A stretch of DNA of 11,624 bases from the sequence record NC_001609.1. One strand, written 5' to 3'. Positions within the stretch are counted from its first letter, which is position 1. The number at the start of each line of letters is the position of its first letter. A program made the position numbers and the translations under genes. This document shows, one piece after another, positions 1-11,624 of the stretch. The DNA comes from Enterobacteria phage P4. The notes beneath the pieces were generated by a model. The model ran no database searches and had not been told where the DNA came from. It was given only the letters and a program-made list of their open reading frames with translations.

Positions 1-19
1 GGCGAGGCGGGGAAAGCAC
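1..19 (+). other. cos left cohesive end (19-nt P2/P4-type 5' overhang sequence)
   Basis: Bases 1-19 are GGCGAGGCGGGGAAAGCAC, which I recall as the P2/P4 cohesive-end sequence. The right end of the window (about 11560-11624) carries GC-rich inverted repeats consistent with the terminase-recognition part of cos. Confidence 0.6.
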
Positions 20-246
20 CGCGCGCAAACCGACAAGTTAGTTAATTATTTGTGTAGTCAAAGTGCCTTCAGTACATACCTCGTTAATACATTGGAGCAT
101 AATGAAGAAAATCTATGGCCTATGGTCCAAAACTGTCTTTTTTGATGGCACTATCCTGAAAAATATGCAAAAAATAGATTGATGTAAGGTGGTTCTTGTC
201 AGTGTCGCAAGATCCTTAAGAATTCGTGGCATGAGAGAGTTAAAGG

Positions 247-648
247 ATGCTGAATCATGTATATGGATTAATTGGCGTTGTTGGGACCATAATCACTATT
301 GCTACTAGCTTCATCCGCAACCAAGATATTTCACAATGGTTGCTCGTTTGTTCTGGATGGTTAGCTGCTTTACTTATTGGATGGTTTACACACAGAACGA
401 TTAAAGCAATTAGCAACAACCACACGAATGTTATAAAAAGTAATATGGAGGTAATCAACAGTCATAATGAATCCAATCAAAACTTGATGGCTGAAAACAA
501 AGAATTGATTAAAGAACTTGCAAGAACTTCAGAACAGAAAGAGAAGATGGAAAGTATAGCTGCTTATCTTGCTACTCAGAACCCCCAAATTAACGCTATG
601 CCAAGAACAGCAAGCCGACCAGAAAATATCGATTCGGAGGCTAATTAA
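247..648 (+). CDS. gop: Gop, small two-transmembrane protein (host-killing in absence of Beta, per P4 literature)
   Basis: 133-aa ORF with ATG at 247 and only one in-frame Met near the start. Two hydrophobic helices (about residues 5-23 and 31-47) precede a charged, coiled-coil-like C-terminus. Stop TAA 646-648 sits 2 nt before the next ATG. Naming rests on recalled P4 order gop-beta-cII left of int. Confidence 0.65.
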   Translation: MLNHVYGLIGVVGTIITIATSFIRNQDISQWLLVCSGWLAALLIGWFTHRTIKAISNNHTNVIKSNMEVINSHNESNQNLMAENKELIKELARTSEQKEKMESIAAYLATQNPQINAMPRTASRPENIDSEAN

Positions 649-650
649 AT

Positions 651-1718
651 ATGAAAGTATATTTTGAAAATTACTCATACTATCCAGCCCTAAGAACACG
701 ATCAGCAGAAATGACCGGACTGAATAATTTATCATATGAGAATAAGAAAAAAATATTACCTTTAATTTCTTTGGGGAAATGGCCTCGCTCGGAAGAAATA
801 CAGGTATCGTTAGATAAAAGTTTAGAAGTGATGAGTAATCTCCCATTTATTTTGGATGTCACAAAGGATAATTCTCATCATTGCGCGTCAAGCTTCGAAC
901 TACTCTCTCCTGAGAATGGTTTTAAAAACTGGATAGAGTTTTGTTCCAGAAATGATAATATTATTCCAGTAGTCCAGATGCCGGATTCAGCAAAACTTAG
1001 AGATATATCTATCCAAGCCAGGGTTTTAGAGGAACTTAAAGGTTCAATTGCATTTAGAATTAGAAATCTAAATACAGACATTAATAAAACCCTGACGTCA
1101 CTAGTATCGATGAACTCTCCAGAAAATGCCATAGTTTTCATAGATTTGGGCTACATTAGAGGGAATGTATCTGCTATAACAGCTGCAGCAATAAATTCGA
1201 TTAATCAGATTAGAACTGAGATTCCTGAAGCCATAATTAGTGTGCTAGCAACAAGCTTCCCTAGTTCAGTTACAAATTTTTGCCGTGAAAATGGACAGTC
1301 CGGATATATTGATGTTATTGAGAGAGAATTGCATCAAAATATTGGTGGAAGTGATGTCGCTATTTATGGCGATCATGGTTCAATTCATTCAGTAGTGTAT
1401 GACAACATAATTGGGCGATATGTTCCTAGAATTGATATAGCGTTAAATGATTCATGGTATTTCGAGCGCCGCCCTGGGATGAATAAAGAAGGGTTCATTG
1501 AAGCTGCGAAATCAATTTTGGCAGAGTATCCACATTATCAAAGGGAGGACTCTTGGGGAGCTGCAATGATAAGAAATGCTGCTATAGGGGATATAGCAGG
1601 TATGGGAAGTCCAGCTAAATGGATTGCTGTTCGAGTGAATCTACACTTAAATAAGCAAATTGAGCTATCTGAAGCTCTACAGTATGGCTTTGATCATGAT
1701 GAGGAAGATCTTATCTAA
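651..1718 (+). CDS. beta: Beta protein (Beta_protein family), protects from Gop
   Basis: 355-aa ORF, ATG at 651 with GGAGG at 636-640, translationally coupled to gop. Clean single frame through an AT-rich region. Assigned as P4 beta by position and size; family assignment is from memory. Confidence 0.7.
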   Translation: MKVYFENYSYYPALRTRSAEMTGLNNLSYENKKKILPLISLGKWPRSEEIQVSLDKSLEVMSNLPFILDVTKDNSHHCASSFELLSPENGFKNWIEFCSRNDNIIPVVQMPDSAKLRDISIQARVLEELKGSIAFRIRNLNTDINKTLTSLVSMNSPENAIVFIDLGYIRGNVSAITAAAINSINQIRTEIPEAIISVLATSFPSSVTNFCRENGQSGYIDVIERELHQNIGGSDVAIYGDHGSIHSVVYDNIIGRYVPRIDIALNDSWYFERRPGMNKEGFIEAAKSILAEYPHYQREDSWGAAMIRNAAIGDIAGMGSPAKWIAVRVNLHLNKQIELSEALQYGFDHDEEDLI

Positions 1719-1749
1719 TAAAAAACTAGGGAAGGTTAGCCTTCCCTAG
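1718..1749 (-). terminator. Rho-independent terminator of leftward cII transcript, convergent with the gop-beta 3' end
   Basis: Perfect hairpin CTAGGGAAGG-TTAG-CCTTCCCTAG at 1726-1749. On the minus strand it is followed by a U-run (complement of A-run 1719-1725). It overlaps the cII stop codon (1746-1748) and lies immediately after the beta stop (1716-1718). Confidence 0.7.
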
Positions 1750-2540
1750 CCCACAACCCTTTTAAGTACTTTTTCCGGAATATAGGAAACATCATCGCCA
1801 TATTTCCTAACTATAGAGTCAACATCAACCTTATGGTATTCATTTAAAGATTTCTCCGAACAAGCCTTAAACTCAAACTTAACCAAAGAATTATTCCTTC
1901 TTTTAGCTTTGCTCAATAAGGCAAGATCGTTTATAGATATTTCTTGATTACCATGGAGTCTAGATAAAAAATCATTAGATGTCGCATGATACCTATTTTT
2001 AATAGATGTAATGACAAATTCTCTAATCTTGTTTAAAGATAACTTAGATGCCAAAACCTCAAGACAATCCCTATGTAGTTCATTTGAAAATGTAATTCCA
2101 TACTGATTAAGCAGATCTTTAAGCTCAGACTTAAGCAAAAAACCCAAATAAACAAATTTATTTAAGCGAGAGCAAACCCTTCCTTTTTGAATTATTTTAA
2201 AGCGTACGCTACTATTATTAGATTGAAATTCTACAACGCCAACATCTGATGAAACCCGTTTAGATACTTCACTGGTAAATTTTGGCGCGCACACAATTGT
2301 AACTTTTTCGAAGCTAGATTTAAAAATTTTTAACTGACCATCCAAGCGCTTAAGAGAGTCAAAATCGCTTTTTATTTCAAAAGCTTGTAGGCTTCCATTG
2401 GCAATAGCCAAATCAGCTCTTCTGCTCCAGTTAGCAACAACCATTTCATTAATGATCGTTGCATCACTAAGCATGCCTTTTTTATATAACCATTCAATTA
2501 GGGCTATTTTAACTTCCTGCTCTCGCAATAACTCAGCCAT
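1746..2540 (-). CDS. cII: cII protein, possible PD-(D/E)xK-type nuclease fold (inference)
   Basis: ORF track gives 1746..2555 with a GTG start and no visible SD; the first ATG is at 2540-2538 (MAELLREQ...), used here as the start. The N-terminal region contains E...RADL(x12)FEIK, resembling a D-(D/E)xK motif. Naming by position as the third nonessential P4 gene, transcribed leftward. Confidence 0.6.
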   Translation of the reverse strand: MAELLREQEVKIALIEWLYKKGMLSDATIINEMVVANWSRRADLAIANGSLQAFEIKSDFDSLKRLDGQLKIFKSSFEKVTIVCAPKFTSEVSKRVSSDVGVVEFQSNNSSVRFKIIQKGRVCSRLNKFVYLGFLLKSELKDLLNQYGITFSNELHRDCLEVLASKLSLNKIREFVITSIKNRYHATSNDFLSRLHGNQEISINDLALLSKAKRRNNSLVKFEFKACSEKSLNEYHKVDVDSIVRKYGDDVSYIPEKVLKRVVG

Positions 2541-2606
2541 GTTAATCACACTCACTTCACGTTGATTTTTATTATAGCAACTAACAATTAAAAACTCCAG
2601 ATTATG

Positions 2607-3926
2607 TTACTTAACACTCATTTTAAAAATCAACCAATAACTATTTTTATTTAAGTATTTCTTTGTATTTTGAATAATCATAAGGCTAATATATTTATTA
2701 CGGTTCATATCCAAATAATCAGCCCACCACTGCATCATTAAACGCCGCTCATCCAAATGCTCGGAGGTATGGATATATGCCGCACGTACATTATTACGCT
2801 CTGAGTGGCTCAGTTGCCTCTCTATCGCGTCATCACTCCATAACCCCGACTCCCCCAACGCACCACGCGCCATAGTCCTAAACCCATGCCCACACACCTC
2901 GGTTTTAGTATCATAGCCCATCGCACGCAATGCGCTGTTTACCGTGTTTTCACTCATAACCTTAGTTGCGTCATGATCCCCCGGAAAAAGCAGCTCTTTA
3001 TCACCACTAATCTGCTTTAACTGGTTTAATAAAATCATCGCCTGTCGACTAAGCGGAACGATATGTTCCTCTTTCATCTTCATGCCTCGGTACGAATAAC
3101 GCACACCTTTAATTTCTTCTCGCTTTGCAGGTATACGCCAAAGAGATTTATCGAAGTCGAATTCATCCCAACGTGCGAAACGTAATTCACTGGAACGCAC
3201 AAAAGTTAGCAAGGAAAGCTTGACCGCAATCCGTGTCATTACACGGCCACGATATGCAGCAAGACGTGCAAGAAACTCAGGGAATCGGCTAGAAGGTAAA
3301 GCAGGGTAATGTCGCGCTTTGGTTGTCGATAGCGCACCAGCCATATCGCTGGCTGGATTTGAGTCGATGTAATCGTTCTGTACGGCATAACGCATAATGG
3401 CTGTGACGCGCTGTTGCAGGCGCTGAGCGACATCGTGTTTGCCACTGGCATCAACTTTTTTAATCGGGGCTAACAGGTGGCTGGTTTTAAGCTGCCGAAT
3501 GTCGGACGAACCGATATGAGGGAATATATAAAGCTCAAGATAGCGAAGAACGCGCGATCGATGGTCTTCACTCCAGCGCTTGTTACTGGCATGCCATTCT
3601 CGGGCGATAGCTTCAAAAGTATATGCCCCCGAATTCTCGGCCCGAGCTTCTTTTTGTACGACTTTTGGGTCTATGCCCTGTACTAAAAGCTTTTTAGCTT
3701 CATCGCGTTTTGCTCTTGCCTGAGCAAGCGTCACAGTAGGCCAAACACCAAACGCAAGACGATCCTCTTTTTTGTCAGAGGGACGTCTGTATTTCATGCG
3801 CCAGTATTTGGAACCTTTGGCCGAAACCTCAAGATACAAACCACCACCATCGGCCATTTTGTAGGTTTTGTCTTTTGGCTTTGCGGTCTCGACCTGTCTG
3901 GCGTTGAGCTTCATTTGGGGGCACAT
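2607..3926 (-). CDS. int: P4-type tyrosine integrase (site-specific recombinase, phage integrase family)
   Basis: 439-aa ORF. N-terminus MKLNARQVETAKPKDKTYKMADGGGLYLEV is the typical P4-integrase arm-binding region; catalytic signature HGFRT...RAAYIHT near the C-terminus. First ATG at 3926, second at 3914. The C-terminal tail runs into AT-rich sequence. Confidence 0.9.
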   Translation of the reverse strand: MCPQMKLNARQVETAKPKDKTYKMADGGGLYLEVSAKGSKYWRMKYRRPSDKKEDRLAFGVWPTVTLAQARAKRDEAKKLLVQGIDPKVVQKEARAENSGAYTFEAIAREWHASNKRWSEDHRSRVLRYLELYIFPHIGSSDIRQLKTSHLLAPIKKVDASGKHDVAQRLQQRVTAIMRYAVQNDYIDSNPASDMAGALSTTKARHYPALPSSRFPEFLARLAAYRGRVMTRIAVKLSLLTFVRSSELRFARWDEFDFDKSLWRIPAKREEIKGVRYSYRGMKMKEEHIVPLSRQAMILLNQLKQISGDKELLFPGDHDATKVMSENTVNSALRAMGYDTKTEVCGHGFRTMARGALGESGLWSDDAIERQLSHSERNNVRAAYIHTSEHLDERRLMMQWWADYLDMNRNKYISLMIIQNTKKYLNKNSYWLIFKMSVK

Positions 3927-3965
3927 TTCTAATCGAAGTTAAGATGCCCCCAATTATGCCCCCAA
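3916..3965. repeat. Cluster of three (A/G)TGCCCCC(A) repeats, candidate integrase arm-type binding sites
   Basis: GTGCCCCCAA inverted at 3916-3925 (overlapping the int start codon), ATGCCCCCAA at 3944-3953 and 3956-3965. Two more copies lie at 4154-4173 on the other side of the att core. Confidence 0.5.
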
Positions 3966-4077
3966 TGATATCCGGATTTCAACGGACAACCTCGGAAGAC
4001 GCAGGACGAAAAAATCGCTGCAAGCATTGATTTTAAAGGGATATTTGGACTTTCTCGGATGGTCTTGGAAGTAAGAA

Positions 4078-4101
4078 TGGTGCCGAAGGCCGGACTCAAA
4101 C
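4078..4101 (-). other. attP core region with homology to the 3' end of a tRNA (leuX-type tRNA-Leu)
   Basis: TGGTGCCGAAGGCCGGACTCAAAC is the reverse complement of a tRNA T-arm/acceptor 3' end (...GTTTGAGTCCGGCCTTCGGCACCA). Only the 3' segment is present, as expected for a phage att core that regenerates the tRNA 3' end on integration. Confidence 0.55.
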
Positions 4102-4153
4102 ATCAAAATAAGTTAATGATAAAAAACAAATAATAAAACACAACAATGAAATA

Positions 4154-4173
4154 TGCCCCCTTTTGTGCCCCCA
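4154..4173. repeat. Two further (A/G)TGCCCCC repeats on the far side of the att core
   Basis: ATGCCCCC at 4154-4161 and GTGCCCCCA at 4166-4173, the same motif as the 3916-3965 cluster, bracketing the tRNA-like core. Confidence 0.5.
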
Positions 4174-4290
4174 CTGTTTTTCTGACCAATCTATTTTCAG
4201 CCCATCAATAAATCGGAAAGTTAAATCATTTTTAATCAGTAAGTTTGGATCCGTAGCTCGGATCCAAACCAGTGCATCTTTTATCCACAT

Positions 4291-4590
4291 AAAAAATTTT
4301 TTTTCGAAAGAACTGTTCACACTGTTCACCTTTCTGTTTTCTCCTTTTATTTCAGAGTGATAGGTGGTGAATAATGGGTGAAGGGTGAACATTCGATTCT
4401 TCACCTCCGGCATTCTGCCGATGTGACTCATACCGGTGATTAATCCTCCGCACTGAAATCACTCAGGAAGAAAAAAGTTTTTTTTGATTTGATTGTTCAC
4501 ACTGTTCACCTTTCGTTTTTCTCTTTTAATTTCAGTGTGATAACGGGTGAATATACGGTGAAGGGTGAACAGTGGATTGTTCACCTTCGG
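4291..4590. repeat. crr (cis replication region): two 120-bp direct repeats carrying alpha-binding type I iterons
   Basis: Copies at 4291-4410 and 4471-4590 are near-identical, with an exact 180-bp period (ACTGTTCACC at 4321 and 4501) and a 60-bp unrelated spacer. Each copy holds several TGTTCACC / GGTGAAYA octamers in both orientations. Confidence 0.75.
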
Positions 4591-4603
4591 GGGATATCGG
4601 GAT

Positions 4604-4628
4604 AAAAAAAGACCGGCAGATGCCGGTC
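4604..4628 (-). terminator. Rho-independent terminator downstream of alpha
   Basis: Hairpin GACCGGCAGATGCCGGTC at 4611-4628 followed on the minus strand by a 7-U run (complement of A7 at 4604-4610), a few nt past the alpha stop (4636-4638). Confidence 0.65.
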
Positions 4629-4635
4629 AGGTGGG

Positions 4636-6969
4636 TCAGGCTGTTGTAGGGTCGTCACATTTTGGCAGCCAGTCGCCGTAGCTTTCCTCTTTCAGCGTCA
4701 GGTTGGTCTGTATCCCCTGTTTGGTATGGCGTTTCTCGTAATTCAGTCCGTATTCCTTCAGCATCACCGGCAGCCCCAGCCCGAACATTTTCAGACTGAG
4801 TACATTCCGGTAGCCGTTTGCCTCCATGTAGGCCAGATAGGCGTGATAGAGGTATTTACGGTAATTGCGCGGGATGATACTGGCGTTCCCCATATACATG
4901 CCGCTGGTCTGCGGCAGGGTTTCCAGATAGCCGATAAAATCAAACGTCGGGTCGGCATCCCGTTTGATGTTCAGTGCCTCGTCTGAGTTCTGCTGGGACT
5001 GAAGCAGTGACCGGGCGAGCATCGGGTCGCTGAACTTCTGCATCAGGTGACGCACGATGACCGCCAGCTCGCGGGTGATTTTGTCCTTAAGCTGCGGGTC
5101 GCGCTCCTGCGGGGCTATCTGTTCCGGGAAGTGAATAATCACCCGTCGGCGTGACACGCCGCCGCTGCGGTCGGTGAAGCGCATCGGGTTATTGTTCACG
5201 GCCAGAATCACCGCCGGGATGTGCGTGGAGTACGCATCCCGGTATTTCGGGTCAACGGACACCGCATCGCCGCCGGTGATGGCCTTGAGTCCGGCACCGT
5301 CGCCGCTCCATTTTTCCTGGTCCGGCAGGCGTATCAGTGAGAAGCCAGTTAACGCGGCACGTTCACGCGGGGATTCCAGCGTCTCGATGGTGGCCGACGT
5401 GGCGTTATCCTCCCCGGCCAGCAGGGTGGCTATTTCGGCCATGATACTTTTGCCGCTGCCGCCGGGACCGGTCACCTCCAGAAAGAGCTGCCAGTCGTAG
5501 CGGTTTGCCAGCACCATAAACAGTGCAGCCAGAATCACGTCGCGTTTTTCCGCACGGCCACCGGCGGCACGGTCAAGCCAGCGCCAGAAGGCGGGGGCGT
5601 GGGTTTCCAGCGTTTCACCGTCCACCGGCGGGGTGAAATCCACATCGCACAGGGTGCGCATCCAGTGTGACGGACTGTGCGGGTGGAACGTGCCGTTCTG
5701 CGTGTCGAGCACGCCGTTACGAAAGCCAATCAGGCGGCGGGAGGGGGCTTCCTGCTGCGGAATAATCAGCTTCAGGGTATCCACCACGGAGGCCACCTTC
5801 CCGGAGGAGAACGGCGCACGCAGACGCTGAAACAGCCCGGCCACATCCCGGGCAAAGTCCTGTGGCGGCAGCACCTTCCAGACACCATTTTCATAGCGGG
5901 ACAGAAGCTGGCCGTTGGCATCGACCGCGAGCGCCTCGCCGTAATGCTCATAGATACGCATGGCCTTTTCGCTGGTACTCATGGCGGAAAACTCCGCTTC
6001 GCTCATGGTGTCGAACGGGCTTTCAGCCGGTGGCCGGATGGCATCGTAAATGGCCTTACGGGTGGCCTCCCCGCCGTACTGCGTGAAGGCATCATTCCAG
6101 TCACCGAAGACCGGCGGCAGGGCAACAACACCTTCACACGCATCTGCGGCTGCGGCGGCTTTTTTCTGGCCGTCACCACTGAGGTCACGGTCAGCGGCAA
6201 GGACAATCTGACAGGCGGGGTGCTTCTGCCGGGCAAGGCTGGCCAGAGAAAGGAGGTTCACGGAAGAAAGCGCCACCATCACCGTTTCACCGGTCAGGTG
6301 ATGTACGGTAAGTGCGGTCGCGTATCCCTCCGCTATCCACAGACGTTTTCCGGCCTGATTCTGTCCTTCAAGGGTGTGACAGGTGCCCCTGACCTGTCCG
6401 CCTTTCAGGGTGCGCTTACGGCCGTCAGCACTGATTAACTGAAGGTTAACCAGTTCGCCGCTGTCGTCATACAGTGGCACCACAAGGTCACCGGCGCGCC
6501 AGCTCACGCCACCGGCTCTGTGTGTGCCGGTCAGCATCCGGCATTCCCGGCCGGGAAAGCCCTTGCGGGTCAGGTAGGCGTTACCGGTTCCGGTACGGGT
6601 TTTCGCCATCAGGGTTTGTGCCAGTGCGGCGGCGTTCTTCCGGGCAGCGTCTGTTTCATCAACGGCGGCGGTCGTCACTGCCGGGTCAGCCGGTGGCAGG
6701 CTGCCGGTCACGGCAGCCACCTTTGCGGCCGCGTCGGACGGGGAAACACCAAAAACCTTTTCAACCAGTTTCAGGCCGTCACCGGCACCACACTGATTGC
6801 AGTACCAGGTGCCGCGCCCCTCCCTGTCATCAAAACGGAAGCGGTCACTCCCGCCACAGACCGGACAGGGCTGATGACGGTTCTTCAGCACCTGAATCCC
6901 CAGCGCCGGGAGAATACGCGGCCAGTGGCCGAGCGCATGGCTGACGGTGGCGGTTACGTTCATTTTCAT
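4636..6969 (-). CDS. alpha: Alpha protein: bifunctional DNA primase / helicase with C-terminal iteron-binding domain (P4 replication protein)
   Basis: 777-aa ORF. N-terminal zinc-ribbon CPVCGG...(x)...YCNQCG, primase region, then Walker A GPGGSGKS (D5-like helicase). AAGGAG SD 8 nt upstream of the ATG at 6969. Length matches recalled P4 alpha. Confidence 0.92.
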   Translation of the reverse strand: MKMNVTATVSHALGHWPRILPALGIQVLKNRHQPCPVCGGSDRFRFDDREGRGTWYCNQCGAGDGLKLVEKVFGVSPSDAAAKVAAVTGSLPPADPAVTTAAVDETDAARKNAAALAQTLMAKTRTGTGNAYLTRKGFPGRECRMLTGTHRAGGVSWRAGDLVVPLYDDSGELVNLQLISADGRKRTLKGGQVRGTCHTLEGQNQAGKRLWIAEGYATALTVHHLTGETVMVALSSVNLLSLASLARQKHPACQIVLAADRDLSGDGQKKAAAAADACEGVVALPPVFGDWNDAFTQYGGEATRKAIYDAIRPPAESPFDTMSEAEFSAMSTSEKAMRIYEHYGEALAVDANGQLLSRYENGVWKVLPPQDFARDVAGLFQRLRAPFSSGKVASVVDTLKLIIPQQEAPSRRLIGFRNGVLDTQNGTFHPHSPSHWMRTLCDVDFTPPVDGETLETHAPAFWRWLDRAAGGRAEKRDVILAALFMVLANRYDWQLFLEVTGPGGSGKSIMAEIATLLAGEDNATSATIETLESPRERAALTGFSLIRLPDQEKWSGDGAGLKAITGGDAVSVDPKYRDAYSTHIPAVILAVNNNPMRFTDRSGGVSRRRVIIHFPEQIAPQERDPQLKDKITRELAVIVRHLMQKFSDPMLARSLLQSQQNSDEALNIKRDADPTFDFIGYLETLPQTSGMYMGNASIIPRNYRKYLYHAYLAYMEANGYRNVLSLKMFGLGLPVMLKEYGLNYEKRHTKQGIQTNLTLKEESYGDWLPKCDDPTTA

Positions 6970-6983
6970 GGTGTTGTTCTCCT

Positions 6984-7304
6984 TCAGTGCAGTACCGGCG
7001 CTTTTATGTGACGGGCACAGAGTTCATCCATCACAACCAGCCCGAGAAAGGACAGCGACGGCGCGGCCTTCAGGGGGCCGGATTCCATTAAATCTTCCAG
7101 CAGGGCACAGGCTATCTGACGCCCTTTTTCCTCACCGTGCTGGCGCAGATAAAAGCCTTCCAGCTCAGCGGCGATGGCCGCCTCCAGTGACTCAAGGGTG
7201 AGATGCGGGTAGCGGTGCTGACGTTCGCACACGGTCAGCCAGGCACAGGCGACAGCGCGACGGTAAAGGGCAGCGCGTAAGACGGGCGGTAAGGGTGTTT
7301 TCAT
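6984..7304 (-). CDS. Hypothetical protein (106 aa) immediately upstream of alpha
   Basis: ORF with ATG at 7304 preceded by GGGAGAA SD; stop 14 nt before the alpha start. Function not recognised. Confidence 0.65.
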
Positions 7305-7439
7305 TTGCTTTTCTCCCTGTGACAGATGACTGCATTCCGTGCCGGTTGCATTAACTGATAAGGCATATCTGCGTCTCCTGAAGACGTGCGTATCCCTGCG
7401 CGAATACGCACATTTAATTTTTCGGGGGTCGTTTTTTAA

Positions 7440-7895
7440 TTACAGATAATTGCGGTAACTGTTATCCGGGGTGGTTTCCGGGTCAGGCTCCGTGCGGGGA
7501 ATTTCCCGCCATTCCCGCGCCACCGGTGCTGCCCGGCTGACCGGAACAGTGTCCTGCGGGTAAATATCCAGATATTTTTCCCGCCATTTCTGTAATTCCG
7601 GGTCTCCGGCCATTTCTTTCAGTACCGCATGCCGGTTTACGGGGCTGCGTTTAAACAGGTCAGGACGGTCACAGGTAAATTCCCGCAGAAAACGCCCCAG
7701 CGGGATGTCTGTGGTGCGTCCGTCAGCGAGGATACGCACAAGGATACTGAATTTACGGCGGTACGGGTTCCAGACAATGTCCGGGCAGCGGTACGGCATT
7801 TCCCACGGAATACCGTCTTCCAGAATGCCGACCACGGCCACATCGGGAAAACCGGCAGAACGGTAAATCTCACCGGGCTGGGGAAAATCAAACAT
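7440..7895 (-). CDS. orf151, conserved P4 protein of unknown function
   Basis: 151-aa ORF; the ATG at 7895-7893 lies 2 nt after the stop of the upstream ORF. Size matches the P4 ORF known by this name. Confidence 0.7.
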   Translation of the reverse strand: MFDFPQPGEIYRSAGFPDVAVVGILEDGIPWEMPYRCPDIVWNPYRRKFSILVRILADGRTTDIPLGRFLREFTCDRPDLFKRSPVNRHAVLKEMAGDPELQKWREKYLDIYPQDTVPVSRAAPVAREWREIPRTEPDPETTPDNSYRNYL

Positions 7896-8175
7896 GCGTC
7901 CTGTCTCCCCGGTCTTTCTGCTGGGCGAGAAAATCGCGGCACAGGCCTTTGGCTTTCAGCTCATTCAGCACAAAATCAATATCTTCATTCAGGTAGCTGA
8001 AAATATGTGGAATGTAGAGCTGATGCAGGCCGGAGAGTTCACGGTGAATCAAATCACCCCCAACAAACCGGGATACGGCGCTGGCGCGGTTGAGCTTATG
8101 GTAAGCCTCAATGCTGAGGTGTTCACGGGCGTCATGACGCGCTGAGACGGTCTGAGGGGCTTTTTTATTACGCAC
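7888..8175 (-). CDS. eps: Epsilon, candidate antirepressor that derepresses the helper prophage (95 aa if GTG start)
   Basis: C-terminal part of the 7888..8460 reading frame. A GTG at 8175-8173 is preceded by GGAGG with 6-nt spacing and overlaps the kil stop by 8 nt, giving 95 aa. The alternative ATG at 8220 (110 aa) would overlap kil extensively. Identity from position between kil and orf151. Confidence 0.5.
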
Positions 8176-8365
8176 GGGACACCTCCACCACCGGCAGACG
8201 GGCAGCAAGGGAGAGCACATAGTCACGGACAAGGGAACGGCGGGCACTGCGTTCATCACCGGCGACGGTGCGAAGCATACAGATACGGGGATGACGGTCT
8301 GCGCGACGGACAGCCGCAAACACAAAGACAAATTCAGGGTGTGAGGGGGTAAGGGTTGTAGCCAT
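8168..8365 (-). CDS. kil: Kil, first translated gene of the early leftward operon (65 aa)
   Basis: Last 65 codons of the 8168..8812 frame ([12 protein letters not shown]...EVSRA). ATG at 8365-8363 is preceded by AGGAGG with about 8-nt spacing; the upstream part of the frame lacks an SD and covers the untranslated leader. Name and size from recalled P4 literature. Confidence 0.5.
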
Positions 8366-8419
8366 GATGGCAGCCTCCTGTGAATAGCAAATAACGCTAT
8401 CGCCGGAGTTCTCACGCTC

Positions 8420-8505
8420 GATGGCGATAGCCCAGACGGGGGTGAGAATACCGGCTTCACAGGATACCGGCCAGCCCGGAGGCTGCCCCGCCTGAGCTAC
8501 CATTG
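8420..8505 (-). ncRNA. cI: Candidate cI immunity RNA region (approximate)
   Basis: Untranslated leader between the predicted PLE and kil. Contains a segment (plus-strand GGGGGTGAGAATACC, 8437-8451) complementary to a 10-mer direct repeat GTTCTCACGC found upstream (8660-8669) and downstream (8408-8417), matching the seqA/seqB/seqC logic of P4 immunity. Boundaries are approximate and from memory. Confidence 0.3.
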
Positions 8506-8689
8506 ACTCTGCGGCATAATGAGCGGACGCGGGCAGGATGCACGGAATGCCATCTGCACGACTGACCACACACCACACCATAATCTGGCGCTCTGTGGCA
8601 TTGATTGCGACACAAAAAAAGACGCGTGGCGCGTCATATGTCGCCTGTGAATTGCTCGGGTTCTCACGCCCGGCTGCCGATTTTGCGGC

Positions 8690-8729
8690 AGGCGAAAAAC
8701 TATATCCGCAAATGCCGGAAAAAGGCAAG
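8690..8729 (-). promoter_or_regulatory. Candidate early leftward promoter PLE (sigma70-like)
   Basis: On the minus strand, TTGCCT (-35, plus 8729-8724), about 18-nt spacer, TATAGT (-10, plus 8704-8699); predicted start near 8690. Lies just downstream of the vis stop. Confidence 0.3.
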
Positions 8730-8763
8730 CCAGAAAAAGGGAGTTTTTGCAGAGCGGGCATCA

Positions 8764-9030
8764 TCATGCGTCGTACCCCCGTTTGCGTCCGGCAATGCGT
8801 CCGGCCATCCATGCGGTGACTTCAGAGTGCAGCCAGGCCACATTTTTACCGCCAAGACTCACCTGCGGCGGAAATTCCCCCTTACGGATGAGTTCGTAGA
8901 TGGTCGAGCGTGACAGGCCGCACAGGTGCATCACTTCCGGCACACGTAAAAAACGCTCCTGCGTGATGTCCGGCAGCGGCATCAGTGGCGTCACTGGGGC
9001 GGGAGACGGGGAAGAAAAAACAGCTTGCAT
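8764..9030 (-). CDS. vis: Vis, AlpA/Xis-like helix-turn-helix regulator and excision factor (orf88)
   Basis: 88-aa ORF with ATG at 9030 and GAGG SD 7 nt upstream. Contains the AlpA-family HTH ...[30 protein letters not shown].... First gene downstream of the late leftward promoter. Confidence 0.8.
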
Positions 9031-9132
9031 CGGGCTACCTCGTTAATGTCCATACAGCACCGGATAAGTCCGTCCGGCTTCGGGTAGCGCTTTATTTTGT
9101 GAATATTTTCAGCAGACGCAACAGGGGGGATT

Positions 9133-9150
9133 TGTTCAGGCTGTCTTACA
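9133..9150 (-). promoter_or_regulatory. TGT-N12-ACA dyad: Delta/Ogr-type activator site of the late leftward promoter PLL
   Basis: TGTTCAGGCTGTCTTACA at 9133-9150, the P2/P4 late-promoter activator dyad, about 100 bp upstream of the vis start in the leftward direction. Confidence 0.5.
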
Positions 9151-9179
9151 ATGGCTGTGTGTTTTTTGTTCATCTCCAC

Positions 9180-9209
9180 TTAAAGTCATTTAAAGCCACT
9201 TAAAGCAAT
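9180..9209. promoter_or_regulatory. Three tandem cox-box-like repeats (TTAAAGNNAN) at exact 10-bp spacing
   Basis: TTAAAGTCAT / TTAAAGCCAC / TTAAAGCAAT at 9180-9189, 9190-9199 and 9200-9209, upstream of the PLL activator dyad. Resembles binding sites for helper P2 Cox (and possibly P4 Vis). Confidence 0.45.
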
Positions 9210-9308
9210 TTGTAATTTTTATAGTGAAATACAAATCGTTTCTTCTTATTCATTCCCGGCGAATTAATAAAAACAAACAGTAGTAAACAGCACAAAAAGC
9301 CCATCAAC

Positions 9309-9414
9309 GGGTGAACAGTGGTGAACAGACGGTGAACAGTCATTACTGCGATTGTTCACCCTTTAACTTACTGTATTACTTATCTTTTTTATTAAGGTGA
9401 ACAGAGGTGAACAG
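9309..9414. other. ori: origin of replication with six alpha-binding type I iterons and an AT-rich spacer
   Basis: GGTGAACA at 9310-9317, 9320-9327, 9331-9338, 9396-9403 and 9406-9413, plus inverted TGTTCACC at 9354-9361. AT-rich stretch 9362-9395. Same octamer as in crr. Confidence 0.65.
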
Positions 9415-9492
9415 TAAAATATAAAAAAACAAACAGTAAGCCGGTTTTTCCTGCGACCTTTTCCTGGCTTGCCGGTCTGAGGATGAGTCTCC

Positions 9493-9510
9493 TGTGTCAG
9501 GGCTGGCACA
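9493..9510 (+). promoter_or_regulatory. TGT-N12-ACA dyad: Delta/Ogr-type activator site of the late rightward promoter Psid
   Basis: TGTGTCAGGGCTGGCACA at 9493-9510, about 75-90 bp upstream of the sid ATG, consistent with an activator site centred near -55. Confidence 0.55.
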
Positions 9511-9582
9511 TCTGCAATGCGTCGTGTTGTTGTCCGGTGTACGTCACAATTTTCTTAACCTGAAGTGACGAGGAGCCGGAAA

Positions 9583-10317
9583 ATGTCTGACCACACTATC
9601 CCTGAATATCTGCAACCCGCACTGGCACAACTGGAAAAGGCCAGAGCCGCCCATCTTGAGAACGCCCGCCTGATGGATGAGACCGTCACGGCCATTGAAC
9701 GGGCAGAGCAGGAAAAAAATGCGCTGGCGCAGGCCGACGGAAACGACGCTGACGACTGGCGCACGGCCTTTCGTGCAGCCGGTGGTGTCCTGAGCGACGA
9801 GCTGAAACAGCGCCACATTGAGCGCGTGGCACGCCGGGAGCTGGTACAGGAATATGACAATCTGGCCGTGGTGCTGAATTTCGAACGTGAACGCCTGAAA
9901 GGGGCGTGTGACAGCACGGCCACCGCCTACCGGAAGGCACATCATCACCTTCTGAGTCTGTATGCAGAGCATGAGCTGGAACACGCCCTGAATGAAACCT
10001 GTGAGGCGCTTGTCCGGGCAATGCATCTGAGCATTCTGGTACAGGAAAATCCGCTCGCCAACACCACCGGCCATCAGGGCTACGTCGCACCGGAAAAGGC
10101 TGTCATGCAGCAGGTGAAATCATCGCTGGAACAGAAAATTAAACAGATGCAAATCAGCCTCACCGGCGAGCCGGTTCTCCGGCTGACCGGACTGTCAGCG
10201 GCAACACTCCCGCACATGGATTATGAGGTGGCAGGCACACCGGCACAGCGCAAGGTGTGGCAGGACAAAATAGACCAGCAGGGAGCAGAGCTTAAGGCCA
10301 GAGGGCTGCTGTCATGA
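9583..10317 (+). CDS. sid: Sid, external scaffold / capsid size determination protein
   Basis: ORF track starts at GTG 9565, but the ATG at 9583 is preceded by AGGAG (9571-9575) and gives 244 aa (MSDHTIPEYL...), matching recalled Sid length. Helical, Ala/Glu/Leu-rich sequence. Confidence 0.85.
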   Translation: MSDHTIPEYLQPALAQLEKARAAHLENARLMDETVTAIERAEQEKNALAQADGNDADDWRTAFRAAGGVLSDELKQRHIERVARRELVQEYDNLAVVLNFERERLKGACDSTATAYRKAHHHLLSLYAEHELEHALNETCEALVRAMHLSILVQENPLANTTGHQGYVAPEKAVMQQVKSSLEQKIKQMQISLTGEPVLRLTGLSAATLPHMDYEVAGTPAQRKVWQDKIDQQGAELKARGLLS

Positions 10318-10814
10318 TTTACTGTCCGTCGTGTGGACATGTTGCTCACACCCGTCGCGCACATTTCATGGACGATGGCACCAAGATAATGATTGCACAG
10401 TGCCGGAATATTTATTGCTCTGCGACATTTGAAGCGAGTGAAAGCTTTTTCTCTGACAGTAAAGATTCAGGAATGGAATACATTTCAGGCAAACAGAGAT
10501 ACCGCGATTCACTGACGTCAGCCTCCTGCGGTATGAAACGCCCGAAAAGAATGCTTGTTACCGGATATTGTTGTCGGAGATGTAAAGGCCTTGCACTGTC
10601 AAGAACATCGCGGCGTCTGTCTCAGGAAGTCACCGAGCGTTTTTATGTGTGCACGGATCCGGGCTGTGGTCTGGTGTTTAAAACGCTTCAGACCATCAAC
10701 CGCTTCATTGTCCGCCCGGTCACGCCGGACGAACTGGCAGAACGCCTGCATGAAAAACAGGAACTGCCGCCAGTACGGTTAAAAACACAATCATATTCGC
10801 TGCGTCTGGAATGA
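10314..10814 (+). CDS. delta: Delta, late-gene transcriptional activator (tandem Ogr-like zinc fingers)
   Basis: 166-aa ORF; ATG overlaps the sid stop (ATGA). Two C-x2-C...C-x4-C zinc-finger units: CPSCGH...CRNIYC and CRRCKG...CTDPGC. Confidence 0.9.
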   Translation: MIYCPSCGHVAHTRRAHFMDDGTKIMIAQCRNIYCSATFEASESFFSDSKDSGMEYISGKQRYRDSLTSASCGMKRPKRMLVTGYCCRRCKGLALSRTSRRLSQEVTERFYVCTDPGCGLVFKTLQTINRFIVRPVTPDELAERLHEKQELPPVRLKTQSYSLRLE

Positions 10815-10887
10815 GGGCTGCCGGTTAACACCGGCCGTCGCCGCACACCGTATTTTTATTCTTCAGCATGATGAGAAAGAGATAACG

Positions 10888-11460
10888 ATGGAAAGCACAG
10901 CCTTACAGCAGGCCTTTGACACCTGTCAGAATAACAAAGCAGCATGGCTGCAACGCAAAAATGAGCTGGCAGCGGCCGAACAGGAATATCTGCGGCTTCT
11001 GTCAGGAGAAGGCAGAAACGTCAGTCGCCTGGACGAATTACGCAATATTATCGAAGTCAGAAAATGGCAGGTGAATCAGGCCGCCGGTCGTTATATTCGT
11101 TCGCATGAAGCCGTTCAGCACATCAGCATCCGCGACCGGCTGAATGATTTTATGCAGCAGCACGGCACAGCACTGGCGGCCGCACTGGCACCGGAGCTGA
11201 TGGGCTACAGTGAGCTGACGGCCATTGCCCGAAACTGTGCCATACAGCGTGCCACAGATGCCCTGCGTGAAGCCCTTCTGTCCTGGCTTGCGAAGGGTGA
11301 AAAAATTAATTATTCCGCACAGGATAGCGACATTTTAACGACCATCGGATTCAGGCCTGACGTGGCTTCGGTGGATGACAGCCGTGAAAAATTCACCCCT
11401 GCGCAGAACATGATTTTTTCGCGTAAAAGTGCGCAACTGGCATCACGTCAGTCAGTGTAA
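10888..11460 (+). CDS. psu: Psu, polarity suppression protein (Rho antagonist / capsid decoration)
   Basis: 190-aa ORF, last gene of the sid-delta-psu operon. Size and position match recalled P4 psu. Confidence 0.88.
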   Translation: MESTALQQAFDTCQNNKAAWLQRKNELAAAEQEYLRLLSGEGRNVSRLDELRNIIEVRKWQVNQAAGRYIRSHEAVQHISIRDRLNDFMQQHGTALAAALAPELMGYSELTAIARNCAIQRATDALREALLSWLAKGEKINYSAQDSDILTTIGFRPDVASVDDSREKFTPAQNMIFSRKSAQLASRQSV

Positions 11461-11490
11461 AATTCCCCGAAAATCCGCCCGTTTTTACTG

Positions 11491-11527
11491 AAAAAAGCCA
11501 TGCATCGATAAGGTGCATGGCTTTGCA
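11491..11527 (+). terminator. Candidate terminator hairpin downstream of psu
   Basis: GCCATGCA-(9-nt loop)-TGCATGGC at 11497-11521, flanked by A6 upstream and TTTG downstream. The U-tract is weak, so it may act bidirectionally or inefficiently. Confidence 0.4.
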
Positions 11528-11624
11528 TGCGTTTTCCTGCCTCATTTTCTGCAAACCGCGCCATTCCCGGCGCGGTCTGAGCGTGTCAGTGCAACTGCAT
11601 TAAAACCGCCCCGCAAAGCGGGCG

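Follow-up and report, generated by a model that had tools for sequence, protein, structure and literature searches.

The question raised by this locus is why base composition shifts so sharply between the left arm of the genome of Enterobacteria phage P4 and the remainder of it, and what kind of DNA the AT-rich arm represents. The window, by which we mean the whole stretch of 11,624 nucleotides that was analysed, is the complete genome of the satellite phage P4. Its 11,624 bp equal the published length of that genome, it starts at the cohesive end, GGCGAGGCGGGGAAAGCAC, and the P4 gene set is present in full, comprising the alpha primase-helicase, sid, delta, psu, int, the attP in tRNA-Leu, and crr. 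Four GenBank records of P4 tile positions 1-11070 at 99.5-100% identity and the annotation of the P4 records (M27748, X05947, X05623 and X02534) agrees with the window, while one natural prophage covers 100% of it at 99.3% identity. The answer proposed here, to which we assign a probability of about 0.92, is that the AT-rich arm (approximately 30-2716) fills a variable slot, which all P4-like satellites retain from the packaging site (cos, beside psu) to int, with swappable anti-phage cargo of foreign origin, and that the core is conserved and GC-rich. The segments on which the argument turns are as follows.

1-29, no strand: left cohesive end (cos, GGCGAGGCGGGGAAAGCAC...) with a few conserved bases, the final part of the conserved core ahead of the variable slot (alignments, GC drop)
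30-2716, no strand: AT-rich variable cassette, the 'non-essential region' of P4, which occupies the psu/cos-int hotspot; GC 0.352 (absent from prophages with other cargo; change point)
2607-2717, minus strand: AT-rich 3′ end of the int frame as read in the window, GC 0.20 (GC; indel mapping)
2718-3926, minus strand: integrase body with arm-binding, central and catalytic domains, GC 0.486 (Pfam PF13356, PF22022 and PF00589; X05947)
4078-4097 (within 3 nt), no strand: attP core, matching the 3′ portion of tRNA-Leu in the host (20-bp core, X05947)
4291-4590, no strand: crr, the cis replication region, with two 120-bp direct repeats at 4291-4410 and 4471-4590 (X05623; the repeats cross-match)
4636-11460, no strand: GC-rich conserved core (annotation in X05623 and X02534; GC; prophage identity)

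The core contains the alpha primase-helicase (4636-6969), orf106, orf151, the epsilon/cI region, the ori/promoter region, sid, delta and psu. In prophages the order places the cassette at 30-2716 between psu/cos (10888-11624 and 1-29) and int.

An earlier note on this DNA, made by eye, had described positions 1 to about 2700 as strongly AT-rich and 4600-11460 as GC-rich, and this contrast was borne out, with a GC content of 0.355 for 1-2700 and 0.561 for 4600-11460, as compared to 0.495 for the whole window. Left arm and core differ in a two-proportion test with z = -18, and in 300-bp blocks the GC content ranges from 0.30 to 0.41 in the left arm versus 0.36 to 0.64 in the core (Mann-Whitney p = 4e-5); by these values the difference between 1-2700 and 4600-11460 is significant, and not the flat profile that would have spoken against the claim. 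Entropy-based segmentation placed change points at 2719/2720, 4610/4611 and 7289/7290, delimiting segments of GC 0.355 (1-2719), 0.45 (2720-4610) and, further to the right, 0.53-0.61. The AT-rich arm starts at about nucleotide 30, just inside cos, where GC falls from 0.52 to 0.35. The contrast resides in coding DNA and is greatest at third codon positions (0.28-0.34 vs 0.55-0.71), at which GC is 0.34 in gop, 0.28 in both beta and cII, 0.46 in the int body, 0.71 in alpha, 0.64 in sid and 0.55 in psu. Antisense open reading frames are plentiful in the GC-rich region as had been noted, many of them overlapping alpha and the remaining core, and the integrase gene does straddle the transition, its body having a GC content of 0.486 and its last 111 nt one of 0.20.

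Two of the compositional statements required adjustment. The description of 3930-4300 (GC 0.383) as strongly AT-rich holds for approximately 4090-4350, from where AT-richness extends across the crr repeats as far as about 4560, but not for 3930-4090, which is only moderately AT-rich (0.42-0.50). Similarly, the GC-rich character of 4600-11460 holds overall, with a deep AT-rich dip at approximately 9130-9420 (GC 0.23-0.38, with a short rise to about 0.45-0.48 near 9280-9310) and with delta at only 0.49. The AT-rich stretches at attP/crr (approximately 4090-4560) and ori (approximately 9130-9420) are cis-acting sites and not cargo or acquired DNA; the attP right arm, crr and ori are protein-binding sites that act in cis. 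A stretch of 14 nt at 4084-4097 is exactly duplicated at both prophage ends, the attL copy lying inside tRNA-Leu, and a tRNA scan of the window returned none, the att core matching only a fragment of tRNA-Leu. The conservation of crr in relatives is 94.5-98.8%, and the attP/crr region, which does not belong to the cassette, is made up of cis-acting sites with core-like identity.

The comparison with P4-like prophages, which the earlier note had proposed as a means of locating the breaks in synteny, yielded breaks at 26-29 and 2707-2717 with unrelated AT-rich cargo between them. On the cos side similarity ends at window positions 26-29 in all five prophages compared, these being aligned to a circularly permuted window running through 11624/1, and on the integrase side the break falls at 2707-2717, within the last codons of int, in four of the five and at 2668 in the fifth; in a leuX island that is not P4 it lies at 2651. 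The five intact prophages whose cores were compared, all of which carry different cargo, share 98-99% core identity with P4, and two elements at other sites match window positions 4291-11624 at approximately 98%. Related elements thus have conserved flanks with unrelated content between them, located between psu/cos and int. According to annotation the slot is occupied in the five tRNA-Leu prophages by restriction-modification (RM), reverse transcriptase (RT), TIR, Doc and two hypothetical genes, respectively, and in the two elements at other sites by GapS4a and by DUF262 plus HEPN. All of these alternative cargos are AT-rich, at GC 0.31-0.38 versus 0.56 for the core.

The cassette of P4 itself is rare. 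Of 5,426 E. coli genomes just 39 have it at a minimum of 99.7% identity, i.e. 39 of the 1,479 that carry P4-like DNA and 39 of the 719 with a P4-type int, and the left arm is missing from 97% of the genomes with P4-like DNA, in which unrelated genes stand in its place. The segment accordingly displays the properties of an island, namely an atypical GC content (0.352 vs 0.56), a third-position bias and a sporadic distribution among close relatives. A unit of a small gene, beta and cII also occurs in a P4-like element of Serratia, on an island of Pseudomonas and beside T6SS genes of Burkholderia, in each case roughly 10 to 27 GC points below its flanks, and the layout in Serratia and Burkholderia is the same as that of gop-beta-cII. 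Protein searches retrieved homologues of cII and beta mainly from Proteobacteria, high-GC genera included. When peptide patterns derived from beta were searched in one genome per species, none of 48 pattern matches was confirmed; such patterns probably reach close relatives only.

The P4 cassette carries the following genes and terminator.

247-648, plus strand: gop, 133 aa, reported toxic component (M27748; PADLOC gop, 4.8e-70)
651-1718, plus strand: beta, 355 aa, Pfam Beta_protein PF14350 (4.3e-56; PADLOC beta, 8.2e-188)
1720-1752, minus strand: stem-loop terminator where beta and cII converge (potential rho-independent terminator in M27748)
1746-2540, minus strand: cII, sce7726 family / Phage_P4_cII (M27748; PADLOC cll, 3.5e-113; NCBIfam NF033832)

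All three genes are present in the canonical order, gop and beta being co-directional and cII convergent to them. The HMM matches identify the cassette as gop-beta-cII, a known anti-phage system of three genes, toxin-antitoxin-like and of the abortive-infection type, for which protection against lambda and P1 has been shown experimentally (PMC9122126). [quoted passage not shown] Gop is hydrophobic in its N-terminal part, where the hydropathy profile gives two candidate membrane helices, and charged in its C-terminal part, which points to a small membrane protein. No family was found for gop or cII in the copy of Pfam that was searched, and NCBIfam returned only a sub-threshold match for gop. 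The predicted structure of beta (pLDDT 90.5) resembles a (beta/alpha)-barrel and has numerous invariant polar residues, and its best matches among solved structures are TIM-barrel enzymes at low TM-scores of 0.3-0.45, suggesting that beta is probably a barrel-fold enzyme. For cII the predicted structure (pLDDT 86.7) has a restriction-endonuclease-like fold, and its N-terminal domain contains a D48...E60-x-K62 arrangement that is invariant across 36 sequences. The best fold matches of cII were all weak and comprised 3dnx (E 8e-5), Bax1, YaeQ and NucS, just one of them having E < 1e-3; these four are members of the PD-(D/E)xK nuclease superfamily, and cII may be a nuclease-like protein of that type. 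Sequence searches of beta and cII against solved structures gave chance-level matches only. As the structural matches are weak, the enzymatic roles of both proteins are tentative. At the beta/cII terminator a consensus scan found a stem of 13 pairs with a T run after it, and promoter-like consensus sites in 1-4700 numbered 5 as compared to 12.1 in shuffled sequences, i.e. fewer than expected.

On its other side the cassette adjoins the integrase gene, whose 3′ end is distorted in the reference. A one-base deletion between 2686 and 2687 in the window lengthens the int frame; the extra base is present in all five natural prophages checked, and in natural P4 prophages the int stop is at approximately 2647-2649. 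The last 20 or so codons of int share the composition of the cargo, yet retain the peptide (I/V)TP(Y/F)(D/E)(F/Y)(A/S)K. The int body is only 80-92% identical among elements with different cargo, as compared to 98-99% for their cores, and the P4 int allele, at an identity of at least 99%, was found only in the 39 gop carriers and in one IS1-truncated remnant. A similar linkage of int to cargo was observed for an RM cassette and for a two-gene cassette. Perfect linkage as a general rule was nevertheless rejected on account of the RT cassette, which is matched at no less than 95% by 67 genomes, as against just 31 in which 80% or more of cassette and int together is present. Since the int allele largely co-varies with the cargo, these alignments suggest that the unit exchanged is often cargo plus int and not cargo alone, and the incomplete linkage of the RT cassette suggests that replacement of cargo only probably happens as well. 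Recent clonal spread of each element could lie behind part of the linkage. We offer more tentatively, at somewhat less than even odds, the proposal that in tRNA-Leu satellites the unit exchanged is usually everything between cos and the att core, consisting of the cargo, its own integrase allele and the left attP arm.

The GC boundary is, in our reading, a junction of two kinds of DNA with different histories: on one side a GC-rich core for replication, regulation and capsid hijacking, approximately 98% identical among E. coli satellites, and on the other an AT-rich cargo that is of foreign origin and rapidly replaced. Judging from the divergence patterns, replacement would most likely proceed via recombination in the conserved flanks, one crossover falling in the cos/psu core and the other either within int or farther out, at the att site and host tRNA. 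Such a position of the second crossover would explain why the int allele usually changes with the cargo and why the last 20 or so int codons have a cargo-like composition. The earlier note had seen in the left arm a horizontally acquired cargo cassette inserted next to the integration module; that it is cargo, exchangeable and horizontally moving is upheld, while 'inserted' is too specific, as flanking repeats and a transposase are lacking and the int allele largely co-varies with the cargo.

Three other explanations were weighed against this reading. The AT-richness of the left arm might have arisen in place through functional or mutational pressure, be it from nucleoid proteins, promoters or replication sites, an idea to which the cis-acting nature of the other AT-rich patches of P4 (attP, crr and ori) and the MvaT-type gene adjoining the Pseudomonas cassette homologue lend some appeal. 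The arm, however, is almost wholly coding with a bias that peaks at third codon positions (0.28-0.34), it is missing from 97% of genomes with P4-like DNA where unrelated genes are found instead, and the cassette is found in unrelated contexts of other genera. Because non-homologous cargo replaces the arm in elements with a 98% identical core, an origin in place is already contradicted and we regard it as scarcely credible. Movement of the cassette by a site-specific or transpositional mechanism of its own, as an integron-like cassette, transposon or homing element, would account for the very reproducible borders (26-29 on the cos side and 2707-2717 on the int side in most elements) and for a hotspot that lies directly beside cos in P4 and P2 alike (PMC9122126). 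Against this, the int-side border is variable (2651, 2668 and 2707-2717) and transposable elements were almost absent from such hotspots in a published survey (PMC13586616). Neither Pfam nor NCBIfam revealed recombinase or transposase domains in the three ORFs of the cassette, and a search for direct or inverted repeats bracketing its borders gave only short AT-rich chance matches, for which reason a transposon or integron-like cassette origin was rejected; self-mobility in general is considered highly improbable.

The remaining alternative, unlikely but the strongest of the three, reverses the roles: the core would be the recently acquired or sweeping part, and the int-plus-cargo arms old residents of tRNA-Leu that recombined repeatedly with one successful core. 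The cores are indeed 98-99% identical when the int genes differ by 8-20%, at other tRNA sites the same core is accompanied by unrelated integrases, and its GC content of 0.56-0.61 exceeds both the whole-window value and that of E. coli, which is roughly 0.51. This is, however, the same recombination viewed from the opposite side, and the cargo stays foreign: its GC content is 0.31-0.38, the cargos are mutually dissimilar, and that of P4 recurs in other genera. In a published analysis, moreover, defence loci swap rapidly on near-identical cores (PMC13586616). We therefore retain the reading of the arm as swappable foreign cargo on a conserved core.

The arm is the published psu-int defence hotspot, and in this respect the finding is already known. 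The psu-int (cos-proximal) hotspot of P4-like satellites was described by Rousset et al. 2022 (PMC9122126) and Moura de Sousa et al. 2026 (PMC13586616); position, conserved flanks and kinds of alternative cargo are identical, P4 is itself the reference genome, and gop-beta-cII is in that literature a named anti-phage system and the reference P4 occupant (PMC9122126; PMC13586616). GC content occurs nowhere in the texts of PMC9122126 and PMC13586616, and to those accounts we add that the cargos are uniformly AT-rich, where exactly the breaks fall, and that the int allele co-varies with the cargo. The P4 'non-essential region' (Ghisotti et al. 1990, M27748), in which gop, beta and cII are annotated, is 100% identical over 1-2640; as related in PMC9122126, Ghisotti et al. 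1990 defined its genes and the toxicity relation of gop and beta. The hotspots of the helper phage P2 (old, tin and others) likewise hold variable anti-phage cargo directly beside the shared cos (PMC9122126), but their flanking genes are gpA and gpQ, and cargo is not exchanged between P2 and P4 (PMC13586616). Classical tRNA-linked islands and low-GC xenogeneic DNA resemble the arm in their atypical composition, adjacent tyrosine integrase and tRNA, and sporadic occurrence among strains; in contrast to such islands the P4 segment forms part of a phage satellite, with cos on one side and the 3′ end of int on the other, while the att repeats bound the satellite as a whole. Beta also matches the PADLOC PD-Lambda-2_C models at 8e-14 and 2e-8, far more weakly than its own model (8.2e-188), and beta-like proteins therefore recur in another defence system, PD-Lambda-2.

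The compositional call made by eye thus rightly placed a well-documented boundary, that between the conserved satellite core and its swappable anti-phage cargo. In P4-like elements the GC drop right after cos and the recovery inside the 3′ end of int delimit the defence slot with an accuracy of a few bases. For annotation it follows that the AT-rich patches of attP, crr and ori should not be taken for cargo, and that the one-base difference of the reference P4 distorts the annotated C-terminus of the integrase. The co-variation of int allele and cargo provides a modest lead on hotspot turnover. Were whole-arm exchange to be true, each defence cassette would have a private, anciently diverged integrase (80-92% identity between cassettes), the AT-rich last 20 or so int codons would belong to cargo-linked DNA, and the swapping of defence systems in these satellites would have a mechanistic link to the integration module and not to a free-standing hotspot.

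Searched against phage records, the window is tiled by four GenBank entries for Enterobacteria phage P4.

P4 records tiling the window (record; window positions; identity; content)
M27748; 1-2640; 100%; gop, beta, cII and the 3′ end of int
X05947; 2557-4252; 99.5%; int and attP
X05623; 4260-7322; 100%; alpha and crr
X02534; 7250-11070; 99.8%; sid, delta and others

The first bases are the P4/P2 cohesive end GGCGAGGCGGGGAAAGCAC, and all 11,624 bases are covered at 99.3% by one natural E. coli prophage; record tiling, cohesive end and full-length match together identify the window, on sequence grounds, as the entire genome of the satellite phage P4. The earlier note had set an AT-rich left arm (1-2700) against a GC-rich stretch (4600-11460), and the GC profile confirmed a significant difference between the two, at 0.355 versus 0.561 (z = -18 for the left arm versus the core; Mann-Whitney p = 4e-5, 300-bp blocks). 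Segment borders were set by entropy-based segmentation, which yielded four segments.

Segments and features of the window
1-2719, segment, GC 0.355
2720-4610, segment, GC 0.452
4611-7289, segment, GC 0.610
7290-11624, segment, GC 0.531
651-1718, beta
1746-2540, cII
2718-3926, minus strand, int body, GC 0.486
2607-2717, minus strand, final 111 nt of the int frame, GC 0.20
about 4078-4097, att core, annotated in X05947
4291-4410 and 4471-4590, crr, two 120-bp repeats, X05623
4636-6969, alpha, third-position GC 0.71
10314-10814, delta, GC 0.49

GC begins to fall near nt 30, a little inside cos, and the contrast sits in coding DNA, where it is greatest at third codon positions (gop 0.34, beta 0.28 and cII 0.28, as against 0.46 in the int body, 0.71 in alpha, 0.64 in sid and 0.55 in psu). 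The core is densely covered by antisense ORFs, the crowding that had been noted by eye. With a GC of 0.56-0.61 (0.71 at alpha third positions) it lies well over the window average, and since typical E. coli composition is below this value the core is compositionally atypical for the host as well. Within it, delta (0.49; third positions 0.48) is clearly less GC-rich than the adjacent genes sid (0.58) and psu (0.53).

The comparison with P4-like prophages was made on 5,426 complete E. coli genomes, of which 1,479 contain P4-like DNA; coverage of the window reaches 80% or more in only 31. Alignment of a circularly permuted window to five tRNA-Leu prophages with other cargo gave continuous similarity that starts at the att core, takes in crr, alpha, sid, delta, psu and cos, and ends at window 26-29. 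On the int side it restarts at 2707-2717 in four of these prophages and at 2668 in the remaining one; for a non-P4 leuX island, which has nothing but the integrase in common, the restart is at 2651. The int-side similarity border coincides with the GC change point at 2719/2720. Between cos and int these tRNA-Leu prophages carry, respectively, a type II restriction-modification (RM) system, a reverse transcriptase (RT) with a partner gene, a TIR protein, a Doc-family toxin, or two hypothetical genes, while elements with unrelated integrases at other sites hold GapS4a or DUF262 plus HEPN in the slot; all of these alternative cargos are AT-rich (GC 0.31-0.38), the cores being at 0.56. The P4 cassette itself (30-2706) was found in 39 E. 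coli genomes, with an identity of at least 99.7% in every one, and adjoins the P4 integrase at tRNA-Leu in all 39. A repeat search at the borders found no repeats bracketing the cassette, and the cassette encodes no recombinase. The proposal that the left arm is a horizontally acquired cassette beside the integration module is thus supported by the synteny breaks and by the unrelated AT-rich cargo, and its word "inserted" is better replaced by exchange through recombination in the conserved flanks. Within gop-beta-cII an IS1B element was seen in three E. coli genomes (NZ_AP027946.1, NZ_CM168011.1 and NZ_CM130020.1); locus L013 from another genome keeps cassette and int with the whole P4 core lost, and in locus L022 only an IS1-truncated int is left.

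Integrase and cargo tend to move together. Elements with different cargo have cores that are 98-99% identical to one another and int bodies that are 80-92% identical. When window 2717-4094 and 4095-11624 were compared separately across loci L004-L008 and L011-L014, the tRNA-Leu P4-like prophages fell into three tiers of divergence, namely core (98-99%), int body plus left attP arm (80-96%) and cargo (no similarity).

Co-occurrence of integrase allele and cargo in E. coli genomes
P4 int allele with left attP arm (2717-4094): at least 99% in 40 genomes; next allele 94.5%
RM cassette with own int: full coverage in 69 genomes; at least 99% in 72; all others at most 90%
Two-gene cassette with own int: full coverage in 20 genomes; at least 99% in 21
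RT cassette with own int: at least 80% coverage in 31 genomes; at least 95% in 67

Of the 40 genomes with the P4 allele, 39 are the gop carriers and the other holds an IS1-truncated remnant. Linkage was tight in two of the three other cassettes and looks looser for the RT cassette, for which 67 genomes reach 95% and only 31 the coverage threshold. Among gop carriers the core is more variable than the arm (ori region, for instance, 91% in two; arm 99.7-100%). Together with the tight co-occurrence, this means that everything between cos and the att core often acts as one linkage block. Replacement of the cargo alone probably also occurs, and recent clonal spread of each element may account for part of the pattern. 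In L006 (1-1302), L011 (463-1728) and L005 (518-1300) a further integrase gene, either whole or truncated, is found immediately beyond attR, which points to islands that lie in tandem or have decayed at this one tRNA-Leu site.

The AT-rich 3′ tail that had been remarked on in int is real as to composition, and is in part an out-of-frame read-through caused by a one-base deletion. As compared to natural P4 prophages the window is one base short between 2686 and 2687 (five of five checked), and the interval is longer by one base in 39 of 39 natural copies. The int frame of the window ends ...KYISLMIIQNTKKYLNKNSYWLIFKMSVK (439 aa, stop at 2607), whereas that of natural prophages ends ...KYITPYDYSKYKEILK (stop at about 2647-2649, giving 422 aa when counted from the annotated start). 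Past 'WWADYL' every relative has an AT-rich tail (GC 0.20-0.33), which lacks nucleotide similarity between cargo types, while the peptide motif (I/V)TP(Y/F)(D/E)(F/Y)(A/S)K is retained; this family motif is present in the 422-aa form, and the conserved TP(Y/F)D is absent from the 439-aa form. X05947, probably the source of this reference stretch, shares the deleted form, and the missing base reflects a sequencing error in the reference or else a mutation that arose in the laboratory.

A different account applies to the att region (3930-4300), which had been counted as AT-rich along with the left arm. Its overall GC is 0.383, with strong AT-richness only from about 4090 onward, running through crr to about 4560. 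Fourteen nt at 4084-4097 are repeated at both prophage ends, the attL copy lying inside tRNA-Leu, and the attP and crr regions have core-like identity in relatives (94.5-98.8%); by annotation and conservation these are cis-acting sites and not acquired cargo. The same is true of an AT-rich dip inside the core at about 9130-9420, located between the divergent left and sid promoters, in which we take the P4 origin to lie, as has been reported. The ori/promoter region (9031-9564) is mosaic among otherwise near-identical cores, being 91-92% identical to P4 in L005, L011 and L012 and 97-100% in L004, L006, L007 and L009, and in L006 and L012 only 423 of the 570 nt of the cI-orf88 region (8461-9030) align. 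These alignments mark 8461-9564 as another zone of recombination or variation, smaller than the first and lying within the core.

Homologues of cII (the sce7726 / Phage_P4_cII family) and of beta occur in Salmonella, Serratia, Enterobacter, Pectobacterium, Rahnella, Proteus, Pseudomonas, Burkholderia and others, and the unit of a small gene, beta and a convergent cII is conserved in three very different settings: a P4-like satellite of Serratia, where it fills the equivalent int-delta slot (cassette GC 0.39, flanks 0.61-0.64), an island beside an MvaT-type gene in Pseudomonas (0.38-0.45, flanks 0.59), and a site adjoining type VI secretion genes in Burkholderia (0.54-0.57, flanks 0.70). A GC deficit of roughly 10 to 27 points in all three supports horizontal movement of the cassette, and shows that the AT bias belongs to the cargo and not to its position in P4. 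In the Pseudomonas locus L017 (7244-9956; CP194945.1) the cII-beta pair abuts the MvaT-type (H-NS-like) DNA-binding gene, the island further holds an integrase, AlpA and a DUF927 primase, and no gop-like small gene was called beside beta.

The three cassette genes match the PADLOC models gop (4.8e-70), beta (8.2e-188) and cll (3.5e-113). The N-terminal half of Gop is hydrophobic, with two candidate membrane helices, and its C-terminal half is charged. Beta is predicted with high confidence (pLDDT 90.5) to adopt a (beta/alpha)-barrel-like fold with weak resemblance to aldolases and triose-phosphate isomerase, and has about 40 invariant residues, many of them polar. In cII a D48...E60-x-K62 motif is invariant, and the best structural matches of the predicted N-terminal domain, all weak, are 3dnx, Bax1, YaeQ and NucS, which we take to be restriction-endonuclease-like folds. 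Motif, predicted folds and invariant residues suggest an enzymatic nature for both beta and cII, as opposed to a role as simple antitoxins or regulators. It has been reported that gop-beta-cII protects against lambda and P1, that Gop is toxic without beta (PMC9122126), and that the cell death brought about by gop-beta-cII is triggered by the phage accessory gene orf184 (bioRxiv 10.1101/2023.04.06.535777). The system is most likely one of abortive infection, in which a phage protein would relieve the control of Gop by beta, possibly also that of the predicted cII nuclease, whereupon the infected cell would die; the genetic outline of this model is the published work of others, and we infer its remaining steps, enzymatic roles included.

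The left arm is, in the reference genome, the already known P4 non-essential region and psu-int defence hotspot, a locus for which over 300 gene arrangements are described in E. coli and at which gop, beta and cII are the content of P4 (PMC9122126), and P4/P2 defence loci are swapped so fast that near-identical cores hold unrelated systems (PMC13586616). Base composition is mentioned in neither of these two key papers. What is added here to the picture of this hotspot is small and no discovery: its cargo is uniformly AT-rich, its borders are placed at base level, and int co-varies with the cargo.

Follow-up and report, generated by a model that had tools for sequence, protein, structure and literature searches.

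The window analysed here, a stretch of 11,624 bp, has the full length of P4 and is the complete P4 genome. Its first letters, GGCGAGGCGGGGAAAGCAC (1..19, no strand assigned), are what we take to be the left cohesive end (cos) of P4, which forms one edge of a cargo slot. The right border of the slot is int, the P4 integrase (2607..3926, minus strand), seen both as an ORF and in GenBank, and in the circular or integrated form the left border is the psu ORF (10888..11460, plus strand). Three contiguous genes occupy the slot, gop (247-648) and beta (651-1718) being co-directional on the plus strand and cII (1746-2540) convergent to them on the minus strand. Over its first 2640 bases (1-2640) the window matches GenBank M27748 ('Bacteriophage P4 gop, beta and cII genes') with 100% identity, and the block at 247-2555 is the already published P4 gop-beta-cII anti-phage cargo. 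The original prediction, made from the sequence, had placed the module between the left cos and int; the ORF layout of the window agrees, and the hotspot adjoins cos according to Rousset 2022. Dedicated PADLOC models exist for gop, beta and cll. Since all three match the P4 proteins end to end, and the three proteins have hundreds of homologues, we regard gop, beta and cII as real genes. The module has a GC content of 0.359, compared with 0.462 for int and 0.542 for the remainder. That no other coding block is as AT-rich, as the earlier description had it, is essentially correct, because two further AT-rich blocks (~4050-4500 and ~9150-9450), which carry TGTTCACC iterons, appear non-coding. 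No meaningful repeats or Rfam families were found within 1-2700.

The first gene, gop (247..648, plus strand), is an ORF and a GenBank CDS of 133 aa that encodes the killing component. Its product matched the PADLOC gop model PDLC03001 over the full length (E 4.8e-70). Hydropathy placed hydrophobic segments at residues ~5-23 and ~28-49, so that ORF and hydropathy both agree with the predicted 133-aa protein with two N-terminal TM helices. The two TM segments are followed by a helical tail, where a coiled coil is plausible in view of weak Pfam coiled-coil matches and of the HHpred matches to FtsL_2 and PspB listed in Table S3 of Rousset 2022. Gop has two conserved motifs, SGW(L/F)AALL and, at the C-terminus, PR(R/x)A. 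For the transcript of gop and beta, a consensus scan (9/12) predicted a candidate sigma-70 promoter at 196..223 on the plus strand (TTGTCA, 16-nt spacer, AAGAAT); the region around it has fewer promoter-like sites than its own shuffles. The gop stop codon (646-648) and the beta ATG (651) are separated by a gap of 2 nt, and the GGAGG Shine-Dalgarno of beta, as read from the sequence, lies inside the 3' end of gop (636..640, plus strand). The spacing is also tight in relatives (1-26 nt). These observations bear out the translational coupling that had been proposed, and gop and beta form one tightly coupled operon in the manner of type II toxin-antitoxin pairs.

The second gene, beta (651..1718, plus strand), encodes a protein of Pfam PF14350. 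The predicted 355-aa partner of Gop was recovered alike from the ORF, from the PADLOC beta model (E 8e-188) and from the Pfam Beta_protein family (E 4e-56, 191 bits against a cutoff of 27). Structure modelling predicts with high confidence that Beta is a TIM barrel outside any known family. The predicted structure has the (beta-alpha)8 barrel, and Beta has an enzyme-like set of invariant polar residues that includes E20, D241 and H332. Sequence and profile searches against the PDB returned only noise, both for Beta and for cII.

The convergent gene cII (1746..2540, minus strand) had been predicted to encode 269 aa, and its ORF does reach GTG 2555 (269 aa). GenBank and PGAP both place the start at ATG 2540, and cII homologues start at the Met of this codon. 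Because these agree, 264 aa is the better call and the start is, judging from the sequences, most likely ATG 2540 and not GTG 2555; the convergent gene stands as described, and its length has to be corrected. A hairpin terminator of cII with a 13-bp stem, a loop of 4 and a T-run was found by a terminator scan between the convergent genes (1717..1752, minus strand). The hairpin itself lies at 1723-1752, the T-run is present only on the cII strand, and a GenBank regulatory feature at 1720-1749 covers the terminator, which matches the claim that cII has its own. A candidate extended -10 promoter of cII (TGcTATAAT, 2571..2579, minus strand), located downstream of the int stop, was read from the sequence; the two-hexamer promoter scan did not pick it up.

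The cII protein matched the PADLOC cll model (E 3.5e-113) and NCBIfam sce7726_fam (151 bits, cutoff 70; family sce7726 / PF26915). The structural model and the sequence suggest a PD-(D/E)xK nuclease-fold domain (~11-125) followed by a SAP-like DNA-binding motif (140-169, both in the 269-aa numbering), and we predict nuclease activity for it. The predicted structure contains the restriction-endonuclease-like alpha-beta-beta-beta-alpha-beta core fold, with the catalytic D...(D/E)-x-K motif on strands 2 and 3 (D48, E60-I-K62). Residues E37, D48, E60/K62 and Q74 are invariant in 52 homologues, and the same set is invariant in all intact copies among 64 Beta-retrieved loci. Pfam had no match for cII itself, and a scan of the 52 homologues yielded SAP in two members and no nuclease family. 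A literature search for biochemical work on cII nuclease activity found none. The statement that the role of cII is unknown was nevertheless partly outdated, as Table S3 of Rousset 2022 already gives cII as MmcB-like/PD-(D/E)xK by HHpred; passages of the main text are silent on this assignment.

We then considered the relatives of the module. A search with two peptide patterns of Beta gave about 65 related loci, which include near-duplicates and represent the P4-like Beta subfamily only. Beta and cII were convergent neighbours in 65/65 assessable loci (28/28 loci from genomes, 30/30 assessable loci from viruses, 4/4 among distant representatives and 3/3 in the initial contexts), a count that overstates the number of independent observations because of the pattern-based retrieval and the near-duplicates. 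When the test was reversed and started from cII, Beta was the convergent neighbour in 3/3 loci. The pairing spans Alpha-, Beta- and Gammaproteobacteria and a planctomycete. Eight loci are two-gene Beta-cII loci that have neither Gop nor any membrane ORF, and in five loci a 2-TM protein and an M78 peptidase stand in place of Gop. By this comparison, Beta and cII form the invariant core of the module and Gop is a facultative front-end. The M78 peptidase of the variant loci had CapP as its best match. In view of that match, the small ORF ahead of this peptidase was considered as a CapH-like HTH repressor; this was rejected, the product being a membrane protein. One planctomycete 2-TM protein gave a sub-threshold Pfam match to RexB.

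The P4 slot had been described as a variable hotspot in P4-like satellites, and our comparison of psu-int slots concurs. Of 5,426 E. coli genomes, 1,069 have a psu gene at least 95% identical to that of P4, at 1,276 places in all and annotated there as 'phage polarity suppression protein', and the gop-beta-cII module is present in only 39. Unrelated cargo found in the slot comprises a DEAD-box helicase pair, an RT pair and a 693-aa ATP-binding protein, and Rousset 2022 distinguished over 300 arrangements among 5,251 loci of the P4 hotspot. In the prophage of E. coli IHE3034 the gene order is psu-gop-beta-cII-int-tRNA-Leu. The three genes are dispensable for P4, as the original prediction held, since P4 phasmids carry cargo in place of region 247-4065 and since, in Rousset 2022, gop was replaced by KanR. 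Outside P4, the prophage modules lie directly downstream of a CI-type repressor and are co-oriented with it in 9/10 viral loci tested and in three further loci (L002, L003 and L079), a position which suggests that the module is expressed in the lysogen. Besides such prophage immunity regions, small islands between housekeeping genes also host Beta-cII. Most copies of the module are chromosomal prophage cargo and not plasmid-borne.

With regard to function, protection against other phages had been anticipated, and Rousset 2022 reports that the cloned P4 block (reference NC_001609) protects E. coli against lambda and P1. The reading of the block as defence cargo acting by abortive infection is supported and has already been published. 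Its trigger had been called unresolved, which is outdated, as cell death that depends on gop-beta-cII is set off by a phage gene, orf184 (Silas 2023). We identified orf184 as mEp213 gp45, an early protein; no homologue of it was found in the lambda or P1 genomes even at E <= 10. The toxin-antidote framing of the original prediction fared less well. The toxicity of Gop in the absence of Beta stands (Ghisotti 1990, as cited in Rousset 2022). However, in published transposon data Tn5 insertions in beta, as in gop, suppress orf184 killing, so that Beta is needed for killing and the framing is probably incomplete. The Gop-less loci point in the same direction, as does PD-lambda-2C, a Beta homologue required for defence and not for toxin neutralisation (Vassallo 2022). 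The viable beta::Tn5 cells with gop intact are at odds with the classical finding of killing by Gop in the absence of Beta. Destabilisation of the mRNA or copy-number effects could account for the beta::Tn5 result, and a sensor role of Beta would then be unneeded. cII is absent from the orf184 suppressor hits in the Tn5 data. In the literature searched, no mechanistic study of the system or of the families sce7726 and PF14350 came up, nor did one in the form of a later version of Silas 2023.

The best explanation, in which we place roughly even confidence, is that the block is the published P4 anti-phage cargo, with Beta as a switch, Gop as the effector and cII acting on DNA. The resident satellite or prophage would express the module and thereby stop other phages. 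In the uninfected cell Beta would hold Gop silent. Upon the appearance of a phage early function, which would be orf184-like in some phages and something else in lambda and P1, Beta would be needed to release or activate Gop. Gop may then damage the membrane and abort the infection, as its topology and a weak SLATT/PspB/FtsL similarity suggest. cII would act with Beta on DNA, most likely cutting or sensing phage DNA, and in the two-gene loci it would be the sole recognisable effector. We prefer a switch to a plain antitoxin because Tn5 suppressors fall in both beta and gop, and because PD-lambda-2C is not needed for neutralisation. More tentatively, and with low confidence, we propose that Beta and cII may be a self-sufficient, widespread two-gene immune core, convergent with a 3' overlap, which pairs a TIM-barrel sensor enzyme with a SAP-bearing PD-(D/E)xK nuclease. 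Front-ends (Gop, or the 2-TM protein with the M78 peptidase) would be interchangeable, Beta would be no antitoxin but a switch that responds to the state either of cII or of the infection, and Gop would be a suicidal back-up once putative phage anti-nucleases such as the acidic orf184 neutralise cII.

It is possible, if unlikely, that the defence is organised in two layers, in which cII would be a first-line nuclease, acidic phage proteins such as orf184, a putative anti-nuclease, would block it, and Beta would monitor cII and then unleash Gop. The charges fit this arrangement: orf184 has a pI of 4.1 and, over 107 aa, a net charge of -17, which makes it very acidic, and cII is basic (pI 9.4). 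In the pL accessory slot, orf184 takes the position held in lambda by ral, an anti-restriction gene. Homologues of orf184 occur in phages of Burkholderia, Pseudomonas, enterics and Vibrio, the host groups that carry the module; Beta and cII were never apart in the assessable loci; and the lack of cII among the suppressors is expected if loss of cII mimics its inhibition. On the other hand, there is no Gop to unleash in the two-gene loci, and lambda and P1 are blocked although they have no orf184. P4 genetics of 1990 reportedly treated cII as non-essential, which is hard to square with a scheme in which Gop is fired by the loss of cII.

Gop and Beta might simply be a toxin and an antitoxin that stabilise P4, an element able to persist in plasmid form, as an addiction pair, with cII as an unrelated passenger. 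The toxicity of Gop without Beta, as cited in Rousset 2022, and the tight coupling of gop and beta in one transcription unit would both be expected of such a pair. This reading is already disfavoured and we consider it very improbable: no assessable Beta locus lacks a convergent cII next to Beta, the reverse holds too, and Beta is kept with cII where Gop is missing. Moreover, beta::Tn5 suppresses killing instead of causing death, the block protects against phages (Rousset 2022), and the copies are mostly chromosomal prophage cargo and not on plasmids.

We find it very improbable that Beta is a DNA-modifying TIM barrel, comparable to the DNA-guanine transglycosylase DpdA, that shields host DNA while cII cuts unmodified phage DNA as in restriction-modification. 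DpdA/TGT was absent from the best 50 Foldseek matches of Beta, and no match was obtained at E <= 0.001. Identity was <=11%, Beta has no Cys/His cluster like that of the zinc site of TGT, and we found no specific structural or sequence likeness of Beta to TGT/DpdA. Survival of beta::Tn5 cells with intact cII indicates that cII is not lethal without Beta, and such a scheme leaves Gop and the killing by orf184 unexplained. Its name and the neighbouring int might suggest that cII is a lysogeny or excision regulator and not a defence component, but this is scarcely credible, because elsewhere it travels with Beta and not with integrase (in CI-adjacent immunity regions and small islands) and has invariant catalytic residues that a pure regulator would not need.

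The module and its anti-phage role are already known, and the presence of the module in the reference P4 genome adds nothing new since the block is textbook P4 and a published defence system. What we add is the predicted fold of Beta, the putative catalytic set and SAP-like motif of cII, the Beta-cII pairing, the two-gene and M78 variants, the CI-adjacent position and the identification of orf184 as mEp213 gp45. The 30-year-old picture of Gop as toxin and Beta as antidote does not fit the comparative data, and detection rules that demand all three genes are expected to miss the two-gene and M78 variants.

Compared with the described P4 gop-beta-cII system (Ghisotti 1990; Rousset 2022; PADLOC gop/beta/cll), the block has the same sequence and shows no difference. 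PD-lambda-2, which defends against lambda, consists of a HigB-like protein A, an Xre-peptidase B and a Beta-like C (Vassallo 2022). P4 Beta matches PADLOC PD-Lambda-2_C at E 8e-14, whereas the beta model is far better (E 8e-188), and all candidates obtained when PD-lambda-2C was sought via distant Beta relatives also match the beta model better. P4 has neither the HigB-like nor the Xre-peptidase gene (no match to PADLOC PD-Lambda-2_A or _B) and has the 2-TM Gop instead upstream of beta. The M78-peptidase variants of the Beta-cII module are a point of resemblance to PD-lambda-2. SLATT-type 2-TM effectors resemble Gop in their two N-terminal TM helices, cytoplasmic helical tail and toxicity, and HHpred gives SLATT_4 for Gop at 92.8% (E 4.4; Table S3 of Rousset 2022). 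However, Gop had no match to the Pfam SLATT families at E <= 1, its weak Pfam matches (S_4TM, Cap17-like_N) were all below the family thresholds, the nucleotide-signalling partner of SLATT systems (SMODS/SLOG) is absent beside it, and it has conserved motifs of its own. In comparison with MmcB-like or NucS-type PD-(D/E)xK proteins, cII lacks membership at the HMM level, carries a SAP-like motif and a helical domain at the C-terminus as additional parts, and is always found with Beta. The lambda genes rexA and rexB lie directly downstream of cI and encode a membrane protein and a cytoplasmic partner that cause death on superinfection; in the lambda record rexB lies near the pL operators and is labelled an exclusion protein. 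Beyond the sub-threshold RexB match of the planctomycete protein, no sequence or fold relation to Rex was found, Rex has no nuclease partner, and Gop has 2 TM segments against the 4 of RexB. The prophage Beta-cII modules nevertheless share with rexAB the slot directly downstream of a CI-type repressor, which points to a shared exclusion strategy expressed in the lysogen.

The window, 11,624 bp in length, is the whole genome of satellite phage P4 and opens with GGCGAGGCGGGGAAAGCAC, which we take to be the cos end. An ORF scan recovered the three genes where the original prediction had placed them: gop (247-648, + strand, 133 aa), beta (651-1718, + strand, 355 aa), and cII (1746-2555, - strand, 269 aa if counted from GTG). 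Over bases 1-2640 the sequence matches GenBank M27748 ("Bacteriophage P4 gop, beta, and cII genes") at 100% identity, and the dedicated PADLOC models gop, beta, and cll match all three P4 proteins end to end. The cII ORF runs from GTG 2555, but its start is more likely ATG 2540; 264 aa is the better call because GenBank and PGAP start there and the first residue of the homologues is the Met of this ATG. In Gop, two hydrophobic segments (residues ~5-23 and ~28-49) precede a charged helical tail. The claimed close coupling of beta to gop is borne out by an ATG 2 nt past the gop stop and a GGAGG Shine-Dalgarno within the gop 3' end, and the claimed terminator of cII by a 13-bp hairpin between convergent beta and cII (1723-1752) whose T-run is confined to the cII strand. 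At 196-223 there is a candidate promoter (TTGTCA, 16-nt spacer, AAGAAT), and a putative extended -10 element, TGcTATAAT, read from the sequence, lies 5' of cII past the int stop (2571-2579, - strand). The Rfam scan of window 1-2600 returned zero matches. Within beta, a 14-nt segment (1253-1266) shows 93% complementarity to the left hairpin arm of the terminator (1724-1737); this may be coincidental or may reflect an alternative pairing within the gop-beta mRNA.

The module is AT-rich in a GC-richer genome, as predicted: its GC fraction is 0.359, against 0.462 in int and 0.542 elsewhere in the genome. The only other AT-rich blocks are at ~4050-4500 and ~9150-9450. Both look non-coding and coincide with two clusters (4323-4585 and 9310-9413) of the octamer TGTTCACC, which occurs 11 times versus 0.3 expected by chance; these blocks are presumably the non-coding crr and ori of P4, bound by alpha protein. 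A 111-aa ORF overlapping the first cluster (4096-4431, - strand) is probably no gene. Two Rfam matches exceed the gathering score, C4 antisense RNA (8420-8507, - strand, 74.9 bits) and isrK Hfq-binding RNA (8615-8692, - strand, 60.8 bits), and this stretch presumably corresponds to the immunity RNA region of P4.

Comparison of psu-int intervals agrees with the proposed variable hotspot. Among 5,426 complete E. coli genomes, 1,069 carry psu at 95% identity or more, at 1,276 places in total. The module is present in 39 of those genomes, always chromosomal, single copy, and at least 99% identical; alternative cargo in the syntenic slot is a DEAD-box helicase pair, a reverse-transcriptase pair, or a 693-aa ATP-binding protein. 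E. coli IHE3034 has the order psu-gop-beta-cII-int-tRNA-Leu. Rousset et al. (2022, PMC9122126) describe the psu/cos-int slot as a hotspot of 5,251 loci with more than 300 gene arrangements. They also report that the exact block, cloned under its native promoter from the P4 reference, protects against lambda and P1, and that Gop is toxic without Beta (citing Ghisotti 1990), as the original prediction had it. Table S3 of that paper gives HHpred matches of Gop to PspB, FtsL_2, and SLATT_4, and of cII to MmcB-like (99.8%), NucS, and several PDDEXK families, so that treating the role of cII as open was slightly out of date as to its fold. Our literature search for mechanistic work on gop-beta-cII found none. 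The observation is confirmed, and the interpretation is supported and already in the literature; the contribution here is to recast Beta-cII as the core and to describe unannotated two-gene and M78 variants.

For the pairing census, loci were fetched with the Beta alignment alone. A cII homologue (27-75% identity) was convergent and directly downstream of Beta in 28 of 28 species genomes, and the same convergent adjacency was seen in 30/30 assessable viral contigs, 4/4 distant family representatives, and 3/3 initial contexts, in a sample whose retrieval patterns are biased to the P4-like subfamily and in which several loci are near-duplicates. The 28 genomes span Beta-, Gamma-, and Alphaproteobacteria, four Photorhabdus species, and one Thermoguttaceae metagenome-assembled genome. 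The search was also run in reverse: each of the three cII homologues most distant in sequence has a convergent adjoining Beta. At 50% identity the Beta family falls into ~1,300 clusters, every one single-domain. The predicted catalytic site of cII is strictly conserved. Of 64 loci, 41 have overlapping 3' ends of Beta and cII (by exactly 4 nt in 14 loci, by up to 71 nt at most; for example 6053-6056 in retrieved locus L011 and 6013-6083 in L014), and therefore both transcripts must read into each other; antisense or interference control is possible there. The P4 junction, a 27-nt gap containing the terminator, is a minority arrangement among the 64. A few copies of the pair, in Photorhabdus cinerea, P. 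asymbiotica, and Curvibacter sp. HBC28, are decaying, with Beta, cII, or both split or truncated (L029 4992-7082, L030 4612-6605, L031 4986-6228).

Beta-cII is the invariant unit and Gop is facultative. Most loci have a Gop-like protein 5' of Beta, with two TM segments, a coiled-coil region, an SGW(L/F)AALL motif, and a PR(R/x)A tail at the C terminus. Eight loci in Photorhabdus, Curvibacter, Caballeronia, and Paraburkholderia are two-gene Beta-cII islands without a membrane ORF (among them L028, L033, L012, L015/L017, and L016; about 5000-7000 in each), where cII is the only recognisable effector; we expect three-gene detection rules to miss them. Some are flanked by apparent housekeeping genes. 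In Serratia ficaria (L005 1-9267), gop-beta-cII lies in an integrase-bounded island adjoining Type I R-M (HsdS, HsdR) and an AAA_13 ATPase gene, which looks like a small defence island.

The trigger, which the original prediction had also treated as open, is already addressed in the literature: Silas et al. (2023, bioRxiv 10.1101/2023.04.06.535777) found that the phage accessory gene orf184 triggers cell death that depends on gop-beta-cII, in both ECOR59 and a reconstituted lab strain. Using its first 30 residues, taken from an AlphaFold file in the Silas supplement, we traced orf184 to mEp213 gp45 (YP_007112388, 107 aa). Its gene sits between N and cIII/kil of the pL operon, in the slot that holds ral in lambda. 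The protein is strongly acidic (pI 4.1, net charge -17), matched zero Pfam families, and belongs to a PHROG without known function. The operon (L076 953-3324; NC_019720 30265-32636) has two N-type antiterminator genes, gp51 and gp47, with three small ORFs between them; gp47 and one further small ORF (gp46) are just 5' of orf184. Homologues in 83 phage records, with hosts among Burkholderia, Pseudomonas, enterics (including P1-like phage D6), and Vibrio, mirror the range of the module. In lambda and P1, both part of the searched collection, orf184 had no match even at E <= 10, and therefore orf184 cannot be the trigger of defence against them.

Survivors of orf184 induction carried Tn5 insertions in "protein beta" and "protein gop", and cII is missing from this suppressor list (Silas 2023 Supplementary File 5, ECOR59 row). 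The beta insertion is non-polar on gop because gop is upstream. A pure antitoxin is not expected among suppressors, and beta::Tn5 survival argues against Beta as a mere Gop antitoxin. The third component of PD-lambda-2, a Beta homologue, is needed for defence and not for toxin neutralisation (Vassallo et al. 2022, PMC9519451). Together with the retention of Beta in Gop-less loci, these results suggest that Beta is required for firing. We give about an even chance to an overall picture in which Beta would be a switch needed to fire the system beyond restraining Gop, Gop a putative membrane-acting killer, and cII either an effector nuclease that acts on phage DNA or a sensor of DNA state. A guard variant, in which acidic orf184 blocks basic cII, Beta notices, and Gop fires, seems unlikely. 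The strict Beta-cII pairing contradicts a simple toxin-antitoxin pair to which cII would be an unrelated passenger; we regard this reading as highly improbable. It is at least as hard to credit a restriction-modification-like Beta/cII pair, since beta::Tn5 cells with intact cII are viable and the DpdA link failed. Least probable of all is cII as a lysogeny regulator, as it travels with Beta rather than integrase and retains its catalytic residues.

A CI-type repressor (HTH + Peptidase_S24) is directly upstream and co-oriented in L002, L003, and L079 as well as in 9 of the 10 prophage loci tested, so that expression of the module in the lysogen is implied. The rexAB genes of lambda occupy the position directly downstream of the CI repressor, and the prophage modules share it. 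In five loci Gop is replaced and a four-gene variant consists of a 2-TM protein, Peptidase_M78, Beta, and convergent cII (L032 3697-6687, L035 2-2473, L039 840-3551, L080 3688-6344, L081 4001-6638). The best PADLOC match of its Peptidase_M78 is CapP (E about 1e-28), and in appearance this variant is intermediate between gop-beta-cII and PD-lambda-2.

Follow-up and report, generated by a model that had tools for sequence, protein, structure and literature searches.

INTRODUCTION

[quoted passage not shown] The published descriptions considered here present gop and beta as toxin-antitoxin-like and give cII no fold or activity, and that of PMC9122126 mentions no separate contribution of cII to the protection. 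The phage gene orf184 triggers the toxicity of gop-beta-cII and killing (Silas et al., bioRxiv 10.1101/2023.04.06.535777). A literature search with the terms PF26915, Phage_P4_cII, P4 cII and sce7726 found no statement on the fold, activity or function of cII.

A second related system is PD-lambda-2, whose C component is a Beta homologue; the PADLOC model PD-Lambda-2_C matches P4 Beta at 8e-14. The Beta-like PD-lambda-2C was needed for defence and not for toxin neutralisation (Vassallo et al., 2022, PMC9519451). As defined, PD-lambda-2 is without a cII-like component, and many distant cII-Beta loci carry, upstream of Beta, an HTH-M78 peptidase fusion like PD-lambda-2B.

In convergent restriction-modification and toxin-antitoxin pairs, linked genes with tight or overlapping 3' ends allow transcriptional interference or antisense control. 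The beta and cII genes share this facing layout; in contrast to such pairs, however, they include neither a methyltransferase nor an antitoxin fold, and the partner of cII is a predicted TIM barrel. The predicted nuclease fold of cII and the concept of a Beta-cII core, which are presented below, go beyond the published descriptions of Gop-Beta-cII that were found.

RESULTS

The gop-beta-cII module of P4

The window, that is, the whole stretch of DNA analysed (11,624 bp), comprises the entire genome of the satellite phage P4 and represents the prototype of the Gop-Beta-cII system (PMC9122126), with bases 1-2640 showing 100% identity to GenBank M27748 ('Bacteriophage P4 gop, beta, and cII genes'). 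The window also contains the 777-aa primase and the remainder of the P4 genome, and its int region corresponds to X05947. The gop, beta and cII genes are adjacent at 247-2540, where PADLOC models match all three (5e-70 to 8e-188), and int lies beyond cII:

247-648, plus strand, gop, small hydrophobic protein (PADLOC gop, 4.8e-70)
651-1718, plus strand, beta, predicted TIM barrel and near-obligate convergent partner of cII (PADLOC beta, 8.2e-188)
1746-2540, minus strand, cII, 264 aa, ATG start, stop codon TAG at 1746-1748 (GenBank M27748; PADLOC cll, 3.5e-113)
2607-3926, minus strand, int

The initial annotation had described cII as transcribed convergently to gop-beta, and this orientation was confirmed, gop and beta being on the plus strand and cII on the minus strand, with a gap of 27 bp between the 3' ends of beta and cII. 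By a simple scan, Gop comprises one to two hydrophobic segments and a polar tail. D69, E127, D165, D241 and H246 are among the invariant residues of Beta. The PHROGs label for gop, beta and cII alike is 'unknown function'. The module contains many AGA/AGG codons, and the GC content of the cassette is low (0.34-0.37).

Start codon, promoter and family of cII

The coding region had been placed at 1746-2555, and this is indeed the longest open reading frame of cII (minus strand, GTG start, 269 aa); however, the GTG is only an upstream in-frame codon, and the annotated ATG at 2540 (264 aa) is the better start, because the N-termini of cII homologues align to this ATG and an extended -10 element lies upstream of it. 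Residue numbers given here follow the ATG, and those used previously are higher by 5. The candidate promoter element is as follows:

2571-2579, minus strand, candidate extended -10 promoter element of cII, TGCTATAAT, in the 66-bp int-cII spacer

An extended -10 (TGCTATAAT or TGCTATACT) was kept approximately 25-35 nt upstream of the cII ATG in five of six diverged P4-like loci.

The NCBIfam sce7726 family model NF033832 matched residues 11-189 of cII (151.3 bits against a cut-off of 70; 2.7e-44), and Pfam PF26915 (Phage_P4_cII), named after P4 cII, is precomputed on all of the cII homologues. The P4 protein is the founding member of this very large bacterial family (NCBIfam sce7726, Pfam PF26915). 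A function cannot be read from any of the names sce7726, cll and Phage_P4_cII.

Predicted fold of cII

The AlphaFold2 model of cII, built on an alignment, was confident (mean pLDDT 88, pTM 0.76) and contained the following domain:

2181-2540, minus strand, predicted N-terminal PD-(D/E)xK (restriction-endonuclease-like) domain, approximately residues 1-120

The modelled elements are H7-20, E28-35, E40-47, E51-57, H66-76, E79-84, H86-95, E101-108 and E111-118, of which the first six form an alpha-beta-beta-beta-alpha-beta core with a mixed central sheet, as in restriction-endonuclease-like enzymes. In the model, D43 is on strand 2 (E40-47), and E55 and K57 are on strand 3 (E51-57). Judging from the DSSP boundaries and the short turns, E32, D43 and E55 would stand side by side, in register, on three adjacent antiparallel strands, and the apparent clustering of E32, D43, E55 and K57 is read from this strand register. 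Structure prediction had been suggested as the check on a restriction-endonuclease-like reading of cII; it gave a nuclease core with the motif residues predicted on adjacent strands, and the D, E and K residues originally singled out correspond to the conserved active-site positions.

A Foldseek search with the cII model matched 3dnx (E = 1.2e-4). The closest structural neighbours were NucS, XisH, restriction enzymes and SfsA, and Can2, Card1 and Cdn1 were among the further neighbours. The structure 3dnx is SPO1766, of DUF1052/PF06319, which is family 92 of the PD-(D/E)XK catalogue, and P4 cII goes unmentioned in the main text of that catalogue (Steczkiewicz et al., 2012). The likeness of DUF1052/PF06319 to cII is structural only, with 13% identity, and none of the 36 cII relatives scanned matched PF06319 at E ≤ 1. 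Furthermore, DUF1052 proteins are single domains of approximately 146 aa, mostly alphaproteobacterial, that occur in a different gene context and have neither a SAP motif nor a Beta partner. NucS/EndoMS has an N-terminal DNA-binding/dimerisation domain and acts in mismatch repair with the sliding clamp. Unlike NucS/EndoMS and RecB-type minimal nucleases, with which a sequence-level relationship was not detected, cII carries its SAP-like motif C-terminally and is paired with a TIM-barrel protein.

The Pfam scan detected no PDDEXK-clan family for P4 cII, nor for any of the 36 relatives at E ≤ 1, these scans giving only SAP, DUF5787 and noise, and a sequence-profile search of the PDB returned nothing meaningful for cII or Beta. 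The fold assignment thus rests on the predicted structure together with the conservation of the motif. On this basis, cII very probably has a restriction-endonuclease-like PD-(D/E)xK fold, and this assignment, which has good computational support, is new relative to the literature searched.

Conservation of the catalytic-type motif

The initial annotation had pointed to an E...D(x12)EIK motif in the N-terminal third of cII. The peptide RADLAIANGSLQAFEIKSD is found in cII, and E32, D43, E55 and K57 are present there, but the spacing is D-x11-E-x-K and not x12. Two conserved motifs can be distinguished:

2370-2447, minus strand, catalytic-type motif E32 ... R41-x-D43-x11-E55-I-K57 (EMVVANWSRRADLAIANGSLQAFEIK)
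2322-2336, minus strand, Q69-x3-F73 (Q-x-x-x-Y/F) motif in the helix after strand 3

As a bare pattern, the first motif does not exceed chance, since D-x9-13-[DE]-x-K occurs in 53% of shuffled cII sequences, and 19% have in addition a suitably placed upstream E. The pattern was not counted as evidence, and the significance of the motif comes from its conservation and from the fold. Across 36 diverse cII homologues, E32, R41, D43, E55, K57, S58, D61, L63, R65, L66, Q69 and F77 were invariant. A set of 80 genome loci had been retrieved by a pattern including EIKS..D.L, and the conservation of E55 and K57 in that set is therefore partly circular. An exhaustive cII profile search without pattern seeding was thus used instead, and it gave 5,686 cluster representatives at E ≤ 1e-3, with 4,294 remaining at E ≤ 1e-10. 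In 134 new representatives from this search (median 33% identity to P4 cII), R41, D43, E55, K57, D61, R65 and Q69 were each conserved without exception (134/134), E32 was present in 133, the remaining one being a gap, and position 73 was Y or F in 130.

It has to be considered whether the motif could be a chance match in a protein that is not nuclease-related, as the frequency of the pattern in shuffled sequences and the lack of a Pfam PDDEXK match might suggest. Such a reading is extremely improbable, being effectively refuted by the AlphaFold fold, the structural neighbours and the conservation among the 134 representatives. The K-S...Q-x-x-x-Y/F arrangement of cII is presumably the one found in RecB/NucS-type nucleases; together with the structural match to NucS, it suggests, as a lead, that cII belongs to a RecB/NucS-like branch.

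SAP-like motif and the probable ligand of cII

The predicted nuclease domain is followed by a second module:

2043-2144, minus strand, SAP-like helix-extended loop-helix, approximately residues 133-166, GFLLKSELKDLLNQYGITFSNELHRDCLEVLASK, putative DNA-binding module

This motif corresponds to helices 137-146 and 157-164 of the model. P4 cII itself had no match to Pfam SAP (PF02037) in the Pfam scan, and the Pasteurella cII homologue matched Pfam SAP at 4.2e-7. SAP motifs typically bind DNA, and DNA is therefore favoured as the ligand of cII.

Action on RNA (tRNA or mRNA) rather than on DNA appears improbable. The PD-(D/E)xK fold does include RNA-cleaving members, and the neighbours Can2, Card1 and Cdn1 have been reported to cleave RNA as well as DNA, but the closest structural neighbours, namely NucS, XisH, restriction enzymes and SfsA, act on or bind DNA, in line with the SAP-like motif. 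Historically, gop was linked to the host argU tRNA, and the module is rich in AGA/AGG codons; this richness, however, simply tracks the low GC content of the cassette.

The Beta-cII gene pair and its variable third gene

The gene directly downstream of cII encodes Beta (PF14350) and lies on the opposite strand; this was seen in prophages of Burkholderia, Pasteurella and Pseudomonas, in contigs from metagenomes and in 80 species-level genomes. The taxa with a Beta-cII pair comprise Proteobacteria, Firmicutes, Chloroflexi, Actinobacteria, Planctomycetes, Verrucomicrobia, Acidobacteria and CPR bacteria. Among approximately 85 loci searched with an iterated Beta profile, Beta was absent in only three and fragmentary in three, and the two genes were convergent wherever Beta was found. 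The spacing of the 3' ends was +27 bp in P4, +12 in Burkholderia and 0 in Pasteurella; most of the other loci overlapped, the commonest values being -44, -35 and -4 and the maximum -143, and the overlapped regions encode the poorly conserved C-terminal tails of both Beta and cII.

The gene upstream of Beta, by contrast with this constant pair, varied among loci. In the P4 type, its product is a small hydrophobic protein like Gop; in other loci it encodes a CapP-like M78 peptidase, a PD-lambda-2B-like HTH-M78 fusion of approximately 430 aa, a protein with a cytidine-deaminase domain or a protein of 200-246 aa that has no annotation. The gene was missing in approximately 14 loci and in phage Rac-SA53, whose record labels the pair 'CII phage-like protein' and 'beta' (41-bp overlap). 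Because the third gene is variable or missing, the constant functional unit is Beta plus cII, and Gop is a lineage-specific third component.

The proposal of the initial annotation that cII is the nucleic-acid-targeting component of the module is plausible in view of the SAP-like motif and of the Beta-cII loci without a third gene, and we somewhat favour a role of cII as an active DNA nuclease serving as the targeting subunit. A possible, but less probable, role is that of a nuclease-fold DNA sensor or regulator, which would recognise, and perhaps nick, a phage DNA feature or recognise a trigger protein and, with Beta, release an effector. This effector would be Gop in P4; in other loci it would be a hydrophobic protein, a deaminase or a toxin under the control of a peptidase. 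In other defence systems of modular build, sensing falls to the constant part and the effector function to the variable one; the Beta-cII pair is likewise constant, with a third gene that is variable and effector-like (hydrophobic/membrane proteins, deaminase). The full conservation of the catalytic residues (134 representatives, in a family of approximately 5,700 clusters), however, implies selection for catalysis, and in the Beta-cII loci without a third gene the effector must be Beta or cII. The cII gene presumably owes its name to a clear-plaque (lysogeny) phenotype, and this origin would be more in keeping with restraint than with killing. A sensor or regulator would also be consistent with the toxicity of Gop alone without Beta (Ghisotti, 1990, as cited in PMC9122126) and with the requirement of the Beta-like PD-lambda-2C for defence and not for toxin control. 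Between these two roles, an active, DNA-targeting nuclease remains our preferred reading of cII.

The putative terminator hairpin between cII and beta

A perfect hairpin at 1726-1749 overlapping the cII stop codon had been noted previously, and it was confirmed at these positions:

1716-1752, minus strand, putative intrinsic terminator of cII, with arms 1726-1735/1740-1749, loop 1736-1739 and U-tract 1725-1716

The hairpin has 10 perfect base pairs and a 4-nt loop, extends to 13 base pairs with extra pairs (1723-1752), and has a dG of -20.8 kcal/mol (z -2.65). It is followed on the cII strand by TTTTTTATTA, so that the minus-strand terminator is made up of a stem of 10-13 bp, a 4-nt loop and UUUUUUAUUA. 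In the cII transcript, the stop codon TAG (1748-1746) is inside the 5' arm. On the plus (beta) strand of P4, the stem lacks a U-tract after it, and the terminator is thus essentially unidirectional. The designation of the hairpin as the putative intrinsic terminator of cII is correct but has been known since the 1990 GenBank record M27748, which lists a 'pot. rho-independent transcription termination signal of cII' at 1720-1749, marked as putative.

Five further P4-like satellites (L091-L095), whose cII proteins are 52-76% identical, kept the layout of int, cII and convergent beta-gop. Their cII-beta gaps were 16-27 bp, and each contained a perfect GC-rich hairpin located at the cII stop or in contact with it, with differing stems (GGGAAGG/CCUUCCC, GGGAGGC/GCCUCCC, GGGAGGGG/CCCCUCCC, AAGGGAGG/CCUCCCUU and AAGGAGGCU/AGCCUCCUU) and, in most of them, a U-tract after the hairpin on the cII strand. 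In this small sample of six P4-like loci, a perfect GC hairpin was present at each junction, with four different stem sequences, and the cII stop was inside or directly abutting the stem in all six. Comparable hairpins were otherwise rare in these loci, each of which gave 1-9 hits, with repeat calls of one hairpin counted among them. The stem changes that preserve the structure, together with this rarity, indicate that the hairpin structure is under selection. Covariation of the hairpin among E. coli genomes was uninformative, with 39 of 39 copies being at least 99% identical.

With its own candidate promoter and putative terminator, cII would be a self-contained transcription unit in P4-like elements. 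In most loci of the wider family, however, the 3' ends overlap and leave no room for an intergenic terminator, and the insulation of cII by its own terminator, as proposed earlier, is therefore a feature of the P4 lineage and not a requirement of the family. The overlap of the Beta and cII 3' ends elsewhere means that there is no intergenic terminator family-wide and that the convergent transcripts must overlap there.

The idea that terminator strength tunes the level of Beta, and hence the toxicity of Gop, is speculative, as is the idea that, with the stop codon in the stem, termination could depend on the translation of cII. Taken further, the hairpin might serve mainly in regulatory coupling, in which a ribosome finishing cII would block the hairpin, antisense read-through into beta would follow, and less Beta would be made. 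The stop codon is inside or abutting the stem in all six P4-like loci, but terminators overlapping stop codons are common, and spacers of 16-27 bp force the two to be close. The convergent overlap across the wider family makes an ancient antisense interaction of beta and cII probable; selection for simple, efficient termination, on the other hand, would account equally well for the structure-preserving changes of the stem. We consider a mainly regulatory function of the hairpin unlikely.

DISCUSSION

Considering the predicted fold, the conservation of the motifs and the gene linkage, the role of cII may be envisaged as follows. cII would be a PD-(D/E)xK protein with an intact, conserved metal-binding/catalytic set (E32, D43, E55, K57 and Q69xxxY/F) followed by a SAP-like motif and, together with the TIM-barrel protein Beta, would make up a conserved two-gene core. 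Within the Gop-Beta-cII abortive-infection/defence system, it would most likely be the subunit that binds and cuts DNA. In P4-like satellites, Gop may act as a small hydrophobic, lineage-specific toxin that is kept in check by Beta, and the cII unit, with its putative extended -10 promoter and intrinsic terminator, would face the gop-beta operon. The nuclease activity, DNA as the substrate and the way in which Beta, Gop and cII would share the work are inferred from these features.

Annotation libraries give cII no function, and the fold assignment names D43, E55 and K57 together with a candidate DNA-binding motif. The constant unit is Beta plus cII and not Gop plus Beta, and PD-lambda-2-like loci share this core, so that two defence systems that now carry separate names may be united in one family. 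For partner genes, the strictly conserved convergent and overlapping arrangement is unusual, and both Gop-Beta-cII-like and PD-lambda-2-like loci have it.

A wider and rather doubtful reading is that Beta-cII is an ancient, pan-bacterial two-gene immune core, in which the convergent 3' overlap has been kept because antisense or transcriptional interference sets the ratio of the TIM-barrel enzyme to the SAP-bearing nuclease, as a toxin-antitoxin switch at the level of transcription. Gop-Beta-cII and PD-lambda-2 would then be two lineages that added different effectors or regulators, and in P4-like elements the overlap would have been replaced by a translation-dependent terminator with the stop codon embedded in it.

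The C-terminal part of cII differs among family members, which are mostly 190-230 aa long:

1749-1973, minus strand, C-terminal extension, approximately residues 190-264, in P4-type long forms only

This extension is beyond the region covered by the NCBIfam model (residues 11-189), and the confidence of the cII structure model was low at residues 219-230.

Conserved arrangement of cII and Beta and an exchangeable third gene

The genes for cII-family and Beta-family proteins were convergent in all of the approximately 85 loci compared, from many phyla (651-2540 of the window and L002-L096, the cII-family loci of other phages, prophages, contigs and genomes). The two genes usually shared 4-143 nt at their 3' ends; the commonest spacings were -44 and -35 (negative values denote overlap), and the +27-bp gap between cII and beta of P4 was an outlier among these loci. 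Such conservation of a convergent layout between partner genes is an unusual architecture. The gene upstream of Beta was swappable between loci (L007-L009, L017-L023, L028 and L038-L087), and the types encountered were as follows.

Third-gene types upstream of Beta
Gop-like hydrophobic protein
CapP-like M78 peptidase
HTH-M78 fusion, like PD-lambda-2B
Cytidine-deaminase-domain protein (L028, 5127-6647)
Unannotated protein of 200-246 aa

Because this third component is swappable, the comparison suggests that one larger family would take in both Gop-Beta-cII and PD-lambda-2, whose PD-lambda-2B component is resembled by the HTH-M78 fusions. A minimal version with two genes only was present in Escherichia phage Rac-SA53 (KU052037.1, 15680-17315), in which a 192-aa 'CII phage-like protein' is convergent to 'beta' with a 41 bp overlap; no co-directional third gene was found at this locus, and the pair adjoins an IS1 element and hok/mok.

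Gop (247-648, plus strand) and its relatives (L002, 7887-8363; L006, 8005-8448) are small; each has a tail that is polar or coiled-coil, besides one or two hydrophobic segments. Pfam matches below threshold included the Cap17-like N-terminal domain and the SMODS-associated 4TM effector. These predicted features fit a membrane-acting effector. The gop-like gene of L006 was uncalled in the source annotation.

The NCBIfam 'sce7725 family', the namesake neighbour of sce7726, matched a Beta protein from a Firmicute (L029, 4029-5093, minus strand; E=0.0015) over no more than its N-terminal ~43 residues, and P4 Beta gave no match to this family. It seems that sce7725 is a partner family related to Beta yet distinct from it, with the N-terminal Y-x-P-x-L-R-x-R-x-x-E motif in common.

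Predicted expression signals of cII

The probable promoter of cII, as read from its sequence, is the following element.

2571-2579, minus strand: extended -10 element TGCTATAAT, within the 66-bp int-cII spacer

It was kept as TGCTATAAT or TGCTATACT in five of the six diverged P4-like loci, and a simple -35/-10 scan did not pick it up. The longest cII ORF begins with GTG at 2555 (minus strand), and only ~8 nt would separate this codon from the point at which transcription is predicted to begin; the annotated start, ATG at 2540 (minus strand), is supported by comparison with relatives.

At the other end of the gene, the cII stop codon lay within the terminator stem or directly abutted it in all six P4-like loci (1726-1749 in the window and the L091-L095 junctions), and in L095 it fell in the hairpin loop. 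Given this position, a ribosome terminating at the stop codon could interfere with hairpin formation.

Composition and genomic position

The GC content of the gop-beta-cII cassette (247-2540) was low, at 0.34-0.37 versus 0.61 for the primase gene, and the rare codons AGA/AGG accounted for 12/19 arginine codons in beta, 11/16 in cII and 3/5 in gop, versus 3/53 in alpha. Both properties fit a horizontally acquired cassette. The AGA/AGG richness may also be related to the historical link of gop to the host argU tRNA.

In lambdoid prophages of Pasteurella and Pseudomonas (L004-L006), the cII/beta/gop-like module directly adjoins the gene for a cI-type (Peptidase_S24) repressor. This site is typical of prophage-borne defence cargo; rexAB holds the same repressor-adjacent position in lambda.

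Follow-up and report, generated by a model that had tools for sequence, protein, structure and literature searches.

Putative integrase arm-type repeats flanking the tRNA-Leu-derived attP core of satellite phage P4

The window analyzed here, that is, the whole stretch of 11,624 nucleotides, was identified by megablast against phage records as the complete 11,624-bp genome of the satellite phage P4. All 11,624 bp are tiled by the P4 records M27748, X05947, X05623, and X02534 at 99.5–100% identity. The region of interest contains the gene of the phage tyrosine integrase, int, with its promoter Pint, a short core that matches the end of a tRNA gene, and five copies of the octamer RTGCCCCC, three on the int side of the core and two on its far side; the excisionase gene vis lies elsewhere in the genome (Table 1). 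An ORF that overlaps the far-side arm (4096–4431, minus strand) has no Pfam match and was left out of the att system.

Table 1 Features of the P4 attP/int region and the vis gene, in window coordinates
Feature	Position	Strand	Basis and remarks
int, P4 tyrosine integrase gene	2607..3926	−	439 aa from ATG 3926; 435 aa from the conserved ATG 3914
Putative int-side arm-type repeat, inverted, GTGCCCCC on the minus strand	3917..3924	−	int leader; motif match and conservation
Putative int-side arm-type repeat, first of the direct pair, ATGCCCCC	3944..3951	+	near the predicted +1 of Pint; invariant in relatives
Putative int-side arm-type repeat, second of the direct pair, ATGCCCCC	3956..3963	+	overlaps the Pint −10 hexamer
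Pint, sigma-70-type promoter	3953..3982	−	−35 TTGAAA 3982–3977; −10 CATAAT 3958–3953; annotated in X05947
attP core, 20 nt	4078..4097	−	20/20 match to the leuX 3' end; X05947 core annotation; prophage junctions
AT-rich far-side spacer, 16% G+C	4098..4152		presumed bend bringing arm sites to the core
Putative far-side arm-type repeat, first of the direct pair, ATGCCCCC	4153..4160	+	55 nt from the core
Putative far-side arm-type repeat, second of the direct pair, GTGCCCCC	4165..4172	+	12 bp from the first
vis, trans-acting excisionase / recombination directionality factor	8764..9030	−	Pfam Phage_AlpA, E = 1.7e-20

Positions 3400–4252 (853 nt) are 100% identical to X05947.1, "Bacteriophage P4 attP region and P4int gene", and the identity to X05947 over the full 2557–4252 is 99.5%. 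The annotation of X05947 was carried to window coordinates by adding 2558 to the locus position. This places int at 2604–3926 (minus strand), the −10 and −35 elements of an E. coli-type promoter at 3953–3958 and 3977–3983 (minus strand), and the "20 bp core seq. within attP" at 4078–4097. Both marks of the published P4 attP are present, namely, identity to X05947 and a 20-bp core that attB also contains, as the 3' end of an E. coli tRNA-Leu gene. The locus is the same sequence as the published P4 attP/int region (X05947; Pierson & Kahn, J Mol Biol 1987), with no substantive difference here, and the P4 attP/Pint region is already characterized, its biology having been settled between 1987 and 2006; it is not new. 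The deposited annotation of X05947 does not include the repeats as features and gives Int as 440 aa, compared with 439 aa here.

Three domains were detected in Int with Pfam: an N-terminal arm-binding domain (Arm-DNA-bind_3, PF13356, aa 7–93, E = 3e-26), a core-binding domain (Phage_int_M, aa 104–198), and a catalytic domain (Phage_integrase, aa 227–388), the combination that marks a heterobivalent integrase. In 13 of the 23 aligned relatives, an extra A shifts the upstream start codon, ATG 3926–3924, out of the int reading frame, whereas ATG 3914 is always in frame; the latter is thus the conserved int start, and PGAP places the start of the gene in E. coli prophages at the equivalent position. 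A consensus scan of 3850–4300 returned Pint as the sole promoter-like match (TTGAAA-18-CATAAT, 10/12 consensus positions), and a scan of the same interval found no terminator. The −35 region, CCGTTGMAATCC, is kept in relatives.

Read on the minus strand, 4078–4097 is GAGTCCGGCCTTCGGCACCA, which is the final 20 nt of leuX, the tRNA-Leu (CAA) gene of E. coli K-12 (NC_000913, 4496405–4496489), whose 3' end reads ...GGTTCGAGTCCGGCCTTCGGCACCA. The match runs from the last four bases of the T loop through the 3' strands of the T stem and the acceptor stem to the discriminator and CCA, and it coincides with the 20 nt annotated as the core in X05947. The preliminary description of this DNA had delimited a somewhat longer segment, 24 nt (4078–4101), as a mimic of a tRNA 3' end and had proposed its alignment with the E. 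coli tRNA-Leu genes. In that alignment leuX is indeed the matching gene, at 23 of 24 positions, with a single mismatch at 4098 (T in P4, C in the tRNA); the segment is the reverse complement of a tRNA 3' end, but the exact match extends over only 20 nt. No complete tRNA was found by ARAGORN in the window, and the tRNA-like segment is therefore a fragment only. The leucyl-tRNA locus is given as the target of P4 by Pierson & Kahn 1987, as cited in a passage of PMC7286903.

The five octamers lie exactly where the preliminary description had placed them, three on the int side, one of these inverted, and two on the far side. RTGCCCCC occurs six times in the whole window, compared with 0.92 copies expected, and five of the copies fall within 257 bp. 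Six copies were not reached in any of 200 dinucleotide shuffles, nor were five copies within 260 bp in any of 2000 mononucleotide shuffles, where the largest cluster comprised three. Both direct pairs have a start-to-start spacing of 12 bp, and the int-side and far-side pairs lie 114 nt and 55 nt from the core, respectively. As in lambda-type sites, the repeats occur on both arms and are unlike the core. Pierson and Kahn reportedly noted the five flanking repeats already as candidate Int sites. The inverted copy had been described as overlapping the int start codon, which applies to the upstream ATG (3926–3924), with which it has 1 nt in common, but not to the conserved ATG (3914–3912), from which it is separated by 2 nt on the upstream side. 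The sixth copy, at 3623–3630 inside int, was considered as an extra site and rejected, as synonymous changes remove it in relatives that keep all the upstream sites; since it is not conserved at synonymous positions, chance or the coding sequence best accounts for it.

In close E. coli relatives, no position of the block 3895–3965 varies, so that conservation there is not specific to the repeats, and specificity emerges only in a wider comparison. The int-side arm was compared across loci encoding Int relatives at least 84% identical to P4 Int, from Citrobacter, Kluyvera, Serratia, Pantoea, Erwinia, Pectobacterium, Mangrovibacter, and other genera. In nearly all of these, the three int-side copies are located at about −49, −37, and −10 from the second ATG, the inverted copy being at −10/−11 in almost all relatives, and the 114-nt spacer to the core has diverged until barely alignable. 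In P4-family integrases with ~40–75% identity, the layout is kept, a direct pair spaced by 12 bp and then a single inverted copy immediately ahead of the ATG, and the word itself has changed at all three positions together (GGGGCA in Xenorhabdus, and elsewhere TGTTGGTA, TAGGGATACG, GAGGTATC, or GGGGGCY). In an exact-word test, this layout was present in 67 of 95 distinct upstream regions for k = 6, compared with 13 of 2850 dinucleotide shuffles, and in 42 of 95 for k = 7, compared with 0 of 2850. Across the integrase family, a conserved (G)GTTCGAT box was also observed between the direct pair and the inverted copy.

For the far-side arm, attR matches in E. coli are uninformative because nearly all of them are at least 95% identical to P4. 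Conservation was therefore judged on diverged IMG/VR elements, with attR located by blastn. Two diverged elements, L242 (alpha 85% identical) and L325 (alpha region ~71%, Vis 72%), have retained the far-side sequence GGGGGCAC-AAAA-GGGGGCAT without any change, together with its distance of exactly 55 nt to the core. P4-like elements whose Vis (87/88 aa) and alpha are near-identical can be divided into at least four classes of far-side module, in which the similarity to P4 ends near 4291. Each class has its own direct pair with 12-bp spacing (GGTATACG, TGTATAA-like, GTGTATAG), and the tRNA-like 3' end, which differs between classes, lies at a similar distance from the pair. Among the 12 informative contigs in which a P4-type Int is encoded as well, 11 have the GGGGGCAY pair; in the exception, L273/L007, a P4-type Int is accompanied by another far-side module, and this contig looks like a hybrid element or an assembly chimera. 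The preservation of motif, layout, and spacing across genera, together with the association of the motif with the int/att module rather than with Vis, supports the RTGCCCCC repeats as integrase arm-type sites, that is, candidate Int contacts, in agreement with the preliminary description.

It is very unlikely, by comparison, that the repeats are binding sites of Vis, the cognate excisionase and an AlpA-family recombination directionality factor (RDF), and not of Int. Vis binds attP in EMSA and footprinting experiments and is needed for excision according to text in PMC2603039, and passages of PMC2603039 and PMC2951348 have it binding inside P4 attP and lowering Int. Moreover, both pairs are direct and their 12-bp spacing, about one helical turn, is the usual geometry of RDF sites as described in part of PMC7498355, but Piazzolla et al. 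proposed, as related in a passage of PMC2951348, that Vis acts on int by binding mRNA. The distribution of the motif fits Vis sites poorly. The sites are on both arms and one is inverted, as for arm-type Int sites, and the motif accompanies a P4-type Int in 11/12 contigs, as described above. Vis regulates the P4 late promoters as well, so the restriction of the motif to the att region, with no further genomic copies except the one non-conserved coding copy, counts against Vis sites. Finally, elements whose Vis is identical at 87/88 aa nevertheless have four far-side motifs with different tRNA-like cores. As the motif varies together with the att/int module at constant Vis, the reading as Vis sites is rejected.

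Even less probable is the possibility that the repeats are elements of the int promoter and leader that recur on the far side by chance and have no role in recombination. The int-side pair does form the −10 hexamer, and the entire leader block is invariant within E. coli. However, the far-side pair is located ~200 bp from the promoter, beyond the core, and comes to lie ~11 kb away after integration, yet its sequence and its exact 55-nt spacing from the core are kept in diverged elements. The five-copy cluster (0/2000 shuffles) and the simultaneous change of all three int-side words in distant relatives also speak against this possibility; such joint change is expected of sites matched to one protein, not of a promoter.

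Natural integration junctions bear directly on the function of the core. The int-side arm is fused to an annotated tRNA-Leu gene, with the similarity to P4 ending at 4101, in 720 of 5426 complete E. coli genomes, and a far-side arm beginning at 4078 was found in 254 E. coli genomes. In E. coli 504838, both junctions could be read for a prophage 99.5% identical to P4. One end consists of tRNA-Leu, the core, three repeats, and int, and the other of two repeats, a copy of the core, and then the leuX terminator. These junctions are the exact product expected of attP × attB exchange within the core. In the natural prophage L247, the repeats are split 3 + 2 between attL and attR. As in other elements that restore their target tRNA gene, an intact tRNA is found on the int side and a displaced copy of the core on the far side. 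The proposal that the core restores the 3' end of a tRNA-Leu gene is thus borne out both by the 20/20 match to leuX and by the junctions in E. coli genomes. That the tRNA-like segment is instead a decayed remnant of a captured tRNA gene without recombination function, as its being a fragment with no complete tRNA predicted in the window might suggest, is extremely improbable, given the hundreds of genomes with prophage junctions exactly at this block that complete the tRNA gene and its annotation as the experimentally defined attP core.

The natural junctions also differ from laboratory P4 in one detail. All 14 distinct natural attR junctions that were read, as well as L325, have a 19-nt core (CTTCG-CACCA) that is one G short of the tRNA and of laboratory P4, whatever sequence follows the junction. 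The attL junctions within the tRNA-Leu gene keep the intact sequence, so that the tRNA stays whole. A 19-nt core at attR with an intact sequence at attL implies that the deletion moves with the element, on the far-side arm, and strand exchange would accordingly lie on the int side of the missing G, within the terminal GCACCA. Judging from these sequences, the 19-nt natural core would leave only the final ~6 nt of the tRNA gene (GCACCA) for strand exchange, and a perfect 20-nt core would make laboratory P4 atypical among natural P4-type elements. Exchange in the terminal GCACCA would agree with the "asymmetric 3' end" class of integration sites in tRNA genes. At three attR sites, CTTCGCAC is present in 2–4 tandem copies.

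Taken together, we consider it highly probable that the feature is the P4 attP, a site built in the style of lambda and used by a heterobivalent tyrosine integrase. In the proposed mechanism, strand exchange with attB would take place in the 20-bp core. The N-terminal arm-binding domain of Int would hold the RTGCCCCC repeats and its central and catalytic domains the core, one Int molecule bridging an arm site and the core across the AT-rich spacers, which are presumably bent by IHF. The far-side spacer is conserved in length and has diverged in sequence. It contains an IHF-consensus-like site with one mismatch (4109–4121, minus strand), although such matches are no more frequent in the genome than expected by chance; a high-affinity IHF site is placed in the P4 int regulatory region by a passage of PMC7286903. 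Integration would generate an attL composed of the intact tRNA gene, the three int-side sites, and int, and an attR with the two far-side sites, ~11 kb away. Excision would additionally require Vis.

The arrangement of the int-side arm points to a second role of the repeats. The −10 hexamer of Pint (3953–3958) overlaps the repeat at 3956–3963 and abuts that at 3944–3951, so that CATAAT straddles the junction of the two direct copies, and the transcription start would lie near 3946. Since the hexamer is formed by this junction, Int bound there would occlude RNA polymerase, and the same Int-DNA contacts at the arm sites would repress int transcription. An int promoter located inside an att arm and overlapped by repeats is what distinguishes autoregulated integrase genes (Panis et al. 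2010), and passages of PMC2951348 argue that overlap between attL and the int promoter generally predicts autoregulation and that such autoregulation is widespread. In the account of Piazzolla 2006 given in part of PMC2951348, both Int and Vis negatively regulate P4 int, Int by direct DNA binding near the transcription start. The preliminary description had attributed autoregulation to the copy over the start codon. Negative autoregulation itself agrees with the published work as summarized in a portion of PMC2951348, but the principal operator is most plausibly the direct pair at 3944–3963, positioned on the −10/+1 region of Pint, rather than the inverted copy. The latter, as far as its conservation indicates, is a conserved third site beside the start.

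Comparison with known systems places P4 attP close to that of phage lambda. Both have a heterobivalent tyrosine integrase, repeats on both arms that are unlike the core, AT-rich bendable spacers, and a separate excisionase; in lambda, the arm-type sites are those of P and P', and there are also IHF, Xis, and Fis sites. In P4, unlike in lambda, a tRNA gene supplies the core with its 3' end, and int has a promoter of its own within the arm and is read in the direction leading away from the core, so that the arm sites would double as operators. P4 also differs from lambda in that its excisionase gene is unlinked (~4.8 kb away) and belongs to the AlpA family, and in that the arm-binding domain of Int represents a different Pfam family (PF13356).

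A closer parallel is the IntS-TorI system of KplE1/HK620, for which P4 is named as a parallel case in a passage by its authors (Panis et al. 2010, PMC2951348). The two systems differ in integrase lineage, tRNA target (argW in KplE1/HK620), and repeat motif, and TorI acts on DNA whereas P4 Vis is proposed to act on int mRNA, as stated in part of the same article. P4-family integrases of islands and cryptic prophages, such as K-12 intB beside leuX and those of the strain 536 PAIs, share with P4 the same three domains, tRNA 3' ends as targets, and two direct copies plus one inverted copy of a lineage-specific repeat upstream of int. Unlike P4, they have other motifs, for instance, TACCAAC upstream of K-12 intB, and many of these integrases or elements are defective or have no matching far-side arm.

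The analysis illustrates that a textbook attP can be recovered from raw sequence, with its tRNA-derived core, arm-type sites, and self-repression of int. Beyond this, there is some chance, which we rate only tentatively, that three regularities have not been stated previously: the operator/arm grammar, the 19-nt attR core, and the exchange of att/int cassettes. On the comparative evidence, P4-family int genes may follow a fixed grammar that consists of a pair of repeats 12 bp apart, the (G)GTTCGAT box, and an inverted copy abutting the start codon. The far-side pair may be held at exactly 55 nt from the core and its motif swapped along with the integrase, and the att/int module may be exchanged as a cassette with a breakpoint near 4291. 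The co-variation of the motif, the fixed spacings, and cassette exchange could aid the annotation of att sites in enterobacterial P4-like satellites and islands, and the same comparative rules could help predict integrase specificity in these elements.

At all natural P4-type attR junctions read, in which the far-side arm is joined to the displaced copy of the core, the core is the 19-nt sequence GAGTCCGGCCTTCG-CACCA, irrespective of the host sequence beyond it (compared loci L167, L168, L176, L177, L180, L186, L189, L192, L197, L203, L205, L220, L229 and L242). The same 19-nt core was read at L325, at position 1011 of L247 (L247:1011; the natural prophage of E. coli 504838), and at L006 and L096. 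It is one G shorter than both the 3' end of leuX and the core of laboratory P4 (4078-4097), which makes the perfect 20-nt core of the laboratory phage atypical of natural elements. L006 and L096, where the junctions have no 5' part of a tRNA and carry the same one-G deletion, are probably tandem or secondary insertions. At attL junctions within the tRNA-Leu gene, the intact core sequence is retained, so it is the far-side arm of the element that carries the deletion along. On the evidence of these junction sequences, a deletion carried on that arm would place strand exchange within the terminal ~6 nt of the core, GCACCA.

The attR cores of L180, L189 and L203 contain an 8-nt unit, CTTCGCAC, in two to four tandem copies (for example, CCTTCGCACCTTCGCACCTTCGCACCA); slippage and aberrant recombination are both possible origins of these copies.

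In strain MIN11 (L006), a ATACCAACAC pair with 12-bp spacing adjoins the 19-nt core, which is fused to a P4-type int side, an arrangement that suggests tandem insertion into the attR of a resident element. Upstream of int in Citrobacter murliniae (L087), the int-side arm is fused to a sequence that is not tRNA-like and has only CGGCCTTCGGCACCA in common with the core; possible readings are a secondary attachment site and a rearranged junction. The E. coli K-12 gene intB, which encodes a cryptic P4-family integrase beside leuX, has its own upstream repeat, TACCAAC, in direct and inverted copies within the leuX-intB interval (L002:560-680).

Coordinates of features in and around the P4 att/int region.
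Feature	Position	Strand	Remarks
Two in-frame ATGs of int	3926 and 3914 (within 3912-3926)	-	
(G)GTTCGAT box	3933-3938		Minus strand TTCGAT; flanked by the direct pair and the inverted copy
111-aa ORF	4096-4431	-	Crosses the far-side arm and terminates within the core
Perfect 11-bp inverted repeat, GTTTGGATCCG/CGGATCCAAAC, 5-nt gap	4243-4269		Near the annotated crr repeats
Similarity breakpoint	~4291		Between crr and the far-side arm

The upstream ATG of int is out of frame in 13 of 23 relatives, which have an extra A, so the conserved int start is the ATG at 3914. The ATG at 3926 is conserved as sequence and probably belongs to the extended repeat AAATGTGCCCCC. The (G)GTTCGAT box is conserved in the int leaders of the P4 family, including those with a differing repeat motif (upstream regions of L087-L166). 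On the int mRNA its position would be about +8 to +13, and it might bear on the RNA binding reported for Vis, the AlpA-family excisionase.

In several genera (L095, L096, L103, L104 and L142), a hairpin with a T run after it (AAAGCCGAAAGGCTTTTTTTTT) is present in the int-side spacer, directly 3' of the restored tRNA end. The element appears to provide a terminator for the completed tRNA gene. The counterpart in P4 itself (~4013-4036) is only weak. On the far side, part of the 111-aa ORF is given as an 'unidentified reading frame' in X05947, the deposited P4 attP/int record, and the ORF has no Pfam match. The inverted repeat is located directly outside the att module.

In the set of P4-like elements whose Vis and alpha are near-identical (L248-L326), similarity to P4 ends at the breakpoint in 42 loci (41 at 4291 and one at 4292) and reaches the core in 17. 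Each alternative module has its own direct pair with 12-bp spacing (GGTATACG, TGTATAA-like or GTGTATAG) and, downstream of the pair, a different tRNA-like 3' end. One contig (L273/L007; IMGVR_UViG_2537561692_000012) encodes an Int 100% identical to that of P4 but ends, on the far side, in a different att module, with a GTGTATAG pair and a different core; either a recombinant, 'locked-in' element or chimeric assembly may account for it. The att/int module appears to undergo cassette-type exchange among P4-like elements.

Follow-up and report, generated by a model that had tools for sequence, protein, structure and literature searches.

The window analysed here, 11,624 bp in length, is the complete genome of satellite phage P4, and the P4 GenBank records X02534, X05623, M27748, and X05947 tile the whole of it at 99.5–100% identity. 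On the minus strand lies the alpha gene (4636 to 6969), an ORF that is annotated as a CDS in X05623 and encodes the 777-aa protein reported to bind the iterons described below. Its neighbor on the same strand is ORF106 (6984 to 7304; Pfam DUF5375, E = 2.9e-63), or cnr, which we take to be a copy-number regulator working with alpha. The cnr gene is the P4 member of a family that 90% of elements carry between epsilon and alpha (PMC8628076). The Pfam domains found in alpha (Zn_Ribbon_Prim, Toprim_3, D5_N, DUF5906, and Pox_D5) describe a protein with a zinc-ribbon/Toprim primase, a D5_N/SF3 helicase, and a C-terminal DNA-binding domain. A structure search identified residues 671–770 (4660 to 4959, minus strand) as the origin-binding winged-helix domain of PDB entry 1KA8 (E = 1.1e-63); it is through its winged-helix domain that alpha binds the P4 origin repeats (PMC4234260).

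The end of the alpha transcript is marked by an intrinsic-terminator-like hairpin (4611 to 4628, minus strand), which was recovered independently of the X05623 feature "put. alpha transcription terminator". Beyond the hairpin lie two repeat units of 120 bp each, which correspond to the cis replication region, crr. Unit 2 (4471 to 4590) is on the alpha side and is referred to here as proximal; unit 1 (4291 to 4410) is on the att side and is distal to alpha; the 60 bp between them (4411 to 4470) are unrepeated. Both units were detected by a repeat scan, are annotated in X05623, and were matched by an nhmmer profile of the unit (E = 8e-30 for unit 1 and 3e-29 for unit 2). The order of alpha ORF, terminator-like hairpin, and crr agrees with the original prediction, which had placed the repeats downstream of alpha.

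The two units form the single large direct-repeat family in the window. They align without gaps over 120 nt, are 82% identical, and are offset by 180 nt from start to start. When all offsets were scanned exhaustively, the pair beginning at 4291 and 4471 scored highest of all 120-nt direct pairs, at 98 of 120 matches and an offset of 180; the best pair in each of 12 first-order Markov resamples of the window had only 56–61 matches of 120. Alignment of the units together with their flanking sequences demonstrated that the similarity ends at the 120-bp borders. Comparison of the window with itself thus revealed the repeat that had been predicted. It had been described as two near-identical 120-bp units 180 bp apart: the pair and its offset are real, but "near-identical" is a generous term for 82% identity.

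The record X05623 ("Bacteriophage P4 alpha gene and cis replication region crr") is 100% identical to the window. Its two repeat_region features, both labeled "direct repeat 1 cis replication region (crr)", fall at window positions 4291–4410 and 4471–4590, and it also annotates six "direct repeat 2" octamers, one of which is labeled "ori repeat 1". The sequence features expected of P4 crr are present: two direct repeats of ~120 bp with ~60 bp between them, located immediately 3′ of alpha, and a type I iteron octamer, TGTTCACC, common to crr and ori. Comparison with the P4 crr of X05623 (Flensburg and Calendar 1987) gave identical sequence and identical coordinates; the two are the same object, with no difference between them. 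Because X05623 places crr at exactly these coordinates, the identification of the repeats as crr was right and was already known. The segment from 4291 to 4590 is the known crr of P4, an auxiliary cluster of alpha sites described in 1987, and as such is ordinary. GenBank has carried its annotation since the 1980s, P4-based vectors routinely retain it as a cis element needed for replication, and as a discovery it amounts to little. In the papers whose text was searched, crr and its octamer received incidental mentions only; an engineering preprint, for example, lists crr as "cis required region for replication".

Unit 1 is overlapped by an ATG-initiated ORF of 111 aa (4096 to 4431, minus strand), which extends from the spacer through the unit to the attP core. 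In one E. coli element (L002), RefSeq has a short hypothetical protein at the corresponding position. Both observations would fit a repeat that encodes protein as part of this ORF. The ORF, however, spans unit 1 only and has no Pfam match, and unit 2 contains no ORF of at least 80 aa. Many relatives have a single unit or have the unit in another context, and the conserved positions cluster at octamer cores of either orientation and follow no codon pattern. We give a coding repeat next to no credence, and ORF 4096–4431 is probably not a gene. A search of Rfam produced no match within crr. Elsewhere in the window it matched C4 antisense RNA (8420 to 8507, minus strand; 74.9 bits) and the Hfq-binding RNA isrK (8615 to 8692, minus strand; 60.8 bits); these positions make up the P4 immunity RNA region, which has no relation to crr.

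When both strands of the whole window were searched, TGTTCACC was found 11 times: five times in 4323–4585, six times in 9310–9413, and nowhere else. By chance, 0.30 occurrences would be expected, and a count of 11 was never reached in 200 shuffles. Each crr unit contains six sites with a TTCAC core, and their order (+ + − − − +) is the same in both units. In unit 1, the tandem iterons TGTTCACA and TGTTCACC, 9 bp apart (4314 to 4330, plus strand), are followed by three reverse-oriented iterons, TATTCACC, CCTTCACC, and TGTTCACC (4366 to 4391, minus strand), and by the variant TCTTCACC (4398 to 4405, plus strand), which is a "direct repeat 2" in X05623. Unit 2 has the same tandem pair, TGTTCACA and TGTTCACC (4494 to 4510, plus strand), and the same three reverse-oriented iterons, TATTCACC, CCTTCACC, and TGTTCACC (4546 to 4571, minus strand); its last site is TGTTCACC itself (4578 to 4585, plus strand), the octamer that X05623 labels "direct repeat 2 (ori repeat 1)". 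Altogether, the 12 crr sites comprise five perfect octamers and seven variants. Spacings between iterons within the crr units are 9, 43, 11, 7, and 14 bp, with mixed orientation, as compared with 10–11 bp at ori. The octamers had been predicted to occur in both orientations and to include the form GGTGAAYA; they do lie in both orientations, and the GGTGAAYA wording is accurate because the crr sites include GGTGAACA and GGTGAATA.

The prediction that the same octamer defines ori also held. The ori sequence (9310 to 9413, minus strand), at a distance of 4.8 kb from crr, contains six exact copies of TGTTCACC, five on the minus strand and one on the plus strand, arranged around a 35-nt spacer. Comparison of the reverse complement of ori with the crr units revealed a shared order of parts: an A/T tract, two tandem iterons, 35 nt of AT-rich DNA, and inverted iterons. 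In P4, a profile of the crr unit, built from alpha-downstream sequences only, gave a full-length match to ori (positions 9300–9432) on the other strand (E = 2.8e-6); matches of the same kind were obtained in 34 of 68 relatives. Upstream of alpha, no full-length profile match on the same strand was found in P4 or the 68 relatives. Judged from these alignments, ori is an inverted copy of a crr-type module of ~110 bp. In P4, ori and crr are alike in their iteron word and in the layout of the ~110-bp module; they differ in that ori is inverted, is present in single copy, has six perfect iterons out of six, and has an AT-richer center.

If each crr unit copies the ori module, crr might be a second or back-up origin. 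The full-length match of the unit profile to ori in P4 and the 34 relatives and the identical order of parts in the two layouts are what such a reading would lead one to expect, but three differences make it very unlikely. The central spacers of the crr units are 69–71% AT, versus 83% at ori. Perfect octamers make up five of 12 sites in crr, versus all six at ori. Finally, ori is the reported start site of synthesis; published mapping reportedly puts initiation at ori and has both ori and crr needed in cis.

DNA resembling crr was present in 1,130 of 5,426 complete E. coli genomes and was always chromosomal. Six of those E. coli loci, together with 80 loci containing alpha relatives (57–99% identity) from many Enterobacterales genera, were used for comparison. 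The unit profile detected a crr unit ~50 nt past the alpha stop codon, the position at which unit 2 starts in P4, in relatives with as little as 57% alpha identity. The conserved columns of the unit are the six TTCAC/GTGAA cores and the terminal A/T tract. The 93-nt iteron-bearing part, measured from the first iteron to the tandem-iteron end, was of constant length in 111 of the 112 unique sequences; the A/T tract adjoining it varied from 10 to 18 nt (viral and metagenome loci L089–L288). The conserved entity is evidently a unit of ~115 bp with fixed internal geometry.

The iterons of crr and ori also vary together. In a de novo comparison made with no prior motif, the top 7-mers common to the alpha-downstream regions and the upstream ori regions were of the TGTTCAC type. 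Lineages with TGTTCACT or CCTTCACC had the same variant at both crr and ori, and the fraction of T at iteron position 8 was correlated between the two (Spearman 0.76, p = 4e-8, n = 37; not phylogenetically corrected). Such co-variation would be expected of a single protein that recognizes crr as well as ori. Alpha has T727, N750, and mostly R760 in relatives with T-ending ori iterons (TGTTCACT); in relatives with iterons ending in C, these residues are mostly K727, K750, and K760. Residues 727, 750, and 760 lie inside the 1KA8 domain and are candidates for specificity residues, in a pattern that phylogeny confounds.

In most E. coli P4-like elements (H23–H61), homology to P4 begins exactly at 4291, the outer edge of unit 1. 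The ~200 bp between the attP core (~4075–4094) and crr are variable in most E. coli elements. Many P4-like elements contain cargo of 0.7–3.7 kb, which separates either alpha from the first crr unit or two units from each other (loci L032, L035–L039, L042, L045, L048, L058, L060, L062–L065, L068–L074, L079, and L084–L086). The proteins encoded by this cargo are of defense type and include an AriA-like AAA_15 ATPase, SIR2, a retron-type reverse transcriptase, PDC-S15/FRG, PIN_12 with DUF3800, an Mrr-like nuclease (Mrr_cat), and a Pua-like domain with metallophosphatase. The inserts occupy the same interval as the minor "primase-att" defense hotspot of P4-like satellites (PMC13586616); the hotspot paper does not mention crr, whereas the inserts are placed here relative to the crr units. 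P4 itself is free of cargo at the "primase-att" site. Elements were delimited at alpha in a 2021 survey. The true replicon boundary lies past alpha and can enclose defense cargo, which is missed when elements are cut at alpha.

Two further ideas about the units and their spacing were considered. In the first, the distant units are leftovers of tandem satellites. A C-terminal remnant of alpha was found directly before the distant unit only at L063, and cargo-split units are therefore not generally leftovers of this kind. In the second, the "empty site" model, P4 once had cargo between a unit of a proximal class and a unit of a distal class, and its 60-bp spacer is what the loss of that cargo left behind; profiles of the two classes did not sort the split units cleanly, and the model is unsupported.

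The attP core is only ~200 bp away from crr, and units in relatives bracket variable defense-gene cargo, an arrangement that would suit repeats acting as integrase arm-type sites or as recombination flanks of attP or of the cargo hotspot. We consider such a role highly improbable. The word that recurs in the units is the iteron of ori, and its variant follows that of ori and not the integrase; the unit has kept its linkage to alpha; and in most E. coli elements the homology breaks at 4291, on the att side. The crr units could, incidentally, be used as homology for cassette exchange.

The original prediction had taken the exact 180-bp spacing to suggest a helical-phase constraint for looping. 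This part of it is not supported by the relatives, in which the period ranges from 156 to 186 bp, reaches 330 bp, or is replaced by kilobase gaps, and in which 36 of 78 loci have a single unit. For the analysis of periods, viral and metagenome contigs were scanned for the conserved tandem-iteron signature, and 124 unique two-unit crr sequences were obtained. Their in-register periods were 156, 158, 165–171, 176–183, and 186 bp, with modes at ~169 and ~180–181. Periods of 177 and 182 bp, which are a half-turn apart, were both frequent. The differences in period are located largely in the A/T homopolymer tract (10–18 nt) and also in the spacer. The distance between ori and crr in relatives varied from 4031 to 5018 bp, with no quantization.

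In a small sample, the periods (166–168, 177, and 180–181 bp) did fit near-integral turns, as strict helical phasing would require, but the larger sample filled the ranges 165–171 and 176–183 bp. Strict phasing was rejected because of this larger sample, the homopolymer variation, and the 330-bp and kilobase spacings. The pooled compact periods cluster within −0.2 to +0.3 turn and avoid anti-phase. Because these periods derive from only about two length classes, the clustering is inseparable from ancestry; the compact class, with its roughly two independent length classes, may have a weak preference for near-integral turns. The exact 180 bp is the state of P4 and not a conserved constraint; in relatives, the inter-unit spacing is flexible.

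The number of units was determined in a census of 78 alpha-ascertained loci for which 3.6 kb or more of sequence past alpha was available. No unit was found in six loci, one unit in 36, two compact units in 20, two units 0.68–2.8 kb apart in 14, and three units in two; units 0.7–2.8 kb apart with genes between them were found in 16 of the 78 elements. The six relatives in the first group had no recognizable crr unit within 4 kb of alpha; either their unit has diverged past detection, or crr is not universally required. When only the first 700 nt past alpha were considered, a single unit was counted in 30 elements whose alpha ORF is intact and whose ori has five or more iterons; a wider profile search identified a further unit 1.2–2.8 kb downstream in some of them. 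Because 36 of the 78 elements have one unit, the duplication is dispensable, and a single crr unit appears to be the common natural state.

Proximal units from different loci are 84–89% alike, versus 56–82% similarity to their own distal partner. Because proximal units resemble one another more than they resemble that partner, the compact duplication is one old event. In L011 and L016, the distal unit (~222–329 nt past the alpha stop codon) is 56–58% identical to the proximal unit and has lost its TTCACC/GGTGAA cores; decay of this kind suggests that the second crr copy can be dispensed with. The element of Edwardsiella hoshinae (L057) has units at 58–169 and 388–499 nt past the alpha stop codon, with a period of 330 bp and 96% identity. 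This is a recent tandem duplication of independent origin, separate from the old duplication of the P4 clade. Duplication of the unit has thus occurred on two occasions, one in the P4 clade and the other in this Edwardsiella element.

Variation in unit number, from one to three among elements, and the conserved partner cnr nearby are compatible with a different role, in which crr is chiefly a negative element for copy number or incompatibility, alpha is titrated or "handcuffed", and unit number sets copy number. Iteron arrays of plasmids such as P1, F, and RK2 have a titration or "handcuffing" role, and arrays located outside origins in other replicons provide a general precedent. A chiefly negative role is nevertheless unlikely: crr is described as required for replication and not as inhibitory, both by its name in X05623 and in the preprint, and most elements, single-copy ones among them, keep a unit beside alpha. 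The region may have a dual role, positive and negative, with copy control as the secondary function.

We conclude, with high confidence, that the segment from 4291 to 4590 is crr: a non-coding, duplicated module of ~115–120 bp past the alpha terminator, with six iterons per copy (consensus TGTTCACC) for the winged-helix domain of alpha; that ori is an inverted third copy of the module; that crr aids the firing of ori, reportedly by looping; and that the duplication is inessential. The four alternatives, namely a second origin, purely negative copy control, integrase or recombination sites, and a coding repeat, find little support. Sequence identity, shared and co-varying iterons, unit geometry, and homology to ori were seen here; binding, looping, and the cis requirement come from the literature. 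The primary P4 papers reportedly found that crr is needed in cis together with ori, that one 120-bp repeat is enough, that crr is functional in either orientation, and that alpha binds the octamers at crr and ori and forms a loop of the intervening DNA. Looping and the enhancer-like action of crr are attributed to Flensburg and Calendar in 1987, Ziegelin et al. in 1993, and Diaz-Orejas et al. in 1994.

For crr as an aid to ori firing, the mechanism may be pictured as follows. The C-terminal winged-helix domain of alpha would bind the six iterons of each crr unit. Alpha bound at crr would then contact alpha bound at ori and loop out the intervening DNA, as published work reportedly describes. 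The crr region would act in the manner of an enhancer, stabilizing or completing the assembly of alpha by which ori is opened and synthesis is primed, and Cnr would modulate the binding of alpha and thereby set the copy number. The idea can be carried further. Throughout the family, ori and crr may represent one ~110-bp module for alpha assembly in opposite orientations, a "split palindromic origin", in which oppositely oriented alpha hexamers on distant modules are looped together into a bidirectional double helicase. Firing would be tuned by how many crr units there are and how they are spaced, whether compact with near-integral turns or split by defense cargo. We regard this extension as speculative and rather unlikely to be correct. 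The comparative results may be of use in P4 phasmid engineering and in delimiting P4-like satellites.

Separated clusters of initiator sites are found in other replicons. In EBV oriP, EBNA1 binds the family of repeats and the dyad symmetry element, and in plasmid R6K, pi mediates looping between the gamma iterons and the alpha and beta origins. P4 would resemble these systems in having one initiator and two separated clusters of the same site, with the distal cluster needed in cis and reportedly acting by looping. The proteins and sequences of EBV oriP and R6K are unrelated to those of P4. P4 further differs in that its initiator is the primase-helicase itself and in that its distal cluster is a diverged copy of the origin module.

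Follow-up and report, generated by a model that had tools for sequence, protein, structure and literature searches.

The 'P4 family' of primase-helicases has the alpha protein of satellite phage P4 as its founding member. Primase, helicase and origin-recognition activities were reported for alpha by Ziegelin et al. (1993, EMBO J 12:3703), a work which is cited for these activities in PMC8628076 and PMC9611036 and which carries 'origin recognition' in its title. The tripartite order of the protein with a primase of the DnaG type, the paired arginines and the winged-helix nature of the C-terminal domain are described in PMC2777425, and a 3'-5' polarity is ascribed to the helicase in PMC9611036. 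We analyzed a stretch of phage P4 DNA of 11,624 nucleotides (NC_001609.1; the whole stretch is called the window in the following), in which a protein of this build had been predicted from the sequence. Positions 4636-6969 of the window almost certainly encode alpha of satellite phage P4, the single self-sufficient replication initiator of the element, and no evidence against this explanation was found. Both the identification of P4 alpha and its architecture are already known and nothing in them is new; the case matters only as a calibration, in that a textbook multifunctional replication initiator was recognized from raw sequence. The coordinates of all features are collected in Table 1.

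Table 1. Features of the alpha region and P4 sequence records covering most of the window (nucleotide positions refer to the window, aa to residues of alpha).
Feature	Position	Strand	Evidence
alpha CDS, 777 aa (single polypeptide comprising primase, SF3 helicase and origin-binding domain)	4636..6969	minus	ORF list, translation, X05623.1
alpha ribosome-binding site AGGAG	6979..6983	minus	upstream sequence; X05623.1 'pot. ribosome binding site (alpha)'
alpha transcript terminator hairpin (predicted)	4611..4628	minus	terminator scan; X05623.1 'put. alpha transcription terminator'
Zn_Ribbon_Prim PF08273	aa 30-66 = 6772..6882	minus	E=1.9e-18, full-length profile match; Cys35/38/57/60
Toprim_3 PF13362	aa 210-299 = 6073..6342	minus	E=1.2e-12; EGYATA 214-219, D260-x-D262
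D5_N PF08706	aa 336-467 = 5569..5964	minus	E=4.7e-12, covering 1-142 of the 145 profile positions
SF3 helicase P-loop NTPase core, DUF5906 PF19263	aa 500-608 = 5146..5472	minus	E=2.5e-9
Pox_D5 PF03288	aa 670-768	minus	E=3.6e-16
C-terminal winged-helix origin-binding domain	aa 671-770 = 4660..4959	minus	identical to PDB 1KA8
crr (cis replication region)	4291..4590	none	repeat finder; X05623.1 annotation
ori	9310..9413	none	pattern search and sequence reading
ORF106	6984..7304	minus	directly upstream of alpha, same orientation; ORF list, X05623.1 'ORF 106'
M27748.1 (P4 record)	1-2640		megablast
X05947.1 (P4 record)	2557-4252		megablast
X05623.1 (P4 record)	4260-7322		megablast
X02534.1 (P4 record)	7250-11070		megablast

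Domain architecture and conservation of alpha

Searching the 777 aa of alpha with Pfam placed Zn_Ribbon_Prim, Toprim_3, D5_N, DUF5906 and Pox_D5 in this order from the N- to the C-terminus, all above their gathering scores, and returned the three kinds of domain named in the original prediction, i.e., primase, D5_N and P-loop NTPase domains. The Toprim_3 match is overlapped by matches to Toprim (PF01751, E=1.2e-6) and Toprim_2. The NCBIfam model TIGR01613 ('phage/plasmid primase, P4 family') matches aa 414-721 with 108.7 bits, which is exactly its cut-off of 108.7 bits (E=2.4e-31), and PHROG 2249 'DNA primase' extends over aa 18-775 (804.5 bits, E=2.9e-241). The sequence motifs described earlier, CPVCGG followed by YCNQCG and later by GPGGSGKS, were found in that order by motif search in the translation (aa 35-40, 56-61 and 501-508, respectively). 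The first two hold the four cysteines of a zinc ribbon (C35, C38, C57, C60), and the Toprim motifs follow with E214 in EGYATA (214-219) and with D260-R-D262. Taken together, these motifs place the predicted primase with the bacterial DnaG/Toprim enzymes. The earlier description as an N-terminal zinc-ribbon primase stands with respect to both domains (Zn_Ribbon_Prim, E=1.9e-18; Toprim_3, E=1.2e-12) but was refined, as the catalytic core is predicted to be the Toprim domain with its EGYATA and DxD motifs, the zinc ribbon being only accessory.

In the helicase part, which follows the D5_N domain on its C-terminal side, the NTPase motifs are found in the order Walker A (see above), a Walker B-like LPDQE (548-552), motif C with AVNNN (590-594) and RRR (607-609). 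When aligned to PDB entry 7OLA (PriRep5 of SaPI5), alpha aa 384-724 match with all motifs in register: Walker A reads GPGGSGKS in alpha and GDGNNGKG in 7OLA, Walker B LPDQE and GDDVP, motif C AVNNNP and QSTNGMP, and the arginine finger SRRRVIIHF and LRRLLIVPF. Based on this motif-by-motif alignment, we conclude that the helicase of alpha is a superfamily 3 AAA+ enzyme. A central, D5-like helicase with a Walker A motif, as predicted, is in agreement with D5_N, DUF5906, TIGR01613 and the similarity to 7OLA; the term 'D5-like', however, does not extend beyond the helicase and the Pox_D5 domain at the C-terminus. The C-terminus of alpha is a winged-helix fold, given that aa 671-770 are identical to chain A of PDB entry 1KA8 in 100 of 100 residues (E=1.1e-63).

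Such a set of domains raises the question of whether alpha is an enzyme like poxvirus D5 or ORF904 of pRN1 throughout, including a primase of the AEP/prim-pol superfamily. The D5_N and Pox_D5 domains of alpha point in this direction, and P4 alpha is placed together with D5 and ORF904 in PMC2777425 and PMC9611036, albeit on the helicase side. However, no AEP or prim-pol family was matched in alpha by Pfam at E≤0.01; instead, the N-terminal half matches the zinc ribbon and three Toprim families only, and the Toprim residues E214 and D260/D262 are invariant in all 77 homologues of the conservation alignment described below. An AEP-type primase was, therefore, rejected on the basis of the Pfam matches, and we regard this reading of alpha as extremely unlikely.

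For structural relatives, a profile search of the PDB was conducted with a 22-sequence alignment (A1), a subset of the alpha homologues. It matched 1KA8 and 7OLA only, and L37Ae zinc ribbons and HPr-like proteins, which appeared at E>0.05, are noise. A solved relative of aa 1-335 was not detectable in this search, nor was a full-length structure of alpha detectable by sequence or profile in the PDB copy searched. A single-sequence AlphaFold2 model reached a pLDDT of 37.3 and a pTM of 0.22, which is too poor for a fold search. The predicted folds of primase and helicase are, thus, drawn from profile matches; for aa 1-335, these are profile-HMM matches exclusively, due to the low pLDDT and the missing solved relative.

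Conservation of alpha was assessed with relatives from a species-representative genome collection. One scan yielded 184 alpha relatives, of which 80 were kept, nearly all of them from Enterobacterales. Three relatives with 99% identity are labeled as non-enterobacterial MAGs; their contigs measure 4-5 kb, and mis-binning is probable. The conservation alignment comprises full-length proteins from 77 loci of Enterobacterales with 57-99% identity to P4 alpha. In these 77 homologues, 211 of the 777 positions are invariant, including E214, G215, Y216, T218, D260 and D262 in the Toprim part, and G501-G504, G506, K507, S508, D550, E552, N592, N593 and R607-R609 in the helicase part. The cysteines of the zinc ribbon are conserved to 99% in the 77 homologues and invariant in A1, which agrees with the conservation picture of the larger alignment. 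Within alpha, mean conservation is highest in the SF3 core (0.91), followed among the named domains by the zinc ribbon (0.85); of the long stretches, aa 67-209, between zinc ribbon and Toprim domain, are the least conserved (0.59). Among 5426 complete E. coli genomes, 1065 contain a full-length homologue of alpha and 1154 any relative of it.

The low conservation of aa 67-209 could be taken to indicate that only helicase and origin binding of alpha are functional, with the primase being a decayed remnant and the host's DnaG providing the primers; that a solved relative of the primase is undetectable by sequence would also fit. In contrast, the zinc cysteines, EGY-T and D260/D262 are invariant or conserved to 99% in homologues down to 57% identity, and this conservation argues for purifying selection on the catalytic site. 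Further, primase activity is among the functions that PMC8628076 and PMC9611036 attribute to alpha with reference to Ziegelin et al. (1993). A decayed primase, consequently, has hardly any probability. The stretch aa 67-209 itself does not belong to any Pfam family and, like the short linkers 300-335 and 609-669, received no assignment by any tool. It appears very improbable that it carries an undescribed function, e.g., contact with the host replisome or the helper phage, rather than just being the N-terminal subdomain of a DnaG-like RNA-polymerase domain.

The alpha gene, its sequence records and its neighbors

According to the ORF list and the translation, 4636-6969 is a single open reading frame with an ATG start. 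Its extent and its 777 aa had been predicted correctly; its location on the minus strand was absent from that prediction. The whole window was compared to a phage collection using megablast and is represented there by four partial P4 GenBank records with 99.5-100% identity. One of them, X05623.1 ('Bacteriophage P4 alpha gene and cis replication region crr'), is identical to positions 4260-7322 (100% DNA identity). Identity of the open reading frame is likewise 100% to CDS CAA29111.1, the 'alpha gene' deposited in this record, which is annotated as 'alpha gene (pot. P4-specific DNA primase) (AA 1-777)' with matching coordinates and length. Since 4260-7322 and X05623.1 do not differ in a single base, the open reading frame is, judged by its sequence, a real gene and not a chance ORF.

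A gene on the plus strand, or a long ORF that is open by chance in DNA rich in G+C, as might be suspected from a G+C content of the alpha region of 60.9%, which favors long spurious ORFs, and from several overlapping plus-strand ORFs of 108-253 aa in the ORF list, is refuted, as translation of both strands gave many stops on the plus strand but an open frame on the minus strand, the product of which matches five curated domain families, is identical to the crystallized fragment 1KA8 and is conserved over its full length in hundreds of genomes.

The annotated start of alpha is supported by the N-terminus MKMNVT, which is kept in close relatives. Upstream, AGGAG at 6983-6979 is located 9 nt before the ATG and right behind the TGA stop of ORF106. 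On the other side, just past the stop codon of alpha, the terminator scan detected a strong terminator-like hairpin with a 7-bp stem containing 6 G-C pairs, followed by TTTTTTT.

The product of ORF106 matches Pfam family DUF5375 (E=2.9e-63), and we take this gene to be cnr, the copy-number regulator acting on alpha. Mutations rendering alpha resistant to Cnr reportedly affect three residues of its C-terminal domain, T675, G732 and L737. Counted from the translation, residues 675, 732 and 737 of alpha are T, G and L in this sequence as well, which would fit an action of Cnr on the DNA-binding domain of alpha. A part of cnr in copy-number control is described in PMC8628076.

Elsewhere in the window, gop, beta and cII were recognized by PADLOC, and a tyrosine integrase, the epsilon 'derepression' protein, an AlpA-family regulator and an Ogr/Delta zinc-finger protein were found using Pfam, and sid and psu are present according to the GenBank record annotation. 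These other genes fit P4. For alpha itself, the PADLOC scan gave no match to a defense family.

Iterons in crr and ori and a proposed mechanism

The two strands of the window together contain 11 exact copies of the octamer TGTTCACC, all of them within crr (at 4323, 4384, 4503, 4564 and 4578) or ori (at 9310, 9320, 9331, 9353, 9396 and 9406). By our own arithmetic, the expected number of copies of an 8-mer in 11.6 kb of DNA, counting both strands, is about 0.35. If up to one mismatch is allowed, 23 matches are found versus 8.9 expected, and none of 200 shuffled sequences reached 23. The cis replication region is located directly downstream of alpha and consists of two direct repeats of 120 bp (4291-4410 and 4471-4590), which are 82% identical and contain the octamer in both orientations, five times exactly and five times with one mismatch. 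As the repeats end at 4590, crr begins only about 45 nt past the stop codon of alpha. The second cluster, ori, is found about 2.3 kb upstream of the alpha start codon; of its six exact octamers, five have one orientation and one the opposite, and its flanks are A+T-rich. Around this area, X02534.1 annotates a 'put. ori consensus sequence'.

The original prediction had assigned the binding of these iterons to the C-terminal region of alpha 'by P4 precedent'. This assignment is supported, as aa 671-770 correspond to 1KA8 and the putative iterons are confined to crr and ori. The precedent is no analogy, however, since the window is P4 itself.

In homologous loci, exact TGTTCACC octamers reach 2.34 per kb over the first 500 nt downstream of the gene, versus 0.018 per kb upstream; within the alpha gene, the value is 0.144 per kb. 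The exact octamer is present in 33 of 74 homologous loci and its 7-mer core in 52 of the 74; thus, iteron blocks like that of crr are a common, but not universal, feature of the DNA downstream of alpha. Eleven homologous loci have an exact iteron inside the alpha gene, at codons about 580-590. In P4, a copy with one mismatch (5193-5200) overlies, by our own reading, the A-V-N-N codons of the SF3 motif C (GTG AAC A). Because this copy sits on the codons of motif C, we consider the intragenic iterons a coding coincidence and rejected them as internal binding sites.

A mechanism for alpha may be proposed as follows. The winged-helix domain (aa 671-770) would recognize the TGTTCACC iterons in ori (9310-9413) and crr (4291-4590). 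The D5_N domain and the superfamily 3 AAA+ module (aa about 336-610) would form a ring, which would unwind the DNA in 3'-to-5' direction by NTP hydrolysis using K507, D550/E552, N592/N593 and the arginines 607-609. RNA primers would be made by the DnaG-type primase (aa 30-66 and aa 210-299, with E214 and D260/D262) and may then be extended by a host polymerase. In the plasmid state, the product of ORF106 (cnr) would restrain alpha. What we infer here is the hexameric state of alpha, the catalytic role of each residue named and the sequence in which the steps at the origin take place.

Comparison with known systems

T7 gp4 combines, like alpha, a primase with zinc ribbon and Toprim domain (DnaG-type) and a replicative helicase, which is hexameric in gp4 and putatively also in alpha, in one chain. 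Its helicase, however, belongs to superfamily 4 (DnaB/RecA-like) and has 5'-to-3' polarity, and gp4 is without an origin-binding domain. Vaccinia virus D5 has an AEP-type primase, unlike alpha; for this type, PMC9611036 refers to Iyer et al. The further order of D5 is that of alpha, i.e., D5_N, then an SF3 AAA+ helicase and a C-terminal domain of the Pox_D5 type (PMC9611036), although the same source speaks of 'an elusive helicase activity' of D5. ORF904 of the Sulfolobus plasmid pRN1 shares with alpha two neighboring arginines at the position of the arginine finger (PMC2777425). In contrast, its primase is a prim/pol (AEP) domain, whereas the primase of alpha is of the DnaG/Toprim type (PMC2777425, Pfam).

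PriRep5 of SaPI5, one of the pathogenicity islands of Staphylococcus aureus (7OLA/7OM0; PMC9371898), joins, like alpha, a primase to a self-loading SF3 helicase and is encoded by a phage satellite. The winged helix at its C-terminus recognizes iterons immediately downstream of the gene (PMC9371898), comparable to crr in P4. The similarity to alpha spans aa 359-739 (profile E=1.6e-10) and comprises the D5_N, helicase and winged-helix parts only; the N-terminal primase part of PriRep5 does not align with alpha. Further, the iterons of SaPIs are penta- or hexanucleotides (PMC9371898), whereas an octamer is found in P4, and in P4, unlike SaPI5, there is a further iteron cluster, ori, at a large distance from the gene. 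Compared with P4 alpha as deposited (X05623.1, CAA29111.1; 1KA8), the protein described here is the same in everything and no difference was detected: it is alpha itself.

Iteron occurrence around alpha homologues

The iteron is the octamer repeated in crr, next to the 3′ end of alpha, and in ori. Its exact form GGTGAACA was found within the alpha homologue itself in 11 of 77 homologous loci, at codons of about 580–590, and a copy with one mismatch is present in P4 alpha at 5193–5200. Reading of the sequence places this P4 copy over the codons for A-V-N-N (GTG AAC A) of SF3 motif C. Since the site falls on motif C codons, an internal binding site is disfavoured at 5193–5200 as well as at codons 580–590, and the intragenic likeness to the iteron is most likely a coding coincidence.

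Across loci L003–L082, the 500 nt that follow the 3′ end of the alpha homologue contain exact TGTTCACC in only 33 of 74 loci, and not even the 7-mer TGTTCAC was found in this stretch in 22 of the 74. From these counts it follows that, in some P4-like elements, either the iterons have diverged or crr is absent from the position downstream of the alpha homologue.

In four loci (L003, L004, L005, L039), alpha is 98–99% identical to that of P4 and lies on short MAG contigs (4–6 kb) labeled Ferruginibacter, Clostridiales, Ruminococcus or “bacterium”. These loci are almost certainly binning contamination from E. coli P4-like DNA rather than a sign of true hosts.

RNAs, reading frames and repeats

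Both Rfam matches in the table fall within the P4 immunity region, and the C4 antisense RNA is probably the CI immunity RNA. The mechanically called ORFs 7888–8460 and 8168–8812 contain the C4 and isrK matches and are, because these RNAs are located there, unlikely to be real genes in their listed form. The 111-aa ORF overlaps the first crr repeat and traverses iteron DNA; it carries no annotation in X05623.1, the GenBank record of P4 alpha and crr, and is probably not a gene. The tandem CCACTTAAAG-like repeats, flanked by an AlpA-family gene to the left and, immediately to the right, by the ori iterons, could be a candidate regulator binding site in a divergent promoter region.

Features of the P4 sequence
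Feature	Coordinates	Strand	Basis or contents
Left 4.6 kb	1–4635		gop, beta, cII, int, crr
gop	247–648	+	PADLOC defence model gop, E = 4.8e-70
beta	651–1718	+	PADLOC defence model beta, E = 8.2e-188
cII	1746–2555	-	PADLOC defence model “cll”, E = 3.5e-113
111-aa ORF, ATG start	4096–4431	-	ORF list
C4 antisense RNA	8420–8507	-	Rfam, 74.9 bits, above gathering score
isrK Hfq-binding RNA	8615–8692	-	Rfam, 60.8 bits, above gathering score
CCACTTAAAG-like unit, 3 tandem copies, 10 bp spacing	9176–9211		Repeat finder

Genome extent and the left arm

Four P4 GenBank records tile positions 1–11070 with 99.5–100% identity (megablast, phage collection), and the window (1–11624) appears to be the entire P4 genome, the published length of which is the same 11,624 bp. 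Its first bases are GGCGAGGCGGGGAAAGCAC, presumably the P2/P4 cos end.

The G+C content is 60.9% in alpha (4636–6969), 39.7% in the left 4.6 kb and 53.7% in the remainder; the change between the left 4.6 kb and alpha is sharp. This contrast suggests separate evolutionary origins of the left arm, a defence-cargo hotspot, and the replication and hijacking core. Besides its main hit, beta has a second, weaker PADLOC match, PD-Lambda-2_C. The interval between int and psu is a defence hotspot in P4-like satellites (PMC13586616), and gop, beta and cII are located in it.

Follow-up and report, generated by a model that had tools for sequence, protein, structure and literature searches.

The window analysed here is the whole 11,624-nucleotide stretch of the Enterobacteria phage P4 sequence record NC_001609.1, the complete genome of this satellite phage, and all positions refer to it. 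The P4 region of interest is 100% identical to GenBank entries X02534 (the P4 essential region) and X05623 (the alpha gene and crr), and its leftward operon carries, on the minus strand, orf151 (7440-7895), whose stop codon TAA lies at 7442-7440, cnr (orf106; 6984-7304; Pfam DUF5375, phrog_5991) and alpha (4636-6969); the ORF coordinates of orf151 and cnr were confirmed. The interval of 135 nt between orf151 and cnr (7305-7439) is the junction of two cassettes of this operon, one concerned with helper derepression (epsilon-orf151) and the other with replication (cnr-alpha). A canonical intrinsic terminator follows the alpha stop codon on the same strand (4628-4604), in which GACCGGC-ATCT-GCCGGTC (4628-4611) is followed by TTTTTTT; next to it, at 4300-4600, comes a pair of long direct repeats in which GGTGAACA/TGTTCACC motifs are frequent, the known crr region. 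A covariance-model search of the whole window with Rfam 15 (E <= 1) gave, besides one chance match, only the known P4 immunity elements at 8420-8705, namely the C4 antisense RNA (the CI immunity RNA; 8420-8507), isrK (8615-8692) and the c4 a1/b1 target region (8653-8705), and nothing in 7305-7439. Text searches of the open literature found no paper on the orf151-cnr interval. P4-type copies of the exact junction are present in 904 of 5426 complete E. coli genomes (about 1 in 6). A P4-type cnr, with 100% protein identity and the same junction, was also seen on short GTDB contigs (L007-L010) labelled as Dysgonomonas, Clostridiales, Ferruginibacter and 'bacterium' MAGs, which probably reflects mis-binning or contamination.

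An inverted repeat in this interval is no new sighting, since X02534 (1984) already carries the annotation 'region of dyad symmetry' at window positions 7381-7415, to which, as far as we know, no function has been assigned. The same entry annotates a '-10 consensus' (TGTAAT) at 7439-7444. A sigma-70 scan of 6900-7950 gave no promoter on either strand, this hexamer included, and both an internal cnr promoter and an antisense promoter are therefore unsupported. In the leftward mRNA the dyad corresponds to a stem-loop, hairpin 1 (7384-7413, minus strand), with a stem of 10-12 bp, the loop GCGCAG and a folding energy of -16.8 kcal/mol. The 8-bp stem that had been reported at 7386-7411 in the first-pass annotation was confirmed as a perfect inverted repeat, GTGCGTAT/ATACGCAC, at 7386-7393 and 7404-7411, and forms the core of a structure that G.U pairs lengthen to 12 bp in the leftward RNA (7413-7384). 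Its pairing probability is close to 1, as it is in eight of the ten variants folded, and the stem is strand-specific, the antisense strand reaching only -10.7 kcal/mol. On the entire minus strand of the 11.6-kb genome only eight distinct 30-nt windows are as stable, just three of them within the left operon and one of these three in the CI RNA. The full 135-nt gap folds only modestly better than its shuffles (z = -1.98, a stability matched by 8 of 200 shuffles). A stronger local hairpin, of about -20 kcal/mol on both strands, occurs inside the alpha coding region at ~6689-6721. When the transcript strand was read beyond the stem, the sequence following hairpin 1 was GUCUUCAGGAGACG, and the earlier statement that neither stem of the interval is followed by a U-tract proved correct. 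A consensus terminator scan of 6900-7950 called no terminator at hairpin 1. Thus, while a stable GC-containing stem is present, a canonical intrinsic terminator for leftward transcription is excluded because the U-tract is absent.

Two hairpins had been proposed for the interval, and both inverted repeats are present where they were placed; they are, however, not equivalent. Hairpin 2 (CGUCU-UCAGG-AGACG; 7372-7386, minus strand, arms 7386-7382 and 7376-7372) is a weak local stem of only 5 bp, whose positions 7384-7386 also belong to the base of hairpin 1 and which encloses the Shine-Dalgarno sequence AGGAG. In a covariation test 73% of its cells were paired, four of its five pairs were broken in some relatives, and neither a compensatory pattern nor support exceeding that of shuffles was found; its 5' arm drifts (GUCC, GUGC, GCCU, GACC, ACCU) without matching changes on the opposite side. 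Hairpin 2 is the Shine-Dalgarno region of a 21-codon ORF and not a conserved structure. The AGGAG itself (7375-7379, minus strand) lies 8 nt upstream of an ATG at 7366 and keeps a fixed distance of 6 nt from hairpin 1 in all variants, and the segment 7367-7383 has no variable site (0 of 17) among 99 P4-type sequences. A further stem that is predicted in several relatives, formed by CGGAUAA/UUAUCUG (about 7468-7444) where orf151 ends, was rejected, as natural changes break its pairing without compensation.

The conservation of hairpin 1 was assessed at two levels, within the P4-type population (99 distinct sequences) and across the wider family (15 distinct variants). A metagenome search with the orf151 alignment, which was aimed at divergent hairpins, returned only P4-type loci of 97-100% identity, and these were used for population variation and not for covariation. 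Hairpin 1 is almost unchanged in the 99 P4-type sequences and in relatives whose Cnr identity falls to 76%, and it is near-invariant in 13 of the 15 family variants. In the P4-type set a single site of its 30 varies, and that change (7386 C>U) leaves a G.U pair. Hairpin 1 and the Shine-Dalgarno sequence together have 1 variable site in 47, compared with 15 in 88 for the spacer and mini-ORF (Fisher p = 0.011) and 55 in 259 for the third codon positions of orf151 and cnr (p = 0.0008). In the 15-variant alignment hardly anything changes in the stem, the loop or CAGGAG, and indels are absent between these parts; the spacer on the 5' side differs in both sequence and length. On these comparisons hairpin 1 is taken to be under strong purifying selection.

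The substitutions that do occur in hairpin 1 (UC/GG to CU/GG, G>A in L058 and 7386 C>U) all retain pairing on the transcript strand, as G.U or better, and the first and last of these leave or create mismatches on the opposite strand. Across the variants the folding energies consistently favour the sense stem over its antisense counterpart. In the divergent variants L057 and L184/L061 the 3' arm is disrupted and the hairpin is much weaker, at -7 to -9 kcal/mol. When covariation was tested over the 15 distinct variants, 95% of the cells of hairpin 1 were paired, but the measures obtained were reached by 281 of 500 shuffles. Covariation is unsupported because the element hardly varies, and its conservation could therefore reflect sequence rather than structure.

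The hairpin 1 pattern was found only downstream of orf151 homologues (phrog_10748), which holds for all IMG/VR occurrences and for the hairpin-like matches in the fetched GTDB loci, and when IMG/VR was scanned for occurrences of the hairpin sequence elsewhere, only the context 3' of orf151 came up. In elements that carry neither epsilon nor orf151, the left-operon genes are chained by 4-nt overlaps and there is neither gap nor hairpin. Hairpin 1 is thus a marker of the point at which the epsilon-orf151 cassette ends distally and translation must restart. It is a real, selected and strand-specific RNA stem-loop at a cassette junction, adjoining a ribosome-binding site and a gene stump that lead into cnr. 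A natural disruption of the stem was observed in one prophage copy (L004, also match H38; E. coli 02E060, NZ_AP027197, locus ~1196-1510), in which an IS66-family element (ISCro1-like) lies inside the 5' arm of hairpin 1 and similarity to P4 ends at window position 7406.

The first-pass annotation described the 135 bp as intergenic, which is only partly correct; the interval carries the 21-codon mini-ORF (7301-7366, minus strand), which is preceded by the strong Shine-Dalgarno sequence described above, starts with the ATG at 7366 and ends with a TGA that overlaps the cnr ATG (ATGA, 7304-7301). A Shine-Dalgarno sequence belonging to cnr itself, GGGAG (7313-7317, minus strand), lies within the mini-ORF 8 nt before the ATG at 7304, and GGGAG/GGAGG is kept before cnr in nearly all relatives. 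Among P4-like relatives in E. coli and many other Enterobacterales, cnr is almost always preceded by a gene of 75-86 aa of the family phrog_10110, with the same stop/ATG overlap. While full-length relatives match phrog_10110 at 1e-40 to 1e-44, the P4 ORF with its 21 codons is too short for a full-length match; it shares with the family its position directly upstream of cnr and the stop codon overlapping the cnr ATG. The 86-aa variants stand behind the same hairpin and Shine-Dalgarno sequence, start with ATG CCT like the P4 mini-ORF and end in the same ATGA overlap. As the mini-ORF is located where most P4-like elements have the 75-86 aa gene, it is probably, judged from sequence, a deletion stump of a phrog_10110 gene. 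At the DNA level the stump resembles the full gene only over the first ~35 nt and the last ~17 nt, and the similarity scores are marginal when compared with shuffles (z 1.5-2.1); the stump reading therefore depends chiefly on position and on the start and stop that the two have in common. The phrog_10110 family occurs in 61% of P4-like elements and was noted as missing from P4 (de Sousa & Rocha, PMC8628076). Our analysis locates the probable former site of this gene that P4 'lacks' relative to the family.

Other arrangements of this segment were also found. The IMG/VR element L186 has a different short form of 24 codons, MPYKQNNDAINHNNPCSLTGEVNI, with the C-terminal LTGE..V of the family, and in L156 and L058 the unit of hairpin and Shine-Dalgarno sequence is placed directly before cnr. 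In the body of the P4-type mini-ORF 11 of 62 sites are variable, with no excess at third codon positions (5:3:3), and 97 of the 99 sequences keep an open frame; from this pattern the peptide seems to be unconstrained. In L193 the start of the mini-ORF is lost (ATG>ATA, window 7364), and in one P4-type sequence the stop is lost (TGA>TGC, window 7301), with codon 2 of cnr altered as well. The layout suggests that the mini-ORF may act as a translational lead-in to cnr. As cnr has its own Shine-Dalgarno sequence, however, any dependence on coupling is only putative.

The RNA on either side of hairpin 1 has features of its own. Between the orf151 stop and the stem lies an A/U-rich, single-stranded spacer (7414-7439, minus strand), in which 4 of 26 sites are variable in the 99 P4-type sequences; the spacers of relatives differ in length and sequence but stay A-rich. 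At 7427 P4 has C (CCCCC), a minority allele in the C-rich part of the spacer, 92 of the 99 distinct P4-type sequences having A (CACCC). The spacer contains AA|AUU (7420-7416), located 3-8 nt before hairpin 1, which fits the RNase E motif RN|WUU; because this motif is degenerate, the match is weak evidence. A C-rich, G-poor stretch at 7424-7501 (minus strand; 28 C and 13 G in 78 nt), which takes in the final ~60 nt of orf151 and runs 16 nt into the gap, is a rut-like candidate. Read as 7501-7424 it lies directly 5' of hairpin 1 and has a C/G ratio of 2.07, the joint highest of any 78-nt window of the left-operon transcript, the other top window with 2.07 being 8361-8284, which coincides with the known Rho-dependent terminator timm. 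A second stretch with more C than G lies downstream (7310-7233; C/G 1.72, 98th percentile). In relatives, the equivalent upstream window reaches only the 68th-98th percentile. The interval was also considered as a target of the CI RNA and rejected as such, the duplex energy being weaker than for 95% of other operon windows.

The position of hairpin 1 was then related to the transcripts of the operon. The -10 element predicted for PLE extends to 8699, and the Rfam match to isrK has its 5' end at 8692; together these put the start of the transcript at ~8692. From there the distance to the base of hairpin 1 (7384) is 1309 nt, and that to the U-tract of the alpha terminator (~4604) is ~4.09 kb. 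Deho and colleagues reportedly described, in 1988, RNAs of 1.3 kb and 4.1 kb from PLE, and of 1.7 kb and 4.5 kb from PLL, ~400 bp upstream. The two distances match the reported 1.3-kb and 4.1-kb PLE transcripts. We know of no earlier work that assigns the short left-operon transcript to a particular sequence element as its source.

From the anatomy of the hairpin 1 region, its conservation, its strand preference and these distances, we infer that hairpin 1 is most likely a point of partial termination or processing, at which the stem would fix and protect the 3' end of the short early transcript, with a translational restart into cnr following. We favour this reading tentatively, and do so because the stem without a U-tract, the rut-like flanks and the transcript distances all fit it. 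Leftward transcription would run through the orf151 stop and a short A/U-rich spacer into a very stable mRNA stem-loop lacking a U-tract, and a fraction of the transcription complexes would terminate near it, most plausibly with the aid of Rho, for which the C-rich, G-poor RNA upstream and downstream could offer loading sites. Alternatively, full-length RNA could be cut near hairpin 1. In either case 3' exonucleases would trim back to the stem-loop, which would define and protect the 3' end of a ~1.3-kb (PLE) or ~1.7-kb (PLL) mRNA carrying the immunity region, epsilon and orf151. As cnr and alpha would be present only on read-through transcripts, ending at the canonical terminator at 4628-4604, hairpin 1 would set the ratio of the early helper-exploitation message to the replication message. 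On these transcripts the strong Shine-Dalgarno sequence 6 nt past the stem and its ATG would restart translation on the 21-codon ORF, and the overlap of its stop with the cnr start would pass ribosomes on to cnr and keep the downstream RNA covered.

Several observations weigh against parts of this scheme. Covariation is unsupported, the divergent variants L057 and L184/L061 have a much weaker hairpin, the upstream excess of C over G is only moderate in relatives, the A-rich tract before the stem is atypical of Rho-dependent ends, and single natural copies have lost the start or the stop of the mini-ORF. The upstream rut-like stretch is mostly translated, as part of orf151, and the untranslated gap of 73 nt is short for Rho, which speaks against Rho loading. 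In addition, the fixed 6-nt spacing between hairpin and Shine-Dalgarno sequence suits a translation-linked or 5'-end role at least as well as termination. Still, of the functions that had been suggested in the first-pass annotation, an internal attenuator, an RNA processing site or a Rho-dependent pause regulating alpha dosage, some form remains the best-fitting one for hairpin 1, given its stable stem without a U-tract, the rut-like stretch, the distance of 1309 nt and the signs of selection; for hairpin 2 the suggestion was not borne out.

The main rival reading is a papBA-like RNase E site, which we consider unlikely on balance. On this account RNase E would cut the spacer at AA|AUU (7419/7418), the hairpin would serve as the protective 5' structure of the cnr-alpha segment and free the Shine-Dalgarno sequence, and the upstream fragment would decay separately. 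Such a role would agree with an RN|WUU-type motif that lies unpaired in A/U-rich RNA immediately before a stable stem (PMC5927463), and with the 6-nt spacing between the hairpin and the Shine-Dalgarno sequence, which is free of indels in every variant while the 5' spacer differs. It would also explain why hairpin and Shine-Dalgarno sequence are kept as a unit before three arrangements, the 86-aa gene, the mini-ORF and cnr directly, and a cut in the spacer would likewise yield an upstream product of ~1.3 kb. However, so degenerate a motif should turn up in any A/U-rich spacer, its conservation among relatives is not strict, and the stem would stand ~5 nt from the new 5' end, a distance that is acceptable though putative. 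Moreover, the upstream product should be unstable because it would have no protective stem at its 3' end, whereas the 1.3-kb RNA is reportedly a distinct species on northern blots.

It is improbable, in our estimate, that the element is an evolutionary relic with little present function, in which the stem-loop and Shine-Dalgarno sequence came with the epsilon-orf151 cassette, for instance as what used to be its terminator together with the beginning of the following gene, and have been maintained through linkage. The strict association with orf151 homologues in IMG/VR and in the fetched GTDB loci, and the absence of both gap and hairpin from elements without orf151, are what such a history would predict, and the body of the mini-ORF evolves as if neutral and two divergent variants have a degraded stem. 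In contrast, hairpin 1 and the Shine-Dalgarno sequence are significantly less variable than the adjoining spacer, the mini-ORF and synonymous sites, and the hairpin is near-identical across genera while its flanks diverge.

A DNA operator, with GTGCGTAT-N10-ATACGCAC as a palindrome for a dimeric phage or host protein, is very unlikely. Both arms and the loop are conserved in sequence without covariation, as an operator would be, and a second copy of the dyad, GTGCGT-N14-ACGCAC, for which 0.03 chance matches are expected, is found within orf151 (7714-7739, translated in frame to V R I L A D G R T), at a distance of 328 bp from the intergenic one. This second copy, however, is absent from the orf151 homologues of all relatives outside the P4 type, and although a chance origin is unlikely, the two dyads are for this reason not regarded as an operator pair. 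Natural substitutions in hairpin 1 preserve G.U pairing in RNA and not the symmetry of the DNA, there is no promoter-like site nearby to be controlled, and the palindrome occurs in no other genomic context in the IMG/VR scan. Least credible of all is an intrinsic terminator for rightward (antisense) transcription: although the plus-strand stem is followed by a T-rich run (ATTTAATTTTT), the A-rich spacer is kept in most variants and upstream A-tracts are typical of intrinsic and not of Rho-dependent ends, the plus-strand stem is weaker (8 bp, a 10-nt loop, -10.7 kcal/mol), was not called by the consensus scan and has no plus-strand promoter-like site in 6900-7950, and we know of no reported rightward transcript in the orf151-cnr region.

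Returning to partial termination or processing at hairpin 1, a more specific version can be envisaged, which we regard as speculative and improbable, namely that the hairpin and the flanking C-rich RNA would constitute a Psu-sensitive, Rho-dependent attenuator. The late anti-Rho capsid protein of P4 itself would then feed forward to the dosage of cnr and alpha, and the stump would be kept since ribosomes entering on it would shield the downstream rut and couple into cnr. If true, a Psu-sensitive attenuator would link capsid and helper status to replication control. The balance of epsilon and orf151 against cnr and alpha decides the life of P4 as lytic satellite, plasmid or prophage. P4 is the reference satellite phage, and the 30-nt stem with its Shine-Dalgarno sequence provides a precise, mutable candidate for the source of the short transcript. 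Taken as a whole, the orf151-cnr junction is probably a real but fairly ordinary operon-internal control point, made up of a conserved RNA hairpin followed by a ribosome-binding site and a probable 21-codon stump, and its description refines a regulatory layout that was already known.

Among known systems, the one within the same operon is timm, which acts under CI RNA control; special complementarity of the CI RNA to the orf151-cnr interval was, in contrast, not found. At both sites a 78-nt window reaches the extreme C/G ratio of 2.07 (7501-7424 in the case of hairpin 1). In the relatives L050, L051, L053 and L186 the rut-like signal of timm is again the top window, while the signal before hairpin 1 is only moderate there. 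The timm element is a Rho-dependent terminator in the P4 immunity region (X51522 8365-8209; PMC3177188). Rho-dependent 3' ends as described by Dar & Sorek (PMC6061677) have a stable stem, lack a U-tract and show more C than G downstream; an A-rich tract upstream was not reported for them, A-tracts upstream of the stem being typical of intrinsic ends (PMC6061677). Hairpin 1 has in common with these ends a stem of terminator size, the absence of a U-tract, an excess of C over G downstream and a location at a gene end within a transcription unit. It differs from them in that the P4 stem has an A-rich tract upstream, that its strongest excess of C over G is upstream and not downstream, and that its 3' end is a candidate one. 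Compared with the alpha intrinsic terminator (4628-4604), hairpin 1 is a GC-containing stem-loop of similar size and energy, but TTTTTTT follows only the alpha stem.

The RNase E site of papB-papA (PMC5927463), from which the RN|WUU definition is taken, resembles the P4 junction in having an A/U-rich, single-stranded RN|WUU-like site 5' of a stem, between cistrons that differ in the dosage they need, and the arrangement of an RN|WUU site 5' of a stable stem has been described for 7 of 10 E. coli operons (PMC5927463). Most of the protective stems in E. coli, in contrast, lie inside coding sequence, and the P4 stem is also a candidate 3' end. As for the entry into cnr, ATGA coupling is known from the trp operon and from other P4-like left-operon genes, and the mini-ORF and cnr have the same overlap as full-length phrog_10110 and cnr in relatives. 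Unlike in such coupled pairs, the upstream ORF of P4 is cut to 21 codons of drifting sequence, and cnr has a Shine-Dalgarno sequence of its own. The hairpin 1 region thus belongs to known kinds, operon-internal stem-loops at 3' ends or processing sites and coupling through overlapping codons, and does not constitute a new kind of system.

Follow-up and report, generated by a model that had tools for sequence, protein, structure and literature searches.

The immI region of bacteriophages P1 and P7 is organized around an antisense RNA of the C4 family, with upstream targets of this RNA, the RNA itself, a downstream target lying over the ribosome-binding site of an Icd-family reading frame, and then an anti-repressor gene. 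The P1 record gives the order as targets a1 and b1, c4, targets a2 and b2, icd and ant1, with a 4-nt overlap between icd and ant1, and icd is recorded as "apparently required for expression of ant" (P1 record; PMC8201110). The secondary immunity locus of N15 and PY54 encodes a Kil-like protein, gp32, and in N15 gene 32 (Icd-like), gene 31 and gene 30 (Ant) follow one another as a chain of stop/start overlaps. In Gifsy-1 of Salmonella, the isrK-orf45-anrP region begins with an IsrK/SeqA-type leader RNA, followed by a small ORF that overlaps an anti-repressor-like gene, and the translational coupling of orf45 and anrP at an AUGA overlap has been shown by mutagenesis (PMC4825925). In P4, the CI RNA pairs with the seqA and seqC sequences, which leads to premature termination of the transcripts from the PLE promoter (PMC4825925). 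The Kil protein, which kills the cell, is a truncated Eta; Eta in its full length is made only from an upstream late promoter, and its translation is coupled to the alpA homologue and prevents termination (PMC10111431, summarising Forti et al. 1999). The product of the epsilon gene, which lies immediately downstream, acts by binding the P2 C repressor, so that the helper is derepressed (PMC2995052, citing Liu et al. 1997 and 1998). Here, we focus on the junction between kil and epsilon, including the position of the epsilon start codon, the relation of the module to those of other phages, and the possible coupling of epsilon translation to that of kil. The DNA analyzed (the window) has 11,624 bases and is the whole P4 genome.

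Gene Organization of the kil-Epsilon Segment

The window from 7400 to 9100 is 100% identical to GenBank X02534, "Bacteriophage P4 essential region". The genes orf88, eta/kil, epsilon and orf151 all lie on the minus strand and form one overlapping chain, with overlaps of 4 nt (orf88/eta), 8 nt (kil/epsilon) and 8 nt (epsilon/orf151) (Table 1). The kil-epsilon segment is part of the P4 left (early) operon, and a 571-bp stretch around the junction is present over at least 80% of its length in 986 of 5,426 complete E. coli genomes.

Table 1. Coordinates of genes, RNA elements and signals around the kil-epsilon junction in the P4 window.
Feature	Position	Strand	Remarks
orf88, AlpA/Vis-like helix-turn-helix gene	8764..9030	-	TGA 8766..8764 overlaps eta ATG (ATGA)
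eta, 199 codons	8168..8767	-	Frame and stop common to kil; PGAP 600-nt CDS, Pfam, NF033153
PLE-like sigma-70 promoter (TTGCCT, 18 nt, TATAGT), inside eta	8699..8728	-	X02534 has a -10 feature
Leader RNA element with seqA	8615..8705	-	Rfam isrK and c4-a1b1; terminator-like hairpin at end
CI immunity RNA, Rfam C4 family, within eta reading frame	8420..8507	-	74.9 bits, gathering score 45
seqC, downstream CI target	8369..8415	-	Complementary blocks over kil Shine-Dalgarno
kil Shine-Dalgarno AGGAGG	8374..8379	-	ATG 8 nt further on
kil, 65 codons, Icd-like domain protein	8168..8365	-	NF033153 76.1 bits, E=1.6e-21
rut-like C-rich, G-poor mRNA stretch	8285..8414	-	C/G 1.8-2.0
Epsilon Shine-Dalgarno GGAGG, in last kil codons (GAG GTG)	8182..8186	-	GTG 6 nt further on
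kil/epsilon overlap GTGCGTAA	8168..8175	-	Epsilon start codon, 2 nt, kil stop codon
Epsilon, 95 codons, GTG start, P2 repressor C anti-repressor	7888..8175	-	X02534, PGAP, PF25738
Epsilon/orf151 overlap ATGTTTGA	7888..7895	-	orf151 start codon, 2 nt, epsilon stop codon
orf151, next gene of left operon	7440..7895	-	ORF and annotation

The kil ORF runs from ATG 8365..8363 to TAA 8170..8168, so that the original prediction of a 65-codon kil with a strong AGGAGG Shine-Dalgarno (SD) sequence holds; a Kil size of 65 aa, in agreement with this ORF, is also said to have been given by Forti and colleagues in 1999. Residues 12-59 of Kil match the NCBIfam model NF033153, "phage_ICD_like" (48 positions, cut-off 25 bits), to which P1 Icd (52.6 bits), N15 gp32 (64.6 bits) and PY54 Icd (73.4 bits) also belong. 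Kil is 50% identical to N15 gp32 over 54 aa; a direct BLASTP comparison of Kil with P1 Icd gave no alignment, and this relation holds only through the NCBIfam model.

The kil gene is nested in frame within eta (199 aa), with which it shares its TAA, and eta can be translated only from transcripts that start upstream of PLE. Eta matches the Pfam family Phage_ASH (E=4e-16) over a span that includes the stretch encoding the CI RNA, and its residues 146-193 match NF033153. A 214-aa ORF in this frame had been taken for a largely artefactual extension over the leader; since it contains eta, with kil nested within, it is mostly a real gene, which from ATG 8767 is PGAP-annotated and carries the Phage_ASH and Icd-like matches. 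In the P4-like prophage L008, PGAP places an HTH gene, then, with a 4-nt overlap, a 600-nt "host cell division inhibitor Icd-like protein" that corresponds to window 8767..8168, namely eta, followed by a 288-nt "derepression protein" with an 8-nt overlap both with the Icd-like gene and with the orf151 homologue. At 8168..8581, in the kil frame, X02534 lists a "put. ash gene (aa 1-137)" instead of kil/eta, an entry that is now obsolete. The ORF in this frame should be annotated as eta with a nested kil, and neither as "ash" nor as an artefact.

Epsilon extends from GTG 8175..8173 to TGA 7890..7888. It aligns with the "Derepression protein family" of Pfam (PF25738) at 170 bits (cut-off 27; E=9e-51), with residues 1-95 on positions 1-95 of 95, and the X02534 feature "epsilon gene (aa 1-95)" coincides exactly with its coordinates. 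The gene names kil and epsilon given from the sequence were right, and the comparison with the annotated epsilon that had been suggested as a check yields 95 aa and a GTG start in both X02534 and PGAP. Of the description of a kil stop overlapping a GTG start, the 8-nt overlap of the two ORFs, the preceding GGAGG and the 95-codon frame stand; the start and stop codons themselves do not overlap, as 2 nt separate the GTG from the kil TAA downstream. The statement that epsilon ends 2 nt before orf151 was wrong, because the TGA follows the orf151 ATG (7895..7893) by 2 nt, which creates the second 8-nt overlap.

These boundaries of kil and epsilon are, in our judgment, virtually certain. The arrangement is already known and ordinary: the existing annotations of P4 (Lin 1984, X02534; Forti et al. 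1999 for kil/eta; RefSeq PGAP) have the same epsilon and kil/eta stop coordinates as those found here, the coordinates dating from 1984 and 1999, and none of the three states a coupling of epsilon to kil.

Conservation of the Junction among P4-Like Elements

Scans of genomes, IMG/VR and metagenomes provided 163 loci with a recognizable junction and an intact epsilon. The scan of genome contigs with a single protein contributed only six loci, and the diversity comes from the IMG/VR and metagenome scans. Most of the 163 loci are near-identical E. coli elements and are not independent, so that the diverged lineages and the TGA variants described below carry the weight. The start codon of epsilon is GTG in 151 loci and ATG in 12, of which two (L153 and L171) fall within the P4 clade. 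The SD sequence is GGAGG in 148 loci and GGGGG in 15, and the kil/epsilon overlap is 8 nt long in 162 loci and 11 nt in one.

Five diverged lineages, from Serratia (L005), Buttiauxella (L006), Rahnella (L007) and IMG/VR (L090 and L091), encode proteins with 63-70% identity and have ATG at the position of the P4 GTG. All five keep GGAGG 6 nt upstream, and the stop codon of the upstream frame still overlaps, by ATGCATAA or ATGCCTAA, with the 11-nt overlap in L005. Conservation across relatives is what gives the layout its weight, as the SD-plus-GTG motif alone is not significant: GGAGG-N6-GTG occurs once in the window against 0.32 occurrences expected, and at least once in 56 of 200 shuffled sequences.

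Related Modules in Other Phages and Elements

The kil-epsilon module represents the P1-type c4-icd-anti-repressor cassette in its P4 form. In P1, as in P4, the stop codon of the Icd-family ORF overlaps the start of the anti-repressor gene, although P1 has a 4-nt overlap (ATGA) and an ATG start where P4 has 8 nt and GTG. The P1 Ant1 protein (347 aa) is unrelated to epsilon (95 aa, PF25738) and has no Pfam family in common with it; homology of epsilon to P1 Ant was not found, and in Pfam epsilon matches only PF25738. Unlike in P1, the target of epsilon is the repressor of a different phage (P2 C), and the Icd-like ORF is also the C-terminus of the longer Eta. Because its payload differs from that of P1, the P4 module is a variant and not an orthologue of immI.

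The Kil-like gp32 of N15/PY54 shares a C-terminal ARxPVxEV tail that carries the SD sequence, and its overlap chain resembles that of P4; the N15 overlaps are 4 nt (ATGA), however, with a 76-aa gene between the Icd-like gene and Ant and no epsilon homologue. Gifsy-1 resembles P4 in its leader RNA and in the ORF overlapping an anti-repressor-like gene, but its RNA activates translation rather than repressing it, and its overlap is AUGA. Three P4-like prophages without epsilon have an Icd-like gene, an ATGA overlap and then unrelated genes of 73-78 aa, and their DNA similarity to P4 ends at about 8180, just after the SD sequence. An SD sequence of the GAGG(TG) type is present in the tail of the Icd-like gene in these three elements, as well as in P1 icd/ant1 and N15 g32/g31/g30. 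The payloads found after the Icd-like ORF comprise epsilon, the 73-78-aa family, P1 Ant and N15 gp31. A resemblance of epsilon to the 73-78-aa proteins, seen by eye in a "(E)QLDGVV / EDIDFVL" motif, was unsupported by BLASTP or Pfam and was rejected.

The CI RNA and the kil Ribosome-Binding Site

The Rfam C4 antisense RNA model (RF01695) identifies the P4 CI RNA within eta, and the isrK (8615..8692, 60.8 bits) and c4-a1b1 matches correspond to the seqA leader. Two blocks of the leader, GUGAGAA (8667..8661) and UUCACAGG (8651..8644), are complementary to the CI RNA, and represent an upstream repeat, at 8667..8644, of elements of the CI target. Downstream, seqC consists of GUGAGAA (8415..8409), UUCACAGGA (8384..8376) and GGAGGCUGCC (8378..8369), which together cover the kil SD sequence. 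The CI segment GGCAGCCUCC is complementary to GGAGGCUGCC, and UCCUGUGAA to UUCACAGGA, giving perfect complementarity of 10 bp and 9 bp over AGGAGG.

The CI loop and its seqC target change together among related elements, where four specificity types, or lineages, can be distinguished. The loop of the CI RNA and the sequence next to the kil SD are CUUCGAG with CUCGAAG in L090, CGGUUUCCAAUAAG with CUUAUUGGAGAUUG in L091, where the pairing reaches 14 bp, and CAUAGUUA with UAACUAUG in L006. This covariation of loop and target is evidence that the kil ribosome-binding site is the regulated point. In addition, the first part of the kil mRNA has the composition expected for a Rho entry site, and the C-rich stretch listed in Table 1 may be where Rho enters at timm, the published Rho-dependent terminator.

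Possible Translational Coupling of Epsilon to kil

The explanation that best accounts for the locus as a whole, and one that we consider probable, combines a nested kil/eta, an overlapping epsilon with a GTG start, and gating by the CI RNA through the kil ribosome-binding site. Pairing of the CI RNA with seqA and seqC causes the PLE transcripts to end prematurely, and translation of the kil/eta frame prevents this termination, so that synthesis of epsilon would require ribosomes translating the upstream frame. These ribosomes may act in two ways, one of which is to keep Rho off the mRNA. In the second, probable route, ribosomes ending at TAA 8168 re-initiate 5-8 nt back, at GTG 8175, with the help of the embedded GGAGG, and the amount of epsilon made would then depend on kil/eta translation at the translational level as well. 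In this way, one RNA contact, at the kil ribosome-binding site, may gate the anti-repressor, as in P1 c4-icd-ant.

Translational coupling itself is plausible, and by analogy with the P1 and Gifsy-1 modules, with which it fits as it does with the conserved overlap, we lean slightly towards it. A layout of the coupling type, GGAGG-N6-GTG-CG-TAA, with the SD sequence inside the upstream ORF, is present and conserved in the 163 loci. Experiments on the coupling of epsilon to kil in P4 were not found in the papers covered here, in which Forti 1999 and Liu 1997 enter through PMC10111431 and PMC2995052.

The main alternative is that epsilon initiates independently at GGAGG-N6-GTG, that the overlap reflects genome compaction, and that the dependence on kil/eta is purely transcriptional, through Rho polarity. 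The epsilon site could initiate alone, because its GGAGG is a strong SD sequence, close to the consensus and ideally spaced. Epsilon is functional when a foreign (rhamnose) promoter drives it (PMC12239096), and therefore coupling is not needed for its activity. RNA folding agrees with this alternative in that a structure specifically masking the epsilon SD did not emerge from the fold and shuffle tests. The junction is not unusually structured (z=+1.12), and RNAalifold predicts a 7-bp stem with almost no covariation. A small conserved hairpin, CGUCUGCC/GGAGGUG, contains the epsilon SD, which is mostly paired in the predicted ensembles (probability of being unpaired 0.01-0.27), though not beyond shuffled contexts. 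A dedicated hairpin masking this SD is not supported, since the SD is hidden no more than in 150 dinucleotide shuffles in any of six lineages. Independent initiation leaves aside, however, that the 8-nt length of the overlap is kept in all but one of the loci, and that a stop/start overlap occurs in every Icd-like module examined, even where the downstream gene is unrelated. The start in the P4 clade is the weaker GTG, the SD sequence is only GGGGG in 15 loci, and in the homologous modules of Gifsy-1 and P1 coupling has been demonstrated or inferred. In view of these points, we regard purely independent initiation as possible but rather doubtful.

A stronger, joint reading is that epsilon depends strictly on finished kil/eta translation and that the Icd-like tail is a conserved "socket" for payload genes. 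We put this forward tentatively, as having somewhat less than an even chance of being correct in both parts.

The Epsilon Start Codon and Alternative Reading Frames

True start positions in this region had been thought impossible to fix from sequence alone, a view that no longer holds once the related sequences of the 163 loci are compared: the epsilon start is GTG 8175, as firmly as sequence can establish it. In 23 of the 163 loci, all with epsilon intact, the position equivalent to 8188 has changed from G to A, which gives an in-frame TGA four codons ahead of the start, and because of this stop codon a start upstream of 8175 is impossible in these loci. The 95 positions of the Pfam "Derepression" profile are matched end to end from 8175, and within the 190-aa ORF the match begins at residue 97.

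The distribution of variable sites over codon positions, given below as counts at positions 1/2/3, points to the same boundary. Among the 71 unique sequences of the P4 clade, variable sites in 8365..8176 are distributed 7/2/18 in the kil frame (p=6e-4), which is 2/18/7 in the epsilon frame, and those in 8167..7896 are distributed 4/3/15 on epsilon codon positions (p=0.002). Between 8220 and 8176, comparisons of diverged lineages with P4 give kil-frame counts of 0/1/7, 3/1/7, 1/0/5 and 0/0/5, mostly at kil third positions, which are second positions in the epsilon frame. At the junction, the kil-frame substitution pattern thus gives way to an epsilon-frame pattern. Within the overlap, the final codon of kil shows synonymous variation (GCG/GCA/GCC/GCT) at a base whose changes alter residue 2 of epsilon (R/H/P/L).

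These data bear directly on the proposal that epsilon starts at ATG 8220, which would give a protein of 110 aa overlapping the last 17 codons of kil. P4 and the Serratia locus L005 have this ATG in frame, but it is missing in L006, L090 and L091, and 32 of the 163 loci lack it overall; in the Rahnella locus L007, the epsilon frame is closed 18 codons upstream and has no start codon. The TGA of the 23 loci lies between ATG 8220 and 8175, substitutions in 8220..8176 hit second positions of the ATG 8220 frame, the Pfam profile begins at 8175, and the ATG itself is a by-product of the kil codons TAT GTG. The TGA variants, the loss of the ATG in relatives and the codon-position patterns rule out ATG 8220 as the epsilon start, and we consider it extremely improbable.

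The other frames yield no additional gene that we find credible, and the chance that the 190-aa ORF (8460..7888) or a plus-strand ORF of 83 aa (7894..8145) is one is negligible. The epsilon frame is open for about 107 codons upstream in P4, L005, L090 and L091, but in other lineages it closes after 4, 18 or 69 codons, the 190-aa ORF is without a family match upstream of residue 97, and its second positions are the most variable (the 2/18/7 above). The original prediction of the 190-aa ORF as a spurious upstream extension is therefore borne out by the substitutions upstream of 8175, which fall on its second codon positions. Programmed frameshifting at the overlap to join Kil and epsilon, to which an A6 run just after the overlap and an in-frame kil-epsilon fusion that arose by deletion in one metagenome contig (L105) might lend some color, was ruled out for want of a plausible site and has next to no likelihood, as inspection of the sequence shows that a +1 shift would be required at GCG-TAA, where tRNA re-pairing is poor, the last kil codon shows the synonymous variation given above, and its surroundings are not kept as a shift site.

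Significance of the kil-Epsilon Arrangement

The arrangement matters little for discovery, and is useful for annotation and engineering. GTG 8175 can be trusted as the epsilon start in annotation. Designs of P4 cosmids or transducing particles that edit epsilon have to consider that kil/eta contains the SD sequence and first 8 nt of this gene, and orf151 its last 8 nt. If the "socket" reading is true, unrelated payload genes would have been exchanged among satellites and phages at the SD-bearing tail of the Icd-like gene. If the dependence of epsilon on the upstream frame is strict, the CI RNA would control the anti-repressor translationally as well as transcriptionally through one contact at the kil ribosome-binding site. 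Coupling, if true, would mean that a textbook immunity switch under RNA control also has a translational layer, and would extend the icd-ant logic of P1 to satellites.

Coding Overlap and Variation around kil and epsilon

The eta frame carries a match to the Pfam family Phage_ASH (Bro-network), spanning residues 21–84 of the older 137-aa 'ash' ORF, and because this match directly overlies the gene for the CI RNA, the same stretch of DNA codes for a protein domain as well as for a structured regulatory RNA, a double use that has already been pointed out (PMC10111431). The frame of epsilon is open upstream of its own start, remaining stop-free for about 107 codons (window 8176..8460, minus strand) in P4, in the Serratia locus L005 and in the two IMG/VR loci L090 and L091. 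A coding signature is absent from this upstream extension, and its openness is probably a side effect of the kil/eta codon usage and the G+C content.

At the epsilon Shine–Dalgarno sequence, a common natural variant, found in 23 related loci, changes window 8182..8188 from GGTGGTGGAGG to GGTGATGG[A/G]GG. Its effect on Kil is the replacement of V60 by M, while the Shine–Dalgarno sequence of epsilon is weakened to GGGGG in 15 of the 23 loci, and epsilon itself is intact in those carrying the variant. In another IMG/VR locus (L088), an A7 run takes the place of the A6 run directly after the kil stop, at epsilon codons 3–5, and shifts the epsilon frame; this could reflect a homopolymer sequencing error or slippage. 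The metagenome contig OHRK01000498.1 (L105) shows an in-frame joining of kil and epsilon by a deletion, which lies ~75 nt before position 183 of the locus and takes out the epsilon Shine–Dalgarno sequence, the GTG start and the kil stop. The joined ORF could be a natural Kil–epsilon fusion, or else an assembly error.

Genes in the Place of epsilon and Possible Exchange of Immunity Specificity

In three epsilon-less P4-like prophages, genes for proteins of 73–78 aa occupy the position of epsilon and overlap the stop of the Icd-like gene through ATGA. Their products have the motif EQLDGVV in common and belong to no Pfam family, and BLASTP finds no resemblance between them and epsilon. These small proteins are candidate anti-repressors of an alternative kind.

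Location of the Phage_ASH match and of the genes in the place of epsilon
Feature	Coordinates	Strand	Basis
Phage_ASH match over CI RNA gene	window 8420..8581	minus	Pfam and CI RNA position
73–78-aa protein gene, prophage L009	1747-1974		
73–78-aa protein gene, prophage L010	1734-1955		
73–78-aa protein gene, prophage L011	1755-1991		

The seqC leader directly upstream of kil (window 8366..8420, minus strand) is variable at 46 of its 55 positions among the P4-clade loci L002–L089, even though kil and epsilon are otherwise 97–99% identical in these same loci. Pairings between the CI loop and seqC are of at least four kinds among the relatives. Such a variable leader beside near-identical genes suggests a mosaic exchange of immunity specificity.

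What the first reader, a model, noticed from the sequence alone, without database searches (positions are those of the whole stretch)
8400..8730. Immunity leader: 10-mer direct repeat pair with an internal complementary segment (seqA/seqB/seqC-like) and a leader terminator hairpin
Between the predicted PLE and the kil SD, GTTCTCACGC occurs twice in direct orientation (8660-8669 and 8408-8417) and a complementary stretch GGTGAGAAT lies between them (8441-8449). On the leftward transcript this gives two target sites that can pair with one internal sequence, the arrangement described for P4 RNA-mediated immunity, where a processed CI RNA pairs with upstream and downstream targets to force premature termination. 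A strong intrinsic-terminator-like hairpin (GACGCGCCACGCGTC plus U7 on the minus strand, plus coordinates 8614-8635) lies just downstream of the first target. The long ORFs annotated over this region are probably not translated here.
Basis: partly seen in the sequence, partly recalled or inferred. Interest (0 to 1): 0.7.

Follow-up and report, generated by a model that had tools for sequence, protein, structure and literature searches.

The report
Phage P4 RNA immunity region

Summary
GTTCTCACGC lies at 8408-8417 and 8660-8669, GGTGAGAAT at 8441-8449, and a hairpin followed by seven T lies at 8635-8614 on the minus strand.

The window is phage P4 itself: 8100-9100 is 100% identical to GenBank X02534.1. 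Rfam places a C4-family antisense RNA (P4 CI RNA) at 8507-8420. It places an IsrK-family leader at 8692-8615, running from the PLE start through seqA to the t1 terminator.

In 59 distinct leaders of P4-like elements, seqA, seqB and seqC co-vary three ways. About 99% of cells are paired, against 49% or less in shifted controls, and 12 of 15 and 12 of 16 pairs carry changes on both sides.

The CI main loop (8464-8456) pairs with 8651-8644, just upstream of t1, and with 8384-8376, which overlaps the kil Shine-Dalgarno. This box co-varies just as strongly.

One side claim needs correcting. The long ORF is the gene eta, with kil as its last 65 codons. Its start lies upstream of PLE, so PLE transcripts cannot translate it. 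All 58 distinct relatives keep it open and in frame, and the literature says it is translated from the late promoter PLL to prevent termination. Translation of this ORF would therefore not refute RNA immunity.

Verdict: already known, low interest.

The parts
8699..8728 (-). PLE promoter (TTGCCT, 18-nt spacer, TATAGT); transcription start inferred near 8692
   Evidence: The only sigma-70-like match in 8000-9300. Both hexamers are conserved in most relatives. The Rfam isrK model starts at 8692.
8615..8692 (-). IsrK-family leader RNA (the 'SeqA RNA' of P4): hairpin 1, the hairpin that presents seqA, a spacer, and terminator t1
   Evidence: Rfam RF01394 isrK, 60.8 bits against a gathering score of 50. 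c4-a1b1 RF03163 scores 44.1 bits at 8705-8653, just under its gathering score of 46.7. PMC3632133 and PMC4825925 equate IsrK with P4 seqA.
8660..8669 (-). seqA box 1.
   Evidence: It co-varies with seqB in relatives (helix 1, 6 of 7 pairs with changes on both sides, 99.8% paired).
   Evidence: Inverted repeat I10. Covariation, helix 2: 6 of 8 pairs with changes on both sides, 98.9% paired.
8614..8635 (-). Intrinsic terminator t1 (GACGCG-CCA-CGCGUC followed by U7)
   Evidence: Terminator scan; 3' end of the isrK model; stem kept in relatives, with a GC to CG swap at the closing pair. The name t1 and its dependence on CI and seqA come from my memory of Briani et al. 2000.
8422..8501 (-). cI gene / mature CI RNA (about 80 nt): a 16-17 bp acceptor-like stem ending in CCA, a minor hairpin, a major hairpin and a single-stranded segment
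   Evidence: Rfam RF01695 C4, 74.9 bits against a gathering score of 45, at 8507-8420. MFE -49.5 kcal/mol, z = -5.4. Helices co-vary. The end points are inferred from the stem and CCA; the published length of 79 nt is from memory (Forti 2002).
8456..8464 (-). CI main-loop box (UCCUGUGAA), which pairs with box 2 of seqA and of seqC
   Evidence: 11 alleles, each matched by both of its targets.
8441..8449 (-). seqB box 1.
   Evidence: unpaired in the C4 consensus; 5 alleles.
8408..8417 (-). seqC box 1.
   Evidence: Covariation with seqB is 100% paired with 6 of 7 pairs changed on both sides. The presenting hairpin is 99.1% paired with 3 of 9 pairs changed on both sides and folds at -18.8 kcal/mol.
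8376..8384 (-). seqC box 2 (UUCACAGGA), complementary to the CI main loop; overlaps the first 3 nt of the kil Shine-Dalgarno GGAGG (8378-8374)
   Evidence: Inverted repeat I5. Covariation, helix 1: 6 of 9 pairs with changes on both sides, 98.1% paired.
8168..8365 (-). kil (65 aa), the first gene translatable from PLE transcripts; an Icd-like cell-division inhibitor
   Evidence: Translation. NCBIfam NF033153 phage_ICD_like, 76.1 bits against a cut-off of 25. An SD and ATG are conserved in relatives.
8168..8767 (-). eta (199 aa; ATGATGATG start overlapping the vis stop), the long ORF spanning PLE, seqA, cI and seqC, with kil as its C-terminus. The 214-aa ORF in the finding is this frame extended to an upstream ATG at 8812.
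   Evidence: RefSeq annotates the 199-aa form. The frame is open in 58 of 58 distinct relatives and in frame with kil in 56 of 58. PMC10111431 summarises its translation from the late promoter.

Best explanation
The interval is the immunity leader of satellite phage P4, and the window is P4 itself.

The constitutive promoter PLE (8728-8699, minus strand) starts a leftward transcript near 8692. The first 78 nt form an IsrK-type leader. It shows seqA box 1 in a hairpin loop, then box 2, then the intrinsic terminator t1.

Transcripts that read through t1 contain cI (8501-8422). This folds into a tRNA-like cloverleaf and is cut out as a stable RNA of about 80 nt. According to the literature, RNase P makes the 5' end and PNPase trims the 3' end.

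CI RNA exposes two short segments: its main loop (8464-8456) and a single-stranded stretch, seqB (8448-8442). Both pair with two bipartite targets in new PLE transcripts. seqA lies upstream of cI, and seqC lies downstream and reaches into the kil ribosome-binding site.

Pairing at seqA raises termination at t1, which makes CI autoregulatory. Pairing at seqC blocks kil translation. The untranslated RNA is then terminated at a factor-independent site (t4) and at the Rho-dependent site timm inside kil, so the replication genes downstream stay silent.

Transcripts from the upstream late promoter PLL escape this control. Ribosomes coupled from vis translate the long ORF eta straight through seqA, cI and seqC.

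Shown here: the identity with P4, the RNA family matches, the structures, the three-way covariation of both boxes, and the maintenance of the eta frame. Taken from the literature: RNA processing, the effect on termination, and Rho dependence. Inferred: the exact transcript ends, which structure is t4, and how pairing at seqA promotes t1.
For: Identity: 8100-9100 is 100% identical to X02534.1, 'Bacteriophage P4 essential region'.

RNA families: C4 antisense RNA scores 74.9 bits (gathering score 45) at 8507-8420, and isrK scores 60.8 bits (gathering score 50) at 8692-8615. c4-a1b1, the C4 target motif, has E = 6e-10 at 8705-8653. The same families hit 16 diverged relatives.

Promoter and terminator are at the expected places. 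The CI fold is -49.5 kcal/mol with z = -5.4.

Covariation in 59 distinct leaders drawn from 79 IMG/VR loci:
- CI with seqA: 99.3% paired, 12 of 15 pairs changed on both sides, against 49% or less and 7 or fewer in shifted controls.
- CI with seqC: 98.9% paired, 12 of 16 pairs.
- There are 5 box-1 alleles and 11 box-2 alleles in 22 combinations, almost all matched three ways.
- Cognate duplexes are about 10 kcal/mol more stable than non-cognate ones.

seqC box 2 overlaps the SD of kil. Kil is Icd-like, as in the P1 c4-icd-ant operon (PMC8198154).

Literature: PMC4825925 and PMC3632133 say CI RNA pairs with seqA and seqC and that IsrK and C4 are structural homologues of seqA and CI. PMC5499578 lists CI RNA as an RNase P substrate. 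PMC10111431 describes the roles of eta and kil.
Against: Nothing here contradicts the explanation, but several points remain open.

- The primary P4 papers (Sabbattini 1995, Forti 1995/1999/2002, Briani 2000) could not be read. Published coordinates, the names t1, t4 and timm, and the 79-nt length therefore rest on my memory.
- Sequence alone cannot show termination, processing or Rho dependence.
- No obvious antiterminator structure competes with t1 in the leader fold, so how pairing at seqA enhances t1 is unexplained.
- One natural element (L009) has a seqA that does not match its own CI. This shows the seqA interaction is dispensable in some elements.
- The c4-a1b1 score in P4 itself is 2.6 bits below Rfam's gathering score.
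Confidence: 0.95

Rival explanations
1. Immunity is carried by a protein. This was the old 'ash' reading (137 aa, 8581-8168), or alternatively the N-terminal part of Eta. Under this view the repeats are incidental features of a coding sequence.
For: The 1984 GenBank record annotates 'put. ash gene (aa 1-137)' over the region. Pfam has a Phage_ASH family matching Eta residues 22-146 at 82 bits. The frame is open in all relatives.
Against: Both boxes show three-way compensatory changes that preserve base pairing rather than amino acids. The spacer shows no third-codon-position excess of substitutions: 12, 22 and 19 variable sites at positions 1, 2 and 3. PLE lies inside the ORF, so the constitutive immunity transcript lacks the eta start. 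The region matches two curated RNA families. The literature identifies the immunity factor as an RNA (PMC4825925, PMC5499578).
Confidence: 0.02
2. CI RNA acts only as a translational repressor of kil, as C4 does on icd/ant in P1. Under this view all premature termination is secondary Rho polarity, and seqA and t1 play no regulatory role.
For: seqC box 2 overlaps the kil SD in every relative. The kil 5' region is C-rich and G-poor, with C at 32-36% and G at 22-25%. L009 tolerates a seqA mismatched to its own CI.
Against: seqA co-varies with CI as tightly as seqC does, so it is under selection to pair. It sits directly upstream of a canonical intrinsic terminator conserved in all relatives. As I remember Briani et al. 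2000, CI enhances t1 termination in vitro without host factors.
Confidence: 0.08
3. The 78-nt leader that ends at t1 is itself a trans-acting small RNA, like Salmonella IsrK, which activates translation of a downstream message. Its main job would then not be to serve as a target for CI.
For: It matches the isrK family above threshold. IsrK acts in trans in Gifsy-1 (PMC4825925). IsrK-like elements of P4-like prophages are required in S. Typhi TraDIS screens (PMC3632133).
Against: This role would add to the CI target role rather than replace it. The covariation with CI shows that the target role is under selection.
Confidence: 0.15
4. The repeat pair and the internal complement are chance similarities in a GC-rich leader.
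For: A 10-mer with one mismatch allowed is expected 0.6 times in the window, and 22 of 200 shuffles give two or more matches.
Against: Only 9 of 5000 shuffles of the leader reproduce the full arrangement. The arrangement co-varies across 59 distinct relatives.
Confidence: 0.005

Closest known systems
Satellite phage P4 immunity region (PLE - seqA - t1 - cI/seqB - seqC - kil/eta), Deho/Ghisotti laboratory 1992-2002
   Same: It is the same locus. The sequence is identical to the P4 reference. The promoter, two targets, CI RNA gene, leader terminator and nested kil/eta genes are all present where the literature summaries place them (PMC4825925, PMC10111431).
   Different: Nothing differs.
Phage P1/P7 immI operon: C4 antisense RNA with a'/b' segments pairing to a1/b1 and a2/b2, upstream of icd-ant
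   Same: The RNA family is the same (Rfam C4). The bipartite antisense segments pair with one target upstream and one downstream of the RNA gene, and the upstream target motif c4-a1b1 matches. The RNA is cut from the leader of the operon it controls and is an RNase P substrate (PMC5499578). The first downstream gene is an Icd-like division inhibitor. A P1-like plasmid locus (L083) shows isrK, C4 and icd in the same order.
   Different: In P1 the operon is also repressed by the C1 protein, and the output is control of the antirepressor Ant (PMC8198154). In P4 the RNA is the only immunity factor, and the output is premature termination that silences the replication genes. In P4 a long ORF (eta) is translated across the whole RNA module from a second promoter.
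Salmonella Gifsy-1 IsrK / STnc1160 / orf45-anrP
   Same: The leader is an IsrK-family member that ends at a Rho-independent terminator, followed by a processed stable RNA sharing complementarity with it (PMC4825925).
   Different: IsrK is reported to act in trans to open the RBS of orf45 and so switch on the antiterminator AnrP. In P4 the leader is described as the target of CI RNA.
Retronphage phiR73 and other P4-like satellites (heteroimmune relatives)
   Same: The architecture is the same, with the pairing boxes altered in concert. Relatives here show 5 box-1 and 11 box-2 alleles with matched targets.
   Different: The box sequences differ, which is presumably what determines immunity specificity. 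From memory, P4 and phiR73 are heteroimmune (Sabbattini et al. 1996).

Membership tests
Phage P4 immunity region (type example) | Sequence identity with the P4 early/immunity region | tested here: met
   100% identity over 1001 nt to X02534.1.
Phage P4 immunity region (type example) | An internal segment of the cI RNA gene (seqB) is complementary to one site upstream (seqA) and one downstream (seqC) on the same transcript | tested here: met
   Three-way covariation in 59 distinct relatives.
Phage P4 immunity region (type example) | Constitutive promoter PLE upstream of seqA, and an intrinsic terminator (t1) between seqA and cI | tested here: met
   Consensus matches at 8728-8699 and 8635-8614, both conserved in relatives. 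Promoter activity and constitutive expression were not tested.
Phage P4 immunity region (type example) | CI RNA is processed from the leader by RNase P and PNPase into a stable RNA of about 79 nt | not testable with these tools
   The structural prerequisites are present: an acceptor-like stem, G at the 5' end, and a 3' CCA at 8424-8422. Processing is known from the literature only (PMC5499578; Forti 1995 and 2002 from memory).
Phage P4 immunity region (type example) | CI-dependent premature termination, including Rho-dependent timm within kil | not testable with these tools
   Only indirect signs were found: seqC box 2 overlaps the kil SD, and the kil 5' region is C-rich and G-poor.
Rfam RF01695 C4 antisense RNA | Covariance-model score at or above the gathering score (45 bits), full-length match | tested here: met
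   74.9 bits, model positions 1-87 of 87, at 8507-8420 on the minus strand.
Rfam RF01394 isrK | Covariance-model score at or above the gathering score (50 bits), full-length match ending in a terminator | tested here: met
   60.8 bits, model positions 1-77 of 77, at 8692-8615 on the minus strand.
Rfam RF03163 c4-a1b1 (targets of C4 RNA) | Covariance-model score at or above the gathering score (46.7 bits) | tested here: inconclusive
   P4 scores 44.1 bits (E = 6e-10), with a C-C mismatch at the base of hairpin 1. Eight relatives score 46.8-51.5 bits.
Icd-like host cell division inhibitor (NCBIfam NF033153) | Profile score above the curated cut-off (25 bits) for the first gene downstream of the antisense target | tested here: met
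   Kil scores 76.1 bits and the C-terminus of Eta scores 73.3 bits.

The most novel reading that the evidence does not exclude
The two pairing boxes may work as an independently reassorting, combinatorial immunity code across P4-like satellites. At least 5 box-1 and 11 box-2 alleles occur in 22 combinations among 59 distinct leaders, each matched at CI, seqA and seqC. Natural recombinants exist in which seqA no longer matches the resident CI (L009). If both boxes contribute to specificity, the heteroimmunity groups of satellites could be read directly from sequence, and there would be far more groups than the P4/phiR73 pair studied so far. I found no systematic description of this in the held literature, but it is a direct extension of known C4/CI biology and may well have been noted in papers I could not read.
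Probability: 0.5. Interest if true: 0.3.

Novelty: already known. Interest (0 to 1): 0.1.

Why it matters

The system itself is important. It is a phage repressor made of RNA that is cut from the transcript it controls and acts by forcing premature termination. It has been worked out experimentally since 1992.

The comparative data gathered here add strong phylogenetic support for both pairing boxes. They also suggest that the long ORF eta is selected to be translatable rather than for its N-terminal amino-acid sequence. Finally, they flag database annotations ('ash family protein', Pfam Phage_ASH) that lie over a non-coding RNA gene.

Tried and rejected
1. Primary P4 papers. I tried to read them for published coordinates (PMC176756, PMC94026 and the DOI of Forti 1999). 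None is held. The full P4 records X51522 and NC_001609 are not in the collections. The names t1, t4 and timm and the 79-nt length are therefore from memory.

2. CI minor hairpin against the kil ribosome-binding site. A perfect 10-nt complementarity exists between 8487-8478 and 8378-8369 (I4). It is 94.7% paired in relatives but has no compensatory change, and it breaks in L062, L066 and L068. I did not include it in the mechanism.

3. Antiterminator competing with t1. I looked for a structure that CI pairing at seqA could disrupt. The leader MFE already contains t1 and nothing convincing competes with it. The way seqA pairing promotes t1 is left unexplained.

4. Protein-level selection on the N-terminal part of eta. 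Substitutions in the t1-cI spacer are not enriched at third codon positions. The evidence for translation rests instead on the open, in-frame ORF and on the literature.

5. A small hairpin, 8400-8396 / 8388-8384, just upstream of seqC box 2. It is present in many relatives but absent or shifted in several. It is too weak to claim.

6. Literature searches for eta/kil and seqB terms mostly returned unrelated papers.

Full report
**Observation.** GTTCTCACGC occurs exactly twice in the window, at 8408-8417 and 8660-8669. GGTGAGAAT lies between the two copies at 8441-8449. On the leftward (minus-strand) RNA the two repeats read GCGUGAGAAC and the internal segment reads AUUCUCACC, giving a perfect 7-bp core (GUGAGAA with UUCUCAC). 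With a few mismatches the complementarity extends to 14 of 16 nt with the upstream copy and 15 of 19 nt with the downstream copy (I2 and I1). The hairpin GACGCG-CCA-CGCGUC followed by seven U lies at 8635-8614, and it is the only terminator-like site in 8000-9300. Only 9 of 5000 dinucleotide-preserving shuffles of the leader contain a direct 10-mer pair with a complement of 7 nt or more between the copies.

**Identity.** Window 8100-9100 is 100% identical to GenBank X02534.1, 'Bacteriophage P4 essential region DNA'. That 1984 record annotates a 'put. ash gene' of 137 aa at window 8581-8168, which was the older, protein-based view of this region.

**RNA family matches.** A whole-window Rfam scan gives two matches above the curated thresholds:
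- C4 antisense RNA (RF01695) scores 74.9 bits at 8507-8420 on the minus strand.
- isrK (RF01394) scores 60.8 bits at 8692-8615 on the minus strand.

A third family, c4-a1b1 ('a1, b1 targets of C4 antisense RNA'), scores 44.1 bits at 8705-8653, just under its threshold of 46.7. It passes in eight relatives. Two papers state that IsrK and C4 are structural homologues of what the P4 literature calls seqA and CI RNA (PMC3632133, PMC4825925).

**Anatomy on the minus strand.**
- A sigma-70-like promoter, TTGCCT-18-TATAGT, lies at 8728-8699. This is PLE, with the start inferred near 8692.
- Hairpin 1 spans 8691-8674.
- A 4-bp hairpin (8672-8657) displays CGUGAGAA, which is seqA box 1, in its loop.
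- After eight nucleotides comes UUCACAGG (8651-8644), then terminator t1 (8635-8614).
- After a variable spacer, cI (about 8501-8422) folds into a 16-17 bp acceptor-like stem ending in CCA, a minor hairpin, and a major hairpin with a 12-nt loop. An 8-nt single-stranded stretch holds UUCUCAC. The fold is -49.5 kcal/mol with z = -5.4.
- Downstream, the second 10-mer (seqC box 1) sits in the loop of a 9-bp hairpin (8431-8423 / 8404-8396). The 5' arm of that hairpin is also the 3' strand of the CI stem.
- Then UUCACAGGA (8384-8376) runs into the kil Shine-Dalgarno GGAGG (8378-8374) and the ATG at 8365.

The CI main loop UCCUGUGAA (8464-8456) is perfectly complementary to 8651-8644 and to 8384-8376 (I10 and I5). 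These two targets form a second direct-repeat pair (D2). Each target is therefore bipartite, and the orientation and order of its two boxes fit antiparallel pairing with the loop and the single-stranded stretch of CI. This is the a'/b' with a1b1/a2b2 layout known for C4 RNA of P1 and P7. As I recall, Forti et al. 2002 also concluded that the main loop and the single-stranded bulge of CI pair with the targets.

**Comparative test.** A search of IMG/VR with the 199-aa Eta protein returned 79 loci at 51-99% amino-acid identity. Their leaders give 59 distinct rows in alignment A1.

| Structure tested | Cells paired | Pairs changed on both sides | Shifted controls |
|---|---|---|---|
| CI with seqA (15 pairs) | 99.3% | 12 | 49% or less paired; 7 or fewer pairs |
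| CI with seqC (16 pairs) | 98.9% | 12 | 49% or less paired; 8 or fewer pairs |
| Cis helices: leader hairpins, t1, CI cloverleaf (43 pairs) | 99.8% | 12 | 44% or less paired; 1 or fewer pairs |
| Hairpin presenting seqC (9 pairs) | 99.1% | 3 | 63% or less paired |

CI carries five box-1 alleles (UUCUCAC, UUUCCAC, UUCCUAC, ACGCCAA, CUGCAAA) and eleven box-2 alleles, in 22 combinations. In nearly every element both targets match both boxes perfectly. Cognate CI-target duplexes are about 10 kcal/mol more stable than non-cognate ones.

**The long ORF.** The 214-aa ORF (8812-8168) is the frame of eta. The published start, as I recall it and as RefSeq annotates it, is the ATGATGATG at 8767-8759, which overlaps the vis stop codon. 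This gives 197-199 aa. Its last 65 codons are kil. Kil matches the Icd-like division-inhibitor family at 76 bits.

PLE lies inside this ORF, so PLE transcripts cannot translate it from its start.

The frame is nevertheless kept open. It has no stop codon between the eta start and the kil ATG in 58 of 58 distinct relatives, whereas the other two frames carry 1-9 stops. The distance is a multiple of three in 56 of 58 relatives, across eleven length classes from 336 to 402 nt. Substitutions show no third-position bias. Selection therefore appears to act on translatability rather than on the N-terminal amino-acid sequence. This fits the published account summarised in PMC10111431, which cites Forti 1999:
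- Full-length Eta is translated only from the upstream late promoter.
- It is translationally coupled to the alpA homologue.
- Its translation prevents termination.
- Kil is the truncated form translated on read-through.

Translation of the long ORF therefore coexists with RNA immunity and would not refute it.

**Mechanism.**
- Shown here: the parts, their structures, the selected pairings, the overlap of seqC box 2 with the kil SD, and maintenance of the eta frame.
- From the literature: CI RNA is cut from the leader (it is an RNase P substrate, PMC5499578) and pairs with seqA and seqC to cause premature termination (PMC4825925). From my memory of Briani 2000, t1 needs CI and seqA and serves CI autoregulation, while t4 and the Rho-dependent timm silence the replication genes.
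- Inferred: pairing at seqC blocks kil initiation and leaves a C-rich, G-poor RNA open to Rho. The hairpin that presents seqC, or its surroundings, may be t4.
- Not explained: how pairing at seqA enhances t1. No competing antiterminator is evident.

**Comparison and novelty.** This is not just a member of a known family. It is the type example itself. The closest separate system is the P1/P7 immI module (C4, icd, ant), which shares the RNA family, the target motif, the gene order and the Icd-like first gene (PMC8198154). That module differs in its output and in having a protein co-repressor. Gifsy-1 IsrK/STnc1160 is a further relative in which the leader RNA has a reported trans-acting role (PMC4825925).

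**Verdict.** The finding is already known, so interest is low. The most novel reading left open is that the two boxes form a reassorting combinatorial immunity code across satellites. That would be a modest extension of known biology.

Noticed in passing
window 8330-8704 (-); also L082 1397-1615 and L083 1535-1654: Pfam PF10554 'Phage_ASH' matches Eta residues 22-146, which is exactly the stretch that encodes the IsrK-like leader and the CI/C4 RNA. RefSeq annotates short 'ash family protein' CDSs of 39-72 aa directly over C4 RNA genes on plasmids. With no codon-position signal in P4-like elements, this protein family seems to be driven largely by nucleotide conservation of an RNA gene.
   Followed up: partly
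window 8692-8693: The P4 reference reads ...TTTTTCGCCTGCCG..., whereas its closest relatives read ...TTTTTCCGCTGCCG.... The P4 version puts a C-C mismatch at the base of leader hairpin 1 (flagged by Rfam) and drops c4-a1b1 below its threshold. This may be a GC/CG transposition in the 1984 sequence or a real polymorphism.
   Followed up: no
window 8478-8487 versus 8369-8378 (-): A perfect 10-nt complementarity exists between the CI minor hairpin (GGCAGCCUCC) and the kil ribosome-binding region (GGAGGCUGCC). It is 94.7% paired in relatives but without any compensatory change, and it is lost in L062, L066 and L068. It could sequester the kil RBS in cis in the unprocessed leader, or it could be coincidence.
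   Followed up: yes
L009 (IMGVR_UViG_2698536560_000011), leader region: This is a natural chimera. Its seqA carries GUGAGAA and UCUAACGG boxes, but its CI and seqC carry the GUGGAAA and UUCACAGG set, so seqA mismatches its own CI (6 of 7 and 5 of 8 pairs) while seqC matches fully. The pattern suggests recombination between seqA and cI, and it shows that seqA pairing is dispensable for a resident element.
   Followed up: partly
L022 and L055 (IMG/VR loci): In these elements the seqC box 2 carries small deletions and no longer matches the CI loop. In L055 the eta frame is broken as well, with the ORF truncated at 140 aa. They are probably decaying satellites.
   Followed up: no
E. coli complete genomes (search with window 8350-8730): 2825 of 5426 complete E. 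coli genomes hold a match to this leader, and 1193 of the matching places are on plasmids. The plasmid matches cover only the cI part, at about 82% identity. They include a P1-like phage-plasmid (isrK, C4, icd; L083) and a 34-kb plasmid where C4 sits next to an HTH regulator and a NusG-family pseudogene (L082).
   Followed up: partly
window 8764-8767: The vis (AlpA-family, 88 aa) stop codon overlaps the first eta ATG in the sequence ATGA, followed by two more ATGs (ATGATGATG). This start is conserved in 59 of the 73 loci checked. It is a classic translational-coupling junction, consistent with PMC10111431.
   Followed up: partly

Follow-up and report, generated by a model that had tools for sequence, protein, structure and literature searches.

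The late promoters and the replication origin of satellite phage P4 are classics, studied since the 1980s. The late promoters of P2, among the closest counterparts of those of P4, carry the dyad TGT-N12-ACA and depend on Ogr (PMC3931495); both Ogr and its homologue Delta activate the late genes of P4 as well as those of P2 (PMC7552001, PMC8628076). For P2, a phage that encodes ogr, the genome record (AF063097) annotates four Ogr-dependent late promoters, giving both the activator site and the transcript start of each. Two of them, the divergent PP and PO, have one common site at 3057-3087, of the form TGT-N12-cCA and centred at 3071.5; the start of one is at 3016 and that of the other at 3127, each of them 55.5 bp from the site centre. 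For PF and PV the corresponding distance is about 57 bp, the PF site having the form TGT-N12-cCA, and the PV site, the form TGT-N11-ACA. The -10 elements of the P2 late promoters are of the GAAAAT/GAAACT type.

Other parts of the P4 control region have been described as well. The replication regions ori and crr are named as known parts of P4 (PMC9942202). The P2 protein Cox binds upstream of the P4 promoter PLL, the consensus of its boxes being TTAAA(G/C)NC(A/C), and Cox-responsive promoters are characterized by at least six such boxes, spaced by 10-11 bp and situated upstream of the promoter (PMC3936717). The text of the P2 record AF063097 also states that Cox activates PLL of P4.

The window, i.e. 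the whole stretch of DNA analyzed here (11,624 bp), comprises the genome of satellite phage P4 in full. It is tiled by the records X02534, X05623, M27748, and X05947 at 99.5-100% identity, and the region of the dyads and the origin matches X02534, "Bacteriophage P4 essential region", at 99.9% identity (megablast). The length of the window agrees with the published size of the P4 genome. The known PLL/ori/Psid locus of P4 is the same object, with the sequence, gene order, dyads and iterons all in agreement, and this control region is already known P4 biology. It is very probable that, in this P4 genome, the dyads at 9133-9150 (TGTTCAGGCTGTCTTACA) and 9493-9510 (TGTGTCAGGGCTGGCACA) are the upstream activator sites of PLL and Psid, respectively, the divergent pair of late promoters. 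Our analysis concerns the elements seen in the sequence, how they are spaced and how well they are conserved; the binding of the activators, the transcript starts and the dependence on Ogr or Delta come from the literature. The features of the locus and the genes identified by Pfam and by record annotations are listed in Table 1.

Table 1. Features of the P4 window relevant to the late promoters and the origin (positions are those of the window; an empty cell means that no value applies or is given)
Feature	Position	Strand	Basis and remarks
crr, second cis replication region	4313-4585		same iterons as in ori; X05623 annotation and iteron search
alpha, primase-helicase recognising the iterons	4636-6969	-	Pfam Zn_Ribbon_Prim, Toprim, D5_N, Pox_D5; X05623 annotation
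C4 antisense (P4 CI immunity) RNA	8420-8507	-	Rfam
isrK Hfq-binding RNA	8615-8692	-	Rfam
PLE, sigma-70-type early promoter	8699-8728	-	TTGCCT-18-TATAGT
vis (orf88)	8764-9030	-	AlpA-family HTH; Pfam PF05930, E=1.7e-20; 88-aa frame in X02534; first gene after PLL
PLL -10-like hexamer CAAAAT	9094-9099	-	33 nt downstream of the dyad; composite motif search
PLL activator (Ogr/Delta) dyad, putative	9133-9150, centre 9141.5	-	exact TGT-N12-ACA
P2 Cox-box array, 10-bp period	9176-9211	+	upstream of PLL; direct repeat family D3
ori core, six alpha iterons GGTGAACAG	9310-9415		three direct, one inverted, two direct; repeat family D1
Conserved block TTTTCCTGCGACCTTTTCCTGGCTTGCCGG	9440-9480		two copies of TTTTCCTG, spaced by 13 nt; located after the last iteron and before the Psid dyad; repeat D7
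Psid activator (Ogr/Delta) dyad, putative	9493-9510, centre 9501.5	+	exact TGT-N12-ACA
Second Psid dyad	9531-9548	+	exact TGT-N12-ACA; overlaps the -10 CACAAT; 38 bp downstream of the 9493 dyad
Psid -10-like hexamer CACAAT	9545-9550	+	34 nt downstream of the dyad; composite motif search
sid, capsid size determination	9583-10317	+	X02534 annotation; homologues found
delta, late-gene activator of P4 itself	10314-10814	+	two PF04606 Ogr_Delta zinc-finger stretches, E=6.5e-22; X02534 annotation
psu, end of the Psid operon	10888-11460	+	Pfam PF07455, E=1.3e-88
int			also among the genes identified (Pfam / record annotations)

The 1984 record X02534 has no annotation of PLL or Psid. It labels positions 9030-9441, spanning the whole origin, as the 5' untranslated region of orf88, and places a "consensus -10" at 9495-9501, inside the Psid dyad; these labels predate the mapping of the late promoters and do not fit it. 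In the Rfam scan, the C4/CI RNA and isrK were the sole matches, with nothing found in 9031-9582. The beginning of the isrK match, at 8692, coincides with the position expected for the start of the PLE transcript, which places this start near 8692, approximately 395 bp downstream of the PLL start proposed below.

The preliminary description of the locus, made from the sequence alone, had reported two TGT-N12-ACA dyads in opposite placement, one for the leftward PLL, driving vis, and the other for the rightward Psid, driving sid, delta and psu. Both dyads are indeed exact at the positions given above, the -10-like hexamers lie on opposite strands, and the genes are as named. A scan of positions 8600-9700 for sigma-70-type -35/-10 pairs yielded PLE as the sole match, and none at PLL or Psid, which fits activator-dependent promoters without a -35 element. 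The distance between the dyad centre and the -10 element is 42.5-43.5 nt in P4 and 42-44.5 nt in P2. Based on the P2 geometry, transcription from PLL is expected to start at approximately 9085-9088 and to proceed leftward with a leader of about 57 nt to vis, and the Psid transcript would start at approximately 9557, with a leader of 26 nt to sid.

The late promoters of P2 thus resemble those of P4 in having the activator site approximately 55-58 bp upstream of the start (annotated in P2, predicted in P4), a weak -10 element of the form G/CA-N-A-A/C-T, and no -35 element. Still, several differences are seen. PP and PO of P2 are divergent, as are PLL and Psid, but one central site serves both of them, with 111 bp between the starts, whereas P4 has two separate activator sites, one on either side of the origin and 360 bp from each other. 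Moreover, none of the annotated activator sites of P2 (3057-3087, 10239-10266, 17555-17583) is an exact TGT-N12-ACA, while all three dyads of the P4 late promoters are perfect. The extra dyad over the -10 element of Psid also distinguishes this promoter from the late promoters of P2.

The relatives of the locus were collected from Sid homologues and Vis, yielding 151 divergent vis/sid loci with 136 distinct spacers. Close relatives of P4 account for 113 of these spacers; the remaining 23 come from distant elements, in which Sid is 57-67% identical (Klebsiella, Raoultella, Citrobacter, Scandinavium, metagenomes). Of 5426 complete E. coli genomes, 1005 contain the same spacer, in every case in the chromosome and without annotation. 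Nearly all relatives, even those with approximately 60% identity in Sid, retain the order vis-PLL-ori-Psid-sid as well as a spacer of about 530-575 bp. The P4-like satellites of Enterobacterales have the vis-ori-sid layout, the iteron pattern, the Psid dyad and the hexamer spacing in common with P4, but differ in the dyad of PLL (N11 or absent), in the second dyad of Psid (TGT-N12-AGA) and in the upstream arrays (TGGCAA/TTTGCCA type).

An exact Psid dyad occupies the expected position in all 23 distant spacers and in all but two of the 113 close ones (111), the dyads of these two being shifted in offset. Its 7-nt arms, TGTG[CT]CA and TG[CG]CACA, are conserved, while the four central nucleotides vary freely, a pattern characteristic of sites for dimeric proteins. 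The distance from the start of the dyad to the start of CA[CG]AAT is 52 nt both in P4 and in all 23 distant spacers; in the distant relatives, CAGAAT replaces CACAAT at identical spacing. The second dyad of Psid, centred approximately 18 bp upstream of the proposed start, has its exact form in the P4 lineage alone. In the distant relatives it takes the form TGT-N12-AGA at the same offset of +38, since ACA is a part of the -10 element (CACAAT in P4, CAGAAT in the distant relatives). Delta reportedly leaves footprints at the -55 sites, and a second one at -18 of Psid.

The origin lies between the two dyads, in agreement with the preliminary description: the six iterons sit in AT-rich DNA (9175-9450, 20-44% GC) within an interval of about 340 bp. 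The iteron of the alpha protein is found in the forms TGTTCACC and GGTGAACA. With at most one mismatch allowed, GGTGAACAG occurs 13 times in the window (2.5 expected), and all occurrences but one belong to the ori or crr clusters. The features of an alpha-dependent origin are present, namely, the iteron cluster, the second, distant iteron region, and the primase-helicase gene, and all relatives compared have kept the arrangement of the iterons. A compact intergenic control region contains the origin and, next to it, the late promoters.

The dyads might be a part of the replication machinery or be functionally coupled to it, which we consider very unlikely. Such coupling would agree with the conserved gene order and spacer length, with the spacing between the last iteron and the Psid dyad, fixed at 83-88 bp, and with the block at 9440-9480, kept in both close and distant relatives. 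Moreover, two sequences at PLL are iteron-like. The left arm of the PLL dyad contains TTTGTTCA (9131-9138), which resembles the iteron complement TGTTCACC and has a second copy 34 bp away (9165-9172), and GTGAATA in the -10 region (9099-9105) resembles GTGAATAG, an iteron variant of the distant relatives. However, both PLL and Psid fire away from the origin, so that no late transcript crosses it, and the dyads are outside the iteron cluster, by 160 bp at PLL and 78 bp at Psid. The distance between the dyads tolerates indels, ranging from 353 to 369 bp in the close relatives, and strict helical phasing between them was rejected on the same grounds. Finally, 13 of the 23 distant relatives have the full set of iterons but no PLL dyad. 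For the replication of P4, ori, crr and alpha are reported to suffice, and the host RNA polymerase is not known to be needed. The claim of the preliminary description that transcriptional activation and origin firing are interleaved holds with regard to position, but is unsupported as functional coupling, given the outward direction of the promoters and the distant origins lacking the PLL dyad. There is only a slight chance that divergent transcription from PLL and Psid could add negative supercoiling aiding alpha at the AT-rich origin, or that alpha touching the iteron-like sequences of PLL could tie late transcription to replication.

The PLL dyad shows a different pattern of conservation. 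Its arms, TTTGTTC and CTTACAAT, are invariant in 111 of the 113 distinct close relatives, with variation only at the central positions 9138 and 9142-9144. Among the 23 distant spacers, the exact N12 form is retained in one, TGT-N11-ACA is seen in nine, and neither in 13, seven of which have an altogether different promoter region. The N11 form of these nine is a near-perfect 17-bp palindrome, TGTAGTGG-C-CCACCACA, shifted by 1-2 nt. The Psid dyad is conserved family-wide, and the PLL dyad only within the close P4 lineage.

Distant relatives with the N11 palindrome or with no dyad at PLL, all with a canonical dyad at Psid, could indicate that the palindrome at 9133-9150 is mainly an operator of some other protein (Vis or a Cox-type protein of the helper), and not a site of Ogr or Delta; the existence of a further known input to PLL, Cox, would also be in line with this. 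We hold this to be highly improbable, since the exact N12 form is present in P4 and in the 111 close relatives at a Psid-like spacing to CA-N-AAT, and the Cox boxes form an array distinct from the dyad, 30-60 bp further upstream. Besides, the Ogr-dependent promoter PV of P2 is itself TGT-N11-ACA, so that the palindrome of the N11 form could still be a site of the Ogr type.

In addition to the putative Ogr/Delta site, PLL is preceded by a Cox-box array. Three strong boxes, TTAAAGTCA, TTAAAGCCA, and TTAAAGCAA, start at 9180, 9190, and 9200, respectively (0-1 mismatch to the consensus), and weaker ones at 9169 and 9219 (two mismatches each). The Cox-regulated sites of P2 (the Pe-Pc region and attP) are similar to PLL in having tandem TTAAA(G/C)NC(A/C) boxes spaced by 10-11 bp; in P4, this input is separate from the dyads and confined to PLL. 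The presence of the array beside the dyad suggests that PLL has at least two helper-derived inputs.

In the close relatives of P4 (loci L019-L166), at least three discrete alternative cassettes are observed upstream of the PLL dyad (positions 9171-9215 of the window): one is a TTAAAG Cox-box array, as in P4, and two are unrelated arrays of CTGGAAGG-type repeats. The flanks of the alternative cassettes are 95-99% identical, and this variation looks like swapping of a helper-sensing module. The distant elements have 10-bp-periodic arrays of TGGCAA/TGGCCA/TTTGCCA, in 3-5 copies, at the position of the Cox boxes (L018:2081-2122, L011:2091-2130, L013:2090-2139, L009:2062-2111). At this position the architecture of the array is kept in the distant elements, and the recognised sequence is changed.

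The region downstream of the PLL dyad, comprising the vis leader and the PLL core (9031-9125), is nearly invariant even in relatives with Vis approximately 70% and Sid approximately 60% identical, and is better conserved than the coding DNA on its flanks. An RNA structure in the conserved leader was considered and rejected, as the predicted fold is no better than that of shuffled sequences (z=0.76). This makes a protein site, perhaps an operator of Vis, a likelier explanation of the conservation than an RNA structure. Vis is said to feed back on the late promoters of P4.

The bare dyad is a loose motif. TGT-N12-ACA occurs five times in the window, at 1628, 4642, 9133, 9493, and 9531, compared to 2.45 expected, and five or more matches were obtained in 19 of 200 shuffles, so the count is not significant. 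Three of these matches are additional to those in the preliminary description, which had overlooked the one at Psid. The other two, considered as promoter sites and rejected, are probably due to chance. The match at 4642-4659 lies in the final codons of alpha, with no hexamer at the right spacing; it adjoins the hairpin of the alpha terminator (4607-4630) and is 57 bp from crr. The match at 1628-1645 lies at the end of an ORF (651-1718) with a convergent gene ahead, and CAGTAT is found 34 nt downstream of it.

The composite motif, consisting of the dyad and CA-N-AAT 33-35 nt further on, occurs exactly twice in the window, on opposite strands, at PLL and Psid. In 2000 dinucleotide shuffles its mean number was 0.0225, and no shuffle contained two, although this statistic is somewhat generous, as the CA-N-AAT form was selected post hoc, after the sites had been seen. 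The placement of the dyads, unlike the bare motif count, is far from chance. That the PLL and Psid dyads are chance matches to a loose six-base motif with no regulatory role, as the bare count and the two matches inside genes lacking a promoter context might suggest, is effectively refuted by conservation, judging from the constant arms and variable centres in more than 100 distinct relatives and the retention of the Psid dyad at 57-67% identity in Sid, while the composite motif confined to the two divergent positions and a geometry equal to that of the annotated P2 sites also speak against it.

With the dyads as activator sites of PLL and Psid, the following scheme can be proposed. As the -10 element of both promoters, CA-N-AAT, is weak and a -35 element is lacking, RNA polymerase would need help there. 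Late in a mixed infection, or upon arrival of the helper, either the Ogr of the helper or the Delta of P4 would bind the dyads, and the zinc-finger activator, bound to a dyad centred approximately 55 bp upstream of the start, would recruit RNA polymerase; Delta resembles two fused Ogr units. PLL would then be read leftward into vis and on through the left operon, so that PLE, which is under immunity control, is bypassed, and Psid would be read rightward into sid, delta and psu, with possible positive feedback via delta. The Cox-box array next to PLL may provide this promoter with its second helper-derived input. According to the preliminary description, Ogr and Delta switch on both arms at once. 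Dyads do precede both arms, but this picture is too simple in view of the Cox boxes at PLL and the second dyad at Psid; neither the dyad at 9531-9548, nor the Cox-box array (9180-9208), nor the extra inputs of PLL had been mentioned there.

As a discovery, these observations are of little weight, the region being known; they are useful as a positive control, since a reading of the sequence alone recovered the regulatory elements at exact coordinates. For the family, the activator site of Psid and its spacing are essentially invariant, which may aid the study and engineering of P4-like satellites. Plasticity is seen on the PLL side, where distant relatives have lost or re-spaced the dyad and the adjoining, apparently helper-sensing, array is swapped as discrete cassettes.

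Follow-up and report, generated by a model that had tools for sequence, protein, structure and literature searches.

Organization of the region between vis and crr

The DNA analysed here (the window, 11,624 bp) is the complete genome of the satellite phage P4. Positions 8700-9700 are 99.9% identical to the GenBank record X02534 ("Bacteriophage P4 essential region"), whose annotation places orf88 (vis) on the minus strand, to the left of the intergenic segment considered in this work (Table 1). In the same, older record an "imp. direct repeat 3/3''" is annotated at what corresponds to window positions 9176-9188 and 9196-9207. The interval between vis and sid also contains the crr iterons (GGTGAACAG repeats, from 9308), at about 100 bp from the array of repeats described below; the ori/crr iterons correspond to the words TGTTCACC / GGTGAACAG and are located at 9308-9420 and 4312-4329. 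A terminator-like hairpin found by a scan at 9331-9360 consists of two inverted crr iterons, GGTGAACAG...TGTTCACC.

Table 1. Features of the vis-crr region, in window coordinates
Feature	Position	Strand	Remarks
vis (orf88), first gene transcribed from PLL	8764-9030	-	X02534 annotation
PLL leader (5' UTR of vis)	9031-9086	-	1/56 columns polymorphic in 85 related loci
Putative -10 region of PLL, CACAAAAT	9094-9101	-	read from the sequence and the position of the dyad
TGT-N12-ACA dyad, Delta/Ogr activator site of PLL	9133-9150	-	centre taken as -55
Variable cassette, ~50 bp	~9169-9218		three discrete alleles in P4-like elements, E. coli
Candidate weak box, TTCATCTCC	9169-9177	+	6/8 to consensus; 11 bp before box 1
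cox-box 1, TTAAAGTCA	9180-9188	+	8/8 to consensus
cox-box 2, TTAAAGCCA	9190-9198	+	8/8 to consensus
cox-box 3, TTAAAGCAA	9200-9208	+	7/8 to consensus
Candidate weak box, TTATAGTGA	9219-9227	+	6/8 to consensus; 19 bp after box 3

The late promoters of P2 and P4 carry an activator site for proteins of the Ogr/Delta family, with the form TGT-N12-ACA and centred at -55. One such dyad precedes vis, and from this established knowledge of late promoters we take it to lie at -55 of PLL; among relatives its TGT and ACA are invariant and the N12 is variable. This position of the dyad would set the start of the leftward PLL transcript at about 9087, and the three boxes would then span approximately -93 to -122. 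A generic sigma-70 scan gave no match at PLL, as expected for an activator-dependent promoter. At the relative place of the -10-like element of PLL, Psid has CACAAT. The claim of the earlier note that the repeats are located upstream of PLL is thus borne out by the position of the dyad, and it agrees with the published description (PMC3936717). The boxes lie to the right of PLL and read 5'-TTAAAG-3' rightward, that is, pointing away from the promoter.

Other elements of these promoters deserve mention. Conservation of the PLL leader greatly exceeds that of the promoter or the flanks, and a protein site or an RNA element is possible there. Upstream of sid there are two further TGT-N12-ACA dyads (9493-9510 and 9531-9548), 38 bp apart, which fit Psid activator sites at about -55 and -18, with transcription beginning near 9557 and the sid ATG 26 bp further on.

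The segment 9180-9209 reads TTAAAGTCAT TTAAAGCCAC TTAAAGCAAT, which confirms the three gapless tandem decamers with exact 10-bp phasing that had been described from the letters alone. Tandem Repeats Finder reported a period of 10 and 3.1 copies at 9176-9206, and the window of 11.6 kb contains the exact word TTAAAGNCA at just two places, 9180 and 9190 (expected, 0.42). Each box was scored by its matches at the 8 positions of the published P2 cox-box consensus, TTAAA(G/C)NC(A/C) (PMC3936717, PMC5009727). The start-to-start distances are exactly 10 and 10 bp, the published criterion being 10-11 bp, with one protomer per helical turn (PMC3936717). The window holds 34 sites with at least 7/8 matches on both strands, and nowhere but in the array are two of them spaced by 10-11 bp. 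Beside the three strong boxes, two candidates score 6/8, while at least 6 cox-boxes per site and a protection of at least 70 nt are given in the literature (PMC3936717). The candidate to the left of box 1 may be one of the additional boxes that this number implies; the one to the right sits in DNA conserved across all the alleles described below.

It could be argued that the array is a tandem repeat without function, originated by chance or by slippage, since short repeats do arise in AT-rich intergenic DNA and there are just three copies here. However, of 3000 first-order Markov simulations of the window only 1 gave a same-strand triple of boxes (at least 7/8, spacing of 10-11 bp), and of 20000 simulations with the local AT-rich composition none did, results that argue against a chance array. 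Furthermore, the 30-bp array hardly varies among 36 related elements with this allele (pi 0.0019), whereas its immediate flanks do (pi 0.03-0.09), and the array fits both an independently defined consensus (PMC3936717) and an operator of P2. Conservation and statistics together effectively refute a functionless repeat, to which we assign a negligible probability.

The repeats as binding sites for P2 Cox

Cox of the helper phage P2 is a winged-helix protein which acts as excision directionality factor and as repressor of the P2 promoter Pc. According to Berntsson et al. 2014 (PMC3936717), P4 PLL is activated by Cox, which binds a region located upstream of this promoter. The site was located by Saha et al. 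1989, as cited in PMC3936717, and passages of PMC5009727 and PMC6092414 also credit that work with Cox binding and PLL activation. In addition, the P2 GenBank record states that Cox "activates P11 promoter of satellite phage P4", where evidently PLL is meant. The boxes at PLL have been described as facing away from the promoter (PMC3936717), with which the sequence agrees exactly. The proposal that the repeats are sites for P2 Cox is therefore upheld by consensus, spacing and orientation as well as by the published activation of PLL, and the same published work matches the idea of a point of helper-satellite cross-talk. We infer that the published Cox footprint overlaps 9180-9209, since the array is the only consensus cluster in the genome and has the appropriate location and orientation. 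Very probably, then, this segment is a docking site through which Cox activates PLL and derepresses P4 on the arrival of P2. Given the published binding and activation, the Cox site of P4 is already known and is not new; for P4 itself nothing changes, the site being the textbook point of derepression by helper P2.

The closest counterpart of the array is the Pe-Pc switch of P2, with which it has in common the word TTAAA(G/C)NC(A/C), the 10-bp phasing and the orientation relative to a leftward promoter. Aligned without gaps to the three Pc-proximal P2 boxes, the P4 array presents 26/34 identities (CACTTAAAGTCATTTAAAGCCACTTAAAGCAATT in P4, CACTAAAAGGCATTATAAGACATTAAACGCAATT in P2), and this alignment is the top match of the array in a 3.5-kb P2 locus (score 18, the next one 12). 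The three Pc-proximal boxes of P2 score 7, 6 and 8 of 8, compared with 8, 8 and 7 in P4, so that the P4 copy appears as a cleaner version of the helper operator. The two systems differ in the position of the boxes: at Pc they overlap the -10 and the spacer and repress, according to the annotation, whereas in P4 they lie about 90-120 bp upstream of PLL and activate. A second Cox site of P2, at attP (about 74 bp, annotated in the P2 record), involves the same protein and the same word family, but its boxes are weaker and in both orientations (PMC3936717), and its role is in recombination and not in transcription.

In the mechanism that we propose, Cox protomers would bind the phased TTAAAG words head to tail, one per helical turn. 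As the boxes point away from PLL, the oligomer would extend rightward across AT-rich DNA towards crr. The DNA would be bent or wrapped by the oligomer and the promoter left free, PLL would be activated, the operon from vis to alpha would be transcribed despite P4 immunity, and the P4 prophage would become derepressed once P2 arrives. Both the identity of the nucleating boxes and the stimulation of RNA polymerase from far upstream are what we infer within this scheme.

Arrays with a similar architecture are known in other phages. The Apl operators of phage 186, at pR-pL and attP, consist of 5-7 direct repeats with a 6-bp core and a spacing of 10-11 bp, and Apl is a small HTH directionality factor that binds cooperatively and needs at least 3 adjacent sites (PMC7498355). 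This organization is shared with the P4 array, but the word (TGGCAA) is different and Apl is a protein unrelated to Cox. Likewise, the X1-X1.5-X2 micro-filament of lambda Xis is formed by a winged-helix protein that binds phased direct repeats cooperatively, head to tail, and bends the DNA (PMC7498355). The lambda site differs in that it serves only recombination, has another word and does not sense the protein of another element.

A cassette with three alleles in P4-like elements

Relatives of the vis-crr intergenic region were found in 1063 of 5426 complete E. coli genomes (~20%). The alignment of eight of them showed a block of about 50 bp replaced wholesale between almost invariant flanks. 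A set of 85 loci was then compared: the window, 8 E. coli genomes, 1 GTDB contig and 75 IMG/VR contigs (L002-L009, L019 and L025-L099). Only three alleles were present among them: A, the P4 array (36/85 loci); B, with GCGCCAGATAGCTTTAAAACGCTCTGGAAGGAGCTGGAAAAAAT (30/85); and C, with CGGACTGGAAGGGTCTCAAAGGGTTCTGAAGGACCTGGAATTT in four 10-bp-phased units (19/85). Between alleles 23 of the 30 array columns differ, while within alleles pi over these columns is 0.002-0.012, compared with 0.03-0.09 in the flanks. The surroundings of the cassette are otherwise 97-100% identical in the 85 loci, and nearly every locus has 86 bp separating the anchors CTTACAATG and TATAGTGAAAT (two loci have 85 bp). We also considered epsilon as a second, co-varying determinant of specificity, and discarded it, since its identity among all alleles is 97-100%. 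Alleles B and C were likewise compared with the attP Vis region of P4, as possible copies of it, and no similarity was observed.

The allele comparison bears on the suggestion, made in the earlier note, that the repeats could also serve the P4 regulator Vis, an AlpA/Xis-type protein that represses PLL and stimulates Psid; the array would in that case be a Vis operator. Vis is also of the directionality-factor type, proteins that bind phased direct repeats (PMC7498355), and its binding to the PLL and Psid regions has been reported (Polo 1996, as cited in a passage of PMC2603039). However, an identical Vis (WP_001149160.1) adjoins allele A in one E. coli genome (L007) and the unrelated allele B in five others (L002-L004, L006 and L009). 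More generally, Vis keeps an identity of 97-100% over the three alleles (76 loci), although the arrays differ at 23/30 columns. None of the three alleles resembles the P4 attP region, a reported target of Vis (PMC2603039), and neither the Psid nor the attP region has TTAAAGNCA. These regions contain no cox-box of at least 7/8, and the best in-window matches of array A lie elsewhere. Since the same Vis protein is found beside completely different repeats, the suggestion is not supported, and we regard a Vis operator at the array as very improbable. A better candidate for Vis than the array is the word GACTYATCC, which belongs to conserved DNA.

As a separate observation, the window contains just two copies of GACTYATCC, one at 9062-9070 (minus strand), in the invariant PLL leader, and one at 9481-9489 (minus strand), just upstream of the -55 dyad of Psid. 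Recognized post hoc, this word is a candidate Vis box.

Another explanation would be that a host architectural protein binds the repeats, or that these form part of the neighbouring replication region crr; the array does lie in an AT-rich intergenic stretch, with the crr iterons about 100 bp away. Nevertheless, the crr/ori iteron word is a different one and is conserved in all alleles, while the array is swapped, and unrelated alleles within one host species would be unexpected for a host-factor site. The fit of the array to the Cox consensus and to the P2 operator speaks against both variants, which we consider very improbable.

We also weighed whether the left edge of the block could serve the start of a leftward ORF of 62 aa (8991-9179), the repeats being the upstream region of this ORF. 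In 82 of the 85 related loci this frame has stayed open, and most loci keep its ATG (9173-9171). Against its being a gene, most of the changes in it are nonsynonymous, two loci have lost the start and one has acquired a stop, and a scan detected no promoter-like site upstream of it. Moreover, alleles B and C lack the GGAG that in P4 stands only one base from this ATG. The ORF stays open because it spans the PLL promoter, which is itself conserved; it is probably not a gene, and a role of the repeats as its upstream region is extremely improbable.

Similarity between satellite arrays and helper operators

The comparison also covered more distant elements. Satellites whose Vis is 70-79% identical carry further arrays with 10-11-bp phasing at the place equivalent to window 9170-9230, upstream of vis. 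In L022, L102/L103 and L104 there are three to five TGGCAA-like cores (at most 1 mismatch), 10-11 bp apart and weaker in L022; the words of L022 and L102-L104 resemble the Apl operators of phage 186. The array of L020, TAATTAGCGC CAGAAGCCTT TAGAAGCAAT, has a TTAGAAGCA-type word like the switch of 720R8, and that of L101 is similar to allele B. L023 carries TTGCA words and L024 GTGCA words, and the arrays of these two had no counterpart among the ten helper loci described next.

The helper set, of 48 kb, covered ten P2-like phages through their int-C-cox (or int-cI-apl) regions, and the best local alignment on either strand was taken for each array. Array A has its best match in the P2 Pe-Pc switch, and array B in the switch of Salmonella phage SW3 (19/22), with another match in E. 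coli phage ESSI2 (26/38, ungapped). The best match of array C, with the exact 12-mer GGACTGGAAGGG, is located in WPhi between the att core and the Int arm sites, a position analogous to that of the annotated Cox site at attP of P2. The array of L020 matched the 720R8 switch best (23/29), and those of L022, L102 and L104 the annotated Apl sites of 186 (22/27, ungapped, for L102). The top match thus fell inside a Cox or Apl operator region for 7/7 arrays tested, which represent five word types. Shuffled arrays fell in operator regions in 26/315 cases under mononucleotide shuffling and in 41/315 under a permutation that keeps the 10-bp repetition (8-13%). Judged only by score, most shuffles stay below A, B, C, L020 and L102, whose values are reached by 0-3 of 45; this is not the case for L022 and L104 (45 shuffles each).

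An extra set of 80 loci of the WPhi/SW3 family, with 41 distinct operator regions, was also searched, and the best partner for both B and C among them was an operator of the L294 type, CTAGAACGTTTTCAAACGGTTTAGAAAGGGCTGGA (25/35, ungapped, for B). The switches of three E. coli prophages of the WPhi family (L194-L196) were no closer to B or C than those of SW3 or ESSI2. A profile search for Cox loci retrieved P2 and 720R8 types only, and a guessed exact pattern of a helper operator for allele B, GGAAGGAGCTGGATC, gave only random matches in viral contigs. The Cox proteins of the WPhi group are 85-90% alike and, as judged by eye, differ mainly in a TAVxxMxKxNK segment, which is probably the recognition helix.

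Taken as pairs, these matches suggest that array A corresponds to a P2-type Cox and arrays B and C to Cox proteins of the WPhi/SW3/ESSI2 group. They suggest in the same way that the array of L020 corresponds to a 720R8-type Cox, and those of L022 and L102-L104 to a 186-type Apl. On the basis of the allele structure, the conservation within alleles and the similarity to operators, the block at about 9169-9218 could be a swappable module, in which the arrays copy the operators of different P2-like helpers and decide which helper wakes the satellite; we give this proposal about even chances. The PLL promoter, the leader, vis, epsilon and crr may thus stay near-identical while only the array of about 50 bp is exchanged. 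No description of such an exchangeable module of operator mimics was found in the searchable literature.

The simplest ecological prediction would be that each allele resides together with its matching helper. We counted co-residence over the 5426 E. coli genomes by inclusion-exclusion, with clonal structure uncontrolled. Allele A was present in 439 genomes, allele C in 238, the P2-type switch in 405 and the WPhi-type operator in 260. Allele A was found with the P2 type in 54 genomes (expected 32.8) and with the WPhi type in 70 (expected 21.0); for allele C the corresponding values were 35 (expected 17.8) and 18 (expected 11.4). Satellite cassettes and P2-like prophages therefore co-reside above chance in this collection, with odds ratios of 1.7-4.8. 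Allele-matched co-residence was not found among these genomes, which counts against the simple prediction: the strongest pairing is that of allele A, of the P2-Cox type, with WPhi-type prophages, a heteroimmune and not a matched combination. It should be noted that co-residence is not decisive, because Cox comes from the infecting or induced helper and a resident prophage confers immunity to its own type. The same holds because clonal structure was uncontrolled and WPhi proper is one of more than 10 operator types in its group.

If the swappable module is real, a cassette of 50 bp would determine which helpers can induce the members of a very common satellite family. It has been reported that the Cox protein of WPhi does not activate P4 (Frykholm et al. 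2016, PMC5009727), a behavior that the module would explain. It would also offer a simple sequence rule to predict satellite-helper pairs, and a testable system for the reading of DNA by small winged-helix directionality factors. In Staphylococcus pathogenicity islands (SaPIs), the helper is sensed by protein-protein contact with the Stl repressor. The logic of SaPI/PICI induction is the same, an early protein of the helper waking the satellite (PMC6092414), but what P4 uses to sense its helper is a DNA site, a copy of the operator of that helper.

Two minor observations concern attachment regions. In WPhi (L011, about 900-935) a phased array, ATAAGGGACT GGAAGGGCTA CAAAGTTCTG, lies between the att core and the Int arm sites, and it is this array that carries the 12-mer GGACTGGAAGGG in common with satellite allele C. 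In the P4 window, GCCCCC-containing direct repeats are present at 3944-3966 and 4152-4177 (ATGCCCCCAATT twice, and ATGCCCCC...GTGCCCCC); they flank a tRNA-like att core near 4079-4100 and resemble arm-type sites of an integrase.

Follow-up and report, generated by a model that had tools for sequence, protein, structure and literature searches.

Six iterons and an AT-rich spacer between vis and sid very probably form the replication origin ori1 of satellite phage P4, with the same layout in other enterobacterial satellites

The stretch of DNA analyzed here (the window; 11,624 bp) is the complete genome of satellite phage P4, and its positions 9309-9414 are almost certainly ori (ori1), the origin from which this phage replicates. 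The locus itself is already known: work published from 1985 to 2002 defined its type I iterons, crr and the alpha protein, and a crystal structure is available for the binding domain of alpha. The interval had been read as an origin in an earlier note made from the sequence alone, and this correct identification serves as a positive control. The origin reading is borne out by the identity of the phage, by the repeats annotated in GenBank entry X02534, by the domains of the alpha protein and by the conserved six-site layout, and our analysis found no evidence against it.

P4 replication is bidirectional, of the theta type, and requires both ori and crr in cis. Work by Krevolin and colleagues from 1985 reportedly mapped bidirectional replication to the ori region by electron microscopy, and Tocchetti and colleagues are said to have described in 1999 a minimal ori1 of 123 bp, comprising a 35-bp AT-rich region and six type I iterons with a spacing near the helical period, that was inactivated by the deletion of iterons or by insertions of 6 or 10 bp. 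The same 1999 study reportedly placed another origin (ori2), devoid of iterons, within the alpha gene; if so, ori1 is not the sole possible start of P4 replication.

The window carries the P4 gene set, i.e., the gop/beta region, an integrase, the alpha primase-helicase (777 aa), a DUF5375 gene, an Ash-family gene, an Ogr/Delta zinc-finger gene and Psu. Over 801 bp (8900-9700), the window shows 99.9% identity to X02534 ("Bacteriophage P4 essential region"), where orf88 (vis) and sid are annotated on either side of the ori region, which is the vis-sid intergenic region; no open reading frame of at least 50 aa was found across 9204-9543. The depositors of X02534 had already annotated, in the 1980s, imperfect direct repeats at window positions 9307-9340 and 9396-9415. 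Two RNA families gave matches at the Rfam gathering score on the minus strand, the C4 antisense RNA (P4 immunity RNA family; 8420-8507, 74.9 bits) and the Hfq-binding sRNA isrK (8615-8692, 60.8 bits); they lie ca. 100 bp apart within the early leftward operon.

The most conspicuous feature of the origin is the octamer GGTGAACA, of which the window holds 11 exact copies against 0.37 expected from dinucleotide-preserving shuffles of the same 11,624 bp; the maximum among 200 shuffles was three copies, and none reached four. All copies are confined to two places, six of them in ori and five in crr (4323-4585), so that both parts of what had been claimed from the letters, an octamer array at 9309-9414 and the use of the same octamer in crr, were recovered. 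In ori, the octamers occupy 9310-9317, 9320-9327 and 9331-9338 on the plus strand, 9353-9360 on the minus strand, and 9396-9403 and 9406-9413 again on the plus strand. The inverted copy thus exists as proposed, one base to the left of the 9354-9361 given for it in the earlier note, and the AT-rich stretch between the fourth and fifth sites is likewise real and measures 35 bp (9361-9395) instead of 34.

The conserved unit is longer than the octamer, a 10-mer, RGTGAAcAGT (in the form returned by the repeat finder, GGTGAACAG(T/A)). Iteron 1 (GGTGAACAGT; 9310-9319, plus strand), a putative type I alpha-binding site, contains the exact octamer, belongs to this 10-mer family and has a column conservation of 89% across 25 elements. 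It is followed after 10 bp by iteron 2 (GGTGAACAGA; 9320-9329, plus strand, 85%) and after a further 11 bp by iteron 3 (GGTGAACAGT; 9331-9340, plus strand, 86%). Iteron 4 is inverted (GGTGAACAAT on the minus strand; 9351-9360, 89%) and pairs with iteron 3 as an inverted repeat of 11 nt. On the far side of the spacer are iteron 5 (GGTGAACAGA; 9396-9405, plus strand, 88%) and iteron 6 (GGTGAACAGT, with GTGAATAGT in most relatives; 9406-9415, plus strand, 88%). In terms of the type I iteron, TGTTCACC / GGTGAACA, ori therefore holds six exact copies near helical periodicity: the site centers are offset by 0, 10, 21, 43, 86 and 96 bp, which corresponds to 0, 0.95, 2.0, 4.1, 8.2 and 9.1 helical turns, a drift of at most 0.2 turn. 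These near-whole numbers of turns put all six sites on roughly one face of the helix. Two peculiarities of P4 were seen along the way: its sixth iteron (9406-9413) is a perfect GGTGAACA where most relatives carry GTGAATAG, and its iterons 3 and 4 are separated by an additional base, position 9342 being missing in 22 of 24 relatives.

The spacer (9361-9395; 35 bp, 82.9% AT), presumed to be the DNA-unwinding or helicase-loading element, has the fifth least stable duplex of all non-overlapping 35-bp windows in the genome (nearest-neighbor free energy, z = 2.6). Its length is nearly invariant, with gaps in one to four of 25 sequences at only two of the 35 columns, and its sequence, approximately TTTAAyTTAyTGtATT..TATnTTTTT, is kept across genera with a column conservation of 76% as against ca. 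50% in the flanks. Conservation of this degree exceeds what an unwinding element of purely compositional nature would need, and that the spacer is conserved in sequence, beyond its AT content, is a mildly new side observation. A second AT-rich stretch (9416-9440; 84% AT) contains a conserved A-tract followed by AAACAG, and its first part (9416-9426) is annotated in X02534 as "put. ori consensus sequence". It holds the right copy of a 21-nt direct repeat (9262-9282, AATTAATAAAAACAAACAGTA; 9418-9438, AATATAAAAAAACAAACAGTA; 86% identical) that brackets the six-iteron core; the right copy, with its A-tract and AAACAG, is kept in relatives with an alpha identity of at least ca. 74%, and conservation of the left copy is limited to close relatives. 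DNA to the left of the array is AT-rich too (70% AT at 9180-9309). The first DNA to melt would probably be either the spacer or the AT tract to its right (9416-9440), with 9180-9300 as further AT-rich DNA nearby.

The presumed initiator is encoded on the minus strand by the alpha gene (4636-6969; 777 aa), whose Pfam domains (Zn_Ribbon_Prim, Toprim_3, D5_N, DUF5906 and Pox_D5) describe an initiator, primase and SF3 helicase in one protein. Residues 671-770 (encoded at 4660-4959) match PDB entry 1ka8, "P4 origin-binding domain", exactly (E = 1e-63). This domain has been described as the winged-helix domain of alpha (PMC2777425), and it is stated, second-hand, that alpha binds the P4 origin repeats through it and then unwinds and primes (PMC4234260; PMC2777425). 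Directly upstream of alpha, also on the minus strand, lies a 106-aa DUF5375 gene (6984-7304; Pfam DUF5375, E = 3e-63) that is kept beside alpha in the relatives. We take it to be cnr, the copy-number regulator acting on DNA binding by alpha that is associated with the work of Ziegelin and colleagues of 1997; Cnr limits copy number by changing the binding of alpha. Ziegelin and colleagues are also said to have found, in 1993, that the type I iterons TGTTCACC of both ori and crr are bound by alpha, a protein with 3'-5' helicase as well as primase activity. Because alpha unwinds and primes by itself, P4 initiation is expected to be independent of the host proteins DnaA, DnaB, DnaC and DnaG.

The other place where the octamer clusters is crr, the cis replication region (4291-4590), which the repeat finder and the octamer search resolve into two direct repeats of 120 bp each (4291-4410 and 4471-4590) with 82% identity. 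The repeats start 46 bp past the alpha stop codon and lie 4.7 kb from ori. In addition to the five exact GGTGAACA sites there are others with a mismatch, and allowing one mismatch gives ten sites in all, five per repeat, with the same orientations (-,-,+,+,-) in each. The organization differs from that of ori, and the module of three direct sites, one inverted site, AT-rich spacer and two direct sites is missing from crr. An equivalent cluster is widespread among relatives, at a distance of 54-320 bp beyond the stop codon of alpha. Flensburg and Calendar reportedly defined crr, in 1987, as two 120-bp repeats needed in cis. It is also cited in the literature as a replication region required in cis, alongside alpha as essential for P4 replication (e.g., PMC6092414). 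The only perfect DnaA box (TTATCCACA, 4281-4289), situated 2 bp from the first crr repeat, was rejected as a candidate element, being within chance expectation and missing in 77 of 77 relatives.

We envisage a mechanism in which alpha would bind the iterons of ori and crr through its C-terminal domain, and the molecules gathered on the two iteron groups would oligomerize into SF3 helicase rings across the spacer, with crr possibly brought in by looping. Melting would start either within the spacer or within the AT-rich tract on its right side, and the primase of alpha itself would then start both leading strands for host polymerase III.

The ori region is widespread: 1,069 of 5,426 complete E. 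coli genomes have it, in every case in the chromosome and at 69-100% identity. Scanning of one genome per species yielded 80 loci with an alpha homologue from many Enterobacterales genera (alpha identity 57-99%). In these, the origin was also sought de novo, i.e., as the most locally clustered 8-mer located 1-3.3 kb upstream of alpha, with no use of the P4 motif. The top 8-mer was a register of (G/A)GTGAACAGT in most loci with enough upstream DNA, and in nearly all such loci once the alpha identity was above ca. 74%; in about 45 loci, a stretch of 130 bp contains 5-7 sites. Placed side by side, 24 representative loci have the P4 layout in the same register (three direct sites, one inverted, a spacer of ca. 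35 bp, two direct), and the DNA on either side of the core is unalignable among them. This geometry is kept down to an alpha identity of 57%. In the alignment of 25 sequences, the core has almost no indels, and the mean majority-base frequency is 0.85-0.89 in the iterons and 0.76 in the spacer as compared to 0.50 in the 10-bp gap between iterons 3 and 4 and 0.50-0.55 in the flanks. Given that the comparison across genomes confirms the arrangement, we consider the geometry of three direct and one inverted site, AT-rich spacer and two direct sites to be under strong selection in Enterobacterales. Such a pattern is what one would predict for a protein-bound origin of fixed geometry, and it agrees with the reported sensitivity of ori1 to insertions.

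A switch of iteron specificity in divergent lineages (GTGAAGAG or GTGAATAG versus GTGAACAG), perhaps in step with the binding domain, was entertained and discarded: the variants are mixed within single origins, and position 6 is therefore simply degenerate. Among the loci were also four short contigs (L008, L009, L010 and L044) whose alpha is 98-99% identical to that of P4, found in metagenome-assembled genomes labeled Ferruginibacter, Clostridiales, Ruminococcus and "bacterium"; most likely these are binning contamination by E. coli or P4 DNA.

The same module turned up in a satellite of another type. A weak blastn match, limited to the iteron block, pointed to a locus in E. coli CREC-629 (L004; NZ_CP024815.1) that encodes AlpA, an Icd-like protein, a 605-aa primase, a lambda-E-type capsid protein and a Nu1-type small terminase (terS), a gene set that is PICI-like and not P4-like. 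Its primase is 48% identical to residues 290-771 of alpha, the helicase and origin-binding domains included, and is devoid of the Zn-ribbon/Toprim N-terminus of alpha. Directly downstream of the primase gene (L004 positions 5866-6125) are nine exact copies of GGTGAACA, and the module of three direct sites, one inverted site, ca. 36 bp of AT-rich DNA and two direct sites aligns base for base with P4 ori (window 9296-9430). Origins of this type occur in 594 of the 5,426 complete E. coli genomes, of which at least one (NZ_CM195844.1) contains both an L004-type origin and a 100%-identical P4 ori. The octamer thus accompanies the alpha-type C-terminal domain in satellites of two different architectures, which is further evidence that it is the recognition site of the initiator. 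That P4-like elements have this iteron module in common with a widespread PICI-like lineage is another mildly new side observation. The L004 locus (12 kb) has the same integrase (WP_072652362.1) annotated at both ends, and the PICI-like origin is found six times in NZ_CP024815.1, which together suggest that the element is present as a tandem array.

The P4-like and PICI-like families exploit different helper phages. Their common module bears on the exchange of replication modules between satellite families and on any interference between satellites that reside in the same cell; cross-talk between the two families is possible. We go somewhat further in two proposals that, taken jointly, we consider rather unlikely to be correct. 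Owing to the near-invariant length of the spacer and a sequence kept across genera in which the flanks are randomized, the spacer may be a sequence-specific element and not just DNA that melts easily, e.g., a defined site for the loading of alpha or for the first primer; and P4-like and PICI-like satellites with a common initiator and iteron specificity could fire or titrate each other's origins.

The array lies between vis and sid and is flanked by two TGT-N12-ACA elements (9133-9150 and 9493-9510), a location that also invites a reading in which it is mainly a transcriptional operator for divergent late promoters, PLL leftward to vis and Psid rightward to sid, with no replication start at all. 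TGT-N12-ACA matches the consensus for Ogr/delta activator sites in late promoters of P2/P4; PLL and Psid would then lie on either side of ori. A further such element is found at 9531-9548, and the window total of five, against 2.45 expected, is not significant by itself. We regard an operator of this kind as very improbable, however, since the nearest iteron is 80 bp away from the element at 9493-9510 and 160 bp away from that at 9133-9150, and a search for sigma-70-like promoters in 8900-9700 found none. The same octamer moreover fills crr, outside any promoter region, and in the PICI-like element the complete module sits directly downstream of the primase in surroundings free of divergent vis/sid promoters. 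The protein in question is, in addition, a primase-helicase whose C-terminal domain has been both named and solved as an origin-binding domain.

Equally improbable, in our estimation, is that the array is a copy-control site at which alpha is titrated or handcuffed, with crr or the internal ori2 as the actual place of initiation. In its favor, crr is richer in sites (ten as compared to six) and, being immediately downstream of alpha, holds the very position that the origin has in the PICI-like element; Tocchetti and colleagues are furthermore said, in work of 1998/1999 that is cited in PMC6092414, to have described a second replicon that uses ori2 and crr. Yet a conserved spacer of near-invariant length between phased sites is a layout of the initiation type, and it is ori, not crr, that has it. 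The PICI-like origin beside the primase is likewise built as the ori-type module and not as a crr-type repeat, and both the reported mapping of the in vivo start by electron microscopy and the reported 123-bp minimal ori1 point to initiation at ori1. The array may nevertheless have a role in copy control alongside initiation.

That chance or low sequence complexity accounts for the repeats, or that the inverted pair formed by iterons 3 and 4 is a transcription terminator hairpin, is scarcely conceivable: the scan did report a stem-loop at 9331-9360 followed by a T-containing tail, but this hairpin is nothing other than the iteron pair, the single terminator-like match equals the chance expectation (0.9), the loop (9341-9350) is unconserved (50%) with arms conserved only as much as the other iterons, and 11 octamers where no shuffle had four, in an array conserved across genera, leave hardly any room for chance.

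With 9309-9414 read as ori1, the comparison also provides a signature for annotation, i.e., RGTGAAcAGT arranged as three direct sites, one inverted site, AT-rich spacer and two direct sites, 1.6-2.6 kb upstream of alpha, together with a crr-like cluster just downstream of it. Such a signature is of practical use for P4-like prophages, thousands of which are at present without an annotated origin.

Among known systems, the locus is the same as the published P4 ori1, with no difference (Krevolin 1985; Flensburg & Calendar 1987; Ziegelin et al. 1993; Tocchetti et al. 1999; Yeo et al. 2002, PDB 1ka8), and only the figures for conservation across genera and the 10-mer consensus RGTGAAcAGT are added here. 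The origins of Gram-negative PICIs resemble it in that two iteron sets flank an AT-rich region (sites 1-4 and sites 5-6 in P4), and a rep-ori segment of EcCICFT073 is able to drive replication (Fillol-Salom et al. 2018, PMC6092414). They differ in their position, immediately 3' of the initiator gene pri-rep, whereas P4 ori is in the vis-sid region 2.3 kb upstream of the alpha start; in P4 the place just 3' of alpha is held by crr, and PICIs are not described as needing a second cis site of this kind. Pri-Rep is, moreover, only distantly related to alpha (PMC6092414). In the L004 PICI-like lineage, the octamer is identical to that of P4 ori, and the geometry of direct and inverted sites around the spacer is the same.

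Classical plasmid iteron origins with Rep initiators (pSC101, R6K, F, P1 and RK2) are a weaker match, as their iterons measure 17-22 bp in contrast to the 8-10 bp of P4, which are spaced at 10-11 bp and of mixed orientation. A plasmid Rep recruits DnaB and DnaG from the host, whereas alpha is itself helicase and primase, and no DnaA box was found in P4 ori. The closest analogy in mode of action is offered by the origins of SV40/polyomaviruses and papillomaviruses. Their initiators, the SV40 large T antigen and papillomavirus E1, also combine an origin-binding domain and an SF3 helicase in one protein, bind short direct and inverted repeats beside an AT-rich element and form helicase rings with no separate loader. 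P4 departs from them in requiring a distant second site (crr), the origins are without sequence homology, and the binding fold is a different one, i.e., a winged helix in alpha, to which the phage protein adds a bacterial Toprim primase.

Follow-up and report, generated by a model that had tools for sequence, protein, structure and literature searches.

Delta of satellite phage P4: a two-finger late activator with a probable origin by in-frame fusion of two old Ogr-type genes

The delta gene and its operon

The window analysed here is the whole stretch of 11,624 bases from satellite phage P4 (NC_001609.1). When its bases 9500–11624 were used as query against GenBank entry X02534.1, which is entitled "Bacteriophage P4 essential region" and whose annotation runs from sid (244 aa) through delta (166 aa) to psu, bases 9500–11070 were 99.6% identical at the nucleotide level. 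The open reading frame at 10314..10814 on the plus strand starts with ATG, encodes 166 amino acids followed by a stop codon, and specifies a protein that is 100% identical to the product of the "delta gene (aa 1-166)" in X02534.1. By this identity, and by its location between sid and psu, it is the delta gene of phage P4. The preceding gene sid (capsid size determination) occupies 9583..10317 (+) and encodes 244 amino acids from the annotated ATG at 9583 up to a TGA at 10315–10317; counted from a GTG at 9565, its reading frame comprises 250 codons for amino acids. Downstream of delta lies psu (10888..11460, +; Pfam Psu, E = 1.3e-88), the third gene of the sid-delta-psu operon, which has been described previously (PMC8628076; PMC7552001). 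Folding of the delta-psu spacer revealed no hairpin better than those of shuffled sequences (z = -0.8).

The delta gene, its function, its family and the presence of two Ogr-like domains in its product are already established knowledge. Delta is a homologue of the Ogr protein of phage P2, and both activate the late genes of P2 and P4 (PMC8628076; PMC7552001); transactivation of P2 late genes by P4 needs delta (PMC12239096). The whole protein matches PHROG 603, "transcriptional regulator", with an E value of 6e-67. The Pfam family PF04606 is itself named after Delta, and the finding of two fingers in this protein thus rediscovers a textbook feature of P4.

The start codon of delta (ATG at 10314–10316) and the stop codon of sid (TGA at 10315–10317) overlap in the tetranucleotide ATGA at 10314..10317 (+), as the first-pass annotation had observed. 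We found the same ATGA at the junction between the sid-like gene and the first delta-type gene in eight of eight lineages, i.e., P4 and the relatives L004, L005, L006, L010, L014, L017 and L020 (the hosts of most of these are named below), and it is kept despite extensive divergence of the flanking sequence. This conservation supports selection for the overlap. Within the end of sid, 8 nt before the delta ATG, there is a Shine-Dalgarno-like AGAGGG (10300..10305, +) whose function would be that of a ribosome-binding element; most relatives have a purine-rich GGAGG, GGGG or GGGAG at about the same place, and only a weak candidate is present in L020. Synthesis of Delta is probably coupled to translation of sid via the ATGA, with the help of the AGAGGG.

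Upstream of sid, two exact matches to the dyad TGT-N12-ACA are located at 9493..9510 (TGTGTCAGGGCTGGCACA), centred 81 bp upstream of the sid ATG, and at 9531..9548 (TGTCCGGTGTACGTCACA), 38 bp downstream of the first; a third exact match is found at 9133–9150. P2 late promoters that depend on Ogr have this dyad as their consensus (PMC3931495). The window contains five matches where 2.45 are expected, a number that was reached by 19 of 200 shuffled sequences and is not significant by itself. Related satellites, however, have one such dyad 81–83 bp before the ATG of the sid-like gene, as in P4, and it is this position alone that speaks for the dyads as candidate activator sites. An exact second dyad was seen in no lineage outside the P4 clade: the window, L001 and L004 have one, and none was found in L006, L007 and L014. 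Julien and Calendar reportedly footprinted Delta at about -55 of six target promoters and, in Psid, at a second site near -18, which would agree with the 38 bp that separate the two dyads.

Two Ogr-type fingers in one chain

Delta contains cysteines at positions 4, 7, 30, 35, 72, 86, 87, 90, 113 and 118, and the pattern C-x2-C-x22-C-x4-C occurs in it twice with identical spacing, at aa 4–35 and aa 87–118. The same pattern is the zinc-binding motif of the activator Ogr (PMC3931495), and a 16-sequence alignment of the family showed its four cysteines to be invariant together with F39. Profile PF04606 (Ogr_Delta; length 47, gathering score 26.3 bits) matches the whole protein in two stretches with 77.7 bits. 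Scanned alone, aa 1–75 scored 44.6 bits (E = 1.3e-11) and aa 76–166 scored 43.4 bits (E = 3.3e-11), covering profile positions 2–43 and 2–47, respectively. That two Ogr-type C4 units reside in one chain of 166 amino acids, as stated in the first-pass annotation, is borne out by the cysteine spacing and by these scores. The NCBIfam model NF007241, a 72-aa equivalog model of Ogr, likewise matches Delta in two stretches; the whole protein scores 81.3 bits and its halves reach 45.5 and 42.1 bits, all short of the equivalog cut-off of 116 bits, and Delta is therefore a member of the Ogr/Delta family and not an orthologue of Ogr.

Direct comparison of the halves with P2 Ogr (sequence from NC_041848) by the Smith-Waterman algorithm yielded scores of 117 for the N half (z = 22) and 98 for the C half (z = 18), and the corresponding values for Pag of phage PSP3 were 96 and 129. 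Across the comparisons with Ogr and Pag z ranged from 18 to 24, and none of 2000 shuffled sequences reached any of the scores, so that the proposed relationship of each half to P2 Ogr is firmly corroborated. Ogr of P2 (72 aa), Pag of PSP3 and B of phage 186 belong to the same PF04606 family and share the zinc motif of both Delta halves. P2 Ogr has a single domain, however, whereas Delta combines two in one chain and possesses in addition a 36-residue linker and a helical tail ending in "...RLE". Moreover, compared with Ogr-type proteins, each Delta half keeps only part of the conserved residues. The previous description of Delta as a dimer of the helper's activator does not fit its origin: two Ogr-type units share one chain, but they are not two copies of present-day P2 Ogr.

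The N-type zinc finger, with C4, C7, C30 and C35, comprises aa 1–47 (10314..10454, +) and is followed by a variable linker, predicted to be disordered, of aa 48–83 (10455..10562, +). The C-type finger, with C87, C90, C113 and C118, extends over aa 84–135 (10563..10718, +), and a C-terminal tail of aa 136–166 (10719..10811, +) with a predicted helix at 138–148 ends in YSLRLE. Judging from the motif, each finger would bind one zinc. An AlphaFold2 model of Delta is of moderate quality (mean pLDDT 71, pTM 0.56); the alignment behind it was shallow, with hardly any depth over the N half. It predicts the same strand pattern in both fingers, with strands at 10–18, 24–30 and 38–46 in the N finger (pLDDT 82–85) and at 93–101, 106–113 and 121–133 in the C finger (pLDDT 83–88). 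The linker is modelled with pLDDT values of 41–61, which drop below 50 for aa 62–80. A natural Delta variant lacks 24 linker residues, and frameshift variants of delta break the gene in the linker. A sequence search of the PDB with Delta gave chance-level matches only (E at least 0.06), and Foldseek of the model against the PDB returned nothing at E ≤ 0.001, with a best TM-score of 0.23; no solved structure of the Ogr/Delta family was found.

The likeness between the two halves is remote. BLASTP of the N half against the C half produced no alignment at E ≤ 100, and the Smith-Waterman score of 26 compares with a shuffle mean of 22 ± 3.6 and was reached by 304 of 2000 shuffles. The self-alignment by which the first-pass annotation had wanted its duplication to be verified thus failed to reveal it. 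In an ungapped 50-residue register seven of 50 positions are identical (14%), and four of the seven are cysteines. When alignments of N-type and C-type sequences were compared by hhalign, 47 columns aligned in perfect register with 15% identity (probability 91%, E = 1e-6). Homology of the Delta halves is therefore visible only via profiles or via Ogr.

Separate-gene relatives and spread of the fused gene

An exhaustive HMMER search with Delta through 1.84 billion cluster representatives revealed single-domain relatives, whereas a word-indexed protein search gave close relatives only. Apart from fragments with more than 80% identity, the small Delta homologues are single-domain proteins of 56–118 aa, most of them 60–98 aa long, and each matches either aa 1–50 or aa 83–166 of Delta with 35–47% identity. 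No diverged two-finger protein of Delta's size was present among the 1.84 billion representatives. Four multi-stretch proteins of 475–1054 aa also appeared in the list and are presumed to be unrelated, repetitive zinc-finger proteins.

Genes for such single-domain proteins are arranged in several ways. Satellites of Buttiauxella agrestis, Buttiauxella noackiae and Cedecea davisae (L005–L009) harbour an N-type gene for 76 or 81 aa and a C-type gene for 88 aa, which overlap by 8 nt and come after a sid-like gene for 246 aa (about 155 aa, truncated, in L005); in L006 the neighbourhood includes genes for an integrase, AlpA and an alpha primase resembling that of P4. A 59-aa gene, overlooked in the annotation, precedes an 83-aa gene in Hafnia paralvei (L020–L022), and three consecutive Ogr_Delta genes for 62, 58–65 and 84 aa are found in Hafnia and Yersinia ruckeri (L010–L012 and L017–L019). 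All Ogr_Delta genes of these split arrays lie downstream of a sid-like gene. Like the N part of P4 Delta, their first gene belongs to the N-type clade described below and the order after sid is the same; in pairs of the L005/L006 type the last gene falls into the C-type clade, as does the C finger of Delta. Unlike P4, they encode separate polypeptides, with the genes overlapping by 8 nt or separated by short spacers, sometimes with a third gene in the middle, and these satellites have no psu at the position where P4 has it. By contrast, Klebsiella and Salmonella elements (L014–L016) possess a single 86-aa delta between sid and psu, which shares with P4 the family, the operon position, the ATGA with sid and the psu gene downstream; yet it consists of one finger with the full Ogr-like set of conserved residues and, unlike P4 Delta, has no division into N and C types. 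A single-domain delta of the phiR73 type has been used by others (bioRxiv 10.1101/2022.11.09.515794). Every product of delta-type genes in the related satellites conforms exactly to the C-x2-C-x22-C-x4-C spacing.

Delta DNA of P4 is colinear with the Buttiauxella-type gene pair. In the DNA alignment the codon for Met74 (10533..10535, +), the presumed fusion point, pairs with the start codon of the relatives' second gene, which is read in a different frame from the first (..AATAATGGCTAAA..). The N finger of Delta is 44–48% identical to the first gene product of split pairs and triples, and the C finger is 48–50% identical to the second gene products of the Buttiauxella type and to the lone delta of L013. 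A neighbour-joining tree based on 50 ungapped columns (the 50-residue cores) united the P4 N finger with the first genes of split arrays in 264 of 300 bootstraps and the P4 C finger with the Buttiauxella-type second genes and the lone delta of L013 in 256 of 300; the two P4 fingers were sisters in none of them. Furthermore, the "..RLE" ending is common to the Delta tail and to the last gene of split arrays (five proteins), and the N-type separate genes are conserved in several genera, with 19 invariant columns in their alignment.

The fused gene itself has a narrow distribution. Among 5426 complete E. coli genomes 925 carry it, in every case with at least 95% nucleotide identity, and the split pair of the L006 type is absent from the complete E. 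coli genomes. A scan of IMG/VR with the C-type profile detected 79 loci, all from the P4 clade and all 98–100% identical to P4 over the C half. The exact 166-aa reading frame is found in 67 of them and the same frame, listed from an earlier in-frame start, in seven; just one of the 79 has a split delta. The 185-aa "variant" listed for those seven IMG/VR loci turned out to be an artefact of the listing of reading frames, caused by loss of the upstream in-frame stop; the ATGA start is unchanged. The scan of species-representative genomes yielded one locus, a near-identical copy of P4. In frameshifted copies from E. coli the N part is separated from a C part of 93 aa starting at Met74, and a 93-aa product is called from Met74 in such copies (218 contigs). 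Wherever it was detected, the fused form thus belonged to one tight E. coli clade with at least 95% nucleotide identity.

Origin of Delta and a model of its function

The two fingers have kept different residues of the family. As a reference we used nine single-copy activators (P2 Ogr, PSP3 Pag, the Klebsiella-type delta and six others), in which 23 non-cysteine positions are kept in at least eight of the nine; this sample is small and may be biased, its members having been retrieved as matches to Delta itself. Of these 23 positions, five are kept by both halves, ten by the N half only, eight by the C half only and none is lost by both, a complementary partition with p = 0.003 in Fisher's exact test. 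Specifically, the N finger alone keeps P5, H12, Y18, K24, Q29, N32, V33, S36, T38 and E43, and retained by the C finger alone are the [TS]-S pair (positions 15–16) of the R-[TS]-S-R motif as well as S20, Y27, T41, V45, I49 and P52. Largely the same N/C partition is displayed by the split genes. Such a partition is the pattern expected if the fingers divided the functions of an ancestral homo-oligomeric activator between them and are now mutually dependent. Since it is common to the separate genes, the divergence between N and C types would predate the fused gene.

The most plausible origin of Delta is the in-frame joining of two old paralogues, because its halves are never sisters and each groups in a clade with separate, adjacent genes. 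The first-pass annotation had called the protein internally duplicated, and a recent tandem doubling of one Ogr-like gene inside P4 with subsequent divergence of the copies would indeed account for halves that belong to one family, have identical cysteine spacing and align in register at the profile level. The repeats of an internal tandem duplication should, however, be each other's closest relatives, which the Delta halves are not: they are only 14% identical and were not recovered as sisters in any of 300 bootstraps, each has relatives of 44–50% identity that are separate genes in other satellites, and the partition of conserved residues is also found in those separate genes. We thus regard a doubling within P4 as hardly credible, and the term "internally duplicated" does not apply. 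Fission is a somewhat less remote, though still unlikely, alternative. It posits a two-domain ancestor as in P4, whose splitting gave rise to the gene pairs and triples seen in Buttiauxella, Hafnia and Yersinia, and frameshifts in the linker that repeatedly split the P4 gene in E. coli assemblies demonstrate that such an event is mechanically easy. Against this stand the confinement of the fused form to one tight clade without counterpart among diverged representatives, and the occurrence of separate genes across several divergent lineages in arrays of two and three. In addition, the two genes of L005/L006-type pairs are in different frames with the 8-nt overlap spanning the start codon, and the single split copy among 79 IMG/VR loci suggests that split copies of the P4 type are errors or pseudogenes. 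The most economical scenario comprises an old gene duplication, divergence of the copies and, recently, their fusion in frame within the E. coli lineage of P4; we infer its direction, fusion rather than fission, solely from the distribution of the two forms.

A different question is whether both parts of the fused protein are in use. If just one finger were functional and the other a decaying remnant, Delta would act as a monomeric Ogr with a passenger domain, and the losses in either finger can be read in this way: the N finger is devoid of the R-[TS]-S-R and R-[FY]-I-x-[KR]-P motifs present in all single-copy activators, and the C finger lacks CP, AH, QCxN and CSATF. Yet the eight cysteines and both cores are retained in 76 intact genes. 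Crude ratios of nonsynonymous to synonymous changes within the P4 clade, which are based on small counts, are equally low in the two fingers (0.15 and 0.17) and amount to 0.25 in the linker and 0.63 in the tail. N-type genes are, moreover, maintained as separate conserved genes in several genera, and no conserved position was lost by both halves, so that a passenger role for one finger appears very improbable. Julien, Lefevre and Calendar are said to have found that both Ogr-like domains are required for activity.

Combining these lines of evidence, we consider it very likely that Delta consists of two old Ogr-type paralogue fingers that were fused at Met74 and serve as a pseudo-heterodimeric late activator whose synthesis is probably coupled to sid. 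In related satellites the two fingers are encoded by separate, adjacent and overlapping genes right after sid, and in the P4 lineage they would have been united in frame at the ATG with which the second gene begins. The resulting chain is predicted to comprise the N-type finger, a flexible linker of about 36 residues, the C-type finger and a short helical tail. Because each finger lost a different subset of conserved residues, Delta most likely acts as a covalent pseudo-heterodimer in place of an Ogr dimer. The chain would bind TGT-N12-ACA dyads upstream of late promoters, where the flexible linker would let the two fingers occupy the two half-sites, and would recruit RNA polymerase. The genetics of rpoA109 and ogr52 point to the alpha subunit of RNA polymerase as the contact. 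Delta would thereby activate its own sid-delta-psu operon and the late operons of the helper.

The searchable literature yielded no account of adjacent split pairs and triples, of Met74 as a fusion point, of the restriction of the fused gene to E. coli or of complementary residue loss. The origin by gene fusion and the complementary loss of residues are modest, computational additions to what is known about Delta. The annotation of satellites is affected as well: where "one delta" is assigned to each element, arrays with two or three small genes go unnoticed, and some of these genes are not called at all. It is tempting to speculate, though we do so tentatively and with less than even confidence, that the late activator of many P4-like satellites is an obligate hetero-oligomer of two Ogr paralogues (three in Hafnia and Yersinia) and that Delta of P4 is its single-chain version. 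If this holds true, the paralogues would have divided the ancestral residues among themselves, e.g., with the R-T-S-R and R-F-I-x-R-P surfaces on one and CP..AH, QCxN and CSATF on the other, and P4 Delta would stem from two genes that were recently fused in frame within the E. coli lineage. The series of split and fused forms offers natural material for studying how Ogr-type activators assemble at their dyads and contact RNA polymerase.

Arrays of small Ogr_Delta genes and the dyads preceding sid

In P4-like satellites from Hafnia, Yersinia ruckeri, Buttiauxella and Cedecea, sid is followed by a run of two or three small Ogr_Delta genes. These arrays span positions 3093–3755 in loci L010–L012, 3096–3755 in L017–L019 (both groups Hafnia/Y. 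ruckeri) and 3313–3752 in L020–L022 (Hafnia), as well as 2664–3168 in L005 and 3778–4267 in L006 (Buttiauxella/Cedecea). A 59-aa Ogr_Delta gene in L020–L022 and the middle gene in L019 had been missed by gene finders. At the loci where the array was seen whole, psu is absent downstream of it.

Upstream of sid, the window contains two exact TGT-N12-ACA dyads, the consensus site of Ogr-dependent P2 late promoters, which are located 38 bp apart (9493–9510 and 9531–9548). Where relatives have a single delta gene or a split one, only one exact dyad precedes sid, and the second one of P4 may be linked to the fused activator. A third dyad (9133–9150), about 360 bp farther upstream, is possibly part of the leftward late promoter.

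Region downstream of delta

The spacer between delta and psu harbors a hairpin (GCCGGT-TAAC-ACCGGC) followed by a T-rich run (10816–10838), whose folding energy was no better than that of shuffled sequence (z −0.8). In related satellites, the stretch that separates the integrase gene from delta/psu is occupied by defence-like cargo (L005, 3597–6188; L006, 4549–6048; L007, also Buttiauxella/Cedecea, 1888–2805; L014, with a single delta of the Klebsiella/Salmonella type, 4523–6022; L017, 4180–5625). The cargo includes a 499-aa reverse transcriptase, TIR and SEFIR proteins, and an HD/HATPase protein. Such content is in line with the defence hotspot published for P4-like elements (PMC9122126).

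Locus L004 (URND01000141.1) carries a 97% identical delta and has P4-like neighbours; it is labelled 'uncultured Clostridiales' as a metagenome-assembled genome; most likely, it is an enterobacterial contig placed in the wrong bin.

Linker variation and a chimeric Delta protein

Codons 72–73 of delta (10527–10532) read TGCGGT (Cys-Gly) in the window and in the P4 record X02534. By contrast, Gly-Ser (GGCAGT and variants) is found in all 67 intact 166-aa copies from IMG/VR, and thus only the laboratory P4 sequence has the additional cysteine in the linker, owing to a mutation in that strain or to a sequencing error of long standing. Linker changes were recorded in the E. coli copies P0022, P0079, P0080, P0017, P0011 and P0003. 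Frameshifts in the linker occur in many E. coli assemblies; the N-terminal part then stops at ..YRILLSEM*, and a 93-aa C-terminal part starting at Met74, the presumed fusion point, remains. One E. coli variant lacks 24 linker residues. Within Delta, the linker is the part that is both fragile and tolerant.

The 81-aa E. coli protein P0074 is identical to the N-terminal finger of P4 Delta up to the conserved CSATF motif, after which it continues with a tail as in single-domain Delta proteins of the Klebsiella/phiR73 type. This chimera indicates recombination inside the Ogr_Delta family at that motif.
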